NCBI GenBank assembly: GCA_041641305.1
Contig: JBEPYN010000001.1
Span: forward strand, 320,001 to 384,000
Direction: 5' to 3'
DNA from: Nitrososphaerota archaeon
GTDB lineage: Archaea; Thermoproteota; Nitrososphaeria_A; Caldarchaeales; Caldarchaeaceae
Length of the DNA: 64,000 bases
Position 1 is the stretch's first letter. Each line of letters opens with the position of its first letter. The notes under the pieces are model-generated. The model saw only the letters and a list, made by a program, of their open reading frames with translations. It was not told the origin of the DNA and did no database searches. The position numbers and the translations under genes are program-made. Below, piece by piece: positions 1 through 64,000 of this stretch.

Positions 1-48
1 TGTTTTCCCAGAACCGGGCAAAGCCGTGACTATAACCCTCACAGCCAA
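1..48 (-). CDS. P-loop kinase, probably archaeal adenylate kinase (5' end only; runs off the window edge)
   Basis: Not in the ORF track. Reverse strand from TTG at 48 (or GTG at 42) reads (M)AVRVIVTALPGSGKT, a beta-strand plus P-loop as at the N-terminus of archaeal nucleoside monophosphate kinases. Confidence 0.6.
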   Translation of the reverse strand, partial: MAVRVIVTALPGSGKT

Positions 49-74
49 TCAAAGAAACTTCGCGCTAAAAATAT

Positions 75-914
75 CTAACCTCCACGGAGCTCCAGCTGTC
101 TCTCGAGCTTCTGCTTGAGCGATAGGTATTCGCTTTGCTTGAGTTCGCCTATTTTGTACCGCAGCTCCAGCTTGCTCAGCTCCTTCTTTATTTTCTGATG
201 CTGTTCCATCAAAACCTCGAGAGCCTTCTGAGCCGATTGAACATCCTCCTCAAACATGTTTATGAATTCCTGAGGCATTCCGAGTTCGCGTCCACTTGTT
301 TTGACCTTCTGCAGCCTCTCCTCAAGCTGGGCCTTGAATGTCGGCAGGTCGGCTAGCCTAATGTTGAACGGGTTGCGGAGATACATCAGCTTGGGCTTCA
401 ATCTCCCCATCTCCCTCTCTATCTCGAGCTTCTGAGTTATGTATTGCCTGTCAGGTATCTCTCCGACCTCGTGCTTCACCTTGAGCTTCTCGAGAGTAGA
501 GTTAAGGGAGTTGATGCGCTCCTCAACCTTCGCTATCTCAGCCATTCTTCTCTCATCAAGGGTCTTAAGCCTTGAGCGGTATTCGTTGAAAAGCTCTTGG
601 AAAACGTCTGGCTCAGCCTCGCGTTCGAGAAAGAGGTCGATGAGCCTAAAGTACCATAGATAGACCGTGGACATCTGGTCCACGAGCCTCTTCTCCTCAA
701 CAGCCACCTCCTCTCCAGCCGGTGGCTGAACAGTCTGTTGTTCAGCGGACTCCACGGGTGTCTCCGGCTGCTGCTCGACAACCTCCTCTGCCTCCTCCAC
801 TATGGGCTTAGGTGTCTCCGTCGGCTGCTCCAATGTATAGCCGCAGTAGATGCAGAACTTGCCTTTTATGGTGAGCCTGTGACAATTTGGACACTCAATT
901 CTTGTGGTCGCCAA
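75..914 (-). CDS. Zn-ribbon protein with duplicated CdvA-like coiled-coil domain
   Basis: N-terminal CPNC...CIYC, acidic Pro/Glu linker, and two repeats of the CdvA-type motif (LKVKHEVGEIPDRQY, LELRYKIGELKQSEY) in long coiled coils; ends LELRGG*. Confidence 0.6.
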   Translation of the reverse strand: MATTRIECPNCHRLTIKGKFCIYCGYTLEQPTETPKPIVEEAEEVVEQQPETPVESAEQQTVQPPAGEEVAVEEKRLVDQMSTVYLWYFRLIDLFLEREAEPDVFQELFNEYRSRLKTLDERRMAEIAKVEERINSLNSTLEKLKVKHEVGEIPDRQYITQKLEIEREMGRLKPKLMYLRNPFNIRLADLPTFKAQLEERLQKVKTSGRELGMPQEFINMFEEDVQSAQKALEVLMEQHQKIKKELSKLELRYKIGELKQSEYLSLKQKLERQLELRGG

Positions 915-1085
915 ACCGGTTACGCCTCTTTCCGTTACTTAAAAAGAATTACTAATAGCTTTTAAACCCATATTTGGCCATTAATACGCTATGACATCAC
1001 CACGTAAAGACCTTAGAATTCAAAGGTGACCGCTGTTTTTCATGAAAATGTAAGAGTTTTATGTAAGCAGTACATGGGTATGGCG

Positions 1086-1325
1086 ATGTCCGAGAAAGAA
1101 GCCGATATTCCGTCGGCGCCCATTCACCGCATAATGAAGAGAGCCGGAGCCGCGAGGGTGAGTGAAGACGCGGCCGATGAACTTCGCAAAATTTTGGAAA
1201 ACGTCGGAGCCATGATAGCGAAAGAAGCCTTTGAACTCGCCCAATACGCTGGACGACGCACTGTGAAGAAGGAGGATGTTGAAAGAGCTGCTAAAACGGT
1301 TTTGCGCAATCTTCCAACTGGATAG
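1086..1325 (+). CDS. archaeal histone (HMfA/HMfB family)
   Basis: IPSAPIHRIMKRAGAARVSEDA...AGRRTVKKEDV aligns without gaps to HMfB. Start placed at ATG 1086 (1074 and 1080 also possible). Confidence 0.95.
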   Translation: MSEKEADIPSAPIHRIMKRAGAARVSEDAADELRKILENVGAMIAKEAFELAQYAGRRTVKKEDVERAAKTVLRNLPTG

Positions 1326-1371
1326 CTTTAAATTATTCCGAACATTCGTCAGCGATAGGGGTTGATGTAGA

Positions 1372-3000
1372 ATGTCTCTAGCACCAGGTCAGCCAGTTAT
1401 AATTCTGAAGGAGGGCACGACACGGACGCAGGGCAGGTCTGCTCAGCGCAACAACATAGCCGCTGCCAAGATAATCGCCGAGATAGTGCGGACGACGCTG
1501 GGTCCGAAGGGCATGGACAAACTTTTGGTGGACAACATCGGCGACGTCATCGTAACAAACGACGGCGCTACCATCCTTGAGAAAATCGACGTCGAACATC
1601 CCGCCGCCAAGATGATTATTGAGGTGGCCAAGTCCCAAGACCACGTGGTCGGCGACGGAACCACCACGGCCGTCATCCTAGCGGGCGAACTGTTGAGAAA
1701 GGCCGAGGAATTGATTGAGCAGAGGATTCACGCAAGCACCATAATCTCTGGCTACAAAAAAGCCCTCGACAAAGCCCTAGAGGTCATAAACGAGAACTCC
1801 GTCAAAGTAGACCTCAACGACAGAGCCACCCTCAAGAAAGTAATAACGACAGCTCTCGGAAGCAAGTCTCTCGGCTTCGCCCTAGACAGGCTTGTCGACA
1901 TAGCCGTAGACTCTGTTCTCAGCGTCGTGAAAGAAGTTAACGGTAAGAAGAGGGCTGATAAGGACGATATACAGATTGTTAAGAAAATTGGCAAAAGCCT
2001 CGGCGAGACCGAGCTGATTCGCGGCGTTGTGGTGGATAAGGAGGTTGTTCATGCCGCTATGCCCAAGCGTGTCGAGAACGCGCGTATAGCTCTCATCGAC
2101 AGCCCGTTCGAGATTGAGAAAACTGAGTTCAGCGCCGAAATCCGCATAAGGGACCCGCTGAAGATAAAGGAGTTCCTCGACGAAGAAACCAACATCCTCA
2201 AGGGGATGGTTGACAAGGTGAAGGCCGTCGGCGCGAACGTGGTCTTCTGCCAGAAAGGTATCGACGACGCGGCTCAGTTCTTCCTCGCCAAGGAAGGCAT
2301 CCTCGCGGTTAGGCGTGTCAAGAAGAGTGATATGGAGAAGCTTGCCAAAGCGACGGGAGGAAGAGTTGTAACCAACTTCGAAGACCTTTCACCGAAGGAC
2401 CTCGGACGAGCTGGACTCGTCGAGGAGAGGAAGATAGGGGAGGATCGCATGGTCTTTGTCGAAAAATGCGAGAACCCCAAAGCCGTCGCCGTGCTGTTGA
2501 GAGCTGGGCTTGAGAGACAGCTCGACGAGGCGGAAAGAGCGTTGAACGACGCAATAATGAACATGATTGACCTCGTCGACGACCCACGTATCGTGCCGGG
2601 CGGAGGAGCGATAGAGGAGGAGATTGCGAGGCAGCTGAGACAAACAGCGGGGAAGCTGTCGGGCAAAGAGCAGCTCGCCTACCTTGCATTCGCTGAAGCT
2701 GTTGAAGCCATTCCAAGAACCCTAGCAGAAAACGCTGGCCTCGAGCCTGTGGAGATAATGGCTCAGATCCGTCACGCACATGAAAACGGACAGAAGACAG
2801 TGGGCGTCAACATCTTCGGAGGAGGCGTCGTCGACATGCTGGCCAAAGGTGTAATAGAGCCGGCGAAGGTCAAGCTCCACGCTCTCCGCTCAAGCTTCGA
2901 AGCAGCCTCGATGATACTGAGAATAGACGATGTCGTAGCAGCCTCCAAGAAGAAGGAGGAAAAGAAGAAGGAAGGCGAGTCCGAGACACCTGAATTCTAA
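1372..3000 (+). CDS. ths: thermosome subunit (group II chaperonin)
   Basis: [25 protein letters not shown] and VPGGGA motifs; 542 aa. Confidence 0.98.
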
Positions 3001-3058
3001 ACCCATTTTTGGTAAACCTCCTAAAGTTTTTTAGAATCATACATTTTCTTTTCACGTT

Positions 3059-3439
3059 ATGAACACCCGTATGCTTTTAGGTGCGTTGATAGGTGTTGGT
3101 GTGCTGGTGCAGATAGCTATTGGCGAGTCTGGGCTGGCTGCAGGCTCTTTACAGCTTGTCCACGCGGTCATCGGGATTCTCGGCATATTTGTGGTAGGGG
3201 CCTATCTTGCTACCGGGAGTGTTACCAGAGTCGTGACCGTTCTAACGGCTGTGGTGCTGTTGGTCACGGTGGCCCAAGTGGTGATGGGAATGGGTCTTAT
3301 TCGATGGGTTGACCTCGGAATAGGATTTCGAGCGCTTGAGGAAAGCCACCGTGGAACAGCCTACATCCTCTTCATCCTCGGGCTGGTTGTAAGCGTTGTC
3401 GCAGCCGTTCAGAGACGAAGGGCGGCGAGAAAATCCTAA
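3059..3439 (+). CDS. small 4-TM membrane protein
   Basis: Four hydrophobic segments, His residues in or near helices, basic C-terminus. Confidence 0.75.
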   Translation: MNTRMLLGALIGVGVLVQIAIGESGLAAGSLQLVHAVIGILGIFVVGAYLATGSVTRVVTVLTAVVLLVTVAQVVMGMGLIRWVDLGIGFRALEESHRGTAYILFILGLVVSVVAAVQRRRAARKS

Positions 3440-3482
3440 ACATCAGCCGCTTGTTTAAATTCCGCCACAACCTTTTACCTAC

Positions 3483-4688
3483 ATGGTTTTTCCCTTCTCC
3501 TCTGTATTCGATTTCGGGGTGGAGATGAAGGAGGAGTATGAGATTTTCCGCAAGTCCGTCAGAGCCTTTGCCGAGAAGGAGATAGAGCCGCTGGTTAAGG
3601 AGATTGAGCGGAGTAACACGATTCCGCCGGGTCTTTTGAAGAAAGCCGCGGAGCAGGGCTACCTTGGCCTCGGCATACCCGAAACCTATGATGGACAGGG
3701 CACGGACATGATGTACTCCACCTTGTTCGTCGAAGAGGTTTCGAGAATATGCCCCGCGTTCACAGTCGCCACACTGGTCGGCGTGCTCTTCACCTATCCC
3801 GTCATGGTTTATGGCACCGAGGAGCAGAAACGCAAATATCTTCCACCGATTGCCCGTGGCGAAAAATTCGCGGCACATGCCACCACTGAGCCGGGAGCAG
3901 GCACCGACGTGGCCGGAATTGAGACCACGGCTAAACGGAAAAACGGAGGCTGGGAAATCAACGGCCGAAAATACTTCATATCGGGAGCCGACAAGGCAGA
4001 GTATTTCATCGTCCTTGCGAGAACTTCTCCGCCTCCCAGCAGAAAAGAACGGCACAAGGGCCTCAGCTTCTTCATCGTGGAACGCGGCACGCCCGGTTTC
4101 CGCGTAGGCGAAAAAATCGAGGTGATAGGCATCAGGGGAAGCCATCCATGCGAAGTCATACTCGACAACGTCTACGTGCCGGAGGAGAACATGGTGGGTG
4201 AGGAGGGGCAGGGATTCAAAATCGCCATGGACACCTACGACCACGGCAGAATAGGTGTGGCTGCTCAGGCGGTTGGGGTTGCACAAGCCTGTCTCGAAAA
4301 AGTGTTGCAGTATTCGCTTCAGCGGAGGGTGTTTGAGAGACCATTGATATACTTCCAAGCGGTGCAGTTCCATGTCAGCGAGATGCTAACCATGCTCGAG
4401 GGCGCCAGGCTGATGCTCTACTGGGCGACCACCCTCGCCAACAAGAATAGGCCCGAGGCGGTGATGGCTGCTTCGATGGCCAAACTCTACGCCACAGAAG
4501 TCGCTGAAAAGGCCGCGCTAAAGGCGATAACAGTTCATGGAGGCGTCGGAGTAGCCGTAGACGGCATGGTTGAAAGATTTCTAAGGGATTCGCAGGTCTT
4601 CAAAATCTACGAAGGCGCCAACGATATCCAGAAACTTGTAATTCTCCGCCAGATGATGAAGACTGCTTTCGGAATGGATGTCGACTAA
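3483..4688 (+). CDS. acyl-CoA dehydrogenase
   Basis: TEPGAGTD, INGRKYFIS, GEEGQGFKIAM and KIYEGAND motifs. Confidence 0.95.
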   Translation: MVFPFSSVFDFGVEMKEEYEIFRKSVRAFAEKEIEPLVKEIERSNTIPPGLLKKAAEQGYLGLGIPETYDGQGTDMMYSTLFVEEVSRICPAFTVATLVGVLFTYPVMVYGTEEQKRKYLPPIARGEKFAAHATTEPGAGTDVAGIETTAKRKNGGWEINGRKYFISGADKAEYFIVLARTSPPPSRKERHKGLSFFIVERGTPGFRVGEKIEVIGIRGSHPCEVILDNVYVPEENMVGEEGQGFKIAMDTYDHGRIGVAAQAVGVAQACLEKVLQYSLQRRVFERPLIYFQAVQFHVSEMLTMLEGARLMLYWATTLANKNRPEAVMAASMAKLYATEVAEKAALKAITVHGGVGVAVDGMVERFLRDSQVFKIYEGANDIQKLVILRQMMKTAFGMDVD

Positions 4689-4730
4689 TCTCGTATGAGA
4701 TAGGCTTTTAAAAAGCCGGGTAAAGTTAGA

Positions 4731-5312
4731 TTGCTGGTCGAGATGCGGGCTTATCTACGGTTAGCCGCCGCCGCGGCACTGTCATTCGCCGTAGCCTTCA
4801 TCCTAACCTATTTTGAAAACAGTTATCTTAACCCTCTTCAGCCAGCTTTGCTATCTATTTTGTTGATAGCCTCGGCAGCTGGTTTCGTGGCGAGGGCCTC
4901 ATCTCTCTCGGCTCTGGCGGCGGCTGTCGGTGGTTTGGGCGCGTTTGCTGTGTCCCAGTTTCTCGGCTTCTCTCTCTGGAGCCCCTCACAGCTTGAGTCG
5001 GACTTGCTCGTGTCGCGGCTGCTTCTTATAGGCGGTGCAGTTGTTCTCGCCGGGTTGATGGGGTTCGTCACAGGTAATGTTTTCGCACCGAAGCCAGCTG
5101 AGAGACCTGTTCAACCCACGCCAACCCCGTTACAAGTGGAGCAAAATCCCGCACCATTACAGCAGACGCAAGAAACTGTCCAGCAGGTTATGAAAATCTG
5201 TAAGTTTTGCTCGAGTGTGATACCGGGGGAGTCACGGTTCTGCCCCATGTGCGGGGCCAAGCTTATCGAGACCGGTGAAGAATCGGGTGAAAATGTCGAG
5301 GCAGGGGCTTGA
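4731..5312 (+). CDS. membrane protein with C-terminal zinc ribbon
   Basis: Four TM segments, Pro/Gln linker, CKFC...FCPMCG. Start may be ATG 4743. Confidence 0.8.
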   Translation: MLVEMRAYLRLAAAAALSFAVAFILTYFENSYLNPLQPALLSILLIASAAGFVARASSLSALAAAVGGLGAFAVSQFLGFSLWSPSQLESDLLVSRLLLIGGAVVLAGLMGFVTGNVFAPKPAERPVQPTPTPLQVEQNPAPLQQTQETVQQVMKICKFCSSVIPGESRFCPMCGAKLIETGEESGENVEAGA

Positions 5313-8142
5313 GGTTCTCAACAGCGTGGTAAAGGTTTTACGGGACGCTGTGTTGGAGAGGTTTAGCGACCTCACTCCTCCCCAGATGCAGGCGATTCCA
5401 CATATTTTGAACCGTGAGAACATTCTCTTGATGGCTCCGACAGGCACCGGGAAAACGGAGGCCGCCCTCATCCCCCTAATCAATAACCTGCTGCTGTCCT
5501 CTTCTTTCGAGGGTGTGAAAATCCTCTACATAACACCTCTAAGGGCCCTCAACCGTGACCTGCTCGACAGAATAGATTGGTGGGCGAGCCGCTTCGATAT
5601 GACCGTTGGCGTTAGACACGGCGACACAGGGCAGCGGGAGAGAAGAGCCCAGACCCTCTCACCACCCACCATCCTCATAACTACACCCGAGACACTACAG
5701 ATACTCTTGACAGCCCGTACACTGAGGCAGCATCTGCAACGGGTTGAGGCTGTTGTCGTAGACGAGGTGCATGAACTCGCAGGAGACAAACGAGGCAGCC
5801 AACTCTCCCTCGCCTTGGAGAGGCTTGTGGAGATAACTGGGAGAGATTTTCAGCGTATAGGGTTGTCGGCCACCGTTGGCACACCTGAAAAAATCGCACA
5901 GTTCCTCGTAGGACATGGGAGAAGCTGCGCCATAGTGCGAGTTCCCCTGTCCAAGTCTCTCCAGCTCTCGGTTGAGTATCCCGACCCTGACGAAAACGAT
6001 TACGAGCTTGCTGAGAATCTCTCGATTCATCCCGATGTGGCTGCGAGGCTCAGCCTAATCAGAAGACTCGTCGACCAACACGAGTCCACACTCGTCTTCA
6101 CAAACACAAGGCCGCTATCAGAGATTTTGACCAACAGGTTCAGGGCATGGGACGAGGCCGCACCCATAGGAATACATCACGGGAGCCTCGCCAAATCAAC
6201 CCGCATAGGCGCGGAACAAGCCTTGAAGACTGGTGGCCTCTCGGGAGTCGTCTGCACATCCTCCCTCGAGATGGGTATCGACGTGGGCCGCATAGAGCTC
6301 TGTATACAGTACAATTCCCCACGGGAGGTGACGCGGCTCGTCCAACGTGTGGGCAGAAGCGGCCACACCGTCTCAGGCACGGCAAAAGGGGTTATAATCG
6401 TCACGGACTCGGACGATGCCTTGGAGAGCCTCGCAATCACAAGAAGAGCTTACAGCGACTTGATAGAGGATGTCCTTGTTTTTGAGAATAGTTATGACGT
6501 GGCGGCGCATCAGCTTGCGGGGCTGCTTATTGAACGGAAACGTGTCAAGCTGGAGGATGTTCTCAAGATTTTCCAACGCTCCTACTGCTACAGAAACTTC
6601 ACCATGGAACAGCTCGTGAAAACTGCTCAGCATCTCGAGAAGCTTGGAGCAGCCGTCCTCACATCGGACAACTTTCTCGAAACACCTCCGAAAACAAACA
6701 TCCTCTACGAATACTACTTCAACAACCTCACCATGATACCCGAGGAGAAACAATATCTGGTGGTTAACGAGTCAACAGGCGAAGCCGTAGGCATACTTGA
6801 TGAAGAGTTTGTAGCGGAATATGGTGAACCCGGGACACGCTTCATTTTGATGGGGAAGGCGTGGGAAATCATTCAGACAGGCGGTGAACGGATTTACGTG
6901 GCTCCACTTGACAGCCTCGAGGGGGCCGTGCCCTCATGGGTTGGTGAGGAGATCCCTGTCCCATATGAGGTGGCTCAAGAGGTTGGAGCAATCAGGAGAA
7001 CATACGCGGAAGCATTGACGAGGGGTGAGGAAGAAAAGGTTCTCGAGATGCTTGCCCAACAATACCGCACCACCACAACGCTGTTGAAGAAGTCTCTGCG
7101 TGAGGTAAAGATGCATCATGAACAGGGGTTACCTGTTCCCTCCGACAGATTGGTTATGCTCGAGGAGACACCCGATTACGTCGTGTTGCATGTCTGCGGC
7201 GGCCTCAAGGTCAACAGAACCCTCGCCCGCACAATCGCCTACCAAGTCTCAACGGAGCTGGGCGCAGCTGTCACCGTCCAGCAAGACGCTTACAGAATCG
7301 TCTACAAATCACGTGAAATAACCGCCGAAGCTGTGCTCAACGCGGTGAAAACCCTTGCCGAGGAGCAGAGCTGGAGGCAAAGCTTCAGCAAAGCCGTCGA
7401 GTCTTCGAGCCTGTTTAGACGGAGACTCGTGCATGTCGCCCGCAAGATGGGGATGATTGCTAAGGATGCGAGCCTCCTAGACATCGATACGGCCAAGCTT
7501 GCGGAGGTTTTGAAGGACACGGTCACATACATGGAGGCGCTTCAGCACTGTTTCTTAGCAGATTACGAGCCTGAAAAAGCCTACAACCTGTTGAGAGGCA
7601 TGGTCTCCGGAGAGCTGGAGCTGAGGGTTGTTAGGCTTCTCGAGCCCTCTCCGCTGACCAGTTTAACCGTTAGAAGATATGCCAGCGACATTGACGTGAT
7701 TGCGTCGGAGCGGTTGCATAGGCTTGTTGTCAACGCTGTCCGTGGGAGGCTTAACAACGAGCCTGTCACACTCGTTTGCACCGTGTGCTGGAACTGGGTT
7801 GGGCGGAGTTTGGTTAGGGAGCTCGAGCAGTGGCCTAAATGCCAGTCCTGCGGCTCAAATCGCCTTGGAGTGTTGAGAGAGGAGCTTGAGGCTGTGATGA
7901 ACCTTGTCTCGAGGAAGGGTAAGCCTGTAAACAGGGTTGAGAGACAGATGCGGCGGAGGGCCCTTGAGACATCGAAGCTGGTCGAAAAATATGGGAAAGC
8001 AGCTGTCTTCACACTCGCAAGCAAATATGTCGACGTTGAGGCAGCCGCAGCTATTCTTGAAAAAGAGAGCTCTGTCGGTGTCAGACTTGTGGAGCTGATT
8101 GTTGATGCTGAGAAACAGCGTATTCAGAGTATGTTTAGGTGA
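5293..8142 (+). CDS. lhr: Lhr-family SF2 DEAD/DEAH helicase
   Basis: APTGTGKT, ITPLRALNRD, DEVH, LSAT, HHGSL, TSSLEMGID and QRVGRSGH motifs; C-terminal CxxC..CxxC. Confidence 0.95.
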   Translation: MSRQGLEVLNSVVKVLRDAVLERFSDLTPPQMQAIPHILNRENILLMAPTGTGKTEAALIPLINNLLLSSSFEGVKILYITPLRALNRDLLDRIDWWASRFDMTVGVRHGDTGQRERRAQTLSPPTILITTPETLQILLTARTLRQHLQRVEAVVVDEVHELAGDKRGSQLSLALERLVEITGRDFQRIGLSATVGTPEKIAQFLVGHGRSCAIVRVPLSKSLQLSVEYPDPDENDYELAENLSIHPDVAARLSLIRRLVDQHESTLVFTNTRPLSEILTNRFRAWDEAAPIGIHHGSLAKSTRIGAEQALKTGGLSGVVCTSSLEMGIDVGRIELCIQYNSPREVTRLVQRVGRSGHTVSGTAKGVIIVTDSDDALESLAITRRAYSDLIEDVLVFENSYDVAAHQLAGLLIERKRVKLEDVLKIFQRSYCYRNFTMEQLVKTAQHLEKLGAAVLTSDNFLETPPKTNILYEYYFNNLTMIPEEKQYLVVNESTGEAVGILDEEFVAEYGEPGTRFILMGKAWEIIQTGGERIYVAPLDSLEGAVPSWVGEEIPVPYEVAQEVGAIRRTYAEALTRGEEEKVLEMLAQQYRTTTTLLKKSLREVKMHHEQGLPVPSDRLVMLEETPDYVVLHVCGGLKVNRTLARTIAYQVSTELGAAVTVQQDAYRIVYKSREITAEAVLNAVKTLAEEQSWRQSFSKAVESSSLFRRRLVHVARKMGMIAKDASLLDIDTAKLAEVLKDTVTYMEALQHCFLADYEPEKAYNLLRGMVSGELELRVVRLLEPSPLTSLTVRRYASDIDVIASERLHRLVVNAVRGRLNNEPVTLVCTVCWNWVGRSLVRELEQWPKCQSCGSNRLGVLREELEAVMNLVSRKGKPVNRVERQMRRRALETSKLVEKYGKAAVFTLASKYVDVEAAAAILEKESSVGVRLVELIVDAEKQRIQSMFR

Positions 8143-8728
8143 TTTGCTGGTCTCCTTGTGTCTGGAGGTCTGTCAACGCCTTGAGCAACTGTTTTTGGTC
8201 AACCTCGGCAACGGCCCTCCAACCCACCGAGAGTAAACCATCTCCCGCGTCCACGAGATAACCTCTCCGCACAAACTTTTCCAGAGCCGATTCAATTCTC
8301 CACTTCGGCATCTTAGCCTCAAGCATCTCCATCACATCTTTCCGGGGAGCCTTCCCACCTCTTGAGAAAAGCATCGCCAAGGCAGCGGCCAAGACGGCCA
8401 GTTCATCAACACGCCACCCAGCGGCGACGACATCCGAAAGCGTCAAAGGCTCCGCCAGAGTGATGAAGTACCGTGCCCGGTCATAGTCTTCCTCCCCCGG
8501 ATTGTCGACAGCGGTTTCGAACAAAATCTTCACACGCAGCCCCATCGGCTCAAGCCTATGGTTAAGGCTCTCGATGACTTTGAGATAGTTTTTGCCCAAC
8601 CTCCGCCGTAGCTCATAGCCACGTACACCAGGTAGCCTATGGCTTGTGAAGAGCAGCATACCCATGGCTGTTTGTAGGCGTTTTCTAGCGGTGGACTGCT
8701 CAGGCTTCTGTTCAGACAACGAGCTCAT
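8135..8728 (-). CDS. KITE-family tandem winged-helix protein (ScpB/Nse1-like)
   Basis: Two winged-helix-like units (MLLFTSHRLPGVRGYELRRRLG...LNHRLEPMGL; ELAVLA...IESALEKFVRRGYL). Third gene of the SMC-kleisin operon and overlaps the kleisin stop. Confidence 0.7.
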   Translation of the reverse strand: MSSLSEQKPEQSTARKRLQTAMGMLLFTSHRLPGVRGYELRRRLGKNYLKVIESLNHRLEPMGLRVKILFETAVDNPGEEDYDRARYFITLAEPLTLSDVVAAGWRVDELAVLAAALAMLFSRGGKAPRKDVMEMLEAKMPKWRIESALEKFVRRGYLVDAGDGLLSVGWRAVAEVDQKQLLKALTDLQTQGDQQIT

Positions 8729-9476
8729 CTCCCTTGACCGTGACAACCATCGAGGCTACGCTGCTTCTCTTCACTTTCTCCACGTGAGGTATGAGATGTA
8801 TCTCGCCTGTTAAGGGGTTCTTTTTCAGGTCGGCGTAACCCTCGCTGACCACAAAAGCCGTCAGAAAAGCTCTCTCAACAACCTTAGACGGGCCCTCAGC
8901 GTTGACGAACTTTAGATAATCCACACGTCCCTCGGCATCCCTCGCCGCCAACAATTCCTCCCGAATCCGATTAATATCTTCCTCAAGCATCTCATGTTGT
9001 GAAAAAGTCTGAGGAAGATTATCAAATCCGGGGCTCTCCGTCTCAGGGGTTTCGCCCCTTGTTTTCTCTCTACGTGTGGGTAGGCTTAGGAAATGCTCCA
9101 GCCCCATGTTAAGCATGTACATGGTGAGCTGCTCGGTGTAGAGTATGGGTCTCCAGCTGGATACAAAGGCGGCTGCGAGAGATTTCTTGTCAGAGGAGGC
9201 TATTTTGAGGGCGATTACTTGGCTGTCAAGGAACAGCGAGTTCGTTCTGTCTTTGAGCCATTTGTGCTGAAGAGCAACGACAACAGCTATCCTGTAAAGC
9301 GTCTCAGCGTCGAGGACCAGAACCTCCGTGTTACGAGATTTCTCCAGAATGTTTCGCAGCTTGTTGAGCATAGCTTTGATGTCGAGGTTGTACGGGTCCG
9401 TGCCCGACTTGACCACAGCCTCACACAAGGCAATAACCCTCTCCAGCTCCTCCCTAGCCACCTTGACGCTCGTCAC
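8712..9476 (-). CDS. kleisin (ScpA/Nse4-like)
   Basis: N-terminal DPYNLDI resembles ScpA DPWDIDI; C-terminal winged helix VDYLKFV...FLTAFVVSEGYADL...GEIHL. GTG start at 9476 follows a GGAGGTGG RBS. Confidence 0.75.
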   Translation of the reverse strand: MTSVKVAREELERVIALCEAVVKSGTDPYNLDIKAMLNKLRNILEKSRNTEVLVLDAETLYRIAVVVALQHKWLKDRTNSLFLDSQVIALKIASSDKKSLAAAFVSSWRPILYTEQLTMYMLNMGLEHFLSLPTRREKTRGETPETESPGFDNLPQTFSQHEMLEEDINRIREELLAARDAEGRVDYLKFVNAEGPSKVVERAFLTAFVVSEGYADLKKNPLTGEIHLIPHVEKVKRSSVASMVVTVKGDELVV

Positions 9477-11208
9477 CTGAAACCACCTCCGTCTGAGCAG
9501 GGATGAGAACAGCCGACTTCCCTCTAACACTCTGCACTATTATCACGTTCATGTCCTCCGTGAAAGGCACTCTGCCGGGTGTGATGACGATATACTGGGT
9601 GTTTGGGTCGTTTTTAGCCGAGGACGTGAGGATGTGGATTATTCTTTCGCGGTTGAGGGGGTCTAGGTGTACGTCGAACTCGTCAACGGCTCTGAACGGT
9701 GACTTGATGTGTTTCTGGACGGCGAGTAGGAAGGCCATGGTTGCAACGATTCTCTCTCCACCGCTCTGTGTATGTGTGTCGAGAAGTGTGGGCTCTACCC
9801 CGCGGAACCCGACGTATATCTCGATGGAGGCCTTGTCTATGTCATGGAGGTTTCTTAGCTCAATTTTTCCCGCGCCTCCGACAAGGGATAGTATGCGCTG
9901 GTACTCCGGCTCAACCGATGCCACCAGCTCTCTCACAAACTCAGCCCATTTCTGCTTCCTGTACTCCACTTCCGCCATGGTTTTCTTGGCGTTCTCCCCC
10001 AGTTGCTGCGCCTTGAGCTCGGCTTCACGGTACTTTGACTCGGCGATGAGGTACATTTCCTCGGCCTGTGAGTTTGGCGTTCCGAGGGCCGCTATCTGAA
10101 GAGCTACGGACTTTATTTCCTCTGAGATTTCGACAGGTTTGCGGCCGCTGTCTGTCCGCGGCCCCTTTGCCTCGGCTTCGCCGCGTCTGCGCATTATCTC
10201 CTTGTCCAATGCGGTGAGCTCGTACCGGAGCTGCCTAAGCTCGTCCTCCCTTATCTCCCTTCTCTCGAGAAAACGGCCCAGCGACTCCGCCGCCGCCACT
10301 ATACCGTCAACCGTCTCCAATAATACCTTTTCACCCCATCCTTCTCGCAGACCTTTAAGCAGCGACTGGTAATATGTGGAGACTGTGTTACGCGCTTCTT
10401 CAATCCTCGCCTCGAGGCTCTCAGTCTCGCGTCTAATGCTCTCCATCTTCTCCTCAAGCCTCTCCCTCGACTTCTCCGCCTCTCTGACAAGAGACCATAG
10501 ATACTCGAGTTCAAGTAGCTTCTTCTTTTCCTCGAGGCGTCTCAGAATGGTGAGCTTTTCATACTCTTCTCTCCAGAACTCGACAGCCGACCGGGCCTCG
10601 TCGAGAGTTTTACGCAGCACAGCCTCTTCAGCTAAAAGCGCCGAGAGCTTCGCCTCCGTGTCCCTGATTCTCTCCCTTAATCCCGACGCCCCCACAGCCT
10701 CCTCAATCAACGCGAGCTTTTCCCTGCTGTCTCTGCTCACAAACTGCTCAATCATGTTCTGATGCATGATGATGAGGACGTTGTCCGGGTTTATCCCAAT
10801 CTTCGAAAGAAGGTTGCCGACCTCAGCCTTTGTCTTGAAACGGTTGTTGACATAGTGCCAGTATTCGCCGGATTTTTTGAGAAACCGTGTTATCGTAACG
10901 GTGTCGGAGTTTATTGATGGAATGGGTCGGACGCCGTCAATGGGCTTGTTGTCGAAGACGACGGCCACCCTCGCCGACTCGGTTCCCCTGCGAATGAGGT
11001 CAGCCAGTTTCTGTCCCCTTTCGGTGTATGTCTGGCCGAGCGCCACAGAAATAGCCAGCAGTATAGAGGACTTGCCCGCGCCGTTCGGGCCCACGATCAC
11101 GTTAAGACCCCTGCGTAGAGGTATCCGGCTATATTCATGCGACATAAAATTCTCCAGAATAACCTCTCTGATGAAAGGCTTAGGCCTAGTCTCCGCAGCA
11201 GTCGACAC
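9454..11208 (-). CDS. short SMC-family ATPase, SMC5/6-like (archaeal SMC-related / ClsN-like)
   Basis: ENFMSH, Walker A GPNGAGKS, Q-loop MHQ, coiled coils, signature QSGGER, Walker B/D-loop FRAVDEFDVHLD and QYIVITP; 584 aa; no CxxC hook. Confidence 0.9.
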   Translation of the reverse strand: MSTAAETRPKPFIREVILENFMSHEYSRIPLRRGLNVIVGPNGAGKSSILLAISVALGQTYTERGQKLADLIRRGTESARVAVVFDNKPIDGVRPIPSINSDTVTITRFLKKSGEYWHYVNNRFKTKAEVGNLLSKIGINPDNVLIIMHQNMIEQFVSRDSREKLALIEEAVGASGLRERIRDTEAKLSALLAEEAVLRKTLDEARSAVEFWREEYEKLTILRRLEEKKKLLELEYLWSLVREAEKSRERLEEKMESIRRETESLEARIEEARNTVSTYYQSLLKGLREGWGEKVLLETVDGIVAAAESLGRFLERREIREDELRQLRYELTALDKEIMRRRGEAEAKGPRTDSGRKPVEISEEIKSVALQIAALGTPNSQAEEMYLIAESKYREAELKAQQLGENAKKTMAEVEYRKQKWAEFVRELVASVEPEYQRILSLVGGAGKIELRNLHDIDKASIEIYVGFRGVEPTLLDTHTQSGGERIVATMAFLLAVQKHIKSPFRAVDEFDVHLDPLNRERIIHILTSSAKNDPNTQYIVITPGRVPFTEDMNVIIVQSVRGKSAVLIPAQTEVVSGDERQGG

Positions 11209-11372
11209 CTTCCTTCCCGCGGGGCCAGCGTCCCGCTATAATATAAATTCCCTCAAACTTCAACCGGCTTCAAATATGCCCGAGGACATAGCGGTGTATA
11301 TTATCCGCTATTACGTGAAGCCGTGGCTGCGATAAGATATAAAGAGTTGACGCCTTGTCCGCTGCTTTGGAG
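11209..11372. promoter_or_regulatory. divergent promoter region between the SMC operon and cdvC
   Basis: TATA-like TTTATAT (minus, 11241-11247) and ATATAAA (plus, 11337-11343); inverted repeat ATAGCGG-N10-CCGCTAT at 11288-11311; extra CCGCTAT at 11233-11239. Confidence 0.6.
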
Positions 11373-12497
11373 ATGTCTCAGGAGCTGGAGAGGATAGCTG
11401 CGTCGAGGGCCCGTGAAGCTGTTCAGTATGATAGGAGCGGGCAGCGTAACAAGGCGATAAAATCATACCGGGAGGCGATAGACGTTTTGTGGAAGCTTTA
11501 CCGTCTCAGCCCCGATGGAACAGTCAAACGCATCTACGCCGAGAAAATTAAGGAGTATCAGGCTCGGATTGAGGAGCTTCAGAACGGCGGTGAAGGGCCT
11601 TCTGTTAGGGTGGAGACTTTTGCCGAGCAGTCGGCGCAGCCGCGGCAGCAGCTTCAGAGCGAGAAGCCAAACGTGAGCTGGGACGACATCGTCAACATCG
11701 AGGAGGCTAAGAAAGCTATACGTGAGAGCATAGTTTTCCCCACGAGGAGGCCGGATCTTTTCCCTCTTGGCTGGCCCCGTGGAATACTGTTATTCGGCCC
11801 ACCAGGATGCGGCAAAACGCTGCTGGCTGCGGCCGTGGCGGCGGAGCTTGACGCAAGCTTCTACGTTCTCGACGCCGCATCTATTATGTCGAAGTGGCTG
11901 GGCGAGTCTGAGCGGAACGTCTCTAAGATTTTCAACCAGTGTAGGCAGGAGGCCCGTAGCGGAAAACCATGCATAATATTTATCGATGAAATCGACTCGC
12001 TGACCGCGGAGAGGTTTATGGAGGTGGGTGGTGAGGCGCGTGTGAGAAACCAGTTGATTAAGGAGATGGACGGTATCCTCGATAAGGGACGGCGGGACTT
12101 TCTCTACGTGTTGGCGGCCACAAACAAGCCGTGGCACCTCGACGAACCATTCATAAGAAGGTTTCAAAAACGGATTTTCGTACCGCTGCCCGACATAGAA
12201 GCTCGAATAATGCTCTTCGAGAAATACACCAAGGGTCTACGTCTCGACACAGGTGTGGAGCTTTCTCAGCTTGCTAAAATAACAGACGGCTACTCCGCCG
12301 CAGACATTCACGACATCTGTATGGAGGCTCAGTTGAAAGTTGTCAGCGAATTCTTCGCATCAAACACGGGTGAAAAAGGGGAGCCTAGGCCTATAACCAT
12401 GGATGACTTCATGGAGATAATCAAGAAAAGGAAGCAGTCGGTTGTGCTCGAGAATCTGAAGAAGCTGCTTGACTGGAACTCTAAGCACGGGACTTAG
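11373..12497 (+). CDS. cdvC: Vps4/CdvC AAA+ ATPase with N-terminal MIT domain
   Basis: MIT-like AREAVQYDRSG...AIKSYREAI, Walker A GPPGCGKT, SKWLGESE pore loop, IIFIDEID, ATNKPW..DEPFIRRF. Start could be TTG 11355. Confidence 0.92.
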   Translation: MSQELERIAASRAREAVQYDRSGQRNKAIKSYREAIDVLWKLYRLSPDGTVKRIYAEKIKEYQARIEELQNGGEGPSVRVETFAEQSAQPRQQLQSEKPNVSWDDIVNIEEAKKAIRESIVFPTRRPDLFPLGWPRGILLFGPPGCGKTLLAAAVAAELDASFYVLDAASIMSKWLGESERNVSKIFNQCRQEARSGKPCIIFIDEIDSLTAERFMEVGGEARVRNQLIKEMDGILDKGRRDFLYVLAATNKPWHLDEPFIRRFQKRIFVPLPDIEARIMLFEKYTKGLRLDTGVELSQLAKITDGYSAADIHDICMEAQLKVVSEFFASNTGEKGEPRPITMDDFMEIIKKRKQSVVLENLKKLLDWNSKHGT

Positions 12498-13270
12498 CTA
12501 GCTTCTGCGAACTCGAGCTGTATCAGGCCTTTTTCGTGCAGGCTTTTCAGAGCGTTTGAGACTGTTTCAGGGTCGAGGCTCAGCGAGTTGGCGCATGTCT
12601 CGAGGTCAAGCTCCTCAAGATTTGTCCCCAGAACGTATTCGTATACAGCTTTTTCGACATCTGTTAATCTCGGCACGTCGGGGAACGTCTCCCTCACCTT
12701 CTCGGCCGCGATCTTCCTCGCCTCCTCAAGAATGAATGAAGCCTCTTCAGAGAATTCCGGCACCTTCTCAGATGATGGCTCGACGTAGACACCCGCGTTT
12801 GCCATGAAGTCGTCTATCATCACCATCAGGCTGCGCAGATGCTCTGATGCCTCAGGCGTCACGTAGCTTATCTCGTCGGCCACGTTTTCGAGCATGGTTG
12901 CCAAAGGTCTCAATAGAGTGAGGGCTTCTCCGAGTTCGAGGATGCTTTCCAGCCTTATCTTAACCTGCAAGAGGACAAGTTGACTGTGGAGCACGATGCC
13001 CGCGAGTTTCTTTATCTCAGCAATCTCCGATGCGTAGAGCTTAGCTTTTGCATCGTCTTTAGACTGTAGAGCCTCGACTGTTCTGTTGAAGTATTCACGG
13101 CTCCTCGCGAGCATGTCTCTATACTTGTTGTTTAGTCTCTCTATGTGCGCGTTGAGGGCTGTTACCGCTTTCTCAACCCTCGTCCTAAACTCTTCCGTGA
13201 CCTCGAACGGCTGCGGCTCAGACTGGTCCTCGACATCCCAGTCATCTTTTTTGCGCAGAAACCCGAACAT
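12494..13270 (-). CDS. cdvB: ESCRT-III protein with C-terminal winged helix (CdvB)
   Basis: Snf7-type core (AKLYASEIAEIKK...RLESI), MIM2-like FPDVP, C-terminal winged helix (EKAVYEYV...ALKSLHEKGLI). Confidence 0.88.
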   Translation of the reverse strand: MFGFLRKKDDWDVEDQSEPQPFEVTEEFRTRVEKAVTALNAHIERLNNKYRDMLARSREYFNRTVEALQSKDDAKAKLYASEIAEIKKLAGIVLHSQLVLLQVKIRLESILELGEALTLLRPLATMLENVADEISYVTPEASEHLRSLMVMIDDFMANAGVYVEPSSEKVPEFSEEASFILEEARKIAAEKVRETFPDVPRLTDVEKAVYEYVLGTNLEELDLETCANSLSLDPETVSNALKSLHEKGLIQLEFAEAS

Positions 13271-13366
13271 CCACCACGTAGCCCAATCGAGATGTTAATA
13301 ATCTTCAACCCTTATGGTCCAAGCGGTATTCTCGCGCTAATACCATGTTACTACACCGCTAATCTC

Positions 13367-13780
13367 TCAGCTGCATCGCGAGAGGAAAATATCCTCCCTC
13401 TCATACTCGGCTACCCAGACCTGCTTGGAGCTTGGTTTAAGCCGGATGCCTACAAACACATATCCCTCTGGAGAGTTCTCGAGGGCGGCTGTGAAGGCTT
13501 CTTCAACCGAGTCTGCCAAATGTTCCTTGAAGAGCCTTTTTTCTCCTTTTTCACGCTCCACTCTGTAGCAGTTGAGGCAAAGTGTCCTTCCCCTCAAAAC
13601 CGTGACGGTCATCCTCCTCACCTTCGCACCACATCCATCACACACCACCGGCTGCAGACCGCATCGCCTGCAAACGTAGCCAAACCCAGTAACGTAGTGG
13701 TGGCTGTCGGCCTTCTCGGCCACCGCTCCACAGACCCTGCACGCTACGGTCTCTGCCCTTTTTCCATGGTGTCCAAGCAT
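13367..13780 (-). CDS. double zinc-finger protein, unknown function
   Basis: Four CxxC pairs (CRVC, CRRC, CDGC, CLNC) plus a small alpha/beta C-terminal domain. Confidence 0.7.
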   Translation of the reverse strand: MLGHHGKRAETVACRVCGAVAEKADSHHYVTGFGYVCRRCGLQPVVCDGCGAKVRRMTVTVLRGRTLCLNCYRVEREKGEKRLFKEHLADSVEEAFTAALENSPEGYVFVGIRLKPSSKQVWVAEYEREDIFLSRCS

Positions 13781-13814
13781 CTGGCGGCCCTGTGCTGGTT
13801 ATCAAATAAAAGGT

Positions 13815-15230
13815 TTGACTGCGATAGAGCTAATAGAGAGGTGGCAACGAGTTTTTGTACAGGGTTTGACTGAGTATTTGAGCGTTTTAAGCAGGATGTT
13901 TCGCGGCGAGCCGGAGTGGCTCTCGAGACTGAGGGCAAGGAGCCTTGAGATGTATTTCTCGCTTCCGCCTGAGGTTTCTGAGCTATATGTAAGACATTAC
14001 GAGGCACCCTCACTTCCCGACGATAGATTGATACAGATGACCGAGGCAGGTGACCGTAGGGAGATACCGCAAGACTTTAGACACCTCACCGAAGACACCG
14101 AGCATCCAACAGTTATCTTCGTCGGAGGCAACCTTGTGCACTACAGCATACCCGAGAACCTCGACGGCAAACAAATCGAGCTAATGTCCATCCCGGAGGC
14201 CTTGAAAAAACATGAGCCGCTTCTCAGGGAGCTCTACCAACGTATGACAGCCTCGCCCTATGCCGACAAATACACACACCTTGTACACGCCCTCACAAAC
14301 GTGGGAGTTTTTCTGAGGATACCGAGAAACGTTCAGCTCAGCCGCCCCGTACGTGTTGTCTATGTTCTCGACAAGCCGCGAGAAGCTGTGTTCAGCAAGG
14401 TGGTCGTGGTTACGGAGCCGGGGTCAGCTGCATCGCTCATCGAGGAGGTGCATGGCTTGCCCGGAGCAGATGAATCAATCTTTGGACACCACACCCATCT
14501 CTACGCCCTTGATGATAGTAGCCTCAAGCACAGCACCCTGCAGAACCTCTCACATGGGCAGACGTATATCTCAAACAGGGTTGCGGATGTTGGGCGCGGA
14601 TCCTCTGCGATGGTTGTGGGCGCTGTGATCGGTGGACAGGTTTCGAAGGTGAGGGTGGATAGCTCGATGCATGGCGACGGCTCCTCAGTCAACGACCTCG
14701 AGATTGTGTTCGGCGACGGAGAGCAGAGGATTGATGTGACAGCTAACCTGCACCACATAGGCTTCGGTACACAGGGCAGGGTTTTAGCCAAAGGCGTCGT
14801 CAAAGACAGAGCCAAATCAATCTTCAAAGGCGTGATAACCATCGAGAAACAGGCCAAAAACACCAGCGCATATCTCGCTGAACACGCTATGATAATGAGC
14901 CCCGAGGCGAGGGCCTACGCTATACCATCCCTCGAGATTATGACCGATGAGGTGAAAGCGACGCATTCAGCCAGCGTTAGCCAGATAGACCCGGAGCAGA
15001 TCTACTACCTTATGGCACGCGGTATACCGGAGCATGAGGCGAGGAAGATGCTTGCTCTCGGCTTCTTCGAGCCCGTCGTCTCCATGATAGACCTCAACGA
15101 AGTCCGCTGGGGTCTCCGCACTCTTCTGGAAAGCAAGTGGGGCGGAGCCTTCACAGAGCTGTTTGAGGAACCCGAGGTCACCGTCACAAGCCTCTTCGGA
15201 ACCCATTACAAATACAGGTATGGAAAATAG
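13815..15230 (+). CDS. sufD: Fe-S cluster assembly protein SufD (SufB/D family)
   Basis: EPEWL N-terminus, beta-helix repeats, AIPSLEI..DEVKATHSASV..IDPEQIYYLMARGI...GFF. Confidence 0.9.
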   Translation: MTAIELIERWQRVFVQGLTEYLSVLSRMFRGEPEWLSRLRARSLEMYFSLPPEVSELYVRHYEAPSLPDDRLIQMTEAGDRREIPQDFRHLTEDTEHPTVIFVGGNLVHYSIPENLDGKQIELMSIPEALKKHEPLLRELYQRMTASPYADKYTHLVHALTNVGVFLRIPRNVQLSRPVRVVYVLDKPREAVFSKVVVVTEPGSAASLIEEVHGLPGADESIFGHHTHLYALDDSSLKHSTLQNLSHGQTYISNRVADVGRGSSAMVVGAVIGGQVSKVRVDSSMHGDGSSVNDLEIVFGDGEQRIDVTANLHHIGFGTQGRVLAKGVVKDRAKSIFKGVITIEKQAKNTSAYLAEHAMIMSPEARAYAIPSLEIMTDEVKATHSASVSQIDPEQIYYLMARGIPEHEARKMLALGFFEPVVSMIDLNEVRWGLRTLLESKWGGAFTELFEEPEVTVTSLFGTHYKYRYGK

Positions 15231-15753
15231 GCTCCGGAAAATTCTTGCAGCATGTGATGACGTCAAACCAGGGCCCGGCACAGCCGCTGTCGCAATCGTG
15301 TTGAGGGACGAGCCTGAGGTGCTTCTGGTGAAGCGTGTTGAGCGAGACGACGACCCCTGGTCTGGGCAGGTTGCTTTTCCCGGCGGACGCTGGAGACCGG
15401 GGGATGTAGATTTTACCGCTACGGCTCTGCGGGAACTGTATGAGGAGACATCAGTAGAGTCTGAGGCTGTTAGCTTTATCGGCTATCTCGAGACGATATC
15501 ACCCCGTAACGTGCCGACTCTGAGGGTTAAGCCGGTGGTTTTCCGACTGATACAAGATGTCATCCCACGGCCAGGTGATGAGGTTTCCAAGGTGTTCTGG
15601 CTCCCCTTGACCAACCTCACCATGTTCACAGCTAAAGTTTACTCGCGGCATCTCAACCGGGAAGTCGTCACAGAGGCTTACTGCTACGAAGGGGAGTTGA
15701 TATGGGGTATGACGGCCCGTCTAATCTCCGTGCTACAGACCGCTTTTGGTTAG
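15220..15753 (+). CDS. Nudix hydrolase, CoA pyrophosphatase-like
   Basis: DPWSGQVAFPGG, Nudix box TALRELYEE, IWGMTA. Confidence 0.9.
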   Translation: MENRLRKILAACDDVKPGPGTAAVAIVLRDEPEVLLVKRVERDDDPWSGQVAFPGGRWRPGDVDFTATALRELYEETSVESEAVSFIGYLETISPRNVPTLRVKPVVFRLIQDVIPRPGDEVSKVFWLPLTNLTMFTAKVYSRHLNREVVTEAYCYEGELIWGMTARLISVLQTAFG

Positions 15754-17010
15754 AGAAGAGAAGCTTTCCGCGGCTTCTATGAGATGGTCAACGTCTTCCT
15801 CGCTGTGGGCGGCTGAGATGAAGAGGTGGGGGTTGTAGGGTGGGACGAAGAGTATCCCGTTGCTGTAGAGATGTTTGCTGAAGGCGATGGTTAGCCTGAT
15901 GTCTTTAGTTCTGTTGGCTGTGTGGATGTCTCTTGGCTCCTCTTTCGTGAAATGGATGCATACAAGCGAGCCTATGCCGGTGATGTATGCTCCGAGTTGT
16001 TCAAGAGCCTCCCTTAATCCTCTGCGCGCTCTTTCACCAAGCCTCTCCAGCTTCTCGTATACCTCACCCTTCTCCAGCTCCTTCAACAACACGTAGCCAG
16101 CCCTCATAGTCAACGGGTTGCCGCTGTAGGTTCCGCCGTGGAAAACCCGCTCATAGAAATTCGTTCTTCTACGCTGGTCGAGAACCTCCATCACATCCTC
16201 TCTTCCTCCGAACGCACCCGCGGGGAAAGGCCCTCCCCCGACCGCTTTACCGAGAACAGTCAAGTCAGGCATCACACCGAACCGTTGCTGAGCACCGCCC
16301 GGCGCAAGCCTAAACCCCGTGATCACCTCATCAAAAATAAGCAAGATACCATCTCTGTCGCAGATTTCTCGAAGCCCCTTGAGATACTCTATGTCGGCGG
16401 GTATGAACCCGCCTGCTCCGAGAACAGGCTCGACAACAATAGCGGCAAGTTCTTTTCCCTTTATTCTTTTTTCGACGCCGTCGAGGTCGTTGTAGGGAAG
16501 GAGAAGTGTGTTGGCGGTTGTTTCAGCTGGTATGCCGAGGCTTGAAGGCCTGTCTATCGGATATGTTACGCCTATTTGGAGGCCGTCGTATCCGCCGTGC
16601 CATCCTCCCTCAATCTTGCCAACGAGTTTGCGGCCTGTGTATCCTCGCGCAGTCCGTATAGCATACATGTTTGCTTCTGTGCCGCTGTTTGTGGGCCTTA
16701 CCATCTTCACCGAGGGAACCATGCTGCAGACCTGTTTAGCCCATTTAACCTCCCAGATATGCGGGTATCCGAAATGAGCCCCTTTAACCAGCTGGTCCAT
16801 AGCCGCCTCAATCACCGGCCTGTAGCCGTGGCCCATCAACAAGGCTCCATGACCCATCCAACAATCCAAAAACCTTCGGCCGCTGATGTCATAGACATAA
16901 GCGCCTTCAGCCCTCTCAACATAGATAGGAACAGGGTCAACATAGCGGACACCATATGAAACACCTCCCGGCAAATATCGGAGAGCCTCCTCGAAAACCG
17001 CAGGATCCAC
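15733..17010 (-). CDS. hemL: glutamate-1-semialdehyde 2,1-aminomutase (class III aminotransferase)
   Basis: LPGGVS, NSGTEA, LIFDEVITGFR, LGKAVGGG and GTYSGNPL motifs. Confidence 0.85.
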   Translation of the reverse strand: MDPAVFEEALRYLPGGVSYGVRYVDPVPIYVERAEGAYVYDISGRRFLDCWMGHGALLMGHGYRPVIEAAMDQLVKGAHFGYPHIWEVKWAKQVCSMVPSVKMVRPTNSGTEANMYAIRTARGYTGRKLVGKIEGGWHGGYDGLQIGVTYPIDRPSSLGIPAETTANTLLLPYNDLDGVEKRIKGKELAAIVVEPVLGAGGFIPADIEYLKGLREICDRDGILLIFDEVITGFRLAPGGAQQRFGVMPDLTVLGKAVGGGPFPAGAFGGREDVMEVLDQRRRTNFYERVFHGGTYSGNPLTMRAGYVLLKELEKGEVYEKLERLGERARRGLREALEQLGAYITGIGSLVCIHFTKEEPRDIHTANRTKDIRLTIAFSKHLYSNGILFVPPYNPHLFISAAHSEEDVDHLIEAAESFSSLTKSGL

Positions 17011-17142
17011 AGCCCATCACAAACACGCGGCAATAAAAACATCCCATACTATCCCGGAAAATCCCCCGTCATATCCAGGCCATCCCCACACCACCCATCC
17101 ATGAAAAAGTTATACACCATCGAAGCAAAACCCCTACGCAGA

Positions 17143-17226
17143 ATGCGGAGAACAGTCTTCGGCATACTCTTGATAGCCGCGGACTTGGCGTCGCTATTCC
17201 TGGTGGTATATTTCGCCATCGTTTAG
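17143..17226 (+). CDS. putative 27-aa single-TM microprotein
   Basis: MRRTVFGILLIAADLASLFLVVYFAIV*, about 30 nt after AAAAAGTTATA (BRE/TATA-like). An in-frame ATG at 17101 would give 41 aa. Confidence 0.45.
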   Translation: MRRTVFGILLIAADLASLFLVVYFAIV

Positions 17227-17269
17227 ATGATATATCTTGATATAGGGCTGAGTGGGATTGGGGTAGGAA

Positions 17270-18604
17270 ATGACCACAGCCTCTTTATCTGAGCCTGAGA
17301 CGGCTTATAACAGGGTTCTCGACCTCCTCGAAAAACACCATGCGATGATGAGAAGGTCTCTTCCTCTCATCGCGAGCGAAAACGTCGTCAGCCCAGCCGT
17401 CCGAGAAGCCTTGGTAAGCGACTTTATGCATAGATATGCTGAGGGGTGGCCCGGTGAGAGGCTGTACGCGGGCTGCAAACACATCGACGAGGTGGAGCTT
17501 TTGGCCATAGAGTTGGGGAAAGCCGTTTACCGGGCCGAGTTCGTGGACGTCAGACCCATCTCAGGAGTGGTGGCGAACCTCGTGGCCTACTCAACTTTTG
17601 CGAGACCCGGAGACATGATGGTGGCGCTCACAATCCCCCACGGCGGACACATCAGCCACGGCAAAGAAAAGTGGGGTGGAACAGCTGGTGTCGTTAGGGG
17701 CCTCGATGTCGAGCGTTACGAGTTTGACGAGGAGAACTGCGCAATAGACGTCGACGCCACCGCTAGAAGGCTGCGAAAAATAGAGGCCGAGACGGGTAAG
17801 AAGCCGAGGCTGTTCATGCTCGGAGCCAGCGTTTTCCTATTTCCCCACCCTGTCAAAGAAATAAGAAGCCTCGCCGACCAGTATGGTGCATATGTTGTTT
17901 ATGACGCGGCTCATGTGGCTGGGTTAATAGCGGGAGGCCTGTTCCAGGACCCGTTGAGGGAAGGGGCTGACTGCATTACCATGAGCACCCACAAAACCTT
18001 GGCAGGGCCTCAGCACGGCATGGTTGTATCATGGAACAAGTATAGCGAGAGGTTGAAGCAAGTGGCTTTCCCAGGCCTGTTATCCAATCATCATCTCCAC
18101 GCCGTAGCAGGACTAGCCATAGCTCTTGCAGAAGCTCTCGCCTTTTACAGGGAATACGCGGCCCAGATAATCAAGAACGCGAAAATCCTCGCTGAGACTC
18201 TCTATGAGCTCGGCATAGATGTTCTTTACCCCAACAAGGGCTTTACAGAGTCTCACACAATCGTCGCCGATGTTTCAAAGTATATGGATGGTAGGACGGC
18301 GGAGGAGAAGCTTGAGCAGGCGGGGATAATCGTGAACCGCAACCTTATACCCAAGGACTACAGGCTCAAAACAGATTACAGAAGACCCAGCGGAATAAGG
18401 CTTGGCAGCCAAGAAGTGACGAGGCTGGGGATGAAGGAGTCTGAGATGAAGCAGATAGCCGAGTTCATCGCGGACGTCATCGTCAGGGGCAAAGACCCCA
18501 AACAGGTTGCGGAAGATGTGGCGGAGTTCAGGAGCGGTTACCGTAAAGTGCACTACTGCTTTGAGAACGCGACAGGAGCATATGACTACATCAGGATAAG
18601 GTGA
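17270..18604 (+). CDS. glyA: serine hydroxymethyltransferase, archaeal type
   Basis: LIASEN, RYAEG, GGHISH, YDAAHVAGL, STHKTL.GPQ and GIRLG motifs. Confidence 0.97.
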   Translation: MTTASLSEPETAYNRVLDLLEKHHAMMRRSLPLIASENVVSPAVREALVSDFMHRYAEGWPGERLYAGCKHIDEVELLAIELGKAVYRAEFVDVRPISGVVANLVAYSTFARPGDMMVALTIPHGGHISHGKEKWGGTAGVVRGLDVERYEFDEENCAIDVDATARRLRKIEAETGKKPRLFMLGASVFLFPHPVKEIRSLADQYGAYVVYDAAHVAGLIAGGLFQDPLREGADCITMSTHKTLAGPQHGMVVSWNKYSERLKQVAFPGLLSNHHLHAVAGLAIALAEALAFYREYAAQIIKNAKILAETLYELGIDVLYPNKGFTESHTIVADVSKYMDGRTAEEKLEQAGIIVNRNLIPKDYRLKTDYRRPSGIRLGSQEVTRLGMKESEMKQIAEFIADVIVRGKDPKQVAEDVAEFRSGYRKVHYCFENATGAYDYIRIR

Positions 18605-18611
18605 GATAGAG

Positions 18612-19322
18612 ATGTCGGATGACTATGTGCTGGTGGTGGAGAATTTGAAGAAGGTTTACCGTAACAACGGCATCGAAACCGTCGCCTTAAACGGTGTCGA
18701 CTTCAAGGTTAGGCGGGGGGAAATGGTTGCCATAGTCGGCCCAAGTGGAAGCGGCAAGTCAACTCTTCTAAACATGTTGGGTGCGCTTGATAGGCCAACC
18801 GAGGGGAGAGTGTTAATCGATGGTGTTGACATAAGCCATGCCGACGACAACAAAAGAGCCCTCATCAGAAACAAGTTGATAGGCTTTGTCTTCCAATCCT
18901 ACAACCTCATCAACAGGTTGACAGCATTAAAAAACGTCGAAATGCCGCTGGCCATACAGAACGTGCCTGAGCAGGAGCGGCGGAGACTGGCTCTCGAGAT
19001 GCTGAGGGAGGTAGGTCTCGAGTCCAAGGCATACAAGAAGCCGACACAGCTAAGCGGCGGAGAACAGCAAAGGGTTGCCGTCGCAAGGGCCCTCGTAACA
19101 AAGCCCAGCATAATCCTCGCGGACGAGCCGACGGGAAACCTTGACTCCAAGTCGGGAGCCGTCGTGGTCCAGCTCCTCAAGGATTTGGCGCGGAAAGGCC
19201 ACACAGTCATCGTCGTAACACACAACATGGAAGTCGCCCGCGAAGCCGACAGAATAATCTACATCAGAGACGGCAAAATCGAGAAAGAGGAGATAAACAC
19301 GCTCACGGTGCAGCAGGCATGA
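18612..19322 (+). CDS. ABC transporter ATP-binding protein (LolD/MacB type)
   Basis: GPSGSGKST, GFVFQSYNL, LSGGEQQRVA, ADEPTGNLD. Confidence 0.95.
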   Translation: MSDDYVLVVENLKKVYRNNGIETVALNGVDFKVRRGEMVAIVGPSGSGKSTLLNMLGALDRPTEGRVLIDGVDISHADDNKRALIRNKLIGFVFQSYNLINRLTALKNVEMPLAIQNVPEQERRRLALEMLREVGLESKAYKKPTQLSGGEQQRVAVARALVTKPSIILADEPTGNLDSKSGAVVVQLLKDLARKGHTVIVVTHNMEVAREADRIIYIRDGKIEKEEINTLTVQQA

Positions 19323-21289
19323 GAGCTCTTACAACAACGATCCTTATCTCTCTATTGCTGGCTTTCCCGGCTTCGCTTCTCTCAGCAGGCTCCTCAACCA
19401 TTCAGCTTATCGATGTTTTCTGGGGAAACGTCGGAAACCCCGAGAAAGCGGTTCCAGGGGACCAGAAGATAGACCTGACCATAACAGTCGCAAACATAGG
19501 AAACAAGCCTCTCTGCGCACTTGTCGGCGAGCTGTATCCGAGACCGGGCGAGTCTCTGCCCATCACAAGCTGGGACAGCAGACCAACCCTGTCTGCGAGC
19601 GTGGCCACTCCTGTCCAGCCCGGTGCAACAGCCTCGCTCACATACAAGGTGAACGTGAGATCCGATGTGGTCCCTGGTGTTTATACGGCTGAGCTGAGGC
19701 TAACCTACCGCGACTGCACCTCCACAAATGATCTTCTCCCCCAATCCTCTCAAACCATCCCTCTGAACCTTGTCGTCTACGAGCCGCAGAAGCCGAAGTT
19801 CATAGACTATAGATGGCTTGTGGACGGTGTTGAGGCATCTGTGGGGCCGGGGACGGGGCAGGCTGTTTTGGAGCTTGTCTTCGAGGCTCCTGTTGAGTCG
19901 TCTGTGGCGAATGTGGAGGGCTGGTTAACGCTGCCCGATGAATTCGGCGGCGGAGTTGTTTACGCAAACTATCTTCAACAGGTTCCTGCATCGGGTGTTT
20001 TCAGGCTCACATTCCCCCTGATTGTCCCTGAGACGGTGCAGCTAGGGGAGAAAAACTTCGGCATTAGCCTAAGGTATCGCAACAAGTTCGGCACAGTCAT
20101 CCAAGCTGATTACACGGTTTCCGTGAATGTAGGCGGACGGGCAGAAATAGCCGCAATCATATACACTCCATCCTTCTCAGCCAACAGCATCTCAATCCTG
20201 AAATATCTAATCACCAACAACGGAACAGCACCCGCATACAACGCTGAGCTAAACATCCGCAGCGAAATCCCAACCATCAGAGTTCTCCAGCCTGTATACT
20301 CGCTCGGGACAGTAGAGCCCGGGCAAACAATCGAGATCCCTGTCCCGATATTCATAGACAAATCTACTCAGGCATCGTTATACGGATTGTCGTCGGCAAT
20401 CACCTACCGAGATGTCTACGGCAACGTCCGTCGAAAGGAGTTCAACATGCCTTTCGTGGTTGAGGAAAATGCCAAGCCCGGGTTCACGGCACGTGCCACA
20501 CAGCCCTTCATAGCTGCAGCCCACACAACACCCGTCACAATCATCTTCACCAACAAAAACCCCTTCCCAACAAAAGACGTGAAAATAACAATACGCTCAT
20601 CCTCCCAGCAAGTCGTCATCATCGAAGGAGACACAGACCTCTTCATCCCAGTCATCGGACCCGGTCAAACAATATCCACCGAGATTAAGCTCCTCGCCGT
20701 CCCACAGGCCGGAGACACAGTAATCCCGCTCAAAGCATCGCTAGAATACAAGGACGACATAGGTCTAACAGTTGAGGAAACACTTGACATAAACTTCGCA
20801 GTCATCGCAGACATCTCGATAAGGCTCCAGAACCTCGCTCTCTCCCCCCAGAGCGCACGGCCCGGAGAAGCTGTCGACGTCGCCGGCGACGTAGTCAACG
20901 AGGGGACAGGGTTGGCCCGCGCAGTCTACGTCGAGATAGATGGTCAGCCGCCTTTCAAGGCCTTAGGAGAATCATCAACCTTCATAGGACAGATTAACCC
21001 ATCTCAGGTAGCCGCCTTCACCCTCAACTTCATGGTCGACGACCAGGCAAAACCGGGAACATACGAAGTGGTCGTGAGAGTTGTATACAAAAACGGCTTT
21101 GGCGAAGAGTTCCAAACATCCAAAACGCTAGTGTATCAGGTGGTTGAGAGACAGCCGACAACTGTCTTACTGCCTCAGGCAGAGTCTGCCTCACCTCTGA
21201 ACCCGTTTATCGTTTTACTCGTTGTCGCCGCGGCTTTGGCAGCGGTCATCCTGGTTGTGCGGAGGCGTGGACGCCGTGAAACCGGCTGA
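19319..21289 (+). CDS. COG1361-like S-layer/Ig-domain surface protein
   Basis: Signal peptide, repeated NxG..A / PG.Y...L.Y Ig-like units, C-terminal TM plus RRR; lies between ABC ATPase and permease. Confidence 0.8.
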   Translation: MRALTTTILISLLLAFPASLLSAGSSTIQLIDVFWGNVGNPEKAVPGDQKIDLTITVANIGNKPLCALVGELYPRPGESLPITSWDSRPTLSASVATPVQPGATASLTYKVNVRSDVVPGVYTAELRLTYRDCTSTNDLLPQSSQTIPLNLVVYEPQKPKFIDYRWLVDGVEASVGPGTGQAVLELVFEAPVESSVANVEGWLTLPDEFGGGVVYANYLQQVPASGVFRLTFPLIVPETVQLGEKNFGISLRYRNKFGTVIQADYTVSVNVGGRAEIAAIIYTPSFSANSISILKYLITNNGTAPAYNAELNIRSEIPTIRVLQPVYSLGTVEPGQTIEIPVPIFIDKSTQASLYGLSSAITYRDVYGNVRRKEFNMPFVVEENAKPGFTARATQPFIAAAHTTPVTIIFTNKNPFPTKDVKITIRSSSQQVVIIEGDTDLFIPVIGPGQTISTEIKLLAVPQAGDTVIPLKASLEYKDDIGLTVEETLDINFAVIADISIRLQNLALSPQSARPGEAVDVAGDVVNEGTGLARAVYVEIDGQPPFKALGESSTFIGQINPSQVAAFTLNFMVDDQAKPGTYEVVVRVVYKNGFGEEFQTSKTLVYQVVERQPTTVLLPQAESASPLNPFIVLLVVAAALAAVILVVRRRGRRETG

Positions 21290-22517
21290 CTACATCAGAT
21301 ATGCTTGGTCAGCGCTTAAGGACAGGAGGCTTAGAACAACTCTGACTGTGCTGGGCATAGTCGTGGGCCCCGCCTTGATAACCGCCCTCAACGCAACCAC
21401 CGCAGGCCTAACACAATCCATCGTCTCAAACCTAGAAGTCTTCGGAACAGACCTCGTCCTCGTCCAGCGTGTAGGCGACTTCAACTTTGACGACAACGTA
21501 GTAAATTACATCAGCTCGCTGGAGGGTGTGAAAGAGACCTTTCCCTATTATCTGATTGCCTCTGGTGAGATAAGGACGCGTGGCAAATCTTTCTCCATGG
21601 ATCCTACGAGGTCATACACGGTTCTCGCCGTCGAACTGAGAGACCTGCCCAAACTCTTCCCAAGCATAAAAGTCGACTCGGGCACCATTATTGACAACCC
21701 CTCGGCCGCCGTCGTGGGCTACAACGCCTGGAACCCACGTGACCCCGACCTACCCCCCATAGATGTCGGCTCTATCTTCACGGTTTCACCTCTCTCGGGA
21801 ACAGGTACATCACGCTCCTTCACGGTGACCGCGCGCCTCGGCAAATATGGGCAATCTCTTTTCCTCAACCCGGACAACCAGATATTTGTATCACCTGAGG
21901 CCGGTAGATTGATAACCAACAGGAGAAGCTACAGCGGCGTCTTCGTTAAGCTAACAGAGCCCGGTTACAGCGACCAAGTCGTCCTCGCCATAGAGCAAAA
22001 ATATGGTGGAGATGTACGCGTCTTCTCAATCACCGCTATAGCGGCGACCGTTCAACAGATAATCGGAACACTGAACGTCTTCTTCTCGACGGTTGCTTCG
22101 ATGAGTCTCCTCGTCGCATTTCTCGGCATCATGACGACGATGTTTACGTCGGTGACGGAGCGTGTTCGGGAGATCGGGTTGATTAAGGCTCTTGGCTTCC
22201 GCACCCGAGACGTGCTTTTCAGCTTCATCTCCGAAGCTCTGATAATCGGCATTCTCGGAGGACTTTTTGGAACAGCCATAGGAGTCGGAGCCGCTTTCGC
22301 CCTCGCAAACATATTCTCAGGACCGCCGGCAGACGCACGACCAGGAAGCTTCGTCACGGGGCCCTCGGGCGAGGGGCCGCGGATAACTCCTCTGATATCG
22401 CCTGAGCTGATTTTGATGGGTGTGGTGGTCGCGGTCGGTGTCTCGGTTCTCGCAGGCCTGCTGCCGGCCTACAGGGCGTCGAGATTCGAGCCCGTCGAGG
22501 CTCTTCGACGAGAGTAG
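21276..22517 (+). CDS. ABC transporter permease (MacB/FtsX family)
   Basis: RRLRTTLTVLGIVVG, SVTERVREIGLIKALG, PAYRASRFEPVEALR. Confidence 0.93.
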   Translation: MKPADYIRYAWSALKDRRLRTTLTVLGIVVGPALITALNATTAGLTQSIVSNLEVFGTDLVLVQRVGDFNFDDNVVNYISSLEGVKETFPYYLIASGEIRTRGKSFSMDPTRSYTVLAVELRDLPKLFPSIKVDSGTIIDNPSAAVVGYNAWNPRDPDLPPIDVGSIFTVSPLSGTGTSRSFTVTARLGKYGQSLFLNPDNQIFVSPEAGRLITNRRSYSGVFVKLTEPGYSDQVVLAIEQKYGGDVRVFSITAIAATVQQIIGTLNVFFSTVASMSLLVAFLGIMTTMFTSVTERVREIGLIKALGFRTRDVLFSFISEALIIGILGGLFGTAIGVGAAFALANIFSGPPADARPGSFVTGPSGEGPRITPLISPELILMGVVVAVGVSVLAGLLPAYRASRFEPVEALRRE

Positions 22518-22556
22518 CTGACTGTGTTTTTATTGTGGCTGGTGCCGAGATAAGCT

Positions 22557-23840
22557 GTGCTGAACATCAAGGCGGTGAGAGCTAACCCAGGTTTCTACAG
22601 AACTGGAATGGAAAAGCGGCGCCGGCCAGCCGAAATAGTGGATGAGATACTTGCATTAGACGAGGAAAAGAGGTCCACCCTCAAATCGCTTCAGGAGCTG
22701 CGACATAGAAGAAACGTGGCGGCGGAGAAGATAGCGGCAGCCAAGAAACGCGGGGAAAAAACAGACCACGTCCTTCTCGAGATGCAGAAGGTCAACCGGG
22801 AGATCGAGGATCTGGAGGCCCGGCTCATAGATGTTGAGAAAAAGCTTGAGATGCTTCTCAAAACAGCTCCCAACCCGCCGCATGAGTCTGTGCCCGACGG
22901 CGAGACGGAGGAGGATAATGTTGTGGTCAGGAGCTGGGGTGAGCCGAGAACAGAGGAGTGGATGAAGGACCATGTTGATATTCTCACGGGCCTGGGGCTC
23001 GTCGACCTCGAAACCGCAGCCAAGGTTGCGGGCGCGCGGTTCTACTACTTGTTTGACGACCTTGTTCTCCTCAACTGGGCCCTTGTCCAATATGGGCTCG
23101 ACTTCTTAAAAGGTAAGGGCTTCAGGCTGGTGCAGCCGCCGTACATGCTTACAAGGCGGGTTATGGAGGGTGTTGTGAGCTTTCAAGATTTTGAGGACAT
23201 GCTTTACAAGGTTGAGGGCGAAGACCTCTACCTCATAGGAACGGCTGAGCATCCGCTCGCGGGATTGCACGCGGGTGAAATCCTTGACGGCAGAAAACTT
23301 CCTCTACGCTATGCTGGGATTAGTCCCTGCTTCAGGAAAGAGGCGGGCGCCCATGGCAAAGACACCAAAGGCATCTTCAGGGTTCACCAGTTTGAGAAGG
23401 TTGAGCAGTTCAGCTTCACGAAGCCGAGCCAGTCGTGGCCTGAGCACGAGTTCCTGATATCCAACGCCGAGGAACTGTACAGGAGCCTCGGCCTACCATA
23501 CAGGGTTGTAAACATATGCGTAGGGGAGCTGGGCCCCGTTGCAGCCAAGAAATACGACCTCGAGGTATGGATCCCTGCCCAGAACAAATACCGTGAAGTG
23601 GTTTCATGCAGCAACTGCACAGACTACCAAGCCGTAGGCCTCGGCATAAGATACAGAGAGGCCCCCCACATAGAGGAGACCGACTACGTCCACACCCTTA
23701 ACAGCACCTTGATAGCGACCGAGAGAACAATAGTGGCAATCCTCGAGAATTACCAGACACGTGACGGAGCGGTCGAGATACCGGAGCCGCTTCAGCCCTA
23801 TCTCCATGGACAGAAAATGATCAAGCCAGCCGCTCGATAG
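22557..23840 (+). CDS. serS: seryl-tRNA synthetase
   Basis: N-terminal coiled coil, LIGTAE, CFRKEAG..G+DTKGIFRVHQFEKVE, EVVSCSNCTDYQ, HTLN. Confidence 0.98.
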   Translation: MLNIKAVRANPGFYRTGMEKRRRPAEIVDEILALDEEKRSTLKSLQELRHRRNVAAEKIAAAKKRGEKTDHVLLEMQKVNREIEDLEARLIDVEKKLEMLLKTAPNPPHESVPDGETEEDNVVVRSWGEPRTEEWMKDHVDILTGLGLVDLETAAKVAGARFYYLFDDLVLLNWALVQYGLDFLKGKGFRLVQPPYMLTRRVMEGVVSFQDFEDMLYKVEGEDLYLIGTAEHPLAGLHAGEILDGRKLPLRYAGISPCFRKEAGAHGKDTKGIFRVHQFEKVEQFSFTKPSQSWPEHEFLISNAEELYRSLGLPYRVVNICVGELGPVAAKKYDLEVWIPAQNKYREVVSCSNCTDYQAVGLGIRYREAPHIEETDYVHTLNSTLIATERTIVAILENYQTRDGAVEIPEPLQPYLHGQKMIKPAAR

Positions 23841-25152
23841 AGCGTGTAATATGTTCGGCGAGGCTTCGCGGGTTCTCGAGGACGGGGAGCTCGGCGGAGC
23901 GAAGTAGATAGCTTGCAGACGCCATGGAGAGAAGCGGGTCCGCCCCGGATGAGATGAACCATGCGACCAGAGCCGCTGCGTAAGCGAAGTGGCTCTGTTT
24001 GACCGGCCTGCCAAGCCAGTTGGCTAGAGATTTTACACCGTTAGATATCATGTCCACTTCGCCGACGACATACACCGGAGCAGCAAGCTTTCTGCACAGC
24101 TCCTCCACATCCTTCAGATAATCTCCGTGTTTTTCCCTGAAATCTTGCAGCATCGGCTTATCGCTCCACAGGACGTATATGGGGTTTATCAGATAGCCAG
24201 CGGGTGCGGTGAGGACGATGGGCTGGCTTCGCGGGAGAAATGGCTTGATGCTCGATGGGTTTACATCGGGTGATAGGAGGACTGCGCGGGAAGACGCGAC
24301 CGCGTACCTGAGCTCAGGGTTCTCAACCAGCATGTTTAGGTCGCAGAAGGCTGTGAAGCCTTTCAACCCCGTGAGAAAATCCCGGACAAAATCAACCGGG
24401 CCCCTCTCGCCAAAAACATATGCAAGCCGAGCCGAAGAAAGCTTGCCCAAGCCAATCCTTCTCAGCAAAAGCTTCAGCTGCCCAGGGCCCGCGAGAAACG
24501 CGGCCTCAGAAGGCATCCCTATCGGCTCAACAACAGTTTTTTCCAGAAACTTCTGATGTGCAGGCTTTTTCATGTGAAGAGCTACGATTATGTCTGGCTC
24601 GAAGTATGTTTCGCCCTCGCCTGTGTCTGTGTCGAGGCCGGTTGGTAGGTCGACGGCGAGCTTGGTGCAGTTTACGGTGTTGGCGAGTTTTATCGCTGTT
24701 TTGTAGAGGTCGGGGAGCCCTGGCTTCGCACCCGTCCCCAGCACAGCGTCTACGACGGCGTCAACCTCCTCAAACACGTTAGCAAGATCGAGAAGCTTCT
24801 CAACAGTGCCTACGGTAAACAGCCTTATAGAAGCCCTCATGTTCTGAACAGCCTCAAAATTTACACGCGCCTCAACAGTCTTTATCTTCTCCGGGTCGGC
24901 GAGAAGAAACACGGTTACGTCGGCGCCCATACAGGCAAGGTGCCGTGCCGCTGCAAATCCGTCTCCCCCGTTGTTCCCAGGCCCACATAAAATGAGCACC
25001 TTTTTTCCAGCGGCTTGGCCCAGTCGAGAGACAAGGCGGCGAGCTACAGCCGCGCCCGCGTTCTCCATCAGCATAAGCCTCGAAACACCCATGTAGCCAG
25101 AGTTCTCATCCCAAACCATCATATCCTCCGATGAAACAACGTCGGAAACCAA
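23821..25152 (-). CDS. nnrE: NAD(P)H-hydrate epimerase (YjeF_N) with degenerate C-terminal dehydratase-like domain
   Basis: LMENAG, CGPGNNGGDG, VDAVLGTG and AVDLPTG motifs; the C-terminal half lacks NnrD motifs. Confidence 0.88.
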   Translation of the reverse strand: MVSDVVSSEDMMVWDENSGYMGVSRLMLMENAGAAVARRLVSRLGQAAGKKVLILCGPGNNGGDGFAAARHLACMGADVTVFLLADPEKIKTVEARVNFEAVQNMRASIRLFTVGTVEKLLDLANVFEEVDAVVDAVLGTGAKPGLPDLYKTAIKLANTVNCTKLAVDLPTGLDTDTGEGETYFEPDIIVALHMKKPAHQKFLEKTVVEPIGMPSEAAFLAGPGQLKLLLRRIGLGKLSSARLAYVFGERGPVDFVRDFLTGLKGFTAFCDLNMLVENPELRYAVASSRAVLLSPDVNPSSIKPFLPRSQPIVLTAPAGYLINPIYVLWSDKPMLQDFREKHGDYLKDVEELCRKLAAPVYVVGEVDMISNGVKSLANWLGRPVKQSHFAYAAALVAWFISSGADPLLSMASASYLLRSAELPVLENPRSLAEHITRSIERLA

Positions 25153-25288
25153 TCCAACCCCATCCCCGCCCCCTGTTTATATAAACGTTAAACAACAGCC
25201 AATACCCACGTATCGCCGCAACCTTACCCAGCAAATCCACGGATACCTATTCAAACACATATATACATCCAAAATAGGCTGTAGATTT

Positions 25289-26578
25289 GTGAAAAGAAGT
25301 TTAGTCAAAGCTGTATCGAGAACGGTGACGATTGTTGTAGTTGCGGTGGTTGTCATAGCGGCGGTCGTGGGCATCAGCGTTTTCACCAGAGTTCTGCCTC
25401 TTATGCAGCCTACCTCCAGCGTTTCAGAGATAAAAGTGGGATTAGTTGAGCCTCTCAGCGGTAACTACGCCGTCTTCGGCAACGAGGCCCGCATGGCTGC
25501 GGAGTTAGTGATTGAAGAAATTAATAGCAAAGGCGGTATAGCCAGCTTGGGCGGCGCCAAGCTCAAGCTATTTGTCGAGGACAGCAAAAGCACCGCCGAC
25601 GGCGCGAGACTCGCGGCTGAAAAGCTCGTCAACGTAGACAAGGTTCACGTGATTATCGGGGCGTTCATCAGCTCCCATACACTCACGATGCTCGACGTCA
25701 CAGAGCCGAAGAAAGTGGTGGTTATGGCGGACGCTCTCGTCGATTACCTCACCGCACGCGGCTTCAAATACATCGTCAGGCTGCCACCCAAGGCATCCGC
25801 CCACGGAGCAACAGCCGTAGACTTCGCCATCGGAGTCTTCCAGCAAAACGGTATGAAAATTCAGCGGCCAGTCATAGTGCATTTTGACGGGTTGTTCGGG
25901 GAGGTTACAGCAGACGGTGTATACACAAGACTCCGAGACCTCGGCATAAGACCTGTTGACCGTATAAAGTATCCCACCGACATAACAGATATGTCTCCCA
26001 TAATTGAGAGGATTAGGCAGGCGAACCCCGATGTTGTCTTTGTGGTTCCATACTATGCAGACTCGGTTTTGTTCGCTAAAGCTGTTGCATCGCTTGGCCT
26101 GAAGGTTCCGCTTATAGTTGGTGCTGGTGGAACAGGGTTAGCCGACCCCGACTCAATTAAGGCTTCTGGAGAAGCTTCAGAGTTGATGACAAACACTTAC
26201 AGCTACGACCCGTTCCTGCCCACAAACTACAACAAACAGCTGGTTCAGGCTTTCCAGAACCGCTACGGTAAGCTTCCCACTGAGGCCGCCGGCATAATTT
26301 TCTACACCCTCTGGACTCTCAAGGAAGCGTTGGAGGTCAGTGGCAAAAACTATCCAGATGACCCACTTTCCGGCGATAACCTGATGAAGGCCTTCATGTC
26401 ATTAGACCTGACAAGCGGCCCCGCGGCGGAAACTTACCCATCGGGTCATATCAGGCTGGCACCCAACGGCGACAACCTATACGCCCAAGCAGTTGTTCTA
26501 CAGGTTCAGGGAGGCAAGCCGGTCCTCGTCTACCCATTCGACAAAGCACAGGCGAAACCGGTCTTCCCAAGACCTTAA
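25289..26578 (+). CDS. branched-chain amino acid type ABC substrate-binding protein
   Basis: N-terminal anchor, IKVGLVEPLSG..A..G, EINSKGGI; first gene of a liv-type operon. Confidence 0.9.
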   Translation: MKRSLVKAVSRTVTIVVVAVVVIAAVVGISVFTRVLPLMQPTSSVSEIKVGLVEPLSGNYAVFGNEARMAAELVIEEINSKGGIASLGGAKLKLFVEDSKSTADGARLAAEKLVNVDKVHVIIGAFISSHTLTMLDVTEPKKVVVMADALVDYLTARGFKYIVRLPPKASAHGATAVDFAIGVFQQNGMKIQRPVIVHFDGLFGEVTADGVYTRLRDLGIRPVDRIKYPTDITDMSPIIERIRQANPDVVFVVPYYADSVLFAKAVASLGLKVPLIVGAGGTGLADPDSIKASGEASELMTNTYSYDPFLPTNYNKQLVQAFQNRYGKLPTEAAGIIFYTLWTLKEALEVSGKNYPDDPLSGDNLMKAFMSLDLTSGPAAETYPSGHIRLAPNGDNLYAQAVVLQVQGGKPVLVYPFDKAQAKPVFPRP

Positions 26579-26597
26579 ACCCCACTCTTTTTTTATC
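26579..26597 (+). terminator. oligo(T) terminator after the substrate-binding protein gene
   Basis: CCCCACTCTTTTTTTAT directly after the stop; similar tracts follow the other SBP genes. Confidence 0.5.
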
Positions 26598-26614
26598 TAC
26601 ATGGGTGATTTGTC

Positions 26615-27493
26615 GTGATAGGTGCAGATTTCGGTGTCCAGCTCCTCCAAACTGTTTTGTTCGGTGTTATGTTGGGTGGTGTTTATGCTCTTGCCGCCAT
26701 GGGGTTGGCGCTTCTCTTCGGCGTCGCTAACCTCATCAACTTCGCCCACGGCGAATACATCATGCTCGCCATGTACATGGCATTTGTCTTCAGCGTCACG
26801 ATTTTCCAGGACCCTGTGCTCACACCCATTTTCAACATCCCACTCTTCTTCGGTATAGGTGTCCTAACATATCTCGGCATATTTAAGAGGCTTATCAACG
26901 CTCCTCCTCTTTCACAGATAGCTGCAACAGTCGGCATATTGGTGCTGCTTAGAAACCTCGCCCTCACGATTTGGGCTGCCGAGCCGAAGGCACCGCCCTA
27001 CACCGTTTTCGCGACATCGCTCAACATAGGGCCCATCGTTGTGCCTCTCGACAAGCTCCTCGCCATGGCGGTGAGCTTCGTAACCCTGTTTCTCCTCAAC
27101 ATGTTCCTGGAGAGGACCAGGCTCGGTGTTGCGATGAAGGCCTCCGCAGACGATGTGGAGGCGGTGTCGCTCATGGGCGTAGACACCAACCGCCTCTTCC
27201 TCCTTACAACAGGGATAAGCCTAGCCCTCGTAGGCCTCTCCGGCTCATTGATAATGACCTATCAAGCGGTTACACCAACCTCTGGACTGCTCTTCGGACT
27301 TCTAACATGGGCCATAGTCGCGTTGGCAGGTCTCGGAACGGTGAAAGGCGTCCTCATAGCCTCAATCATCTTCGGCTTAGCCGATGCATTGGCTTCGGGA
27401 CTTTGGGATCCACGTGGTAGAGAAATAGTCCTATACAGCCTCTTCATACTGATTCTCTGGGTTAAGCCCAAGGGTTTGTTCGGGAGGAGATAA
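26615..27493 (+). CDS. livH: ABC permease LivH-like
   Basis: YALAAMGLALLFG...INFAHGE, RTRLGVAMKA, KPKGLFG. Confidence 0.9.
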   Translation: MIGADFGVQLLQTVLFGVMLGGVYALAAMGLALLFGVANLINFAHGEYIMLAMYMAFVFSVTIFQDPVLTPIFNIPLFFGIGVLTYLGIFKRLINAPPLSQIAATVGILVLLRNLALTIWAAEPKAPPYTVFATSLNIGPIVVPLDKLLAMAVSFVTLFLLNMFLERTRLGVAMKASADDVEAVSLMGVDTNRLFLLTTGISLALVGLSGSLIMTYQAVTPTSGLLFGLLTWAIVALAGLGTVKGVLIASIIFGLADALASGLWDPRGREIVLYSLFILILWVKPKGLFGRR

Positions 27494-27496
27494 TCC

Positions 27497-28462
27497 GTGA
27501 ACCGATATATTTTGCTGGGTGCGGCAATAGCGTTGGCTGCAGCGCCTTTTCTCGTCGGACTCAACGAATACTATCTCTTCCTCGTAACCCTGATACTCTT
27601 GTACACAACTATCGTGGTGGCTTGGCAGCTTATCGGAGGCTATGGCGGCCAGCTTGACCTCGGCGCCGGAGCCTATCATGGACTCGGGGCTGTGATAACA
27701 GGTTTCCTGATGGTAAACTATGGAATATCGGGATGGGTTGGGCTCGTTGTCAGCGGAGCAGCCGCGGCGGGTGTCGCTTTCCTAATCGGATACCCAAGCT
27801 TCAGGCTGGGGCTGAAGGAGGTTTGGTACGCCCTTTCCTCCCTCGCCCTCGTACTCATACTTCAGAAAATTTTCCTCCTATGGACAGATGTCGCAGGCCC
27901 CCTCGAACGCTACATACCATACGCCGAATTCGACCCAGTCTTCATGCGAGCGGGGACAAAAATCTTCTACTACTATATCGCCGCAGCTCTTCTCGCGGTC
28001 ACCTTCTACATCGTCGCGCGGATACGCCGGAGCAAAACAGGCCTCTACCTCATAAGCATCAGGGAGAACGAGGAGGCTGCTGAGATGCTCGGCGTCGACG
28101 TAAGACGCTACAAGCTACAGGCCCTCATGATATACAGCTTCATAGCGGCGGTGACAGGCGGGATCTATGCAAGCATGGTTGGCTTCTACCATCCAACACT
28201 CTTCGACAGCTGGATAAGCATCCAGACAGCGACCCTTGCAATAGTAGGAGGGCTCGGCCACCTTCTCGGGCCACCAATAGTCTCGATAATCCTGCTCACT
28301 GTCCAGGAATATCTGAGAATCACCCTCGGCGCGGTGGTCATCGGCCTCCACCAAGTCATCTTCGGCATAATCCTCGTAATCATCATTATGTTTAAGCCGG
28401 ATGGGCTTGGGCCTGTGATTGACTCTTTGGCTAAGCGGTTGACAAGCTCGGTGAGTAGGTGA
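27497..28462 (+). CDS. livM: ABC permease LivM-like
   Basis: GYGGQLDLG, SIRENEEAAEMLGVD, VGGLG, PDGL. Confidence 0.9.
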   Translation: MNRYILLGAAIALAAAPFLVGLNEYYLFLVTLILLYTTIVVAWQLIGGYGGQLDLGAGAYHGLGAVITGFLMVNYGISGWVGLVVSGAAAAGVAFLIGYPSFRLGLKEVWYALSSLALVLILQKIFLLWTDVAGPLERYIPYAEFDPVFMRAGTKIFYYYIAAALLAVTFYIVARIRRSKTGLYLISIRENEEAAEMLGVDVRRYKLQALMIYSFIAAVTGGIYASMVGFYHPTLFDSWISIQTATLAIVGGLGHLLGPPIVSIILLTVQEYLRITLGAVVIGLHQVIFGIILVIIIMFKPDGLGPVIDSLAKRLTSSVSR

Positions 28463-29193
28463 TGAGCTTGGATGCCTTGGTTCTTGAGGGGGTTTCCAAA
28501 AACTTTGGAGCACTCGCGGCCTTGAACAACGTCAACATGCGTATCCGAGTCGGTGAGATAGTGGGCTTGATCGGCCCAAACGGCGCCGGAAAAACAACGC
28601 TCTTCAACGTCGTCACAGGCTTCATCAAACCCGACAGAGGAAGGGTGAAACTTTTCGGAGAAGATGTCACAGGTCTTCAGCCTCACCAAATAGCTGCAAG
28701 AGGCGTGGGACGCACCTTCCAGATCGTTAAACCATTTCTAGGCATGACCGTCTACGAAACAGTTCTCGTCGGAGCATATCTTAGAGAGAAAGACGCTGAG
28801 AAAGCCATGCAGAGAGCCGAGGAATCCATGAAGCTTACGGGGGTTTATCATCTGAGGGATAGGTATGCGCGGGAGCTGAACACTCCCCAGCTGAAGCTTG
28901 TGGAGCTGGCGCGGAACCTCGCAACGCAGCCGAAGCTTCTGATGCTTGACGAGATAGTCGCCGGTTTGACGCCGGCGGAGGTTGACACCATGACCGCGCT
29001 TGTGAAAAGGATACGGGATGAGAGAGGTGTCACGGTTCTGCTGGTGGAGCATGTGATGAGGTTTGTCATGAACATCTCGGACAGGGTTGTGGTGCTGAAC
29101 TACGGTGAAGTAATCGCGGAAGGCACACCCGCCGAGGTGAGCAGCAACCTCAAGGTCATCGAAGCCTATCTCGGAGGAAAAACCGGTGCATAA
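28459..29193 (+). CDS. livG: ABC ATP-binding LivG-like
   Basis: GPNGAGKTTLFN, RTFQIVKPF, LDE..AGL, VIEAYLG. Confidence 0.92.
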   Translation: MMSLDALVLEGVSKNFGALAALNNVNMRIRVGEIVGLIGPNGAGKTTLFNVVTGFIKPDRGRVKLFGEDVTGLQPHQIAARGVGRTFQIVKPFLGMTVYETVLVGAYLREKDAEKAMQRAEESMKLTGVYHLRDRYARELNTPQLKLVELARNLATQPKLLMLDEIVAGLTPAEVDTMTALVKRIRDERGVTVLLVEHVMRFVMNISDRVVVLNYGEVIAEGTPAEVSSNLKVIEAYLGGKTGA

Positions 29194-29203
29194 ACAGGTG
29201 ACT

Positions 29204-29917
29204 ATGATGACGCTTCTCGAGACAAAAGTGTTAAACGCCGGCTACGGTCCTCTCCAAATTCTCTGGAACATAGACCTCAGGGTTGAGGAGAGGTCGGTCA
29301 CAGCCTTGATAGGGGCGAACGGCGCCGGCAAAACAACTTTGATAAAGGTTTTGACAGGTTTGCTCAAACCCTACAGCGGAAAAGTATTCTTCAAGGGCGT
29401 GGATGTCACCGGGTATCCCGCTCATCGGATGAAGCAGATGGGGATGTCGCTTGTTCCGGAGGGGCGGAGGCTTTTTCCCAACCTCACGGTGTGGGACAAC
29501 CTTCTGATGGGTGCCTACATGCTTCGGCAGCGGGAGGATTTTGAGAAGCGGCTTGAGTTTGTTTTTGAGCTTTTCCCTGTGTTGAGGGAGAGAAAGAACC
29601 AGCCTGCGCGTCTGCTCAGCGGCGGAGAAGCTCAGATGCTAGCCATAGCAAGGGCCCTCATAGCACCCGCCGACCTGCTTATCGTCGACGAACCAAGCAG
29701 CGGCCTCGCGCCCAAGCTCGTCGACCTAATCTTCAAAAAACTCGAGGAACTCCGCGAAAGAGGGTTAACCATCCTCGTCGTAGACCAGTTCGTCGAAAGA
29801 GCCCTCTCCATAAGCGACACAGCCTACGTCATGGAAAACGGCAAAATAGCCATACAGGGCCCCAGCACAGAAGTCGCCAACAACGAACACCTCAAAAAAA
29901 CATACCTCGGCCTATGA
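29204..29917 (+). CDS. livF: ABC ATP-binding LivF-like
   Basis: GANGAGKTT, VPEGRRLF, LSGGEAQMLAIARAL, DEPSSGLAP. Confidence 0.92.
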   Translation: MMTLLETKVLNAGYGPLQILWNIDLRVEERSVTALIGANGAGKTTLIKVLTGLLKPYSGKVFFKGVDVTGYPAHRMKQMGMSLVPEGRRLFPNLTVWDNLLMGAYMLRQREDFEKRLEFVFELFPVLRERKNQPARLLSGGEAQMLAIARALIAPADLLIVDEPSSGLAPKLVDLIFKKLEELRERGLTILVVDQFVERALSISDTAYVMENGKIAIQGPSTEVANNEHLKKTYLGL

Positions 29918-29918
29918 A

Positions 29919-29993
29919 TGGGCCCGGTGGGATTCGAACCCACGGCCACCAGGTTATGAGCCTGGCGCTCTAACCTGGCTGAGCTACGGGCCC
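29919..29993 (-). tRNA. tRNA-Ile(CAT) (Ile2), intron-less
   Basis: Reverse complement GGGCCCGTAGCTCAG...CCAGG-CTCATAA-CCTGG...GGTTCGAATCCCACCGGGCCCA. The GGGCCC acceptor stem fits archaeal Ile tRNAs better than Met tRNAs. Confidence 0.85.
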
Positions 29994-30030
29994 GGTCCGC
30001 CTTTTTTCGATGTTTTCGGGATTATATAAC

Positions 30031-30327
30031 TCATTTTTCGAGGAAGTGGTTGATGGTTGTGTATCGGCTGTCTATTTGCATGGTTTTTCGGAGGGTTTCC
30101 TCGAGCTGTCGGAGCCTCCCCTCGTGTGAGAGGAGAAGTGACATGGTGAAGGTGTCGAAGGTTCTGCGGAGGGGGTTCATGGTCCCCGCGTGGACGTAGC
30201 GGAATGCCTGGTTAACCAAGTTGTCGAAAGCTTCTCGCTCCTCTCTGCGGAGGGCTTCTCTGAAGCTTGACCATCCACGCACCTCTTCCTCGAGAAGCTG
30301 GCGATAGGTTGCGGCGTTCCGCCCCAT
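30031..30327 (-). CDS. small helical protein resembling the PolB2-associated PPB2 (arCOG07300-like) family
   Basis: MGRNAATYR...W..FREALRREEREAFD.L...MSLLL.HE.RL..LE pattern recalled from small proteins encoded beside archaeal polB2. Confidence 0.55.
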   Translation of the reverse strand: MGRNAATYRQLLEEEVRGWSSFREALRREEREAFDNLVNQAFRYVHAGTMNPLRRTFDTFTMSLLLSHEGRLRQLEETLRKTMQIDSRYTTINHFLEK

Positions 30328-30384
30328 GCCACGTAAACTGTTTCAACGGCTGTTGATAAGTTGAGAGAGCTGTCCGAAAATGCG

Positions 30385-31704
30385 TCAACCCCTGTTTACG
30401 ACGAAGACGCTGTATCTGCTGCAGCTTTCCGATGAGACGGCCACACGCACGGCCGCCAGCCCATCCACTCTTGCCTCCCCGTGTCCACCCGGCTCAACCG
30501 TCAAAGTTTCATAGGTGAACCAGCTCCATTCCCAAGCCTTCCCCGTGTCCACGATTGGAGAACATGTGGCAAGCAGACGCAGCTTCAGCCTGCCGTTGCC
30601 ATGGTTGAGGACATGCAACACGGTTTCCCGCCACTCAAATGTCTCGATAGGCGGGTCGAGAAGCTCCTCATCACCAGCCGTTTCATGGTTCCAGGCCAGC
30701 AGCCACGACAGCGCTCCGCCGCGGGGAGGCTCAAGAAGCTCATAGACAGTGGAATAGTTGTCGCCGTCCCAGTCAATCAACCCCAAAAACCCGTTCGGAG
30801 TGAGGAAGACATGGGTTGTCTCAAACAGGCCCTGCGACGTGGGCCTGTAGAAGCATCTGCCGTCGATGAAGGAAAATGGCTTGGAGACACCCCATCTTGG
30901 TCTGCAGTCTTTGTCGACGGCCACGAATCCGCCGCCTGCTTCCTGGTTGAAGACGGTTAGGTTTCCGTCCAGCTCAGCCAGCCCCATCCTCACAGCCGCG
31001 TGAGGCTTCAGCGCCCAGGTACAGTTTCTCGACATGTCCTGTGGGGGACAGCTCCACACAACCTCGCCATCCTCTTCACGCAGCTCATACACACCGCGGA
31101 TGTCTTGGTTCACCGCGGCCAGCAGGTCTCCGCCAAAGCTGTTGCTATGCACCGAGCTCGGTGTTTTGCCGGGTATGCGGGATAGCTTAGCCAACCCTTT
31201 GCCAAGCTCTCTGCTCCAAATGATTTTTCCCTCACCGTCTATGCGCCGCAGCATCCCGTTACCATAATCGGTCGTCAACACGTGTTCATGGTCTTTTGTG
31301 GGCACGATGTCGTGGGCCCATTTTGCGTCGGGGAAGCCGATGCTCCATTTCACGGATTTGGTTTTTCGGTCTATGACGATGTAGCGGTTGTCAAGGTCTG
31401 CGCAGATGATGTCTCCGGGTTTGGCGTTTAAGCCGGGGAGATGCTCGGTGACGAGCCGGGCGATGTGGGGGTTTGACGTGAGCTGGGAACCGGTTACCCT
31501 GTGCTCCCAAATGATTTGCTTTTTCTCAGGATGGTAAATGAATGCTGAGCGACGGGTGTGGGGGTCGGCCATGACAACAACCATGTCTCCCGTCACGGGG
31601 TCGTAGACATATTCGGCGAAATGCGGGGTGTATCCTCTTTTACGGAAAAGTATCTGAGCCCTGCAGCCAGCGACCGCGGCCATGCCTATAGCGGGGTCCA
31701 CCAT
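30385..31704 (-). CDS. beta-propeller protein (PQQ-like/arylsulfotransferase-like repeats) with C-terminal beta-sandwich
   Basis: Repeated IIWEH / VKWSI / GKIIWS / GEVVWS / RPRWG blade motifs; His motifs PH, HD, TH. Confidence 0.6.
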   Translation of the reverse strand: MVDPAIGMAAVAGCRAQILFRKRGYTPHFAEYVYDPVTGDMVVVMADPHTRRSAFIYHPEKKQIIWEHRVTGSQLTSNPHIARLVTEHLPGLNAKPGDIICADLDNRYIVIDRKTKSVKWSIGFPDAKWAHDIVPTKDHEHVLTTDYGNGMLRRIDGEGKIIWSRELGKGLAKLSRIPGKTPSSVHSNSFGGDLLAAVNQDIRGVYELREEDGEVVWSCPPQDMSRNCTWALKPHAAVRMGLAELDGNLTVFNQEAGGGFVAVDKDCRPRWGVSKPFSFIDGRCFYRPTSQGLFETTHVFLTPNGFLGLIDWDGDNYSTVYELLEPPRGGALSWLLAWNHETAGDEELLDPPIETFEWRETVLHVLNHGNGRLKLRLLATCSPIVDTGKAWEWSWFTYETLTVEPGGHGEARVDGLAAVRVAVSSESCSRYSVFVVNRG

Positions 31705-31751
31705 CTCATAACCGTTTACGGATTTATGGAGGCATAGGGCCTCTGTTACGG

Positions 31752-33230
31752 TTGTCTCTGCAGAGGCGGCAGTTGTACAAGGAGCTTATCTCGACAGCTG
31801 TTAGCGAAGGGTTTCAACTGACGGAGAAAGCACTCCGCCGCCTCGAGGAATACAGCAACCCCTACCAAGCGCTCACCGCAACCATCGAGAGACTGAAGAA
31901 AACCAGGCCCGAGGCCGTGGTAATAGACGTCGACGACCTCCAGCAGCCTGTTGAAAAACCAGCCGAGCCAACCCCGCCGCCTCCACAAGAAAAACCCATA
32001 CACATTCCACGTCTCGAGACACGCTCAGTCATAGACAACGACTACAAGATAGAGGGTGAGATAGAGGAGTTTAGAAGCTATTTTCTCAGCAGATACCATC
32101 TCATCAAACGCATCCTCTCGAAACGTCGTCTCGAGTTCACACCGGTCTCCGAGGTCCCCGCGCTGCGGGACGGCGGAGAGACTGTTGTGGCTGTGATGAT
32201 TCTTTTTAAGAAGGAGGGGCCCAGCAACATAAGGATAACTTGTGACGACCCATCTGGGCAGATGGAGGTCGTCGCCTCCAAAAGAAACCAGCAAATCTAC
32301 AAACATGCTCTCGAGCTTTTGACAGACACGGTTGTGGCCATGAGGATAAAACGTTTAGGCGGAGTCAACATACTCACCGAAATAATTCATCCCGACGTCG
32401 ATGAACAACAGCTGAGAAAAACGCCGCAGACCGAGGAAGCCTACGTATGCCTCATCTCAGACATACATGTCGGGAGCAGACATTTCCGGCGGGATTATTT
32501 CGAGAATTTTCTCGACTGGCTTAACCGTGGGAGAGATGGTGTTGTCAAACGCTTGACTCATCTCGTCATAGGCGGAGACCTTGTTGAGGGTGTAGGCATT
32601 TACCCTGGCCAGGAAAAAGACCTACTGTATAGGAATGTTGAGGAGCAGCTCAGGGAAGCGGGAAAACTCCTCGCCGAAATACCCCAGAACATCGAGATAA
32701 TCTTCATACCCGGCAACCACGAGCCTGTACGGAAAGCTTTGCCGCAGCCGCCTCTACACGACCGTCATAGAAAACTGCTGGACGAGCAGAGAAAAATGAT
32801 TCATTTATCCAATCCCGCGGAGCTTGTTTTTGACGGTAAGAGGATAACCGTCTACCACGGTCAAGGCCTCGACGACATCATACAATCTCTTCCAACCGCG
32901 TCCTACAGCACTCTCCCCGAAAACGCGGCCGAAGTCGTTACAGCCCTGCTGAGATATAGGCATCTCGCACCCATCTACGGAGGCAGTGCACAGCTTCTCC
33001 CCTCTAAGGAGGATATGCTGGTGATTGTTGAGCAGCCGCATCTCCTACAGACGGGTCACATCCATGTTTTGGTCAACACATCATACAGGGGAGTCAGGCT
33101 AGTGAACGCCGCTGCTTGGCAGGACCAGACTGATTATCAGAAGTCCCTTGGGCTTGAGCCGGATGTTGGATACGCAGCGGTCCTAAACCTAGCATCCATG
33201 AACGTGGAGATGAAGTCTTTCGCATCCTAA
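31752..33230 (+). CDS. dp1: DNA polymerase D small (proofreading) subunit DP1
   Basis: OB fold (DDPSG) and calcineurin-like motifs ISDIHVGS, GDLVEG.GIYPGQ, PGNH, YHG..LDD, RHLAP.YG, GHIH. Confidence 0.95.
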   Translation: MSLQRRQLYKELISTAVSEGFQLTEKALRRLEEYSNPYQALTATIERLKKTRPEAVVIDVDDLQQPVEKPAEPTPPPPQEKPIHIPRLETRSVIDNDYKIEGEIEEFRSYFLSRYHLIKRILSKRRLEFTPVSEVPALRDGGETVVAVMILFKKEGPSNIRITCDDPSGQMEVVASKRNQQIYKHALELLTDTVVAMRIKRLGGVNILTEIIHPDVDEQQLRKTPQTEEAYVCLISDIHVGSRHFRRDYFENFLDWLNRGRDGVVKRLTHLVIGGDLVEGVGIYPGQEKDLLYRNVEEQLREAGKLLAEIPQNIEIIFIPGNHEPVRKALPQPPLHDRHRKLLDEQRKMIHLSNPAELVFDGKRITVYHGQGLDDIIQSLPTASYSTLPENAAEVVTALLRYRHLAPIYGGSAQLLPSKEDMLVIVEQPHLLQTGHIHVLVNTSYRGVRLVNAAAWQDQTDYQKSLGLEPDVGYAAVLNLASMNVEMKSFAS

Positions 33231-33775
33231 ACAGGCTTCGCCAACGCCTTCCAAAACAACATACCTTTCCTGAAGCCGGTTACCTTGTACCCCGTCTCCT
33301 CGAGAATGGATAGAACATGGCGGGGGCTCGTACCATGTCCCAGCATCCGTGAGCTGATTGGGTCGAGAATGTAGACCAACCCATCGTCCACAAGCTTGCT
33401 TCGAAGCGTTTCGAGAGATTTTCTGATGTCGGCTAGGTGATGGAGGCTGAAGAGATACGCGGCCCGGTCGACGACGTGATTGGGTACACCCTCTAAATCT
33501 TCTCCAGCTGTTTTCAGAACCTTTACGTTATCCATACCCAAGGCCGAGGCCCTCTCCTTAACCGTCTCAAGATACTCCTCCGAAACATCCACAGCATAGA
33601 CCACGCCCCCTTCTCCAACAACCCTGGCCGCGGGGAATGTGAGAAACCCTTTTCCGCATCCAATGTCGAGAAAACGATGCATATGCTTCAGCCCTATTTC
33701 CTCGAGGATTTTGAAAGGGTTTTGGATAAGCCTTCTCAGAGGAGACCCTATCACAGCAGACTCGCAGCCACCCAC
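33227..33775 (-). CDS. class I SAM-dependent methyltransferase
   Basis: FLDIGCGKG, VYAVDVS, SLHH. Confidence 0.9.
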   Translation of the reverse strand: MGGCESAVIGSPLRRLIQNPFKILEEIGLKHMHRFLDIGCGKGFLTFPAARVVGEGGVVYAVDVSEEYLETVKERASALGMDNVKVLKTAGEDLEGVPNHVVDRAAYLFSLHHLADIRKSLETLRSKLVDDGLVYILDPISSRMLGHGTSPRHVLSILEETGYKVTGFRKGMLFWKALAKPV

Positions 33776-33855
33776 ACCAACGCAAAATAATGAACGATAT
33801 ATATGGATACATGTGTTGTAGACAACTTTTTTAGGCGAAAAACGGGTTCGGAACC

Positions 33856-34164
33856 GTGTCCCATCGGGTTAGGGTCTGCAGAGAGGATGAGCTTGGCGAA
33901 GGTGATATGAGGGTTGTTGAAGCGGGCGGTGAACAGGTTCTTGTCCTCCGTCACAAGGGAAAAATCTACGCAGTCTCCAACATATGCACACATGAATATG
34001 CCGAGCTCGTCAACGGGCTCGTGGTCGACGGAACAATAACATGTCCCGTGCACCTTTCACGTTTCCGGCTGGAGACGGGGGAGGTTCTCAACCCGCCCGC
34101 GGCAAAAAACCTCAAAACCTACAAGGTTCAAGTTCTCGAAGGCGAGATATTTGTCGAAACCTGA
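33856..34164 (+). CDS. Rieske-type [2Fe-2S] ferredoxin
   Basis: CTH...CPVH..RF.L.TG; 102 aa. Confidence 0.93.
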   Translation: MSHRVRVCREDELGEGDMRVVEAGGEQVLVLRHKGKIYAVSNICTHEYAELVNGLVVDGTITCPVHLSRFRLETGEVLNPPAAKNLKTYKVQVLEGEIFVET

Positions 34165-35105
34165 CTTATCTTCTCCATTTCCCCCCTCTCGATAAACCTT
34201 ATGGCCTCCATCGCGGCCATGCAGCCGAATCCAGCAGCTGTAATCGCCTGCCTATACTTCTTATCATGAACGTCGCCCGCGGCAAAGACTCCCTTCACAC
34301 TCGTCATCATACCATCCTTGAGCTTGATGTATCCCTCCTCATCCATTTCAAGCTGTCCCGCGAAAATCTCGGTGTTGGGTTTGTGTCCAATAGCCACGAA
34401 AACCGACTCCGTTTTGATGATCTTTTCCTCACCTGTTTTGAGGTTCCTGACACGCACCGCCTCAACCTTGTTTTCTCCCAAGATTTCGGTGACCACGCTA
34501 TTCCATATGAACTCTATACGTGGGTTGTTTCTCGCCCTCTCGGCCAAAACTTTTGAAGCCCGTAGTGTATCTCTTCTATGCACCACGATAACTTTCTCCA
34601 CCAAGTTGCTGAGGTAGAGGGCGTACTCCATAGCAGTGTCCCCGCCACCCACCACAACCGATGTAGAAGATCCCTTGAAGAGTGGGCCGTCGCATGTGGC
34701 GCAGCTGGAGACACCTCTTGCCAGAAGCCTCTTCTCACCCTCAACCCCGAGCCACTTCGGCGAAGCGCCCGTCGCCACGATCACGACCCTTGCCCTGTAA
34801 ACATCTTCACCGACGTAAACCTCGAACGGGTGCTTGGAGAAATCCACACCGGTCGCGTTGTCGTAAATAATTTCAGCTCCCTGGTTTTCAGCCTGCTGCC
34901 TCATGTTCTCCATAAGCTCTGGGCCGATAACACCGTTTGCGAAACCGGGATAGTTCTCCACCTCACGCGTCAGCATAAGCTGTCCACCTGCCTCAATCCC
35001 CGCTATAACCAGTGTCTTCAGGTTCGCTCGGCAAGTGTATATCGCGGCCGTGTACCCCGCGGGGCCTCCACCAATCACCACCACATCATAGACATCATCC
35101 ATCAT
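34128..35105 (-). CDS. trxB: thioredoxin-disulfide reductase
   Basis: IGGGPAG, CATCDG, VVGGGDTA, HRR, FAAGDV, QAITAAG. Confidence 0.97.
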   Translation of the reverse strand: MMDDVYDVVVIGGGPAGYTAAIYTCRANLKTLVIAGIEAGGQLMLTREVENYPGFANGVIGPELMENMRQQAENQGAEIIYDNATGVDFSKHPFEVYVGEDVYRARVVIVATGASPKWLGVEGEKRLLARGVSSCATCDGPLFKGSSTSVVVGGGDTAMEYALYLSNLVEKVIVVHRRDTLRASKVLAERARNNPRIEFIWNSVVTEILGENKVEAVRVRNLKTGEEKIIKTESVFVAIGHKPNTEIFAGQLEMDEEGYIKLKDGMMTSVKGVFAAGDVHDKKYRQAITAAGFGCMAAMEAIRFIERGEMEKISQVSTNISPSRT

Positions 35106-35198
35106 GAATTATCACTTCATCCACATAATTAAATGTTAAACATCCACGAACGGTGTAGGTTGAAAACCTATATCAAACGGTTGCGTCGCAGTTTTGAT

Positions 35199-35510
35199 AT
35201 GGCGAAAGCTGTTAAAGTGGCCACCGCCTCTGAGCTTCCGCCAGGAGCTATGAAGACTTTCGATGTCGAGGGCAAGCTCATTCTCGTCGCTAACGTTGAC
35301 GGCGTTTATTATGCCATGGACGCTATCTGTAGCCACGAGGAGTGGGACCTTTCGGAGGGTATGCTGGAGGATACACGAGTTACATGCGCGGGACACGGCG
35401 CTGTATGGGACCTGAGAACAGGCACCGCCGAGTTTGACGAGGAGCTTCCTCCACTAAAAACCTATAAAACCCTCCTCAAGGACGGTGAAGTGTTCATCGA
35501 GATCGAATAA
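35199..35510 (+). CDS. Rieske-type [2Fe-2S] ferredoxin
   Basis: CSH...CAGHGAVWDL.TG; ATG 35199 lies about 28 nt after a TATA-like box. Confidence 0.92.
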   Translation: MAKAVKVATASELPPGAMKTFDVEGKLILVANVDGVYYAMDAICSHEEWDLSEGMLEDTRVTCAGHGAVWDLRTGTAEFDEELPPLKTYKTLLKDGEVFIEIE

Positions 35511-35512
35511 AC

Positions 35513-36037
35513 ATGAAGAGATATCCATTTGTGTGCACAAACTGTGGCGCCGAATACATGCTTCAGGCGTGGAAGGCTGTTTGCCCTAACTGCGGCGCCG
35601 AGTATACGCTTGAGGCGAAGCCTGAAAAACCTCTGAAAAGCAGCGCGGCACCCCAGATAATTGGAGCGGCTGCACTGTTTGGATATGTTGTTAGCAGCTT
35701 CTTCTTACCAGATGTTTTCTCTGTTCTCGGCCCTGGGCTGGCTCCATTCGCCATGGGGGCCGCTGTTCTTCTGGCTTTGCTCATGCTAACCGGCTCCTAC
35801 ATCTTCATCGGCGCGGCTCTAACGCTGTCTCTAGCCACCATGGCTTACCATTTCCTCGGGTCTTCGGTGGATGCGTTGCCGGGTCTGGTTTTAGCAGCCG
35901 TGACAGCGGCGGGTTCAGGTATAGCCCTCAGCAGAATAAGACTTCATGGAAGAAGGAAGGCGAAGGAGACTGATGCGAGAGCTATGCCCGAGTATTCCGG
36001 ATGGGGTGCTCCTCGAGAAGACGCTGAAAAACCCTGA
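35513..36037 (+). CDS. zinc-ribbon membrane protein
   Basis: CTNCG...CPNCG followed by four TM segments; starts 2 nt after the Rieske stop. Confidence 0.75.
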   Translation: MKRYPFVCTNCGAEYMLQAWKAVCPNCGAEYTLEAKPEKPLKSSAAPQIIGAAALFGYVVSSFFLPDVFSVLGPGLAPFAMGAAVLLALLMLTGSYIFIGAALTLSLATMAYHFLGSSVDALPGLVLAAVTAAGSGIALSRIRLHGRRKAKETDARAMPEYSGWGAPREDAEKP

Positions 36038-36524
36038 ACGCGTTTTCGTCATAGAGGACGAACATCACCTTCTTGAGGCCGCTGTTTTCTCGGAGCAGAT
36101 AATCTATCACAGCTGTGACAATTACTCTTGCGGCGTCTTCGAGCGGGTACCCGAATGCTCCGGTTGAGATGGCGGGCATCGCTATCGATGTGAGGTTGTA
36201 GGTGTCGGCGAGTTTGAGGCTGTTGATGACCGCGTCCCTCAGCTTCCGCTCTTCGTCTCCCTCACCCATCCGAGGCCCAACAGCGTGAATAACATACCGG
36301 GCCCTAAGCTTTCCAGCACCTGTTATCACCGCCCCACCAACAGGGCAATACCCAATCCTGTCACATTCCTCCTGAATGCTTGGGCCTCCTTTCCGCAGAA
36401 TAGCCCCCGCGACACCGCCACCCATTTTAAGCCACTTGTTAGCAGCGTTAACAATAGCGTCAGCCTCAACCTCCGTAATATCACCCTTTAAACAAATCAC
36501 CTCGGTCTCTCGGACCTTAACCAT
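35982..36524 (-). CDS. macro domain protein (ADP-ribose binding/hydrolase, Af1521-like)
   Basis: GDIT..EADAIVNAAN..L.MGGGVAGAI, VIHAVGP, AMPAISTGAFG; ATG 36524 lies about 27 nt after TTTATA. Confidence 0.95.
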   Translation of the reverse strand: MVKVRETEVICLKGDITEVEADAIVNAANKWLKMGGGVAGAILRKGGPSIQEECDRIGYCPVGGAVITGAGKLRARYVIHAVGPRMGEGDEERKLRDAVINSLKLADTYNLTSIAMPAISTGAFGYPLEDAARVIVTAVIDYLLRENSGLKKVMFVLYDENAFRVFQRLLEEHPIRNTRA

Positions 36525-36583
36525 TACAGGACCATTTTCGCGATTGGTCTCTATAAATTTCACCATGCTTAGCTTTCTCTGGG

Positions 36584-36901
36584 ATGGCCTGGCTCGTGGA
36601 GGTGTTTGTTCAGGGCAGGGGATGGACACCGCTTCGGCAAGTCTTCGGCCACAGCGGTGTTGTCGAGGGGTTTGATGAGGCTCTTTCTCTGGGATGCTCG
36701 GTTGTTTTGAAAAGTGTTGAGAGGGCGTCGCGGGCTGCGGGGGCTAGCGCAGGAGATGTTGTCGGTTTCCGTGTTAGAGAGGTCTCTAGCGAGCCTGAGC
36801 CGTTGCCGCCGGATGCTGTGAAATGGGATGATGTACGTCACAGGTTTTTCCGGCGAGGTAGCGCATATCTCCTCTACAAGTCTTGGAGCTGGCCCGATTG
36901 A
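36584..36901 (+). CDS. hypothetical protein
   Basis: 105-aa ORF whose TGA overlaps the next ATG (TGATG coupling). Confidence 0.6.
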   Translation: MAWLVEVFVQGRGWTPLRQVFGHSGVVEGFDEALSLGCSVVLKSVERASRAAGASAGDVVGFRVREVSSEPEPLPPDAVKWDDVRHRFFRRGSAYLLYKSWSWPD

Positions 36902-37629
36902 TGGATCAGCATTTTCTCGTGGACAGGGCTGTTGTGGAGCGTCTGGTTGAGGCGGCTGAGCTTACCAGCGATGATGTTGTTCTCGACGTTGGGGCGGGGA
37001 CAGGCGTGCTGGCTTTCGAGGCGGCCAAGTATGCCAAAAAGGTGTACGCTGTCGAAAGCGACCCACTGGTCTTCAAGAGGTTGAACGAGGAAGCACAGAC
37101 TTATGGTAACGTTGTGGCCGTGAGAGGCAACATCCTCCGCCTAAGGCTTCCATCCTACACCAAGATTGTCGCCAACCCGCCTTTCAGCGTGCTCGAGCCA
37201 CTCATCATCCGACATCTCAAAAACCCTGTTACCATGTCACTTCTCACACCCAAACACTTCGCAGACAGCCTCCTCTCCACAGACACAGTCATCGGGTTCA
37301 AAACACATCTAAGCTACATCGTCGAGGAGAAAGGTGTTTACGACGGCAGGGTATGTGATCCTCCCTACCCCGGCAAACTATCCCATGTCTTGTTGAAACC
37401 TGTCGAAAATACGGCGCTTCAGAATGCTATGGTGATGTTTCTTCTTCAACCCGGCTCCAAGGTGAGGAACAGCCTACGTAACGTGTTGTGGAAAAAATGC
37501 ACCAAACGCGAGGCCACCAAGCTCGTCGAGCTATCCAGCCTTCCAGACACTCTGCTGGAAAAACGCGTAAGCCGCACCACAATCCAAGACCTGAAGCAGA
37601 TCTACGGCTTTTTGGCGGAAAACGTTTAA
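36901..37629 (+). CDS. rsmA: 16S rRNA adenine dimethyltransferase (KsgA/Dim1)
   Basis: QHFLVD, VLDVGAGTG, VYAVESD and IVANPPF motifs. Confidence 0.88.
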   Translation: MDQHFLVDRAVVERLVEAAELTSDDVVLDVGAGTGVLAFEAAKYAKKVYAVESDPLVFKRLNEEAQTYGNVVAVRGNILRLRLPSYTKIVANPPFSVLEPLIIRHLKNPVTMSLLTPKHFADSLLSTDTVIGFKTHLSYIVEEKGVYDGRVCDPPYPGKLSHVLLKPVENTALQNAMVMFLLQPGSKVRNSLRNVLWKKCTKREATKLVELSSLPDTLLEKRVSRTTIQDLKQIYGFLAENV

Positions 37630-37665
37630 GAATAGACCGTTCAAGCTGATGGTTGAGAGCTTGTT

Positions 37666-37739
37666 GGCCGAGGTGGGGTAGCCTGGTAGCCCTCAGGGCT
37701 GTGGACCCTGCAGCGCGAGTTCGAATCTCGCCCTCGGCC
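37666..37739 (+). tRNA. tRNA-His(GTG) with genome-encoded G-1
   Basis: G-GCCGAGG...CAGGG-CTGTGGA-CCCTG...GCGAGTTCGAATCTCGC-CCTCGGC-C. Confidence 0.95.
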
Positions 37740-37772
37740 CTTATATACACCATAGAAATTTGTTGAACAGGT

Positions 37773-39230
37773 TTGAGGATAAGCCTGGTTCTGACAGTTG
37801 TCACCGCCTTTGCGACGTTGGTGCTGATACCTTTCGCTGTGGGCAGCTTGTCAGTGTTTCTGGCTTTCGTTGTCTCGGTTGTATTCGCTCTCATTCTATT
37901 AGTTGATGCTCTGATTTCAGACGGCGGCCGCCGTAGGATGCATGTTCCCTCGATGGTTTTGGGTTACTCCACCGTGGTAGTTCCAAGCCTCGCGACGCTG
38001 CTCATCTTCGTTGAGGAGTTCAACTTTTTCAGAGACTGGTATAAGCCCATCATGCTCGCCAGCTACGCGGCCCTGTTTCTCACTAACCTGATGTTCCTAC
38101 CACTGGCCGCCGCCAACTACAGGCGGGAGGAAAGAGCCCTAGCCGAGCAGACCTATTTTCCACCGGTCTCGGTCATCGTCCCGGCCTACAACGAGGAGAA
38201 ATGGATAGGACACTGCATAGAGGCCCTGCTTGAGAACGATTACCCCAGCAAGGAGATCATCGTCGTCGACGATGGCAGCGTTGACAGAACCTATGAGATA
38301 GCAAGCAGATACGTTAGAAGAGGCGTTACCGTTCTGAGGAAACCCAACGGCGGAAAAGCCTCGGCCCTCAACTATGGAATGTTGTTCGCCACCGGTGAAA
38401 TCATCGTCACCGTCGACGCGGACAGCATCTTGACGAGGGATACACTGCGGCGGATTGTGCTACCTTTTAGGGATGAGAAGGTGGTCGGGGTCGCGGGCAA
38501 CGTCCGGGTCGTGAACCGGGTCAACTGGCTCACCAAGAACCAAGCCCTCGAATACGTCACACAGCTAAACATAACGAGGAGAGCAACGTCTTTTCTCGGC
38601 GTTGTGCAGGTGATGCCTGGGCCTCTGGCGGCCTTTAGACGCAGCATAGCCGCAACACTTGGAGGATACGACCGCATCACTTTGACCGAGGACTTCGACC
38701 TCACCGTGAAGCTTCTCAAAACAGGCGGAGTCATACAAGCTCCACCCGGCGCCTTCGCCTTCACAGAGGCTCCGTCTAGTCTCCGAGACCTTTACAGGCA
38801 GCGTCTCAGATGGTATAGGGGGAACACGCAGGTTTTAATGAGGCATTCCGACGCCTTCAGGGTGAGGAGATACGGGCGGCTGAGCCAGCTTGTGTTTCCT
38901 CTCATGGTTTTGCAGCAGATAGTTATTCCTTTGCTGGGGGTAGCATCTATTCCAGCGGCCGTACTCATCATACTCGCTGGTGGACTGGGTTATGTGCTGC
39001 GCCTCCTCGCGGTCTTCAGCGTTCTCCAGCTATGTCTCTCGCTTATTGCTTTGGACATGCAGGATGAGGATGTTAGGCTTGGTATCTATGCGCCCTTCGC
39101 AGTAGTCGGCTACAAGCATCTCCTCGACATCATCGCGTTGAAGGCAGTTTTCGACATCCTTGTTCTGAGACGGAGGCCGGGGTGGACTCGGGCGGAGAAG
39201 AAGGGGCTGGAGGTTACACTCCGTTCCTGA
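37773..39230 (+). CDS. membrane-bound family 2 glycosyltransferase (processive, CesA/PgaC-like)
   Basis: VIVPAYNEE, VVDDGS.D, GKA.ALN, VDAD, TEDFD and QRLRW motifs; TM segments at both ends. Confidence 0.93.
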   Translation: MRISLVLTVVTAFATLVLIPFAVGSLSVFLAFVVSVVFALILLVDALISDGGRRRMHVPSMVLGYSTVVVPSLATLLIFVEEFNFFRDWYKPIMLASYAALFLTNLMFLPLAAANYRREERALAEQTYFPPVSVIVPAYNEEKWIGHCIEALLENDYPSKEIIVVDDGSVDRTYEIASRYVRRGVTVLRKPNGGKASALNYGMLFATGEIIVTVDADSILTRDTLRRIVLPFRDEKVVGVAGNVRVVNRVNWLTKNQALEYVTQLNITRRATSFLGVVQVMPGPLAAFRRSIAATLGGYDRITLTEDFDLTVKLLKTGGVIQAPPGAFAFTEAPSSLRDLYRQRLRWYRGNTQVLMRHSDAFRVRRYGRLSQLVFPLMVLQQIVIPLLGVASIPAAVLIILAGGLGYVLRLLAVFSVLQLCLSLIALDMQDEDVRLGIYAPFAVVGYKHLLDIIALKAVFDILVLRRRPGWTRAEKKGLEVTLRS

Positions 39231-39582
39231 CACTCTTTAAAATGTGTTGAGGAAGCTTCTCCCCCCACTTCTCGATAAAGGATTTGTCTAGCTTCCTATC
39301 CCTCATCTCATCGGGCAGCATCCTCGGAATCTCGTCGACCACAGGATACCATCTACCGCATCCACTGCATTCAACAAACCCAGCTGCTATCTCCAGGCCA
39401 TAGCATCTCTCACAATCGGTTTTAACAAGATCACGCACATAGCCGCCGTGAAAAGCGCAGTAAAGCTCACACTGTCTAACGAAAGGGGGCTTCTCGATAG
39501 ACTTCTCCTCGAAAACAACAAGCTTCAGCGGAAAAGATTTGCACATCGGGCAGGCGAGAATATCCATCAGCCGGTACTTCAT
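39214..39582 (-). CDS. trm112: Trm112 family methyltransferase activator
   Basis: MKYRLMDILACP.CK.FPL.L...C..CGRWYP..DEIP.MLPD. Confidence 0.9.
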   Translation of the reverse strand: MKYRLMDILACPMCKSFPLKLVVFEEKSIEKPPFVRQCELYCAFHGGYVRDLVKTDCERCYGLEIAAGFVECSGCGRWYPVVDEIPRMLPDEMRDRKLDKSFIEKWGEKLPQHILKSVRNGV

Positions 39583-39649
39583 GTAGACAAGCTTATATGG
39601 AATGATTTAAGCCATGAGCAGCTACACAAACACTATATAGCGTAAAATC

Positions 39650-40249
39650 TTGTCAAAAGCTTGGATGACTTCTGTCAAGGGTGTTGAAAAACCGCTCGAT
39701 GTCCTCGACCTGTTCATGGAAAGGTTTAGGATGCTCGGCGGATACGCGGCTTTAGCAGACAACCCTGAAACAGCCGCCGCAGTCGCTGCAGATTTTCTTA
39801 AACAACATGGGTCAAGGACTGTTTTCATCTCGAAGCTGCCGAAGGAGGTCATGCAACTGCTCGAGAAAAAGTTGGAGGAAATGGGCATCCAGATCTACAC
39901 ACATGAATCATCCAAGGACCCTGTCGCAGTAGTGAAAATGGTCGATGCAGGTATCTCCACGGCCGCGGCAGCGGTGGCTGAGACGGGGACATTCGTCGAG
40001 GTTGCCTTTGATGATGTTGAGCGACTAGTCTCGAGCTTCCCCAAAACCTATGTATGCTTTATCAACGGCTCCTCAGTAGTCAAGTCTGTATACATGACTG
40101 CTGGTCTTCTCCGCTCAGCTATGGAAAAGGATAGAGTTGCTGTGACGTTTATCTCGGGCCCGAGCAGGTCGGGTGATATTGAGCAGAGACTGGTTCTGGG
40201 CATTCACGGACCTCATCACGTGTTGGCGGTGGTGTGCGGCTGGCTTTGA
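39650..40249 (+). CDS. LUD domain protein (LutC-like)
   Basis: AVAETGT, FISGPSRSGDIEQ.LVLGIHGP. Confidence 0.9.
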   Translation: MSKAWMTSVKGVEKPLDVLDLFMERFRMLGGYAALADNPETAAAVAADFLKQHGSRTVFISKLPKEVMQLLEKKLEEMGIQIYTHESSKDPVAVVKMVDAGISTAAAAVAETGTFVEVAFDDVERLVSSFPKTYVCFINGSSVVKSVYMTAGLLRSAMEKDRVAVTFISGPSRSGDIEQRLVLGIHGPHHVLAVVCGWL

Positions 40250-42372
40250 AAAACGCTTCCGAACTCCATCGTATTCTCTCTGGGAAGGTGGCAGCCGTCC
40301 TTCCGAGAAGCGAATGGAGAAGGTATCTACGGGAGGCTCTTTTCAGGACACTTGATAAAAGGAGAGAAGCTATACAGATTATGGCCCCCGACTTTGAAAA
40401 GTTTAGGAACGACGCGCGGATGGCGAAAGCGCATGCTGTGGAGAAGCTCGACAAGCTTCTGCAATTGTTCATCCAAAACTGCGAGAAAAAGGGGGTGAAG
40501 GTCTATGTCGCTAAAGATGCGGAGCAGGCGTGCCATTTCGTCTACCGCATAGCTATGGAGAAGAACGCGCGGCTAATCACGAAGAGCAAGTCGATGACCA
40601 CTGAGGAGATTGGGCTTAACCAGTTTCTCGAGAAGCAAGGGCTCAGGGTTGTTGACACAGATTTGGGGGAGCTGATTGTCCAGCTCGCGGGAGAAAGGCC
40701 CTTCCATCTCGTCTACCCCGCTGTCCACAAAACACGCCAAGATGTTGCAAAACTCTTCAGCCAAGAAGCAGGCAGAATGCTGAGCGACGACATCAGCGAG
40801 TTGATGAACTTCGCCCGCGAATATTTGAGAGAAAAGTTTCTCACAGCCGATTTAGCAATAACAGGAGTAAACATAGCTATTGCGGAGACAGGCACCGTAG
40901 TTGTTGAGACAAACGAAGGAAACGATAGACTGGGCAACATCCCTGCCAAAACATACATAGCCGTCATGGGTATGGAGAAACTGGTCGAAAAAATTGAGGA
41001 CGCGCTCAAGCTCATAGTCGCACATCCTGTAAGCTCAACAGGCCAGTGGCTCACAAACTACGTCTCATTCCTCACCGGGCGAACACCGTTAGCGGACAGC
41101 CTTGAAGACCGTGAGATGCACGTCGTCATAATCGATAACGGACGCTCGGCGATGCGCGATGACCCCGTTTTCCGCGAAGCACTCTACTGCATAAGATGCG
41201 GAGCATGTATGAATATCTGCCCCACATTCTCATCTCTCGGCGGACACGTTTTCGGACACATCTACACAGGCCCCATAGGAATTCCTTGGACAGCCTTTGT
41301 ACACGGCCTCGAGAAAGCCGCGGAATTCGCCCCACTATGCATTTCCTGCGGACTATGTAGAGAAATCTGTCCAACGATAATCGACATGCCCTACATGATT
41401 GCCGAGGTAAAGCACCGCTACATACGCGAGGGTGGACAACTCTTCGTCAACAAGGTCGTCGAAAGCTATGAAACAGCCTACAGAATAGGCTCCAAGTTTC
41501 CAAGGCTCTTCAACCGCCTAATCTCCTCCTCTACAGTTCGCGCCTTGATGGAAAAGTTTCTGGGGATAGAGCGTAGAAGAACGCTGCCGGAGATCGCCGC
41601 CCGACCTCTAGACAAACTTCTAAATGGAAAAGTTGTCGACAACGGTGCCGATGCCGTGTTTTTCGCGGACTTTTTCGCGAGATATCTGAGACCTGACATC
41701 GGGGCGAAGGCTGTAGAGGCCCTTAAAGCAGCGGGCTACAGGGTTTCGTTTCCACCTCAGCGCTCAAGCGGATATCCATACTTCGCCTACGGAGACCTCG
41801 ACAAAGCACGGAAACACGCCGAATTCAACGTCCGAAGCCTATCCAAAGCACTCGGAGACGATGCAGTAATCGTCTCCATAGAGCCGACGGCAACCTACAC
41901 CCTAAAACATCTCTACCCTAAGCTACTGAACCACGTCGCGGAGGCAGAGAAAGTCGCCGATGCAACCATCTCCCTAACCATGTTGCTACACAACCTTGTT
42001 GAAGACGGTAAACTGGAGTCAAAAGCCATGATAGAGGGCCGTGCGGCGGTCCACGTTCCATGCCATGAGCGAGCATTCAACTCATGCCGCGAAGTCGTAG
42101 CACTTCTAAACACGGCCGGAATAGATGCAACAGTCGTCGAGACGGGAACATGCTGCGGCATGGCTGGCACATTCGGCATGAAGCATGGCGTACTTGGGTA
42201 TGATCTATCCAACGCTGTGGGAGAGGAGCTTTTCAGCAGGATGAGAGCAAGCGGCTGCAGCTACGTCGTCTCCACAAGCAGCGTCTGCAAAATACACATC
42301 AACGACGCAACGTCTCTCCCAGTCTACCACCCTCTCGAAACTCTCGAATTCACCGCCCAGCATACGCGATAA
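40234..42372 (+). CDS. LutB-type LUD/4Fe-4S protein fused to CCG domains (lactate utilisation oxidoreductase)
   Basis: KSKSMTTEE, TDLGE.IVQ, NEGN, CIRCGAC.N.CP, CISCGLC...CP; C-terminal HVPCH and CCGMAG. Confidence 0.9.
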   Translation: MRLALKNASELHRILSGKVAAVLPRSEWRRYLREALFRTLDKRREAIQIMAPDFEKFRNDARMAKAHAVEKLDKLLQLFIQNCEKKGVKVYVAKDAEQACHFVYRIAMEKNARLITKSKSMTTEEIGLNQFLEKQGLRVVDTDLGELIVQLAGERPFHLVYPAVHKTRQDVAKLFSQEAGRMLSDDISELMNFAREYLREKFLTADLAITGVNIAIAETGTVVVETNEGNDRLGNIPAKTYIAVMGMEKLVEKIEDALKLIVAHPVSSTGQWLTNYVSFLTGRTPLADSLEDREMHVVIIDNGRSAMRDDPVFREALYCIRCGACMNICPTFSSLGGHVFGHIYTGPIGIPWTAFVHGLEKAAEFAPLCISCGLCREICPTIIDMPYMIAEVKHRYIREGGQLFVNKVVESYETAYRIGSKFPRLFNRLISSSTVRALMEKFLGIERRRTLPEIAARPLDKLLNGKVVDNGADAVFFADFFARYLRPDIGAKAVEALKAAGYRVSFPPQRSSGYPYFAYGDLDKARKHAEFNVRSLSKALGDDAVIVSIEPTATYTLKHLYPKLLNHVAEAEKVADATISLTMLLHNLVEDGKLESKAMIEGRAAVHVPCHERAFNSCREVVALLNTAGIDATVVETGTCCGMAGTFGMKHGVLGYDLSNAVGEELFSRMRASGCSYVVSTSSVCKIHINDATSLPVYHPLETLEFTAQHTR

Positions 42373-42736
42373 AGTCAATCTCCACCAAAAACTCTTTCCT
42401 AGGAAAATGAGCCACTACAGTTGTTCGAGCCGGAGGGCTCTTTGAAAAATATTGGCTGTAGACTTCGTTCATCGCCGCAAAGTCATCGGGGTTTCCCAGA
42501 TACACCGTCGCCTTTACCACGTGTTCTAAAGACAGGCCGGCTGCCTCGAGAATAGCCTTCGCGTTCTCGATCACCCGCCTAGTCTGAGACCTGATGTCTG
42601 TATCCTCAACTTTTCCGGTCGCAGGGTTTAGCGCAATCATTCCCGAGAGAAAAAGAAAATCGCCAACGCGAACAGCCTGCGAGTATGGGCCTATCGGCTT
42701 AGGAGCCTTCTCCGTGAAAATGATACCCTTTTGCAT
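42350..42736 (-). CDS. ridA: RidA/YjgF family enamine-imine deaminase
   Basis: APKPIGPYSQA, FLSG, MNEVY, PART, VEID. Confidence 0.95.
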   Translation of the reverse strand: MQKGIIFTEKAPKPIGPYSQAVRVGDFLFLSGMIALNPATGKVEDTDIRSQTRRVIENAKAILEAAGLSLEHVVKATVYLGNPDDFAAMNEVYSQYFSKSPPARTTVVAHFPRKEFLVEIDFIAYAGR

Positions 42737-42772
42737 GGACGGTGACATACTGCACCTCATTTAAGCTTTGCA

Positions 42773-43099
42773 TCATCTGGACCGTAAAGCATATGTTACC
42801 AGTCCAAGTGCTACGCCGATGATGAACCCGAGGGCAGAGTAGTTGTTTGATGCTAGTAGGGAGGCTAGTAGGTTAATGCCGTTGAAGAACGCGGCGATCA
42901 CCTGCTCAGATGAAATCGGTGAGCTAACACCTGCGAGTGATACGATAAATGGCAGCAAAACAGCCAAAACCACAACCACGATCAACACTTTCCAGAACCG
43001 CATCAACGCGAGCCCTGCTCCAAACCCTATGAAGAACCAAATAACCGCGAGAACAGTCGACTGATCTATCTGCAGGTTCATCAAACTAATTTTCCCCAC
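42773..43099 (-). CDS. small membrane protein (possibly FUN14-like)
   Basis: Hydrophobic helices with GFGAG.AL..FWK and GFIIG motifs. Confidence 0.6.
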   Translation of the reverse strand: MGKISLMNLQIDQSTVLAVIWFFIGFGAGLALMRFWKVLIVVVVLAVLLPFIVSLAGVSSPISSEQVIAAFFNGINLLASLLASNNYSALGFIIGVALGLVTYALRSR

Positions 43100-43143
43100 A
43101 TCAGCCTATATACTTTTTATCCACGGCATAGAAAGAACGTCAG

Positions 43144-43551
43144 ATGTCGTTCGTGGACGACTGGCTGGCGGAGACGATGAGACACGTCAACGACTCTCTA
43201 CCCCGCCGAGCCGCGAAGCTTTCATCGCTGCTGGAGATGGAGAAGCCATATGTTGAAACAGTTGGAGGAGGACGACACTACTTCGACAAAAGAGAGCTTG
43301 GAGAACTTTGGAGAAAACTGCCCCGGGAAGTCTCCGAAAACCTCTACCTGCCAATCGTATTCGCGAAAAACCTCGAGATGGGTGAGAACACATACATAGT
43401 AAGGGCCAGGGGCTCGGAGGCGGAGGCGTTCCGCATACTCATGGGCCTCAGAGAGCTCCCCACAGTCGACGGCCAGCCCTACACCTACAAACCCCTCGTC
43501 GCAGAATTCATCAACAGATACCCAACCCTCGCAGTAATGGGATACATATAA
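43144..43551 (+). CDS. DUF61 family protein
   Basis: N..LP....L..LL....P......G..H.FDK.EL......LP......LYLPI pattern. Confidence 0.75.
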   Translation: MSFVDDWLAETMRHVNDSLPRRAAKLSSLLEMEKPYVETVGGGRHYFDKRELGELWRKLPREVSENLYLPIVFAKNLEMGENTYIVRARGSEAEAFRILMGLRELPTVDGQPYTYKPLVAEFINRYPTLAVMGYI

Positions 43552-43597
43552 GCGACGTCTCCAAAGCAAGCTGATGAACAACGAAGACGCTGCGAAA

Positions 43598-43672
43598 CGG
43601 GCCCGGTGGGACTTGAACCCACGACCCCCGACTTAGAAGGCCGGTGCGCTATCCATTCTGCGCCACGGGCCC
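43598..43672 (-). tRNA. tRNA-Arg(TCT)
   Basis: Reverse complement GGGCCCGTGGCGCAG...CCGGC-CTTCTAA-GTCGG...GGTTCAAGTCCCACCGGGCCCG. Confidence 0.95.
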
Positions 43673-43729
43673 ACGGTAAAAAACTAAACCGACACCTAAT
43701 AAACATCGACTTCGCCACATTTGTTGAGC

Positions 43730-45160
43730 TTATTTTGTTCGTAGCCTGGGGTTTACTACTGGCTCCATACCCAGAGCTATGAGAACGAATCCGACAGCCG
43801 TAGAGACGATGAGCAAACCGGGTGGGAGAATCCACCACCAATACCCGAGGTAGATTGCGTTGTTTCTGAACCCCATTTCAAGAATTTGCCCCCATGTTGG
43901 TAGTGAGGGGTCTCCTAAACCAAGGAAACTTAGCGCTGCCTCAAGTAGAATGAAGTTTGGAACGAAGAAGATCATCTGAGCTATTATGAAAGGCGCTACC
44001 TGTGGAAATATGTGTAAGAAAACTAGTCTATAAACTGAGCTTCCAAGGACTCTGGCCACTTCTACAAACTGGGATTCCCTAATTTGCAGAACCAAAGACC
44101 TAACTACTATGGTTAGTCCAGGCCATCCAAAAACGATAAGCACCAAGATAATGTTGTTGATTGACGTTCCCAAGATAAAAATGAGGAAAATAGAAAGTGG
44201 CAGAAGTGGGATGTTATTTACTATGTCTGCTGTCCTTTGAATTATCTCGTCGACCCGTCCTCCTAGATAACCGCTCAAAACTCCAAGTATCGCTCCAATA
44301 ACTGTTACGATGATTGAAGTCACAATGCCTACGAAGAGTGATGTTGGAAAGCCGAGGATAAGTCCAACGGCAAGGTCGCGTCCAATTATGTCTGTGCCCA
44401 TTAATCCATAAACGGTTCCGCCCAAGACAAGAGCCATTTTAGAGAACGAGTCTCTTTCGTCGAATACTCTTGCAGTGATCTGGAACTCGTAAACGCCTTT
44501 CAGAACATCGGTATCGCCGTTATCTGAAATTTTCCCGAAAAGGTATCTCTGCACACCGATGGATCCCAATTGATCGGGTGAAATATCTAAACCATATCTT
44601 TCTCTTAGAAATATTGATGTCGCACGCCAGACTGAAGGCTCTGCATCCAGCTTAACTCTGAATGGAGAAGTGTCATACCTGATGTAGGGCGGGGTTTCAT
44701 TAGGTCTTGCAGGTGGAGGAATTACGGTTAGCAGGTCAATTCTATATCCGTCGGGTCGTATGAGCGACACTGTTATGACCGGGTTTAAGCGCCAGTAGCT
44801 CAGCTTTTCTATTCTGAGAAGGATGAATGTGGGGAACTCGTCCGCTGTGTATCTGTAACGAAGGGACCACCGTAGAATTCTCTCGTTTCCAACTGCTTCA
44901 ACCCGTGGTTCACCAGTTTCCAAAATCGTGTTTTCCAGACGGTTAAATCCTGTAAATATGGCGGTCCAGCCTGGAGGCGCGTTTTTTGGGTATTCTTCCC
45001 AAGCTGCCGGGTTGTTCCAAACAAACCTTGTGTAATCAGGGGTATAAACCACAACTACATAAATGGATGCTACGGCGAAAACCACGAGCATGGCGACACC
45101 GATTTTGGATTTTTTATATGACCAGAATACTCTGAAGGATTCTGCTGGTGAGAGAGCCAT
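43730..45160 (-). CDS. peptide ABC permease DppC/OppC-like with large extracellular insertion
   Basis: GTDIIGRD, SGYLGG..DE, EAALSFLGLGDP..PTWG, WWW..PPG. Confidence 0.92.
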   Translation of the reverse strand: MALSPAESFRVFWSYKKSKIGVAMLVVFAVASIYVVVVYTPDYTRFVWNNPAAWEEYPKNAPPGWTAIFTGFNRLENTILETGEPRVEAVGNERILRWSLRYRYTADEFPTFILLRIEKLSYWRLNPVITVSLIRPDGYRIDLLTVIPPPARPNETPPYIRYDTSPFRVKLDAEPSVWRATSIFLRERYGLDISPDQLGSIGVQRYLFGKISDNGDTDVLKGVYEFQITARVFDERDSFSKMALVLGGTVYGLMGTDIIGRDLAVGLILGFPTSLFVGIVTSIIVTVIGAILGVLSGYLGGRVDEIIQRTADIVNNIPLLPLSIFLIFILGTSINNIILVLIVFGWPGLTIVVRSLVLQIRESQFVEVARVLGSSVYRLVFLHIFPQVAPFIIAQMIFFVPNFILLEAALSFLGLGDPSLPTWGQILEMGFRNNAIYLGYWWWILPPGLLIVSTAVGFVLIALGMEPVVNPRLRTK

Positions 45161-46207
45161 TTAGATTCGAACCCTCGGGTCGAGCAAAACGTAGAGGATT
45201 TCCAGAACGAACCTTGCCGCGACGTACACAAGCGTGAAAATGTATGTCAGCCCTAGTATGAGGGCCTCGTCTGATGTGGTGATGGCTTGATAGAATAGGG
45301 AGCCTAGACCTGGCCAGGAAAAAACTGTCTCGGTAAGTATTGCTCCACCGATTGAACCCGCTAGGGCGAGAATAATGTTTGTTAAGATTGGTGGAGCAGA
45401 CACGCGCATCACATATCTTCTTCTGACGACGTTTTCGGGGAGTCCCCGGGCCTTGGCAGCCGTTACAAAGTCTTCCTGTGACACGTTGATGACGAGTGTT
45501 CTAGTAACGTAAATGCTTACCCCTACGTTTGCCAATACCAATACAGTGATTGGTAATGCCGCGTGCCATAGTAGGTCAAGAAACTTTCCGATTTCTGATT
45601 CGGGTGGAGGTGTACTGAACATTCCTCCAAATGGGAAGAGCCTAATATAGAATGCGAAAACGAGAATAAAAAGAATACCAACCCACCATGTTGGAAGTGC
45701 ATATGATATTGCCGAGAAATATGAGAATGATTGGTCTGTTTTGGAGCCAATTTTCATCGCAAGCCTCGGCCCGACCAGTAATCCGATCAACGAGTTGATG
45801 AGTATTGCTGTCGTGACTAAGAGAACTGTGTTAGGAATTCTCTCAACGATTATATCTGAGACTTTTTTGCTTCCGCTGAAGCTCTGTAGGTTTTTGGCGT
45901 TTCCGAGGTCGAGAAATATGATTCTCAAAACCATGCTACCCAACCTCGTGTACCACGGCTGATCAAGTCCATAGCTTTTGATGAGTTGTTGCTCATATTC
46001 GGTAACGGCTTTGTTTAGAGCCTCGGGGTCCGTAACCTGTCGTGTAATGCTTTGACGAAATGCTCGCACTTCTTCGTTGATTATTGCTCTTAACAGTTTA
46101 TCCGAGACACCTGTTGCGCCGATTAAGGCCGCGGTGAAGAAGAGAACTCCGAATAAAACAAGGGTTAAAGTTACTGCTTTGATAGCGAGAGACCTCTCCA
46201 GCCCCAT
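45161..46207 (-). CDS. peptide ABC permease DppB/OppB-like
   Basis: YGLDQP, ERIPNT, EDFVTAAKARGL, ETVFSWPGLG, LDPR. Confidence 0.93.
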   Translation of the reverse strand: MGLERSLAIKAVTLTLVLFGVLFFTAALIGATGVSDKLLRAIINEEVRAFRQSITRQVTDPEALNKAVTEYEQQLIKSYGLDQPWYTRLGSMVLRIIFLDLGNAKNLQSFSGSKKVSDIIVERIPNTVLLVTTAILINSLIGLLVGPRLAMKIGSKTDQSFSYFSAISYALPTWWVGILFILVFAFYIRLFPFGGMFSTPPPESEIGKFLDLLWHAALPITVLVLANVGVSIYVTRTLVINVSQEDFVTAAKARGLPENVVRRRYVMRVSAPPILTNIILALAGSIGGAILTETVFSWPGLGSLFYQAITTSDEALILGLTYIFTLVYVAARFVLEILYVLLDPRVRI

Positions 46208-46316
46208 GTACTGTTTACAGTTAAGTGTTCTGGAATATTAAGCATTTTTGGACAGACCGGGCATAACTTACAGTGTTGTGAAAAAATATAATTACCCCTT
46301 TGTCAGTTCATATAAC

Positions 46317-49067
46317 GTGATCGGGAAAACTCAAGCATTAAGGGTTCTGGCTGCGTTGATTTTGCCCTTGTTGTTGGTGGCTTTGGCCCCGACAGGCTTT
46401 GCCCAGTACACAGCACCGCACACTCGTCCAGGACCAGCCGCTGATGTCGTTGAATACACTAGGGTGCCGTTGGACTTGGCTCCTGAAGCAGTTAAGCGTG
46501 GCGACATCGATATTTACCAATTTGGTCTAAGGGCGGCTCAGGCTAAAGCCCTTGTTGGAGATAGGGACATCAGACTTTACACAGCACCTTCAGGCGTTAA
46601 CGATGTCATCGTCAACCCTGCACCAGCTCCCGAAGGCAAGCTTAATCCATTTTCAAACCAAAAAATACGATTCGCACTCAACTACATCTTCAACAGAGAC
46701 TTCATGGTTAGAGACGTTTTCGGAGGCCTTGCCCTGCCCATGGTTACCTTCCTAAGCTCGGTAGACCCAGACTTCACCACGATCTTCGACATTATCGCGA
46801 AGTATGAGTTCAAGTATGACCCCGCTTTGGCAGCAGCCATTGTCGATGAGGAAATGCGACAGATGGGTGCTGAAAAGATTGCTGGAAAATGGTACTATAA
46901 CAGAGAGCCTGTGACTTTGAAGTTTATCATAAGAATTGAGGACGAGCGTCGGCAAATGGGTGACTCGTTCGCAAGCGAGTTGGAAAAACTTGGGTTCACT
47001 GTTGAGCGGATCTACCTTCCATTTGGTCCGGCTATTGAAATTATCTATGGCACGGACCCCGCTGAGTTTCAGTGGCACCTCTACACAGAAGGCTGGGGGA
47101 AACCGGGGGTAGACAAATACGATAGCACAAGCATTAATCAGTATAATGCGCCATGGTATACTTATATGCCCGGATGGGGTGAGTCTGGGTTCTGGCAGTA
47201 CCAGAACGACCGAGCAGACGAATTAGGTCAGAGAATATTCACGGGCGAATTCAAAGATAAAGAGGAAAGGGATAGACTATACAGGGAGCTCGCTGAATTA
47301 GGAATATTGGAATCGGTTAGAATTTGGGGTGTCACCAGATTGGACGCCTACATCACGTCCGTTAATGTGGTCGGTGTAACTAACGATGTGGGTGCGGGGC
47401 TGCGGGCGTGGCACGTCATACGAAATGCCTACGTGCCCGGTAAAAGCACTCTCAAAGTTGGCCACCTATGGGTTTGGACTGAGAGAACAACATGGAACCC
47501 CGTGGGCGGCTTTGAAGACGTTTACTCGGTCGACACCGCGGCCAGTACGTGTGACCCCGCGATCGCCCTGCATCCTTTCAACGGTTTACCCATACCGATA
47601 AGAGCAGCCTTTGACGTGACAACCGCAGGCCCTGATGGAAAGCTTGACGTGCCATCCAATGCAGTGGTATGGGATGCACAAAATGACAGATGGGTGCAGG
47701 TAGGCACAGGCGTGCAGGCAACAAGCAAAGTAACCTTCGACTACTCAGGATTCTTCAACTCGAAATGGCACCATGGAATACAGATATCTCCAGCTGACCT
47801 TCTGTTCAATCTCGCGAGCTTATGGGACATCGTAGCAGACCCAGCAAAGTCTGAGCTAGAACCTGCCGTAGCCTCAGCGAACACCCCGCTCTTCGAAACT
47901 CTCAAAGGAATAAGAATCCTGTCCGACAACAGGGTGGAGGTATACATTGATTATTGGCATTTCAATCCCAACTATATAGCTTCATTCGCCAACGTCTGGA
48001 TCTCATCTTATCCATGCATGACAGTGCCTTGGGAGATACGTGCAGCCATGGATAGACTTGTCTTCGAGGAAAGGGCCTTCGCCTACACTGACTCGGCTTC
48101 AACGGCCAGAGGCGTTCCATGGCTTAGCCTCGTCTTAAGAGACCACGCTGCAGCAGTCGTTGAAACGGTCAACGCCATGAGAGCTGAAGGTTTCTTACCA
48201 GAGGGCTATTTCAGAGTAGGAGACAGTGTTTATGAGTCAGCCGAGGATGCGCAGGCAAGGTACAACGCTGTCCGTGACTGGTTCACCCGCTATGGGATTG
48301 TGTGGATAAGCAACGGGCCTTTCATGCTCACAGCGTTCGACAGCGCCGCCCAGTACCTACGGCTGGAAGCCTTCAGAGACGAAACCTACCCGTTCAGACC
48401 TGGAGACAACTTCTGGGGACTCCCGCCGACGGTAAGCATCGTTAACGTGGGCAGGTCCACCATCACACCAGGAGGCGAATCACTTCTACTACTGGATGTC
48501 GAGGGGCCAGCACCCCTCTACGCAAAATACCTTGTCAAAGACCCTGTAACAGGTGAGATACTGACAGTCGGGGAAGCAGAACGTGTAACGCCGACAAGAT
48601 TCATCATCAGACTCCAGCCCGACTTCACCAGAACACTTAGACCGGGAGGACTCTACGAGTTCACTTTAGCAGCCTACAGCGACGAAGTCGCTGCAGTCGC
48701 ATCAGTTAAAGAATTTGTCGACGTCCTCAACATAGAGCCCATCACCCAAAGCATAGAAGTGGTGAGTAAAGAGCTCCTCGACAGACTTGGACAGGTCTCA
48801 AGAGACCTCGCTCAGGCTCTCACGGGTGTGCAGTCAGCAATCAACACAGTCAATGAAAGAGTTGGAGGAGTCGACAATAGAGTCGGTAGAGTCGAGACAA
48901 GCGTAAACACGTTGTCATCATCTGTCACAACGGTCAACGAGAGTGTTTCACAGCTAGCCAACACAGCTTCAGCAATTCTGCTGACTGCTCAGATAGTTTT
49001 GGCGGTCTCAGTCATAGCGCTAATAATCTCCGTCATGGCGTTGCTGCGCAGGCCTAAACCAAGCTAA
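46317..49067 (+). CDS. family 5 ABC substrate-binding protein with C-terminal Ig-like domain, coiled-coil stalk and TM anchor
   Basis: Signal peptide, NPFS...IRFALN, WHHG..I..AD, ISNGPF; GTG 46317 lies about 26 nt after AAAAAATATAA. Confidence 0.9.
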   Translation: MIGKTQALRVLAALILPLLLVALAPTGFAQYTAPHTRPGPAADVVEYTRVPLDLAPEAVKRGDIDIYQFGLRAAQAKALVGDRDIRLYTAPSGVNDVIVNPAPAPEGKLNPFSNQKIRFALNYIFNRDFMVRDVFGGLALPMVTFLSSVDPDFTTIFDIIAKYEFKYDPALAAAIVDEEMRQMGAEKIAGKWYYNREPVTLKFIIRIEDERRQMGDSFASELEKLGFTVERIYLPFGPAIEIIYGTDPAEFQWHLYTEGWGKPGVDKYDSTSINQYNAPWYTYMPGWGESGFWQYQNDRADELGQRIFTGEFKDKEERDRLYRELAELGILESVRIWGVTRLDAYITSVNVVGVTNDVGAGLRAWHVIRNAYVPGKSTLKVGHLWVWTERTTWNPVGGFEDVYSVDTAASTCDPAIALHPFNGLPIPIRAAFDVTTAGPDGKLDVPSNAVVWDAQNDRWVQVGTGVQATSKVTFDYSGFFNSKWHHGIQISPADLLFNLASLWDIVADPAKSELEPAVASANTPLFETLKGIRILSDNRVEVYIDYWHFNPNYIASFANVWISSYPCMTVPWEIRAAMDRLVFEERAFAYTDSASTARGVPWLSLVLRDHAAAVVETVNAMRAEGFLPEGYFRVGDSVYESAEDAQARYNAVRDWFTRYGIVWISNGPFMLTAFDSAAQYLRLEAFRDETYPFRPGDNFWGLPPTVSIVNVGRSTITPGGESLLLLDVEGPAPLYAKYLVKDPVTGEILTVGEAERVTPTRFIIRLQPDFTRTLRPGGLYEFTLAAYSDEVAAVASVKEFVDVLNIEPITQSIEVVSKELLDRLGQVSRDLAQALTGVQSAINTVNERVGGVDNRVGRVETSVNTLSSSVTTVNESVSQLANTASAILLTAQIVLAVSVIALIISVMALLRRPKPS

Positions 49068-49090
49068 ACCTTATTTCCCTTTTTTTATTC
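49068..49090 (+). terminator. oligo(T) terminator after the SBP gene
   Basis: CCTTATTTCCCTTTTTTTATT directly after the stop. Confidence 0.5.
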
Positions 49091-49106
49091 ATTAAGTTGA
49101 GCCAGA

Positions 49107-50063
49107 TTGCATCTGGAGGTCAAAAACCTCACCCTGCATTACGAGACAAATAACGGTATTGTTAAGGCGGTGAACTCGGTTAGCTTTAGCTTACAAAAGG
49201 GCGAGACCTTAGCAATTGTCGGTGAAAGCGGCTCCGGCAAATCCTCACTGGCATATGCGATAATCAAGCTACTGCCCAAAAACATTGCAACATACGATGG
49301 GGAGGTTATCTTCAACGGCTTTAACATAGTCAGTCTTCCCGAGAACGAATTACGTAAGAGAGTGAGGGTTAACGGCATATCCATGGTATTCCAAGGAGCC
49401 ATGAACACACTCAACCCAGTTCTCACTATTGGGGACCAAGTTGCCGACCCTCTGGTGACCGGCCTCGGAATGAGTAGAAAAGAAGCTTTCAACAAAGCTG
49501 TAGAAGCCCTCTCCCTTGTGGGAATAAGGCGAGAATTCGCAAAACGGTATCCACATGAGCTTAGCGGAGGAATGAAACAACGCGTAGCCATCGCCATGGC
49601 CCTCGTCGTAGACCCACAGATAATAATCCTCGATGAACCGACGTCAGCCTTAGACATCATAACCCAAGCAAACATAATGAACCTTCTGAAGAAACTGAAA
49701 AACGAACTTAAAAAAACATACATATTTATTACACATGACTTGGCCCTTGCAAGCGAACTCGCCGATAGAGTCGGCATAATGTATGCTGGAAGGCTAGTGG
49801 AAATAGGGCCAGCGGAGTCGGTTTTCATAAACGCGAAACACCCCTACACACAACTTTTGATCGACAGCGTACCAACTCTGCGGGTGGACAAAGAGCCGAG
49901 GTTCATACCAGGCTCTCCACCAGACCTTATTAACCCCCCATCAGGCTGCCCGTTTCATCCCAGATGCCCATACATAATAAAAGGTAAATGCGAGACAGAA
50001 GAACCAACCCTAAAACAAGTCGGCGAAAACCACTACGCAGCATGTTGGCTGAACGAGACATGA
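49107..50063 (+). CDS. peptide ABC ATP-binding DppD/OppD-like
   Basis: GESGSGKS, YPHELSGGMKQR, DEPTSALD, HPYT, GCPFHPRC. Confidence 0.95.
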   Translation: MHLEVKNLTLHYETNNGIVKAVNSVSFSLQKGETLAIVGESGSGKSSLAYAIIKLLPKNIATYDGEVIFNGFNIVSLPENELRKRVRVNGISMVFQGAMNTLNPVLTIGDQVADPLVTGLGMSRKEAFNKAVEALSLVGIRREFAKRYPHELSGGMKQRVAIAMALVVDPQIIILDEPTSALDIITQANIMNLLKKLKNELKKTYIFITHDLALASELADRVGIMYAGRLVEIGPAESVFINAKHPYTQLLIDSVPTLRVDKEPRFIPGSPPDLINPPSGCPFHPRCPYIIKGKCETEEPTLKQVGENHYAACWLNET

Positions 50064-51040
50064 ACCGAAAAGAACTCGTAAAAGTTGAAGGGTTGAAAGT
50101 CTACTTTCCCATCAGAAAACTTTTTAAAACCATCGGGTATGTCAGAGCAGTCGACAACGTTCAACTACACATAGATCGTATGGAGACTCTGGCTGTTGTT
50201 GGAGAGAGCGGCTCTGGAAAAACAACTCTTGGCAGAACAATACTCTGTTCAGTGAGGCCAACCGCTGGAAAGGTATTCTTCGACGGGGTTGAAATATCAC
50301 GCCTTGACGAAAAAAGCCTTAAACCGTTTCGCAGAAGGATGTCAGCAGTATTCCAAGACCCTTACTCAAGCCTAAACCCCATGTTCACAGTCTACAAGAT
50401 AGTGGAAGAACCTCTCGTAGTACATCAAATAGGTACTCCAGAAGAAAGAAGAGAAAAAGTGTTCAAAGCTTTGTCTGACGTGAAGCTGACGCCGCCCGAA
50501 GACTTTGCATCCAAGTATCCACACCAAATTAGCGGAGGACAAAGGCAGCGCGTCGCCATCGCACGGGCAATAATTTCCAACCCTGAGTTCATCGTAGCCG
50601 ATGAACCAGTCTCAATGCTCGACGCATCAATCAGGGTGGAAATGCTTCTACTGCTAAAAGATCTTCAGACAAAATACGGGCTCTCAATCCTTTACATAAC
50701 TCATGATATTGCTACGGCTAAGTATTTCTCTGATAGGATTGCTGTTATGTATGGTGGTAAGATTGTGGAGCTTGGCTCGACCAAGGATGTTCTAAGGAAT
50801 CCTCTACATCCCTATACTCGGGCGTTGATTGAGGCTATTCCGGACCCGGACCCGCGTAACAGGCTTGTCATGAGGAACGTCATCTCAGGTGAGCCGCCGA
50901 ACCTAGCAAATCCTCCGACTGGGTGCAGGTTTCATCCACGCTGCCCCAAGTTCATCCAAGGCAAATGCGACTTAGAGGAGCCCGCGTCCTACAAAATAGA
51001 GGGCAGAGAGGTCTCTTGCTTCCTATATGAGACAGAATAA
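50060..51040 (+). CDS. peptide ABC ATP-binding DppF/OppF-like
   Basis: GESGSGKT, FQDPYSSLNP, SGGQRQR, DEPVSMLD, GCRFHPRC; ATGA overlap with the upstream stop. Confidence 0.95.
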   Translation: MNRKELVKVEGLKVYFPIRKLFKTIGYVRAVDNVQLHIDRMETLAVVGESGSGKTTLGRTILCSVRPTAGKVFFDGVEISRLDEKSLKPFRRRMSAVFQDPYSSLNPMFTVYKIVEEPLVVHQIGTPEERREKVFKALSDVKLTPPEDFASKYPHQISGGQRQRVAIARAIISNPEFIVADEPVSMLDASIRVEMLLLLKDLQTKYGLSILYITHDIATAKYFSDRIAVMYGGKIVELGSTKDVLRNPLHPYTRALIEAIPDPDPRNRLVMRNVISGEPPNLANPPTGCRFHPRCPKFIQGKCDLEEPASYKIEGREVSCFLYETE

Positions 51041-51069
51041 CTGATGCATGGTCATATTGTTTGCGGTGT

Positions 51070-51849
51070 TTAGCGGTAGGCCCATCCGACGAGACGTTTT
51101 TCGAGGAGTGCGAAGACGAGAAAGAGACTGATCCCTATGAAGGAGATTACGAGGAGGCCTGCGAAGACGAGTGGGACGTCGAAGCGTGATGACGCGGCTA
51201 TCATGAGGTATCCTGTTCCCTCGTTGCTTGCCACTGATTCGGAGATGACTGCGCCGACGAATGCGAGGGTGGATGCCACTTTTAGTGAGCCGAAGAAATA
51301 GGGCATGGACCTCGGTATCCCAATTTTCGTGAATATCTGCGTCTTTGATGCGCCGAGGGAGCGTAGAACATCTCTTATCTCGGGCTCTATTGTGGCGAGT
51401 GCGACGGCGACGTTGACCACTATCGGGAAGAAGGAGATGAGGAAAGCTGTGAGAACCGCGGGCACTTTGCCTATGCCGAACCATATCACGAGAATCGGGA
51501 CGATGGCCACTTTGGGGATTGTGTTGAAGGCTACGAGAAGAGGATACACGGCTCGGTAGATTATGGCCGAGTATCCGACGGCAAGTCCCAGCAAAAGGCC
51601 GAAAACGATTGAGAGCCCGAAACCAATCAAGGTTGCTTCAAGGGTTGCGTAGGAGTGGCGAATGATGACGGGGAAGTTGGCGAGCATAACCTCTACTGTC
51701 CGAGAGGGGGAGGGCAGGATAAACTCGGGAATTGAAAACACTATCGTCACAAGCTCCCATAGAGCGAAGAAGCCGGCGAAAACGGCTATCGGGAGAGCAT
51801 ACTCTTTTACGGCTGAGACAAACAGGGAGGAGAGAGACTGTTTCGACAT
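51070..51849 (-). CDS. ABC permease, nitrate/sulfonate/thiamine-precursor (SsuC/TauC) type
   Basis: ILPSPS, IPKVAIVP, FFPIVVN, SLGAS, GTGYL. Confidence 0.92.
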   Translation of the reverse strand: MSKQSLSSLFVSAVKEYALPIAVFAGFFALWELVTIVFSIPEFILPSPSRTVEVMLANFPVIIRHSYATLEATLIGFGLSIVFGLLLGLAVGYSAIIYRAVYPLLVAFNTIPKVAIVPILVIWFGIGKVPAVLTAFLISFFPIVVNVAVALATIEPEIRDVLRSLGASKTQIFTKIGIPRSMPYFFGSLKVASTLAFVGAVISESVASNEGTGYLMIAASSRFDVPLVFAGLLVISFIGISLFLVFALLEKRLVGWAYR

Positions 51850-52635
51850 CTACTTCACCTGGATCATTTCACGGAGCCTGTGCATCTGTTCGACGAAACG
51901 CTCCTCATATGTTATATCTATCTCTCTTGGACGCGGGTAGTCGGAGACCATCGAGCCAATTACCGTCCCAGGCCTCTTGCTCATGACATAGATGACGTCT
52001 GACAGGTATATGGCTTCTCTGAGGTCATGAGTCACCATCAATACTGTGCATCGTGTCTGGAGCCAAACGTTTTGAAGCACGTTCCAGAGCTCTTCGCGGG
52101 TGAAGAGGTCGAGGGCTCCGAAAGGCTCGTCGAGCAACAGTATCTCGGGGTCATGTATGAGGGCTCTGCAGAGTGAGACACGCTGCTGCATTCCTCCCGA
52201 AAGCTCCCATGGCTTTTTGTCGGCGAACCCCTCGAGACCAACCAGCCTCAAAAGCCTCAAAGCTTTCTCGACGTAGGTTTTCCTGTTTTTCTGGAGCTGT
52301 GACCTATGTGGCTCTACCACCTCAAGTGGTAGGAGAATGTTCTCGAGCACGGTGCGCCATGGGAGAAGCACCGGGTTCTGGAAAGCCATGCCAACAATCG
52401 GCAGAGGCTTCTCCACGCGTTTACCGTCAACATAGACCTCGCCCTCGGTCGGGCGTAGTAGACCAGACACGATTTTCAAGATTGTTGTTTTGCCGCATCC
52501 GCTGGGGCCTACTATAGACGTGAAACTACCCTTCTCAACCACTATGTTCACATTTCGGAGAGCCTCTAACTCGTTTAAGGTCCTGAACCCTGACTTGGAG
52601 ACATACCTGAGGCTGACGTTTCTAAGCTCTATCAA
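51850..52635 (-). CDS. ABC ATP-binding protein (SsuB/TauB type)
   Basis: GPSGCGKT, FQ...LLPWRTV, LSGGMQQR, DEPFGALD. Confidence 0.95.
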   Translation of the reverse strand: MIELRNVSLRYVSKSGFRTLNELEALRNVNIVVEKGSFTSIVGPSGCGKTTILKIVSGLLRPTEGEVYVDGKRVEKPLPIVGMAFQNPVLLPWRTVLENILLPLEVVEPHRSQLQKNRKTYVEKALRLLRLVGLEGFADKKPWELSGGMQQRVSLCRALIHDPEILLLDEPFGALDLFTREELWNVLQNVWLQTRCTVLMVTHDLREAIYLSDVIYVMSKRPGTVIGSMVSDYPRPREIDITYEERFVEQMHRLREMIQVK

Positions 52636-52669
52636 GCGGTTCCCACAGAGATAAAAAATGTGGATGTTT

Positions 52670-53716
52670 TTAGATTGTGCGCTCCTCTTTCGGCGGGAGG
52701 AACCTGTCGGTGAACACTTCGTCTACAGACGGTGTTCTCGGAAGACCGAATGCCTCTACGACGCTTTTGATTGCTCTCTCGAGCCGTGCCTTGTCAACAG
52801 CCCCCAGCCCGTTTCTCCTAACCTCCTCCGTCACCATGTTGTCTCTGATGGCGAGTTTAAGCCTCTCAAGCTCCACGTTTCTGTCAACCAGCGGGTCACG
52901 TTGCTTTACATAGTCAGCGGCCATCTCGGGGTTGGCTATCACCTCCTTGAAAGCGCGGTTCACGGCTCTGACGAACTTTGCCACAGCGTCGGGATACCGC
53001 TCCACAAAGTCTTTCCTAACCATTATAGCGTTTCCATAAAGCTCGACACCGTAGTCGGTGTACTTGAATGCAACTATGTCGCCTGGGTTCACGTTTAAGG
53101 CGAGGAGGTTGAGGTAGCCTGTGAAGTAGAACCCTGTTATGGCGTCGACCTCGCCTTTTACGAGTGAGGGTTCTCTCAACGGCGGCGACATGCTCACCCA
53201 TTCAACCTTGTTGGGGTCTATGCCTGTTGCTTTGGCGAAGACTGGGAAAAGCCGCCTCGGAGCATCACCCTCAGGCGCCCCAATTTTCTTACCCTCCAGA
53301 TCTTTAGGAGATTTGATTCCCTTGTCTTTCAGTGTGATCACGGAGTAGGGCGGGTTGTTTAGGACAACGTACACGGCTATCAATTCTTTACCCGGGTTCT
53401 TGACGTTGAATTCAATCATGGCGTCGAGGCTTCCGTAACCCATTTGATAAGCTCCAGAAGCAACTTTTGTGACTGCGTCGGCCGAGCCGTATCCTCTGTC
53501 CAGAATGACCGCCAAACCCTCCTGCGCAAAATATCCCTTCTCAAGAGCGACAACAAACGGTGCCTGCGGCCCCTGAATCGCCCAGTCGAGGACAAACTTT
53601 ATCGACACAACCTCAGCTCTCTGCGGCGGCATCACGATGGGGCTGAGGAACAATCCAGCGACGAGGCCTATAACGAGGAAGACAACCGCAACACCTACAA
53701 CCTTAACAGACACCAT
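52670..53716 (-). CDS. ABC substrate-binding protein, NMT1/THI5 (SsuA-like) family
   Basis: N-terminal anchor from ATG 53716 (RBS GAGGTGG); LDW, GYF.QEGL.V, DLEGKKIG, YGN. Confidence 0.9.
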   Translation of the reverse strand: MVSVKVVGVAVVFLVIGLVAGLFLSPIVMPPQRAEVVSIKFVLDWAIQGPQAPFVVALEKGYFAQEGLAVILDRGYGSADAVTKVASGAYQMGYGSLDAMIEFNVKNPGKELIAVYVVLNNPPYSVITLKDKGIKSPKDLEGKKIGAPEGDAPRRLFPVFAKATGIDPNKVEWVSMSPPLREPSLVKGEVDAITGFYFTGYLNLLALNVNPGDIVAFKYTDYGVELYGNAIMVRKDFVERYPDAVAKFVRAVNRAFKEVIANPEMAADYVKQRDPLVDRNVELERLKLAIRDNMVTEEVRRNGLGAVDKARLERAIKSVVEAFGLPRTPSVDEVFTDRFLPPKEERTI

Positions 53717-53865
53717 GGCGCATCCACCTCTACTACTCAATCCTAAATAAGCATTACGAGGGTTGAACATGACTCCCAGCATGCAAAGCATGTTGGGAGA
53801 CGTGGTACTGCTGTTTACATGTTGCGTAACGTCTTTAACCCACTCCACATCACATTGGTGATGTC

Positions 53866-54252
53866 TTGGGAACATGGGAAACATGGTTTGAGAAAGCGAG
53901 AAAATTCATCAAATATGCTGAGGATGATTATCGTCTGGGCCGGTATGATTCAGCCTCTTTTTTCGCACAACAATCCGTAGAAATGCTTCTCAATGGGTTG
54001 CTTTTAGAGAGGACAGGGGCAAGACCATTCACTCACTCCATTTCAGAGATGCTGAACACGCTCTCTCTGGTGTATCAGAAGGATGTTCCACATGATGTTC
54101 TGGTCTGTGCGTCCAAGCTGGAGAGACATTATGCTGCGGCGAGATATCCTGACACCGGAGTAGTTCATTATAATGTGTGGGATGCCGAAGAAGCGCTGGA
54201 ATGTATGAGGAGGATAATCAGGTATGTCGACGAGTTGGGCGAACATATCTAG
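53866..54252 (+). CDS. HEPN domain protein (HEPN-MNT toxin-antitoxin)
   Basis: A.F.AQQ..E, TH, L..HY...RYP motifs. Confidence 0.9.
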   Translation: MGTWETWFEKARKFIKYAEDDYRLGRYDSASFFAQQSVEMLLNGLLLERTGARPFTHSISEMLNTLSLVYQKDVPHDVLVCASKLERHYAAARYPDTGVVHYNVWDAEEALECMRRIIRYVDELGEHI

Positions 54253-54640
54253 GAAGCTGTCGACGTTGAAGGAGAAGATGTTTGAAGAGATTAGGGATGA
54301 ATTATGTGGAGATTCTTTTCTTGTGATTTTGTTTGGGTCGCGGGCGAGAGGTGAGGAGACTCCGTTAAGTGATTATGATCTTCTAGTAATTAGAGAACAT
54401 GGTGGTGATAGGGTCGTGTTAAAGTGGCCTGCTCAAATCTTCAGCTACACGGTTGACGAGGTGTTTGAGGAGCTGCGGCGTCTCAATACCTTGGTTCTGG
54501 ATGCTGTTTTGGAGGGGCGTTTTCTATGCGGGGATGCACAGCTCTTTGAGAGATTGAGGAAAGAGGCGGAGACAATCGTCGAGAAGAGGCGGTTGAGGAA
54601 GGCTGAGAATGGATGGGTTTTCCGAGACGACGGTGTCTAG
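54224..54640 (+). CDS. minimal nucleotidyltransferase (MNT)
   Basis: LFGSRARG....SDYDLLVI; overlaps the HEPN gene. Confidence 0.92.
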   Translation: MSTSWANISRKLSTLKEKMFEEIRDELCGDSFLVILFGSRARGEETPLSDYDLLVIREHGGDRVVLKWPAQIFSYTVDEVFEELRRLNTLVLDAVLEGRFLCGDAQLFERLRKEAETIVEKRRLRKAENGWVFRDDGV

Positions 54641-54993
54641 AAGGTGAGGATGGTGAAGCCGTTCAACGCGGCTTCGGCGACGACTGCGGTTGAGTCATCT
54701 GCTATGAAGAGGGTTTTGTCTATTTTTTCCTCGAGTTTGTATACGCGGAGGTTGCCCGCGCATACTGTGCATCTTGCACCTGCTTGGTTCAGTTCTGTTG
54801 CATATTTTTTGACGATGTGGTAGTTTTGGTTTTCGGGGTCGAGGAGAGTGGTTCCTGGTCCGACGAAAAGTAGTTTCACCTCGCTTGCGATTTTTTCCTT
54901 GGCAATGTTTCTGGCTATGCGGAGGCCTTGTCTTGCTTTCTCGAAGTCGTTTGGGCCTGAGAGGATGATGAAGAGGAGGCGGGTCTGGCTCAT
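54637..54993 (-). CDS. DsrE-family protein
   Basis: VKLLFVGPG, L...G....VC pattern; 118 aa; coupled to the leuS stop. Confidence 0.75.
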   Translation of the reverse strand: MSQTRLLFIILSGPNDFEKARQGLRIARNIAKEKIASEVKLLFVGPGTTLLDPENQNYHIVKKYATELNQAGARCTVCAGNLRVYKLEEKIDKTLFIADDSTAVVAEAALNGFTILTF

Positions 54994-57926
54994 TTCACTA
55001 CAACGTATATGGCTGGCTTAAGCGGCAGGGCCTGCCTCGCCTTAGCCCTCTCCCTATCATCAGATGCGTCATTCTCACCGTGTAATATCGCCTCTATGCC
55101 GAGCTCGTGTCGGATAAAGTCCGCGAGGTCTTTGACGAGTTTTGCCTCGTTCTCCAGCAGCTGTGCGACCACCGATGCCGGCTGCTGTGTCAGCGAAGAT
55201 GCTTTCTGAGTCAAGTCTCTGATGTGATCGGCTATTTTCCGGATTGTGGCTGGGTCTTGTCTGAGGAGGTCGGGCCTGTTTCTTTTCACCGCCTCGAAGC
55301 CGTTTTGCTCTTGGCTGGATAGCATCACCTTCGCCGCCTCGTGTTTCCACCCAGCTGCGCTGTATAGCTTGACCTCGACGGGCGTGCCTTTCACCAGGCC
55401 CAGAACCTCACGCACATCAGAGACCAGACCCTCTAACACCATTTCCGAGAAAAGCACCCTCGCCCTCTCCATGCCCGTCGATGACCTGGGCCACTCCTGA
55501 AGAGAGGCATATCCCTTTTTTCCTAGCCTCTCCCACGCCTCTTCGGCGGCGAAGGGCGCGAACGGAGAGAGGATGAGAACCCATTTCTCCGCGAACATCT
55601 TTGCCGCACGTGTTATCTTCTCTCCGTTTCTTCTAATGTACCAGCGCCAGTTGTTGAGCATGCCGTAGACAGCTTCGCTGCACGCCGACCTCGTCTTCAG
55701 CTTCTCCAAGTTCTCTGAAACAATCTCGCAGCTTCTATCTGTGGCCGCGAGAAGCCATTCATCGCAGGGCCCCTGTTCATCGCTGGCCTCGTTGGCTATT
55801 TTCTCGATTATTGAGAGGAAGTTTTTGACGAATGCGCCTGCTTCCTCCGCTGCTTTTTCACGCCAGTCAGGGTCGTCAAGGTCCTCGGCGCTTAGTAGAA
55901 GAGCGAGCCTCGTCGCGTCGCTTCCATGCCGTGCAAGGGCCTGCTTGAGCGTCACGAAGTTTCCCCTGCTCTTCGACATCTTGTTTCCCTCGATGGTTAT
56001 CATACCGTTCACCGCCACACCCCTTGGCCAATGCCTCTCCTCGAAAATCCCCGTGTGGTGGAAAAGGTAGAAGGTTAGATGGTTTGCGACGAGATCCTTC
56101 CCCGAAACACGGAGATCTACACCATACCAGTGGAGAAACTCTCTCCTCATGGATTCGATGTGCTCCAGCTCTATGCCGTATTTTTCGGCGAGGCGGCGGG
56201 GGTCTCCCAGCCCGAGGAAAACGTAGTCGAAGACGTCGACGCCGAGCTTTGCAGCCTTCTCGGGGAACTTGTTGAGGATGTTGCTTATTGTGTAGAGTGC
56301 TGGGTAGATGGTTGAGTCGCTGAGCGTCTCTATTATCCATGACGGGTCCCATGGAAGACGTGTGCCTAGACCGGTTCTCCGCGTGCATGCCCAGTCATGA
56401 AGCCAGTCAACAACATTCAGCAGCCAAGACCGCGCAGCCTCCGGATACACATTCATCGAGGAGATGAGACGCTTCACCTTTGCTTTCCACTCCGGGTTTG
56501 AGAAGTTGAGGAACCACTGGTCATCAACAATCTTGACTATGCACTCGTCGCCTGACCTGCAGATGACTTTGCCCGAAAGGTCGTAGAAAACATCGCCGTC
56601 ACCGTTTTGCTTTAGCCGCTCAATGACCTGTTCCCGAGCAGCCGAGACCGAGACACCGCGAAATTCTTCGACAACCATTTTCCCAGAGTAGAACTCCTTG
56701 GAATAGATTTCTCTGGTCAAATCCTCGAGCCGCTCATCCAATTGGCTTGTTATCCCCGCTTTCTCAACCGCATCTACAGCAGGATGCTCTCCCAATCCCG
56801 GTGTCTCTATCACCTTGATGAGCCGTATCATTTCTGCGAGCTTGGGGTCCAATCCTTTTTCCCGCAGCTTGTCGGGGTTTGTTTTGAGTTCTTTGACGGC
56901 GATGTAGTCGTAGGGTGCATGGGCTGGTACGCTGTAGACAACTCCCGTACCGAGCGAGACATCCACAAACTCTGCGGGGAGAATGGGGACACTCCTGCCT
57001 GTGAACGGTGACTTGACATATCTGCCCAGAAGCTCGCGGCCATGTATCTCCTCCAACACTTTGCCAAGACCAAGCTGCTCTCCCAGCTTCGCTGCAGCCT
57101 CCCTGCTCATCATGAGCCTGACACCGTTCCGCTCAACCACCTGGTAAACACCTTCGGGGTGTATCCAGAGGTTTGTCACACCGAATATCGTCTCGGGCCT
57201 CAGAGTAGCGGCCGCGAGCTTAACCCCATCCAGCTCGAAGAAGACCATGGTGTATTCCTCAGGGTATATGCCTTCTCCACGGAGTCTGTCGTGGTCGCCT
57301 GTCGCGCTCTGGCATTTTGGGCACCAGACGACGGGGTGACGTCCCTGAACAAGCATCCCACTGCGCCTAAGCACATGATACTGCCACTCGATGAACCTGC
57401 TATAGTAGGGGTGGAGATCTGTCGTGTGAAATTCGCGGTTCCAGTCAACCGACCAGCCCATCGCGTCCACGACTTTCCTGTTTTCGGCGGTGTAGTATGC
57501 GCAGATGAACTCGGGATGCGTGAAGTGGCTTAGTAGGCTTTCGGGGACGCCGTCTATCTCGAGAAGCATTCTTCTGACGGATTCGTCGCCTTTCTTCAGC
57601 CTCTCGCTGGTCCCTGCCACAGCCTCGCCAGTCCAGTGCCACGCCCATGGAAACAACACGTTATAGCCCCTCATCCGCATGTAGCGTGCGACAGCGTCTC
57701 CGCGCGTGAAAGTGAAGCCGTGCCCGAGGTGGAGAGGACCGTTCTGGTAAGAGTAGGGAACGCAGACGAAAAATTTTCGACGCTGTGGGTCAGGCCTCGC
57801 TTCGAAAATCTTGTCTCTACGCCATCTGCTCACCCACTTTGTTTCATGAGGCTTAGGCGAGGAGATGGGTATGGAACCTCCTAGCCGAAACCCCAGCTCA
57901 AGCAGCTGCTTAACTTCCTCCGTCAA
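54990..57926 (-). CDS. leuS: leucyl-tRNA synthetase (archaeal type)
   Basis: LHLGH, ATLRPET, GTGVV.SVPAHAP.D, LSDSTIY, GKDL..NHL and KMSKS motifs. Confidence 0.97.
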   Translation of the reverse strand: MTEEVKQLLELGFRLGGSIPISSPKPHETKWVSRWRRDKIFEARPDPQRRKFFVCVPYSYQNGPLHLGHGFTFTRGDAVARYMRMRGYNVLFPWAWHWTGEAVAGTSERLKKGDESVRRMLLEIDGVPESLLSHFTHPEFICAYYTAENRKVVDAMGWSVDWNREFHTTDLHPYYSRFIEWQYHVLRRSGMLVQGRHPVVWCPKCQSATGDHDRLRGEGIYPEEYTMVFFELDGVKLAAATLRPETIFGVTNLWIHPEGVYQVVERNGVRLMMSREAAAKLGEQLGLGKVLEEIHGRELLGRYVKSPFTGRSVPILPAEFVDVSLGTGVVYSVPAHAPYDYIAVKELKTNPDKLREKGLDPKLAEMIRLIKVIETPGLGEHPAVDAVEKAGITSQLDERLEDLTREIYSKEFYSGKMVVEEFRGVSVSAAREQVIERLKQNGDGDVFYDLSGKVICRSGDECIVKIVDDQWFLNFSNPEWKAKVKRLISSMNVYPEAARSWLLNVVDWLHDWACTRRTGLGTRLPWDPSWIIETLSDSTIYPALYTISNILNKFPEKAAKLGVDVFDYVFLGLGDPRRLAEKYGIELEHIESMRREFLHWYGVDLRVSGKDLVANHLTFYLFHHTGIFEERHWPRGVAVNGMITIEGNKMSKSRGNFVTLKQALARHGSDATRLALLLSAEDLDDPDWREKAAEEAGAFVKNFLSIIEKIANEASDEQGPCDEWLLAATDRSCEIVSENLEKLKTRSACSEAVYGMLNNWRWYIRRNGEKITRAAKMFAEKWVLILSPFAPFAAEEAWERLGKKGYASLQEWPRSSTGMERARVLFSEMVLEGLVSDVREVLGLVKGTPVEVKLYSAAGWKHEAAKVMLSSQEQNGFEAVKRNRPDLLRQDPATIRKIADHIRDLTQKASSLTQQPASVVAQLLENEAKLVKDLADFIRHELGIEAILHGENDASDDRERAKARQALPLKPAIYVVVK

Positions 57927-57961
57927 CCTCTTTGGAGAACCCTTGAGGCCTCTAATTTATG

Positions 57962-58540
57962 TTATGTTATGAAGTGTCCCGACTCGATGTCTGGCATGTC
58001 TCTCTTAAGTCTCTGGGCTGCAACTTCTGAGGCCTCTTTTAGAATAGCCTCGGCCTCGGGGTCAGTGGTTGACGTCCCTATGTAGGTGTCTGAAACGGTG
58101 CCGACGCTCACTGAGAGGTCTTCGAGAAGGTCTTGGACGCCGCGCAGCCCGCTGGAGATCTCGGGCATCACGCCGCCGACATCTTTCTGAACAGCCATAA
58201 CAACTGCCGCGACAGGGCCGATGACCTTCCTCACCTCATTATAGTCTCTGACAGCCTCGAGCCTGAGGACAACACCTTCGAGCGAGGCCTGGCTCCTAAC
58301 CGTCGCATGCATCATCTTACGAAGCTGAGCAAGCTCGTTGGCATAAACAGCTGCGCGCTCCTCATCTTTCTCCATCTTCGCACGGACAATCTGGTTGAAG
58401 AGCTCCCTACCCCTCATCTGCATGGCGCGGGCCTTAGAATCCATCCTGTTCTGAATCGTCATTAGCCTTGTAACTATTTCTGACATCCTCTGGTCAAAAG
58501 GCGGCTTAGGCGGCTCCTTCTTCCTAAACAAGCGAAACAT
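57962..58540 (-). CDS. ESCRT-III (Snf7 family) paralog without winged helix, CdvB1/B2-like
   Basis: AAVYANELAQLRK...LRLEAV, MPEIS, EAEAILKEA; amphipathic N-terminus MFRLFRKK. Confidence 0.88.
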   Translation of the reverse strand: MFRLFRKKEPPKPPFDQRMSEIVTRLMTIQNRMDSKARAMQMRGRELFNQIVRAKMEKDEERAAVYANELAQLRKMMHATVRSQASLEGVVLRLEAVRDYNEVRKVIGPVAAVVMAVQKDVGGVMPEISSGLRGVQDLLEDLSVSVGTVSDTYIGTSTTDPEAEAILKEASEVAAQRLKRDMPDIESGHFIT

Positions 58541-58628
58541 CTCCGATGGCTTCGATTACCCTCTCTGGGATAAAAATGCTGCATCAAAAAAATTGGGGAT
58601 GTATCTTGGGGTATTATCTTGGGATGGC

Positions 58629-59186
58629 CTACTCTACTCTCTGTCGCCACATCAGTATGTAGCCGAGGCCTCCGCACGCCACTCCAATCGCCAGCAGGAA
58701 GATGAACAACGCAATCCATGTCGGGTAACCCAGCGGAATGCCGTAGAAGATGTTTGTATGGACTTGTCCAGCGTTCCATCCACGGCCGCCTACCTCAGGT
58801 GGAAGCATCGCCGCGCCTCCGAGATACCCGCCAACCATCATCAGCCAAGTTGCTCCAATGACGCCGACGTTCATCAGAATCAGGTGAAGCCACGCGAGGC
58901 CGTTGGCGAGGCCTTTGTAGGGTTTGCCGAGGACGTTCTCGATGTAGTGGTAGAAGAGAGCTGTTACCGCAACGCCGATGACGCCGACTATTAGGTAGCT
59001 AAGATAGCCGACGGTAAACCAATTCCCAGCGCTGCCAAATGCTATCACCCTGCTGAACTCAGGCTTCATGAACCCCAGCTGCCCAATCACCCAGAACAAC
59101 GTGTTACCTACGGCTAAAGCTCCCTGAACATACGCCGCCACAATGAACCTCGAAGCCCACTTTCCCTTAACAACCTCCCGCGCCAT
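58629..59186 (-). CDS. 4-TM membrane protein with a segment resembling heme-copper oxidase subunit I
   Basis: Hydrophobic helices, ALFYH and LAWLHLILMNVG. Confidence 0.65.
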   Translation of the reverse strand: MAREVVKGKWASRFIVAAYVQGALAVGNTLFWVIGQLGFMKPEFSRVIAFGSAGNWFTVGYLSYLIVGVIGVAVTALFYHYIENVLGKPYKGLANGLAWLHLILMNVGVIGATWLMMVGGYLGGAAMLPPEVGGRGWNAGQVHTNIFYGIPLGYPTWIALFIFLLAIGVACGGLGYILMWRQRVE

Positions 59187-59297
59187 CACGCCTGCAATAT
59201 GCATAAAGATGATTAAAACAGTTTATGTACAAACTCATGAAAATGTGCACCACTTTGTAGGAAGTATATAAGAAACGGCGTATACAACAGCGGCGAA

Positions 59298-59372
59298 GGG
59301 CCCGTGGCCTAGAATGGATAGGGCGTCGGCCTGCGGAGCCGGAGGTCGTGGGTTCAAGTCCCACCGGGCCCG
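59298..59372 (+). tRNA. tRNA-Arg(GCG)
   Basis: GGGCCCGTGGCCTAG...TCGGC-CTGCGGA-GCCGG...GGTTCAAGTCCCACCGGGCCCG. Confidence 0.95.
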
Positions 59373-59443
59373 AATAATCATTTTATGATTCATGGGATTT
59401 TCCGTGAAGAAATTTATGCGCGTTACATATTTTCCGTGGTGGC

Positions 59444-61417
59444 ATGCTGCTGTGGAGCCCGTCATCAGATTCTGTCTCACAGGCTAACATGAAATCTTTC
59501 ATCGAGTTTGTTGACGACCGCGAAGGCCTTGGCGTGGATGCGTTTGAAAAAGGAGCCTATTTCAAGCTGTACCGCTGGTCGGTCTCCAATATACCACGGT
59601 TCTGGGAATATGTCTGGGATTTTTTCGACATAGTTTGTTCGCGGCGTTTTATGGCTGTGGTGGATGATTTGTCAAAGTTTCCTGGGGCGCGTTGGTTTGT
59701 TGGTGCGCGGCTTAACTTTGCCGAGAACCTTCTCCGACACCGTGGACACGAAAAAGGGTTGATTGGTGTGCGGGAGGATGGTGAGAAGCGTGAGTATAGG
59801 TTTGTCGAACTTCATGGTGAGGTTGCGGCTGTTGCCCGCGGGTTGAGAGAGGTTGGTGTAGGCCTCGAGGACAGGGTTGCAGGATATATTCCCAACATTC
59901 CGGAAAGCGTTGTGGCGATGCTAGCTGCAACATCGCTCGGAGCCACATGGTCCTCGGTGGGCACGGAGCTGGGTGTCGACGCCGTCGTCGACAGACTGGG
60001 CCAAGTCGAGCCGAAGGTGTTGTTCACAGTCGATGGCTACTATTACAGGGGCAGGGCCTTTGACGTCTTGGAGAGAATAGAGAAAATTGTTGAGAGAGTT
60101 CCGTCCATAAGACGGGTCGTTGTCATTCCGTATCTCAGCCAAAACCCGCGCCTAGATAACATCGAGAAGGCCGTTCTCTATGGCGATTTCAAAGGGCCGA
60201 CGGGTGGCGCCGTTGACTTTGCTCAGGTGTCCTCCTCGACACCGGTCTACGTCATGTTTTCTTCGGGGACGACCGGAAAGCCTAAGTGCATGGTCCAACC
60301 CGTGGCAGGTATTCTGGTCAATCAGCTCAAGGATGTGGTTATTCACAGTGACTTGAAACGGGGAGAGGTGATTACTTACATCACTACGCCGAGCTGGATG
60401 ATGTGGAACTGGAGCGTCTCCTCTCTCGCCGCTGGAGGAACTGTGCTTCTATACGACGGTGACCCAAATTACCCTGACTGGAGGAAGATGTGGCGCCTCA
60501 TAGACGAGTATGAGGTATCTATCTTCGGATGTAGCGCAAGCTACATCAATCATTTACGGGGGGCAGGCGCCGCACCCGGCGACAAGTTTGGTCTTGAGAG
60601 CTTGCGTGAAATTTCTCAGACGGGTTCGCCGCTTTTATCCAATGGGTTCAAATGGGTCTACGACACTGTGAAAAAAGACCTCCACTTTAACTCGATCTCA
60701 GGCGGGACTGATATCAACGGCTGCTTTGCAATCGGCTCGCCTATTCTGCCCGTATACGCTGGCCAGGTCCAGTCTCCGGGGTTGGGGATGAAGATTATGT
60801 GTTACGATGAGAGGGGTGAGCCTGTGTTTGACAGGGAGGGTGAGCTTGTCTGCGAAGCTCCGGCTCCACCGATGCCGCTCTACTTTCTCAACGACCAGGC
60901 TTACGAGAAATACCTCGACGCATACTTCCGCTTCTACACGCATAAGCGTGTCTGGAGACATGGCGACTATGTCATATTCCACAGCGACACGGGTGGGATA
61001 ACTTTTCTCGGAAGGTCTGACGCAACGCTCAAGCCATCGGGCGTCAGGATAGGTACAGCCGAGATATACTCAATCGTCGAGGGCTTCAGAGAAGTTGCGG
61101 ACAGCTTGGCTGTTGGACAGGATTGGAGAGGCGATCAGCGTGTAATCCTGTTTGTTAAGATGGCTCAGGGCTATGTGTTGACGGATGAATTGAAGGAGAG
61201 GATTAAGCGTGCCTTGCGTGAGAAGGCTTCGCCCCGTCATGTTCCAGCCATCATCATGGAAGCTCCAGACATCCCCTACACATACAACATGAAGAAGGTC
61301 GAAATAGCTGTCTCAAACATCATCAACGGAAGAAAGGTAACCAACAGAGAAGCCATACGAAACCCCGAGACGCTTGAATTCTTCGAAAAAGTGGCAGAAA
61401 CGTTGCGTAGCGGCTAA
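59444..61417 (+). CDS. acetoacetate--CoA ligase
   Basis: WF.GARLNFAENLL, FSSGTTGKPKC, WMMWNW, SISGGTD, W.HGD, GRSDATL...GVRIGTAEIY. Confidence 0.93.
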   Translation: MLLWSPSSDSVSQANMKSFIEFVDDREGLGVDAFEKGAYFKLYRWSVSNIPRFWEYVWDFFDIVCSRRFMAVVDDLSKFPGARWFVGARLNFAENLLRHRGHEKGLIGVREDGEKREYRFVELHGEVAAVARGLREVGVGLEDRVAGYIPNIPESVVAMLAATSLGATWSSVGTELGVDAVVDRLGQVEPKVLFTVDGYYYRGRAFDVLERIEKIVERVPSIRRVVVIPYLSQNPRLDNIEKAVLYGDFKGPTGGAVDFAQVSSSTPVYVMFSSGTTGKPKCMVQPVAGILVNQLKDVVIHSDLKRGEVITYITTPSWMMWNWSVSSLAAGGTVLLYDGDPNYPDWRKMWRLIDEYEVSIFGCSASYINHLRGAGAAPGDKFGLESLREISQTGSPLLSNGFKWVYDTVKKDLHFNSISGGTDINGCFAIGSPILPVYAGQVQSPGLGMKIMCYDERGEPVFDREGELVCEAPAPPMPLYFLNDQAYEKYLDAYFRFYTHKRVWRHGDYVIFHSDTGGITFLGRSDATLKPSGVRIGTAEIYSIVEGFREVADSLAVGQDWRGDQRVILFVKMAQGYVLTDELKERIKRALREKASPRHVPAIIMEAPDIPYTYNMKKVEIAVSNIINGRKVTNREAIRNPETLEFFEKVAETLRSG

Positions 61418-61538
61418 AGCTGTTCAGGCATTTTCCACAGCCACAGCCCCATCAGCCATCATTTATAGATGCAGTTGGTTGAGACATAGATAATGTGTTT
61501 TGGGAAAACTTATTTATTGTAAAGTATGTAAGGTTGAT

Positions 61539-62672
61539 GTGCTTTCCGATGAGCAGGTTATGGTTCTCCAGACTGCGGAGAAGGTTGGTGAGAGGTTTGG
61601 TCGGCGGAATTGGTTGGCTTGTGGTCGTGAGAGAAGGGAGCCGGCGGCTCTTTGGGAGGAGCTTCGGAAATCAGGCTTGACAGGAGCTGGTGTGATGGAG
61701 GACTCGGGCACCCTCGACGCGGTGCTTGTTCAGGAGGGGTTGGCTAGAGCAGGGATACCTCTTCTACATTTTTTGACGACTCATTTCTCACGGGTCATGA
61801 TAGTGAGGCATGGCACGCGTAAACAGTTTGAAAGATTTGTGGAGCCAACGGTTAAGCATGCTAAGAAAATTAGCTTTGCTTTGACGGAGGCTGAGGCCGG
61901 CTCCGAGACATGGCGGATAAAGACCTTCGCCGAGAAGAAGAACGATGGATTTGTTCTCAACGGCCAGAAAACATATATCACAGGGGCCCGCGAGTCCGAT
62001 TACCTCATCGTCGTGGCGCGGACAAAGCCTCTACAGCAAGTTTCGGATAAGAAGGATGGCATCTCTGTGTTTGTGCTTGATACGCATATGAGCGGTGTGA
62101 TGTTTGAGCCCCTCAACATCGAGCTCTACTCTCCCGAGACACAGTACACGGTGTATTTCGACAATGTTGAGCTTGATGAGGAGAATCTTGTGGGTAGGCT
62201 GCATTGTGGTGTCGAGGTTTTGTTTGACGGGTTGAATGTTGAGCGTATGCTTATCGCCGCGTGTAGCATGGGCTTGGGTGAACATGTTTTGCAGCGGGCT
62301 GCTGAGTATGGGCGTCAGAGAGTTGTCTTCGGACATCCCGTTGGAAGTTATCAGGGGCTGCAGTTTAGGATGGCGAGGGCCAAGGCTAGGCTTGAGGCGG
62401 CTCGTGTGCTGAACTACGAGGCGGCGAGGCTTTTCGACGCCGGCAAACCCTGCGGAGCAGAGGCAAACATGGCGAAGCTTGTCGCGTCAGAGGCCAGTTT
62501 AGAGGCTTTCGAAGCCGCTATGCAGACCTTCGGCGGAAACGCCTACGACCTCGACACAGACATCATCACCTTTTACCCAGTCATAAGGCTCTTTCTCACA
62601 GCACCCGTAGCCAACGAGCTAATACTCTCCTACATCGGCACCCATGTCCTCGGCCTCCCCAAATCATACTGA
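61539..62672 (+). CDS. acyl-CoA dehydrogenase
   Basis: FALTE.EAGS, LNGQK.YI.GA, GLN.ER, R.VFG.P.G.YQG, MQTFGG. Confidence 0.92.
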   Translation: MLSDEQVMVLQTAEKVGERFGRRNWLACGRERREPAALWEELRKSGLTGAGVMEDSGTLDAVLVQEGLARAGIPLLHFLTTHFSRVMIVRHGTRKQFERFVEPTVKHAKKISFALTEAEAGSETWRIKTFAEKKNDGFVLNGQKTYITGARESDYLIVVARTKPLQQVSDKKDGISVFVLDTHMSGVMFEPLNIELYSPETQYTVYFDNVELDEENLVGRLHCGVEVLFDGLNVERMLIAACSMGLGEHVLQRAAEYGRQRVVFGHPVGSYQGLQFRMARAKARLEAARVLNYEAARLFDAGKPCGAEANMAKLVASEASLEAFEAAMQTFGGNAYDLDTDIITFYPVIRLFLTAPVANELILSYIGTHVLGLPKSY

Positions 62673-62683
62673 GAGGTGAGTGT

Positions 62684-63784
62684 TTGACCGAGGTATATGT
62701 AGCCGGGGTCGGGGAAATACCCTGCAAACCATCCTATCGTAAGGATTTCCGCGAGATACTTTTCAACGCTTTCCAAAACTGCCTCCACGACGCAGGCATA
62801 GAAGTATCTGAAATAGATGCGGTTGTTGCCAGCGGCCTCGACTTTTTCGAGGGCATCAGTATAACCGACTCTTACACGCCTGACCAGGTTGGTGGAAGAC
62901 TCAAGTTCAACACACTTGTCTCAAACGACTCGCTCAACGCCTTCATCCACGGCTACATGCTCATCAAAACAGGATGGTTCAGAAACGTTCTGGTAACAGC
63001 CTATGCCAAGCCCTCTAACATACTCAACTACGCCGAAGTCGTGCTGAACACCTGGGACCCGTCTCTCATCCGCCCGCTCCTTATACATCACTACTCGATA
63101 GCGGCGCTTGATGCACAGGCTTTCCTTACCCGTAGGGGCGGCGACAGCCGTGACCTATCTCTCGTAGCAGTCAAGAACATCCGCAACGCCCAACGTAACC
63201 CCATCACCGCGTATGATGAGGATGTGGACTTGGAAAAAATTGAGTCTTCTCAGTTTGTTTCGGAGCCTCTTAGATGGGGTCATGTTGCGCGTCTCTGCGA
63301 CTATGCATGTGTTGTTCTTTTGTCGGCTGATGACAGTTCTGCGAAGGCTGTTGTTAAAGGTGTTGGGTTCGCCCATGGCTCGCATTCATCAGATTTGGCG
63401 GGCAGGGTTTTCGGAAAGTTTGCATGGGTTAAGCCCGCTGTTCTAAACGCTTTTAGGAATGTTTCGAGGAGGGTTGTGGAGTTTGTGGAGGTTTCGGAGC
63501 CTTTTGCCTCGACTGAGTTGATGGTTTTGGATGAACTGGGTGTTTATGATGGCGATGTTTTGAAGGGGCTTCGCGGTGGTGATTTTATGTTTGATGGTGC
63601 GTTGCCTGTTAATCCGTCGGGGGGTTGTATCGGGATGGGGTATCCGCTCAACGCTGCAGGGCTGCAGAGAGTTGTGCAAGCGGTCAAGCTTCTGAGGATG
63701 GGGAGGTGGAGCGGGTGCCTGGTTGCGTCGGTCGATGGCGAGGTTGTTGACGGCGGCTCTGTTGCCGTCCTCTCCGTAGGGTGA
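62684..63784 (+). CDS. thiolase-fold protein (SCP2/Ltp-like) with altered catalytic residues
   Basis: V.VAGVG, DAG, AVKN..NA..NP, PVNPSGG..G.GYP..AAG. Confidence 0.85.
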   Translation: MTEVYVAGVGEIPCKPSYRKDFREILFNAFQNCLHDAGIEVSEIDAVVASGLDFFEGISITDSYTPDQVGGRLKFNTLVSNDSLNAFIHGYMLIKTGWFRNVLVTAYAKPSNILNYAEVVLNTWDPSLIRPLLIHHYSIAALDAQAFLTRRGGDSRDLSLVAVKNIRNAQRNPITAYDEDVDLEKIESSQFVSEPLRWGHVARLCDYACVVLLSADDSSAKAVVKGVGFAHGSHSSDLAGRVFGKFAWVKPAVLNAFRNVSRRVVEFVEVSEPFASTELMVLDELGVYDGDVLKGLRGGDFMFDGALPVNPSGGCIGMGYPLNAAGLQRVVQAVKLLRMGRWSGCLVASVDGEVVDGGSVAVLSVG

Positions 63785-63790
63785 TGATAT

Positions 63791-64000
63791 GTGAGACGTC
63801 GTGTAGCTATCGTTGGTGCTGGGATGACGTATTTCCGCTCCATGTCGCCGATGACCTCCGAGGAGATGGTTTTCGAGGCCGTGAGGAAATGTCTCGACGA
63901 CGCTGGAGTTGATGTAAATGATGTTGATGCTGTGGTAGGTGGCTCGGCTCCCGACGCCTTCGACGGCTATCATCACAAAGGCCTCGTGGCTGTTGAGCCG
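63791..64000 (+). CDS. second thiolase-fold protein (5' part; runs off the window edge)
   Basis: Not in the ORF track. GTG 63791 reads MRRRVAIVGAGMTYF...EMVFEAVRKCLDDAG...DVDAVVGGSAPDAFDG. Confidence 0.85.
   Translation, partial: MRRRVAIVGAGMTYFRSMSPMTSEEMVFEAVRKCLDDAGVDVNDVDAVVGGSAPDAFDGYHHKGLVAVEP

What the first reader, a model, noticed from the sequence alone, without database searches (positions are those of the whole stretch)
8135..11208. Complete minimal SMC5/6-like complex: SMC + kleisin + KITE operon
Seen: three overlapping same-strand genes. The ATPase has SMC5/6-type features (ENFMSH, INPDN..I.HQ, QSGGER, FRAVDEFDVHLD, and ITP in place of the ITH H-loop). Gene 2 has ScpA-like N- and C-terminal motifs; gene 3 is a tandem winged helix. 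Known: eukaryotic SMC5/6 uses the Nse4 kleisin and Nse1/3 KITEs and restricts extrachromosomal DNA, and short archaeal SMC relatives (ClsN, Arcadin-4, Sph) have been described, so the family itself is not new. To my knowledge a three-subunit complex like this is uncharacterised. Inference: a homodimeric ancestral-type SMC5/6 acting in chromosome organisation or against mobile DNA.
Basis: partly seen in the sequence, partly recalled or inferred. Interest (0 to 1): 0.8.

Follow-up and report, generated by a model that had tools for sequence, protein, structure and literature searches.

The report
Hinge-less archaeal SMC5/6-like three-gene operon
This Caldarchaeum archaeon carries a real three-gene operon for a miniature relative of the eukaryotic SMC5/6 DNA-maintenance complex (ATPase, Nse4-like bridge, Nse1/3-like adaptor); this operon type is already published, and only the ATPase's very short, hinge-less arm and its conserved neighbours seem unreported.

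Summary
Three overlapping minus-strand genes encode a 584-aa SMC-family ATPase (9454-11208), a 254-aa kleisin (8712-9476) and a 197-aa tandem winged-helix KITE (8135-8728).

The SMC5/6 reading is supported:
- The ATPase head groups with eukaryotic SMC5 and away from canonical Smc and Rad50 (support 100/97). An AU test rejects the alternative (p 0.006).
- The ATPase shares the SMC5 motifs QSGGER, PFRxVDE and ITP in place of the H-loop histidine.
- The kleisin model matches Nse4 best.
- The KITE model matches Nse3/Nse1 best (Z 13.2, against 9.0 for ScpB).

The trio is conserved in about 130 of 150 sampled archaeal loci. The genome also has a separate canonical Smc-kleisin-ScpB operon.

The novelty claim does not hold. 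Yoshinaga & Inagaki (2021) defined "SMC5/6-related aSMC". Van Hooff et al. (bioRxiv 10.1101/2024.01.07.573240) describe these SMC-kleisin-kite operons and list Caldarchaeum. This scan has also found the same operon repeatedly on other DNA.

Four details are not in the papers I could search:
- The arm is about 115-130 residues long, with no hinge and no cysteine.
- An Lhr helicase is a recurrent neighbour.
- A 228-aa unannotated protein is a recurrent neighbour.
- Long Bathyarchaeota paralogues have a mid-point CxxC.

The function is untested. I favour an ATP-gated DNA clamp acting in genome maintenance.

The parts
9454..11208 (-). SMC5/6-related ATPase, 584 aa, short-armed, with no hinge and no cysteine
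   Evidence: Pfam SMC_N 8.5e-37. Best PDB sequence hits are yeast Smc5 7e-37 and human SMC5 5e-32, ahead of archaeal Smc 3e-30. The head tree groups it with eukaryotic SMC5 at 100/97, and the AU test gives p 0.006.
11068..11091 (-). Walker A motif GPNGAGKS (residues 40-47)
10303..10362 (-). Arm tip (residues about 283-302): a short, poorly conserved turn between the two coiled-coil strands, with no hinge domain and no CxxC
   Evidence: All length variation in the family maps to residues 281-289, and conservation is low there. The protein has no cysteine. None of the 120 near-length relatives carries Pfam SMC_hinge PF06470.
9751..9768 (-). ABC signature motif QSGGER (SMC5-type; canonical Smc has LSGGEK)
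9661..9696 (-). Walker B plus D-loop, FRAVDEFDVHLD
9571..9588 (-). H-loop position reading ITP instead of I(S/T)H, as in eukaryotic SMC5
8712..9476 (-). Nse4-like kleisin, 254 aa; overlaps the ATPase gene by 23 nt
   Evidence: 38 of 64 family members hit Pfam Nse4_C (best 5.6e-9) and none hit ScpA. The family profile hits human EID3/NSE4 at 2e-4 and yeast Nse4 at 2.4e-4. Foldseek top hits are Nse4 chains 7qcd_F (5.8e-5) and 7tve_G (1.2e-4), followed by Brn1, Scc1, ScpA and MukF.
8135..8728 (-). Nse1/Nse3-like KITE (tandem winged helix), 197 aa, no RING and no cysteine; overlaps the kleisin gene by 17 nt
   Evidence: Foldseek: Nse3 7dg2_C 6.7e-7, MAGE-G1 1.5e-6, Nse1 7.5e-6; JetB, ScpB and MukE score lower. 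VIA-align: Z 13.2 for Nse3, about 10 for yeast Nse3 and Nse1, 9.0 for ScpB, 8.9 for JetB. Family members hit Pfam SMC_Nse1 (14 of 63) and MAGE (13 of 63, best 2e-5), and none hit ScpB.
11237..11247 (-). TATA-like box TTTATATTATA about 29-39 nt upstream of the GTG start, followed by the purine-rich GGAAGGAAG; a candidate operon promoter (inferred only)
   Evidence: Sequence read; no experimental or comparative test was made.
5275..8142 (+). Lhr-type helicase gene, convergent with the KITE gene (the 3' ends overlap by 8 nt); a recurrent neighbour of the operon, not shown to be a subunit
   Evidence: Pfam DEAD, Helicase_C, WH_Lhr and DEAD_assoc. The same convergent arrangement occurs in 9 distant loci, and Lhr lies within 2 kb in 5 more. 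An Lhr-like ORF is present in 37 of 68 independent loci, and in 11 of them it is convergent within 150 bp.

Best explanation
The three genes encode the archaeal 'SMC5/6-related' complex in its short form.

Assembly. This is inferred from the folds and from how solved Smc5/6, Smc-ScpAB and Wadjet complexes are built. Two copies of the 584-aa ATPase engage their heads around two ATP molecules. One Nse4-like kleisin bridges them: its N-terminal helical domain sits on the neck of one ATPase and its C-terminal winged helix sits on the cap of the other. A homodimer of the Nse1/3-like KITE sits on the middle of the kleisin. The stoichiometry would be 2:1:2.

Mode of action. Each arm is only about 115-130 residues of coiled coil and ends in a variable, cysteine-free turn with no hinge. 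The only closed compartment would therefore be the one between the engaged heads and the kleisin/KITE. I therefore expect an ATP-gated clamp that holds DNA on top of the heads, as in the DNA-clamped state of yeast Smc5/6. I do not expect a long-range loop extruder.

Role. It is a vertically inherited housekeeping machine that works beside the canonical Smc-ScpAB of the same genome. From its recurrent Lhr helicase neighbour, it most likely acts in genome maintenance at stalled forks, DNA damage or recombination intermediates.

What is shown and what is inferred. Shown here: the gene structure, the identity of the three proteins, their conservation as a trio, and the absence of a hinge. Inferred: the stoichiometry, the clamp mechanism and the repair role.
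For: Identity of the ATPase:
- In the head tree, {family + eukaryotic SMC5} separates from {canonical Smc + Rad50} at 100/97.
- The AU test rejects family-with-canonical-Smc at p 0.006.
- The motifs NF(M/V)(S/T)Y, QSGGER, PFRxVDE and ITP are shared with SMC5 and not with canonical Smc.
- The best PDB sequence hit is Smc5. The best named long proteins are eukaryotic SMC5.

Partners: the kleisin matches Nse4 best. The KITE matches Nse3/Nse1 best.

One complex: the trio is kept together, in the same order and strand, in 64 and 63 of 70 loci and in about 68-70 of 76 short-form loci.

Housekeeping and vertical inheritance:
- A homologue was found in all 58 other genomes searched in the same order, and in 200 of 400 across the phylum.
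- The gene tree follows genus, family and order.

Second complex: a canonical SMC (1125 aa), a kleisin-like gene and ScpB form their own operon on contig 2.

No hinge.

Repair context: Lhr linkage.

Literature: the same complex type is described.
Against: - No subunit contact, stoichiometry, ATPase activity or DNA binding was tested, and I could not fold the ATPase or the complex.
- My tree holds SMC5 but no SMC6 or SMC1-4 sequences. The wider placement rests on the published trees.
- A convergent neighbour (Lhr) is not co-transcribed, and it is missing from about half of the loci.
- Low conservation at the arm tip does not exclude a helical tip-to-tip contact of the RecN or MukB kind. Such a contact would restore a full ring.
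- Eukaryotic Smc5/6 does extrude loops, so a clamp-only mode is a guess based on arm length.
Confidence: 0.8

Rival explanations
1. Same complex, different job: a chromosome-folding or segregation machine (a condensin-like loop extruder or domain organiser) that shares the chromosome with canonical Smc-ScpAB.
For: All well-studied SMC-kleisin complexes, Smc5/6 included, can translocate on or extrude DNA (established knowledge). The complex is universal in the order. In this genus the operon is divergent from cdvC.
Against: Arms of about 115-130 residues with no hinge leave little reach for segment capture. The genome already has a full-length canonical Smc operon. The cdvC adjacency is confined to the genus (L009-L019) and is absent from other genera of the same family and beyond.
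Confidence: 0.15
2. An SMC-based immune system against plasmids or viruses, in the manner of Wadjet (JetABC-D) or Lamassu, or of the restriction of extrachromosomal DNA by human SMC5/6.
For: SMC + kleisin + KITE is also the composition of Wadjet, and the KITE model matches JetB (8dk1_F 1.4e-4; Z 8.6-8.9). In PADLOC the ATPase hits mad3 at 7e-33 and the short Lamassu SMC LmuB at 1e-22 over its whole length. Human SMC5/6 restricts episomal DNA (PMC10586767, title and abstract).
Against: No nuclease or effector gene (JetD, LmuA) lies beside the operon. The kleisin and KITE hit no PADLOC model. The family is single-copy, present in every genome searched in the order and inherited vertically, unlike patchy defence islands. 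GC content shows no island signature. The PADLOC hits are what any SMC head would give.
Confidence: 0.06
3. Not SMC5/6-related at all: a Rad50/RecN-like, ClsN/ASRP-like or arcadin-4-like ATPase that merely looks similar because it is short.
For: Its length (584 aa) is close to RecN and ASRP. NCBIfam gives weak hits to Rad50 models (1e-20), ASRP (9e-18) and arcadin-4 (6e-6). In this genome it is the best match to Rad50 models.
Against: All those scores lie far below the curated cut-offs: 64 against 300 for ASRP, 25 against 860 for arcadin-4, 73 against 1000 for Rad50. Rad50 forms a separate clade at 100/100. There is no zinc hook, whereas all 8 Rad50 proteins sampled have CP(I/V/L)C at the mid-point. 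Kleisin and KITE partners are not features of Rad50, RecN or ASRP.
Confidence: 0.02

Closest known systems
Archaeal 'SMC5/6-related' SMC-kleisin-kite complexes (Yoshinaga & Inagaki 2021, 10.1101/2021.05.15.444277 / PMC8665677; van Hooff, Raas, Tromer & Eme, bioRxiv 10.1101/2024.01.07.573240)
   Same: It has the same three components in the same order (SMC, Nse4-related kleisin, Nse1/3-like kite). It shows the same coexistence with a canonical Smc-ScpAB set and the same TACK distribution. Their Table S3 lists Caldarchaeum subterraneum with one SMC5/6-related SMC and one Nse1/3-related kite, not adjacent. That is what a kleisin gene lying between them would give.
   Different: Their table records no Nse4-related kleisin for Caldarchaeum; it is present here. 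In the texts I could search, neither paper mentions that these TACK proteins are half-length and hinge-less ('short'/'shorter' have no occurrences). They also do not mention the Lhr neighbour or the 228-aa neighbour.
Eukaryotic Smc5/6 holo-complex (Smc5-Smc6, Nse4, Nse1-Nse3, Nse2, Nse5/6; e.g. PDB 7qcd, 7tve, 8i13)
   Same: The head sequence motifs match (QSGGER, PFRxVDE, ITP). The kleisin has the Nse4 type of fold. The KITE has the Nse3/Nse1 type of fold. A shared DNA-clamping mode is probable.
   Different: There is one SMC gene instead of two and one KITE gene instead of two. The KITE has no RING. No Nse2 or Nse5/6 genes lie in the operon. The arms are about a third of the eukaryotic length, and there is no hinge.
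Bacterial/archaeal Smc-ScpAB
   Same: It shares the SMC2:kleisin1:KITE2 logic and the gene order SMC-kleisin-KITE.
   Different: The head lies in a different clade. There are no Pfam SMC_hinge, ScpA or ScpB matches. The genome's true ScpB and full-length Smc are encoded elsewhere (G000 contig 2).
Wadjet JetABC(D) and Lamassu LmuB(C/A)
   Same: The SMC, kleisin and KITE composition matches Wadjet. The short SMC of about 600 aa resembles Lamassu LmuB.
   Different: There is no nuclease or effector gene. Inheritance is vertical and universal in the order. The partners are closest to Nse4 and Nse3, not to JetA and JetB.
ClsN/Sph (ASRP) and arcadin-4
   Same: They are short archaeal SMC-superfamily ATPases.
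   Different: Those families carry a zinc hook and have no kleisin or KITE partners. The NCBIfam scores lie far below the cut-offs.

Membership tests
Archaeal SMC5/6-related complex | The SMC head groups with eukaryotic SMC5/6 and not with canonical Smc | tested here: met
   Careful tree of 51 heads: split at 100/97. AU p 0.006 against the alternative. Only SMC5 represented the eukaryotes; SMC6 and SMC1-4 were not sampled.
Archaeal SMC5/6-related complex | An Nse4-related kleisin is encoded next to the SMC | tested here: met
   It is adjacent and overlapping.
Archaeal SMC5/6-related complex | An Nse1/3-like KITE is encoded next to the kleisin | tested here: met
   It overlaps the kleisin gene by 17 nt.
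Archaeal SMC5/6-related complex | The subunits physically form one complex | not testable with these tools
   Only gene linkage in about 130 loci. No multimer model or biochemistry was possible.
Eukaryotic Smc5/6 holo-complex | A heterodimer of two SMC paralogues (Smc5 and Smc6) | tested here: not met
   The genome has one gene of this type and one canonical Smc.
Eukaryotic Smc5/6 holo-complex | Long arms with a hinge dimerisation domain | tested here: not met
   About 270 residues separate the two head halves. The tip is variable and cysteine-free.
Eukaryotic Smc5/6 holo-complex | An Nse1 RING, an Nse2 SUMO ligase and Nse5/6 | tested here: not met
   The KITE is 197 aa with no cysteine. The neighbouring genes are Lhr and CdvC. 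The rest of the genome was not searched for Nse2 or Nse5/6.
Eukaryotic Smc5/6 holo-complex | SMC5-type head motifs (QSGGER, PFRxVDE, ITP in place of the H-loop His) | tested here: met
Smc-ScpAB | SMC hinge (PF06470), ScpA (PF02616) and ScpB (PF04079) | tested here: not met
   Pfam gives none of these for the three proteins or for their families. The genome's ScpB lies on contig 2.
ASRP (ClsN/Sph) | NCBIfam NF045487 at or above 300 bits, and a zinc hook | tested here: not met
   64 bits; no cysteine.
Arcadin-4 | NCBIfam NF053563 at or above 860 bits | tested here: not met
   24.7 bits.
Rad50 | A mid-arm CxxC zinc hook, an Mre11 partner and a Rad50 head clade | tested here: not met
   There is no CxxC, whereas 8 of 8 sampled Rad50 proteins have one. 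Rad50 forms a separate clade at 100/100. No Mre11 gene lies nearby.
Wadjet | JetA/JetB/JetC models plus the JetD nuclease | tested here: inconclusive
   The kleisin and KITE hit no PADLOC model, and JetC is not among the top hits of the ATPase. No nuclease gene is adjacent. The KITE fold does resemble JetB.
Lamassu | An LmuB SMC together with an LmuA effector | tested here: inconclusive
   The LmuB model hits at 1e-22 (79 bits) with no curated cut-off. No effector gene is adjacent, and the head tree places the protein with SMC5.

The most novel reading that the evidence does not exclude
A kleisin/KITE SMC machine that works with no arm-tip dimerisation at all. In this reading the short SMC5/6-like complex is a head-only, ATP-gated DNA clamp that cooperates with the Lhr helicase at stalled forks or recombination intermediates. 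In other lineages it would also cooperate with the 228-aa, possibly RdgC-like, neighbour. It would preserve the ancestral job of SMC5/6. In this assembly no HerA-Mre11-Rad50 cluster was found, so the complex may also cover part of that role.
Probability: 0.25. Interest if true: 0.65.

Novelty: new member of a known kind. Interest (0 to 1): 0.38.

Why it matters
The kind is known, so the find does not change the picture of SMC evolution.

Its practical value is as a natural minimal SMC5/6. It has one ATPase, one kleisin and one KITE, all small and from a thermophile, with short arms and no hinge. That makes it an attractive object for structure and single-molecule work on two open questions: what an SMC-kleisin-KITE complex can do without a hinge, and what the ancestral activity of SMC5/6 was.

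The recurrent Lhr neighbour and the unannotated 228-aa neighbour give concrete, testable candidate partners.

Tried and rejected
- Direct Pfam and NCBIfam scans of the window's own kleisin and KITE gave only sub-threshold hints (Nse4_C 0.18, SMC_Nse1 0.15). The signal became clear only when the whole families were scanned.
- The KITE family profile against PDB sequences gave only a weak MAGE hit (0.17). Fold comparison was needed.
- The middle of the long-form relatives gave no PDB sequence hit and no Pfam hinge.
- The ESM Atlas held no model of the ATPase.
- The idea of a conserved 'cell-cycle neighbourhood' with cdvC/cdvB was rejected. cdvC adjacency is confined to the genus, and no homologue of the window's cdvB-like gene (12494-13270) was found in any fetched locus.
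- Defence-system readings were considered and set aside (plus the distribution).
- The 228-aa neighbour family has no Pfam, NCBIfam or PDB sequence match. Only a weak Atlas lead to RdgC came up (0.79).
- The records holding the long forms could not be searched for unlinked kleisin or KITE genes, because those genomes are not held.
- Both structure-prediction jobs went to the partner proteins, so the ATPase, its arm tip and the complex were not modelled.
Full report
**What is there.** The window is G000 contig 1, positions 320001-384000, of a 1.66-Mb, 99.3 % complete archaeal genome. On the minus strand lie three ORFs that overlap end to end:
- 9454-11208: 584 aa, GTG start.
- 8712-9476: 254 aa, GTG start, overlapping the first gene by 23 nt.
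- 8135-8728: 197 aa, ATG start, overlapping the second gene by 17 nt.

The shorter starts for genes 2 and 3 fit the lengths of the closest relatives. Upstream of the first gene is a TATA-like TTTATATTATA (11237-11247) and a purine-rich stretch just before the GTG. I take this as the operon promoter, by inference only. Best database hits are 'Candidatus Caldarchaeum sp.' proteins at 77 % identity or less, and an unnamed one is 94 % identical. The genome handle holding a 94 % identical orthologue (G018) has a single 1,680,938-bp contig. From memory, that is the size of the Ca. Caldarchaeum subterraneum genome.

**The ATPase.**
- Pfam gives SMC_N at 8.5e-37.
- NCBIfam places it nearest the prokaryotic SMC models but far under their cut-offs. 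It also lies far under the cut-offs of Rad50, ASRP (64 against 300 bits) and arcadin-4 (25 against 860 bits).
- Against PDB sequences the best matches are yeast Smc5 (7e-37) and human SMC5 (5e-32). Pyrococcus Smc (3e-30) and Smc6 (3e-29) follow, and Rad50 reaches only 4e-9.
- Among proteins longer than 1022 aa, relatives of its own family come first. The next best are named eukaryotic SMC5 proteins (about 1e-25), ahead of hinge-bearing canonical SMCs.

I built a tree from the two head halves.
- With 92 rows and a Rad50 root, canonical SMCs, including this genome's own 1125-aa Smc, form one clade (98*). The family together with eukaryotic SMC5 forms the other (99*).
- A careful search on 51 rows gives 100/97 for that split, 100/98 for the family and 100/100 for SMC5.
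- An AU test rejects the best tree that unites the family with canonical Smc (log-likelihood 17.0 lower, p 0.006).
- My tree has no SMC6 or SMC1-4. For those I rely on the published trees.

The family and SMC5 share NF(M/V)(S/T)Y, QSGGER, PFRxVDE and I-T-P at the H-loop. Canonical SMCs have GFKSF, LSGGEK, PFYxLDE and I-S/T-H.

**The partners.** Scanned alone, the window's kleisin and KITE give only hints (Nse4_C 0.18, SMC_Nse1 0.15). I collected about 63 homologues of each from related loci (alignments A1 and A2).

Gene 2:
- 38 of 64 family members hit Pfam Nse4_C (best 5.6e-9), and none hits ScpA.
- The A1 profile finds human EID3/NSE4 (2e-4) and yeast Nse4 (2.4e-4), ahead of ScpA (0.14).
- The AF2 model (pLDDT 78) has an N-terminal helical domain, a disordered linker and a C-terminal winged helix.
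- Foldseek's two significant hits are Nse4 chains of the yeast Smc5/6 structures (5.8e-5, 1.2e-4). Other kleisins follow: Brn1, Scc1/RAD21, ScpA and MukF.

Gene 3:
- 14 family members hit SMC_Nse1 and 13 hit MAGE (best 2e-5). None hits ScpB.
- The AF2 model (pLDDT 86.7, pTM 0.74) is a tandem winged helix.
- Foldseek ranks Nse3 (6.7e-7), MAGE-G1 and Nse1 first, then JetB, ScpB and MukE.
- VIA-align gives Z 13.2 over 173 residues for Nse3, about 10 for yeast Nse3 and Nse1, 9.0 for ScpB and 8.9 for JetB.
- The protein has no cysteine and so no RING.

**Conservation.** A homologue of the ATPase was found in 200 of 400 genomes sampled across the phylum. It was also found in all 58 other genomes searched in the same order (families f1-f4). 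The gene tree follows genus, family and order.
- In 70 loci, 64 have the kleisin and 63 the KITE next to the ATPase gene on the same strand.
- In an independent set of named genomes, about 70 of 76 short-form loci have the kleisin and 68 the KITE. These genomes span Bathyarchaeia, Nitrososphaeria, Methanomethylicia, Hecatellales, Hadesarchaea and Geothermarchaeales.

The same genome has a second, canonical operon on contig 2: Smc 485362-488739 (1125 aa), a 229-aa kleisin-like gene, and ScpB (Pfam 3.4e-35). This is the two-complex picture described for TACK and Asgard archaea.

**The arm.**
- Only about 270 residues separate the two head halves.
- All length variation in the family maps to residues 281-289 of the window protein. 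Other members insert 10-108 residues there, and this region is the least conserved part.
- The protein has no cysteine.
- None of the 120 near-length relatives carries Pfam SMC_hinge, whereas canonical SMCs do.

The arm is therefore about 115-130 residues of presumed coiled coil ending in a plain turn, with neither hinge nor zinc hook. That these residues form a coiled coil is inferred from their alignment to the Smc5 arm. I did not model it.

**How it probably works.** By analogy with solved Smc5/6, Smc-ScpAB and Wadjet structures, two ATPases engage their heads on ATP. One kleisin links the neck of one to the cap of the other, and a KITE homodimer binds the kleisin. Without an arm-tip dimer, the only closed compartment is the one between the heads and the kleisin/KITE. 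I therefore favour an ATP-gated DNA clamp like the DNA-clamped state of yeast Smc5/6 (PMC9191643, abstract), and not a long-range loop extruder. All of this is inference.

**Context.**
- The KITE gene is convergent with an Lhr-type helicase gene (5275-8142), and the 3' ends overlap.
- The same convergent arrangement recurs in 9 distant loci, and Lhr lies within 2 kb in 5 more.
- An Lhr-like ORF is present in 37 of 68 independent loci, and in 11 of them it is convergent within 150 bp.
- This points to genome maintenance. It is suggestive, not proof.
- The divergent cdvC (11355-12497) is adjacent only within the genus, so I do not read a cell-cycle link into it.

**Rivals.**
- Defence system. 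This fits the Wadjet-like composition and the PADLOC hits of the ATPase (mad3 7e-33, LmuB 1e-22). Those hits are generic to SMC heads. The partners hit nothing, no effector gene is present, and the family is universal and vertically inherited in the order.
- Rad50, RecN, ASRP or arcadin-4 identity. This is contradicted by the scores, the tree, the missing zinc hook and the kleisin/KITE partners.
- A chromosome-folding role. This cannot be excluded.

**Comparison with the literature.**
- Yoshinaga & Inagaki (2021) defined 'SMC5/6-related aSMC', mostly in TACK archaea, often alongside a canonical SMC.
- Van Hooff et al. (bioRxiv 2024/2025) showed that these SMCs sit in operons with an Nse4-related kleisin and an Nse1/3-like kite, and proposed homodimeric complexes.
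- Their Table S3 lists Caldarchaeum subterraneum with one SMC5/6-related SMC, one Nse1/3-related kite and no Nse4-related kleisin. The SMC and kite are listed as not adjacent. A missed kleisin gene lying between them would explain that.

The finding is therefore a further member of a published kind. It is uncharacterised only at the bench: no experimental paper appeared in my searches. Neither paper's searchable text mentions the short, hinge-less arm. Notes from this scan show that the same operon, its missing hinge and its Lhr neighbour have already been reported many times on other genomes. I reached the same reading from my own tests.

**Side observations.**
1. A roughly 228-aa protein with no Pfam, NCBIfam or PDB sequence match is encoded divergently just upstream of the ATPase gene in 17 of 40 loci, and within 2 kb in 5 more. 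It appears in 35 of the independent loci. In this genome its homologue is unlinked (contig 2: 228553-229227). An Atlas feature search gives only a weak RdgC lead. An earlier scan note reports an RdgC-like fold, which I did not test.
2. Long relatives (1027-1071 aa) from Bathyarchaeota form one clade nested among the short forms.
   - All nine examined have a single CxxC exactly at mid-length, in a conserved C-x-x-C-G-S-x-L...W motif.
   - All four loci examined lack kleisin and KITE neighbours.
   - They look like a derived branch with a zinc-hook-like tip.
3. The HerA-Mre11-Rad50 cluster present in the sister genome G018 was not found in this assembly with G018's Rad50 and Mre11 as queries, nor did two Rad50 family models find a Rad50; HerA was not searched. 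An assembly gap cannot be excluded.

Noticed in passing
L044:5755-6438 (+), L060:6190-6903 (+), L065:1777-2463 (-); own genome G000:C2:228553-229227 (L094:1501-2181): A conserved protein of about 228 aa with no Pfam, NCBIfam or PDB sequence match. It is encoded divergently 14-215 bp upstream of the SMC5/6-like ATPase gene in 17 of 40 loci, and it is present in 35 of about 80 independent loci. In this genome its homologue is unlinked. It is a candidate accessory factor. The only lead is a weak Atlas similarity to RdgC (0.79).
   Followed up: partly
window 5275-8142 (+): An Lhr-type helicase gene is convergent with the KITE gene. The same arrangement recurs in distant families (9 loci), and an Lhr-like ORF lies within 5 kb in 37 of 68 independent loci. 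It also scores 8.5e-105 against the PADLOC BrxHI model, which is itself an Lhr-like helicase.
   Followed up: partly
P0124-P0145; L095:4968-8087, L096:4971-8093, L097:1657-4860, L098:2941-6060: Long relatives (1027-1071 aa) of the same ATPase family in Bathyarchaeota carry one conserved CxxC exactly at mid-length (C-x-x-C-G-S-x-L...W; 9 of 9 examined). They have no kleisin or KITE neighbour in 4 of 4 loci, and they form one clade nested among the short forms. This may be a zinc-hook-tipped offshoot of the SMC5/6-related family.
   Followed up: partly
whole genome G000; sister genome G018:C1:909500-916000 (L177): The sister genome has a HerA-Mre11-Rad50 cluster (Rad50 is 758 aa). In the window's genome (99.3 % complete, 4 contigs), neither its Rad50 nor its Mre11 finds a match (HerA was not searched). 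The best 'Rad50' hit is the SMC5/6-like ATPase itself.
   Followed up: partly
G000:C2:485362-489983: This is the canonical second operon: Smc (1125 aa), a 229-aa kleisin-like gene that Pfam ScpA does not recognise, and ScpB (Pfam 3.4e-35).
   Followed up: partly
window 11355-12497 (+) and 12494-13270 (-): CdvC/Vps4 (MIT, AAA and Vps4_C domains) is divergent from the ATPase gene. Next to it is a 258-aa protein with a C-terminal winged helix that may be CdvB-like. The cdvC adjacency to the operon is confined to the genus.
   Followed up: partly
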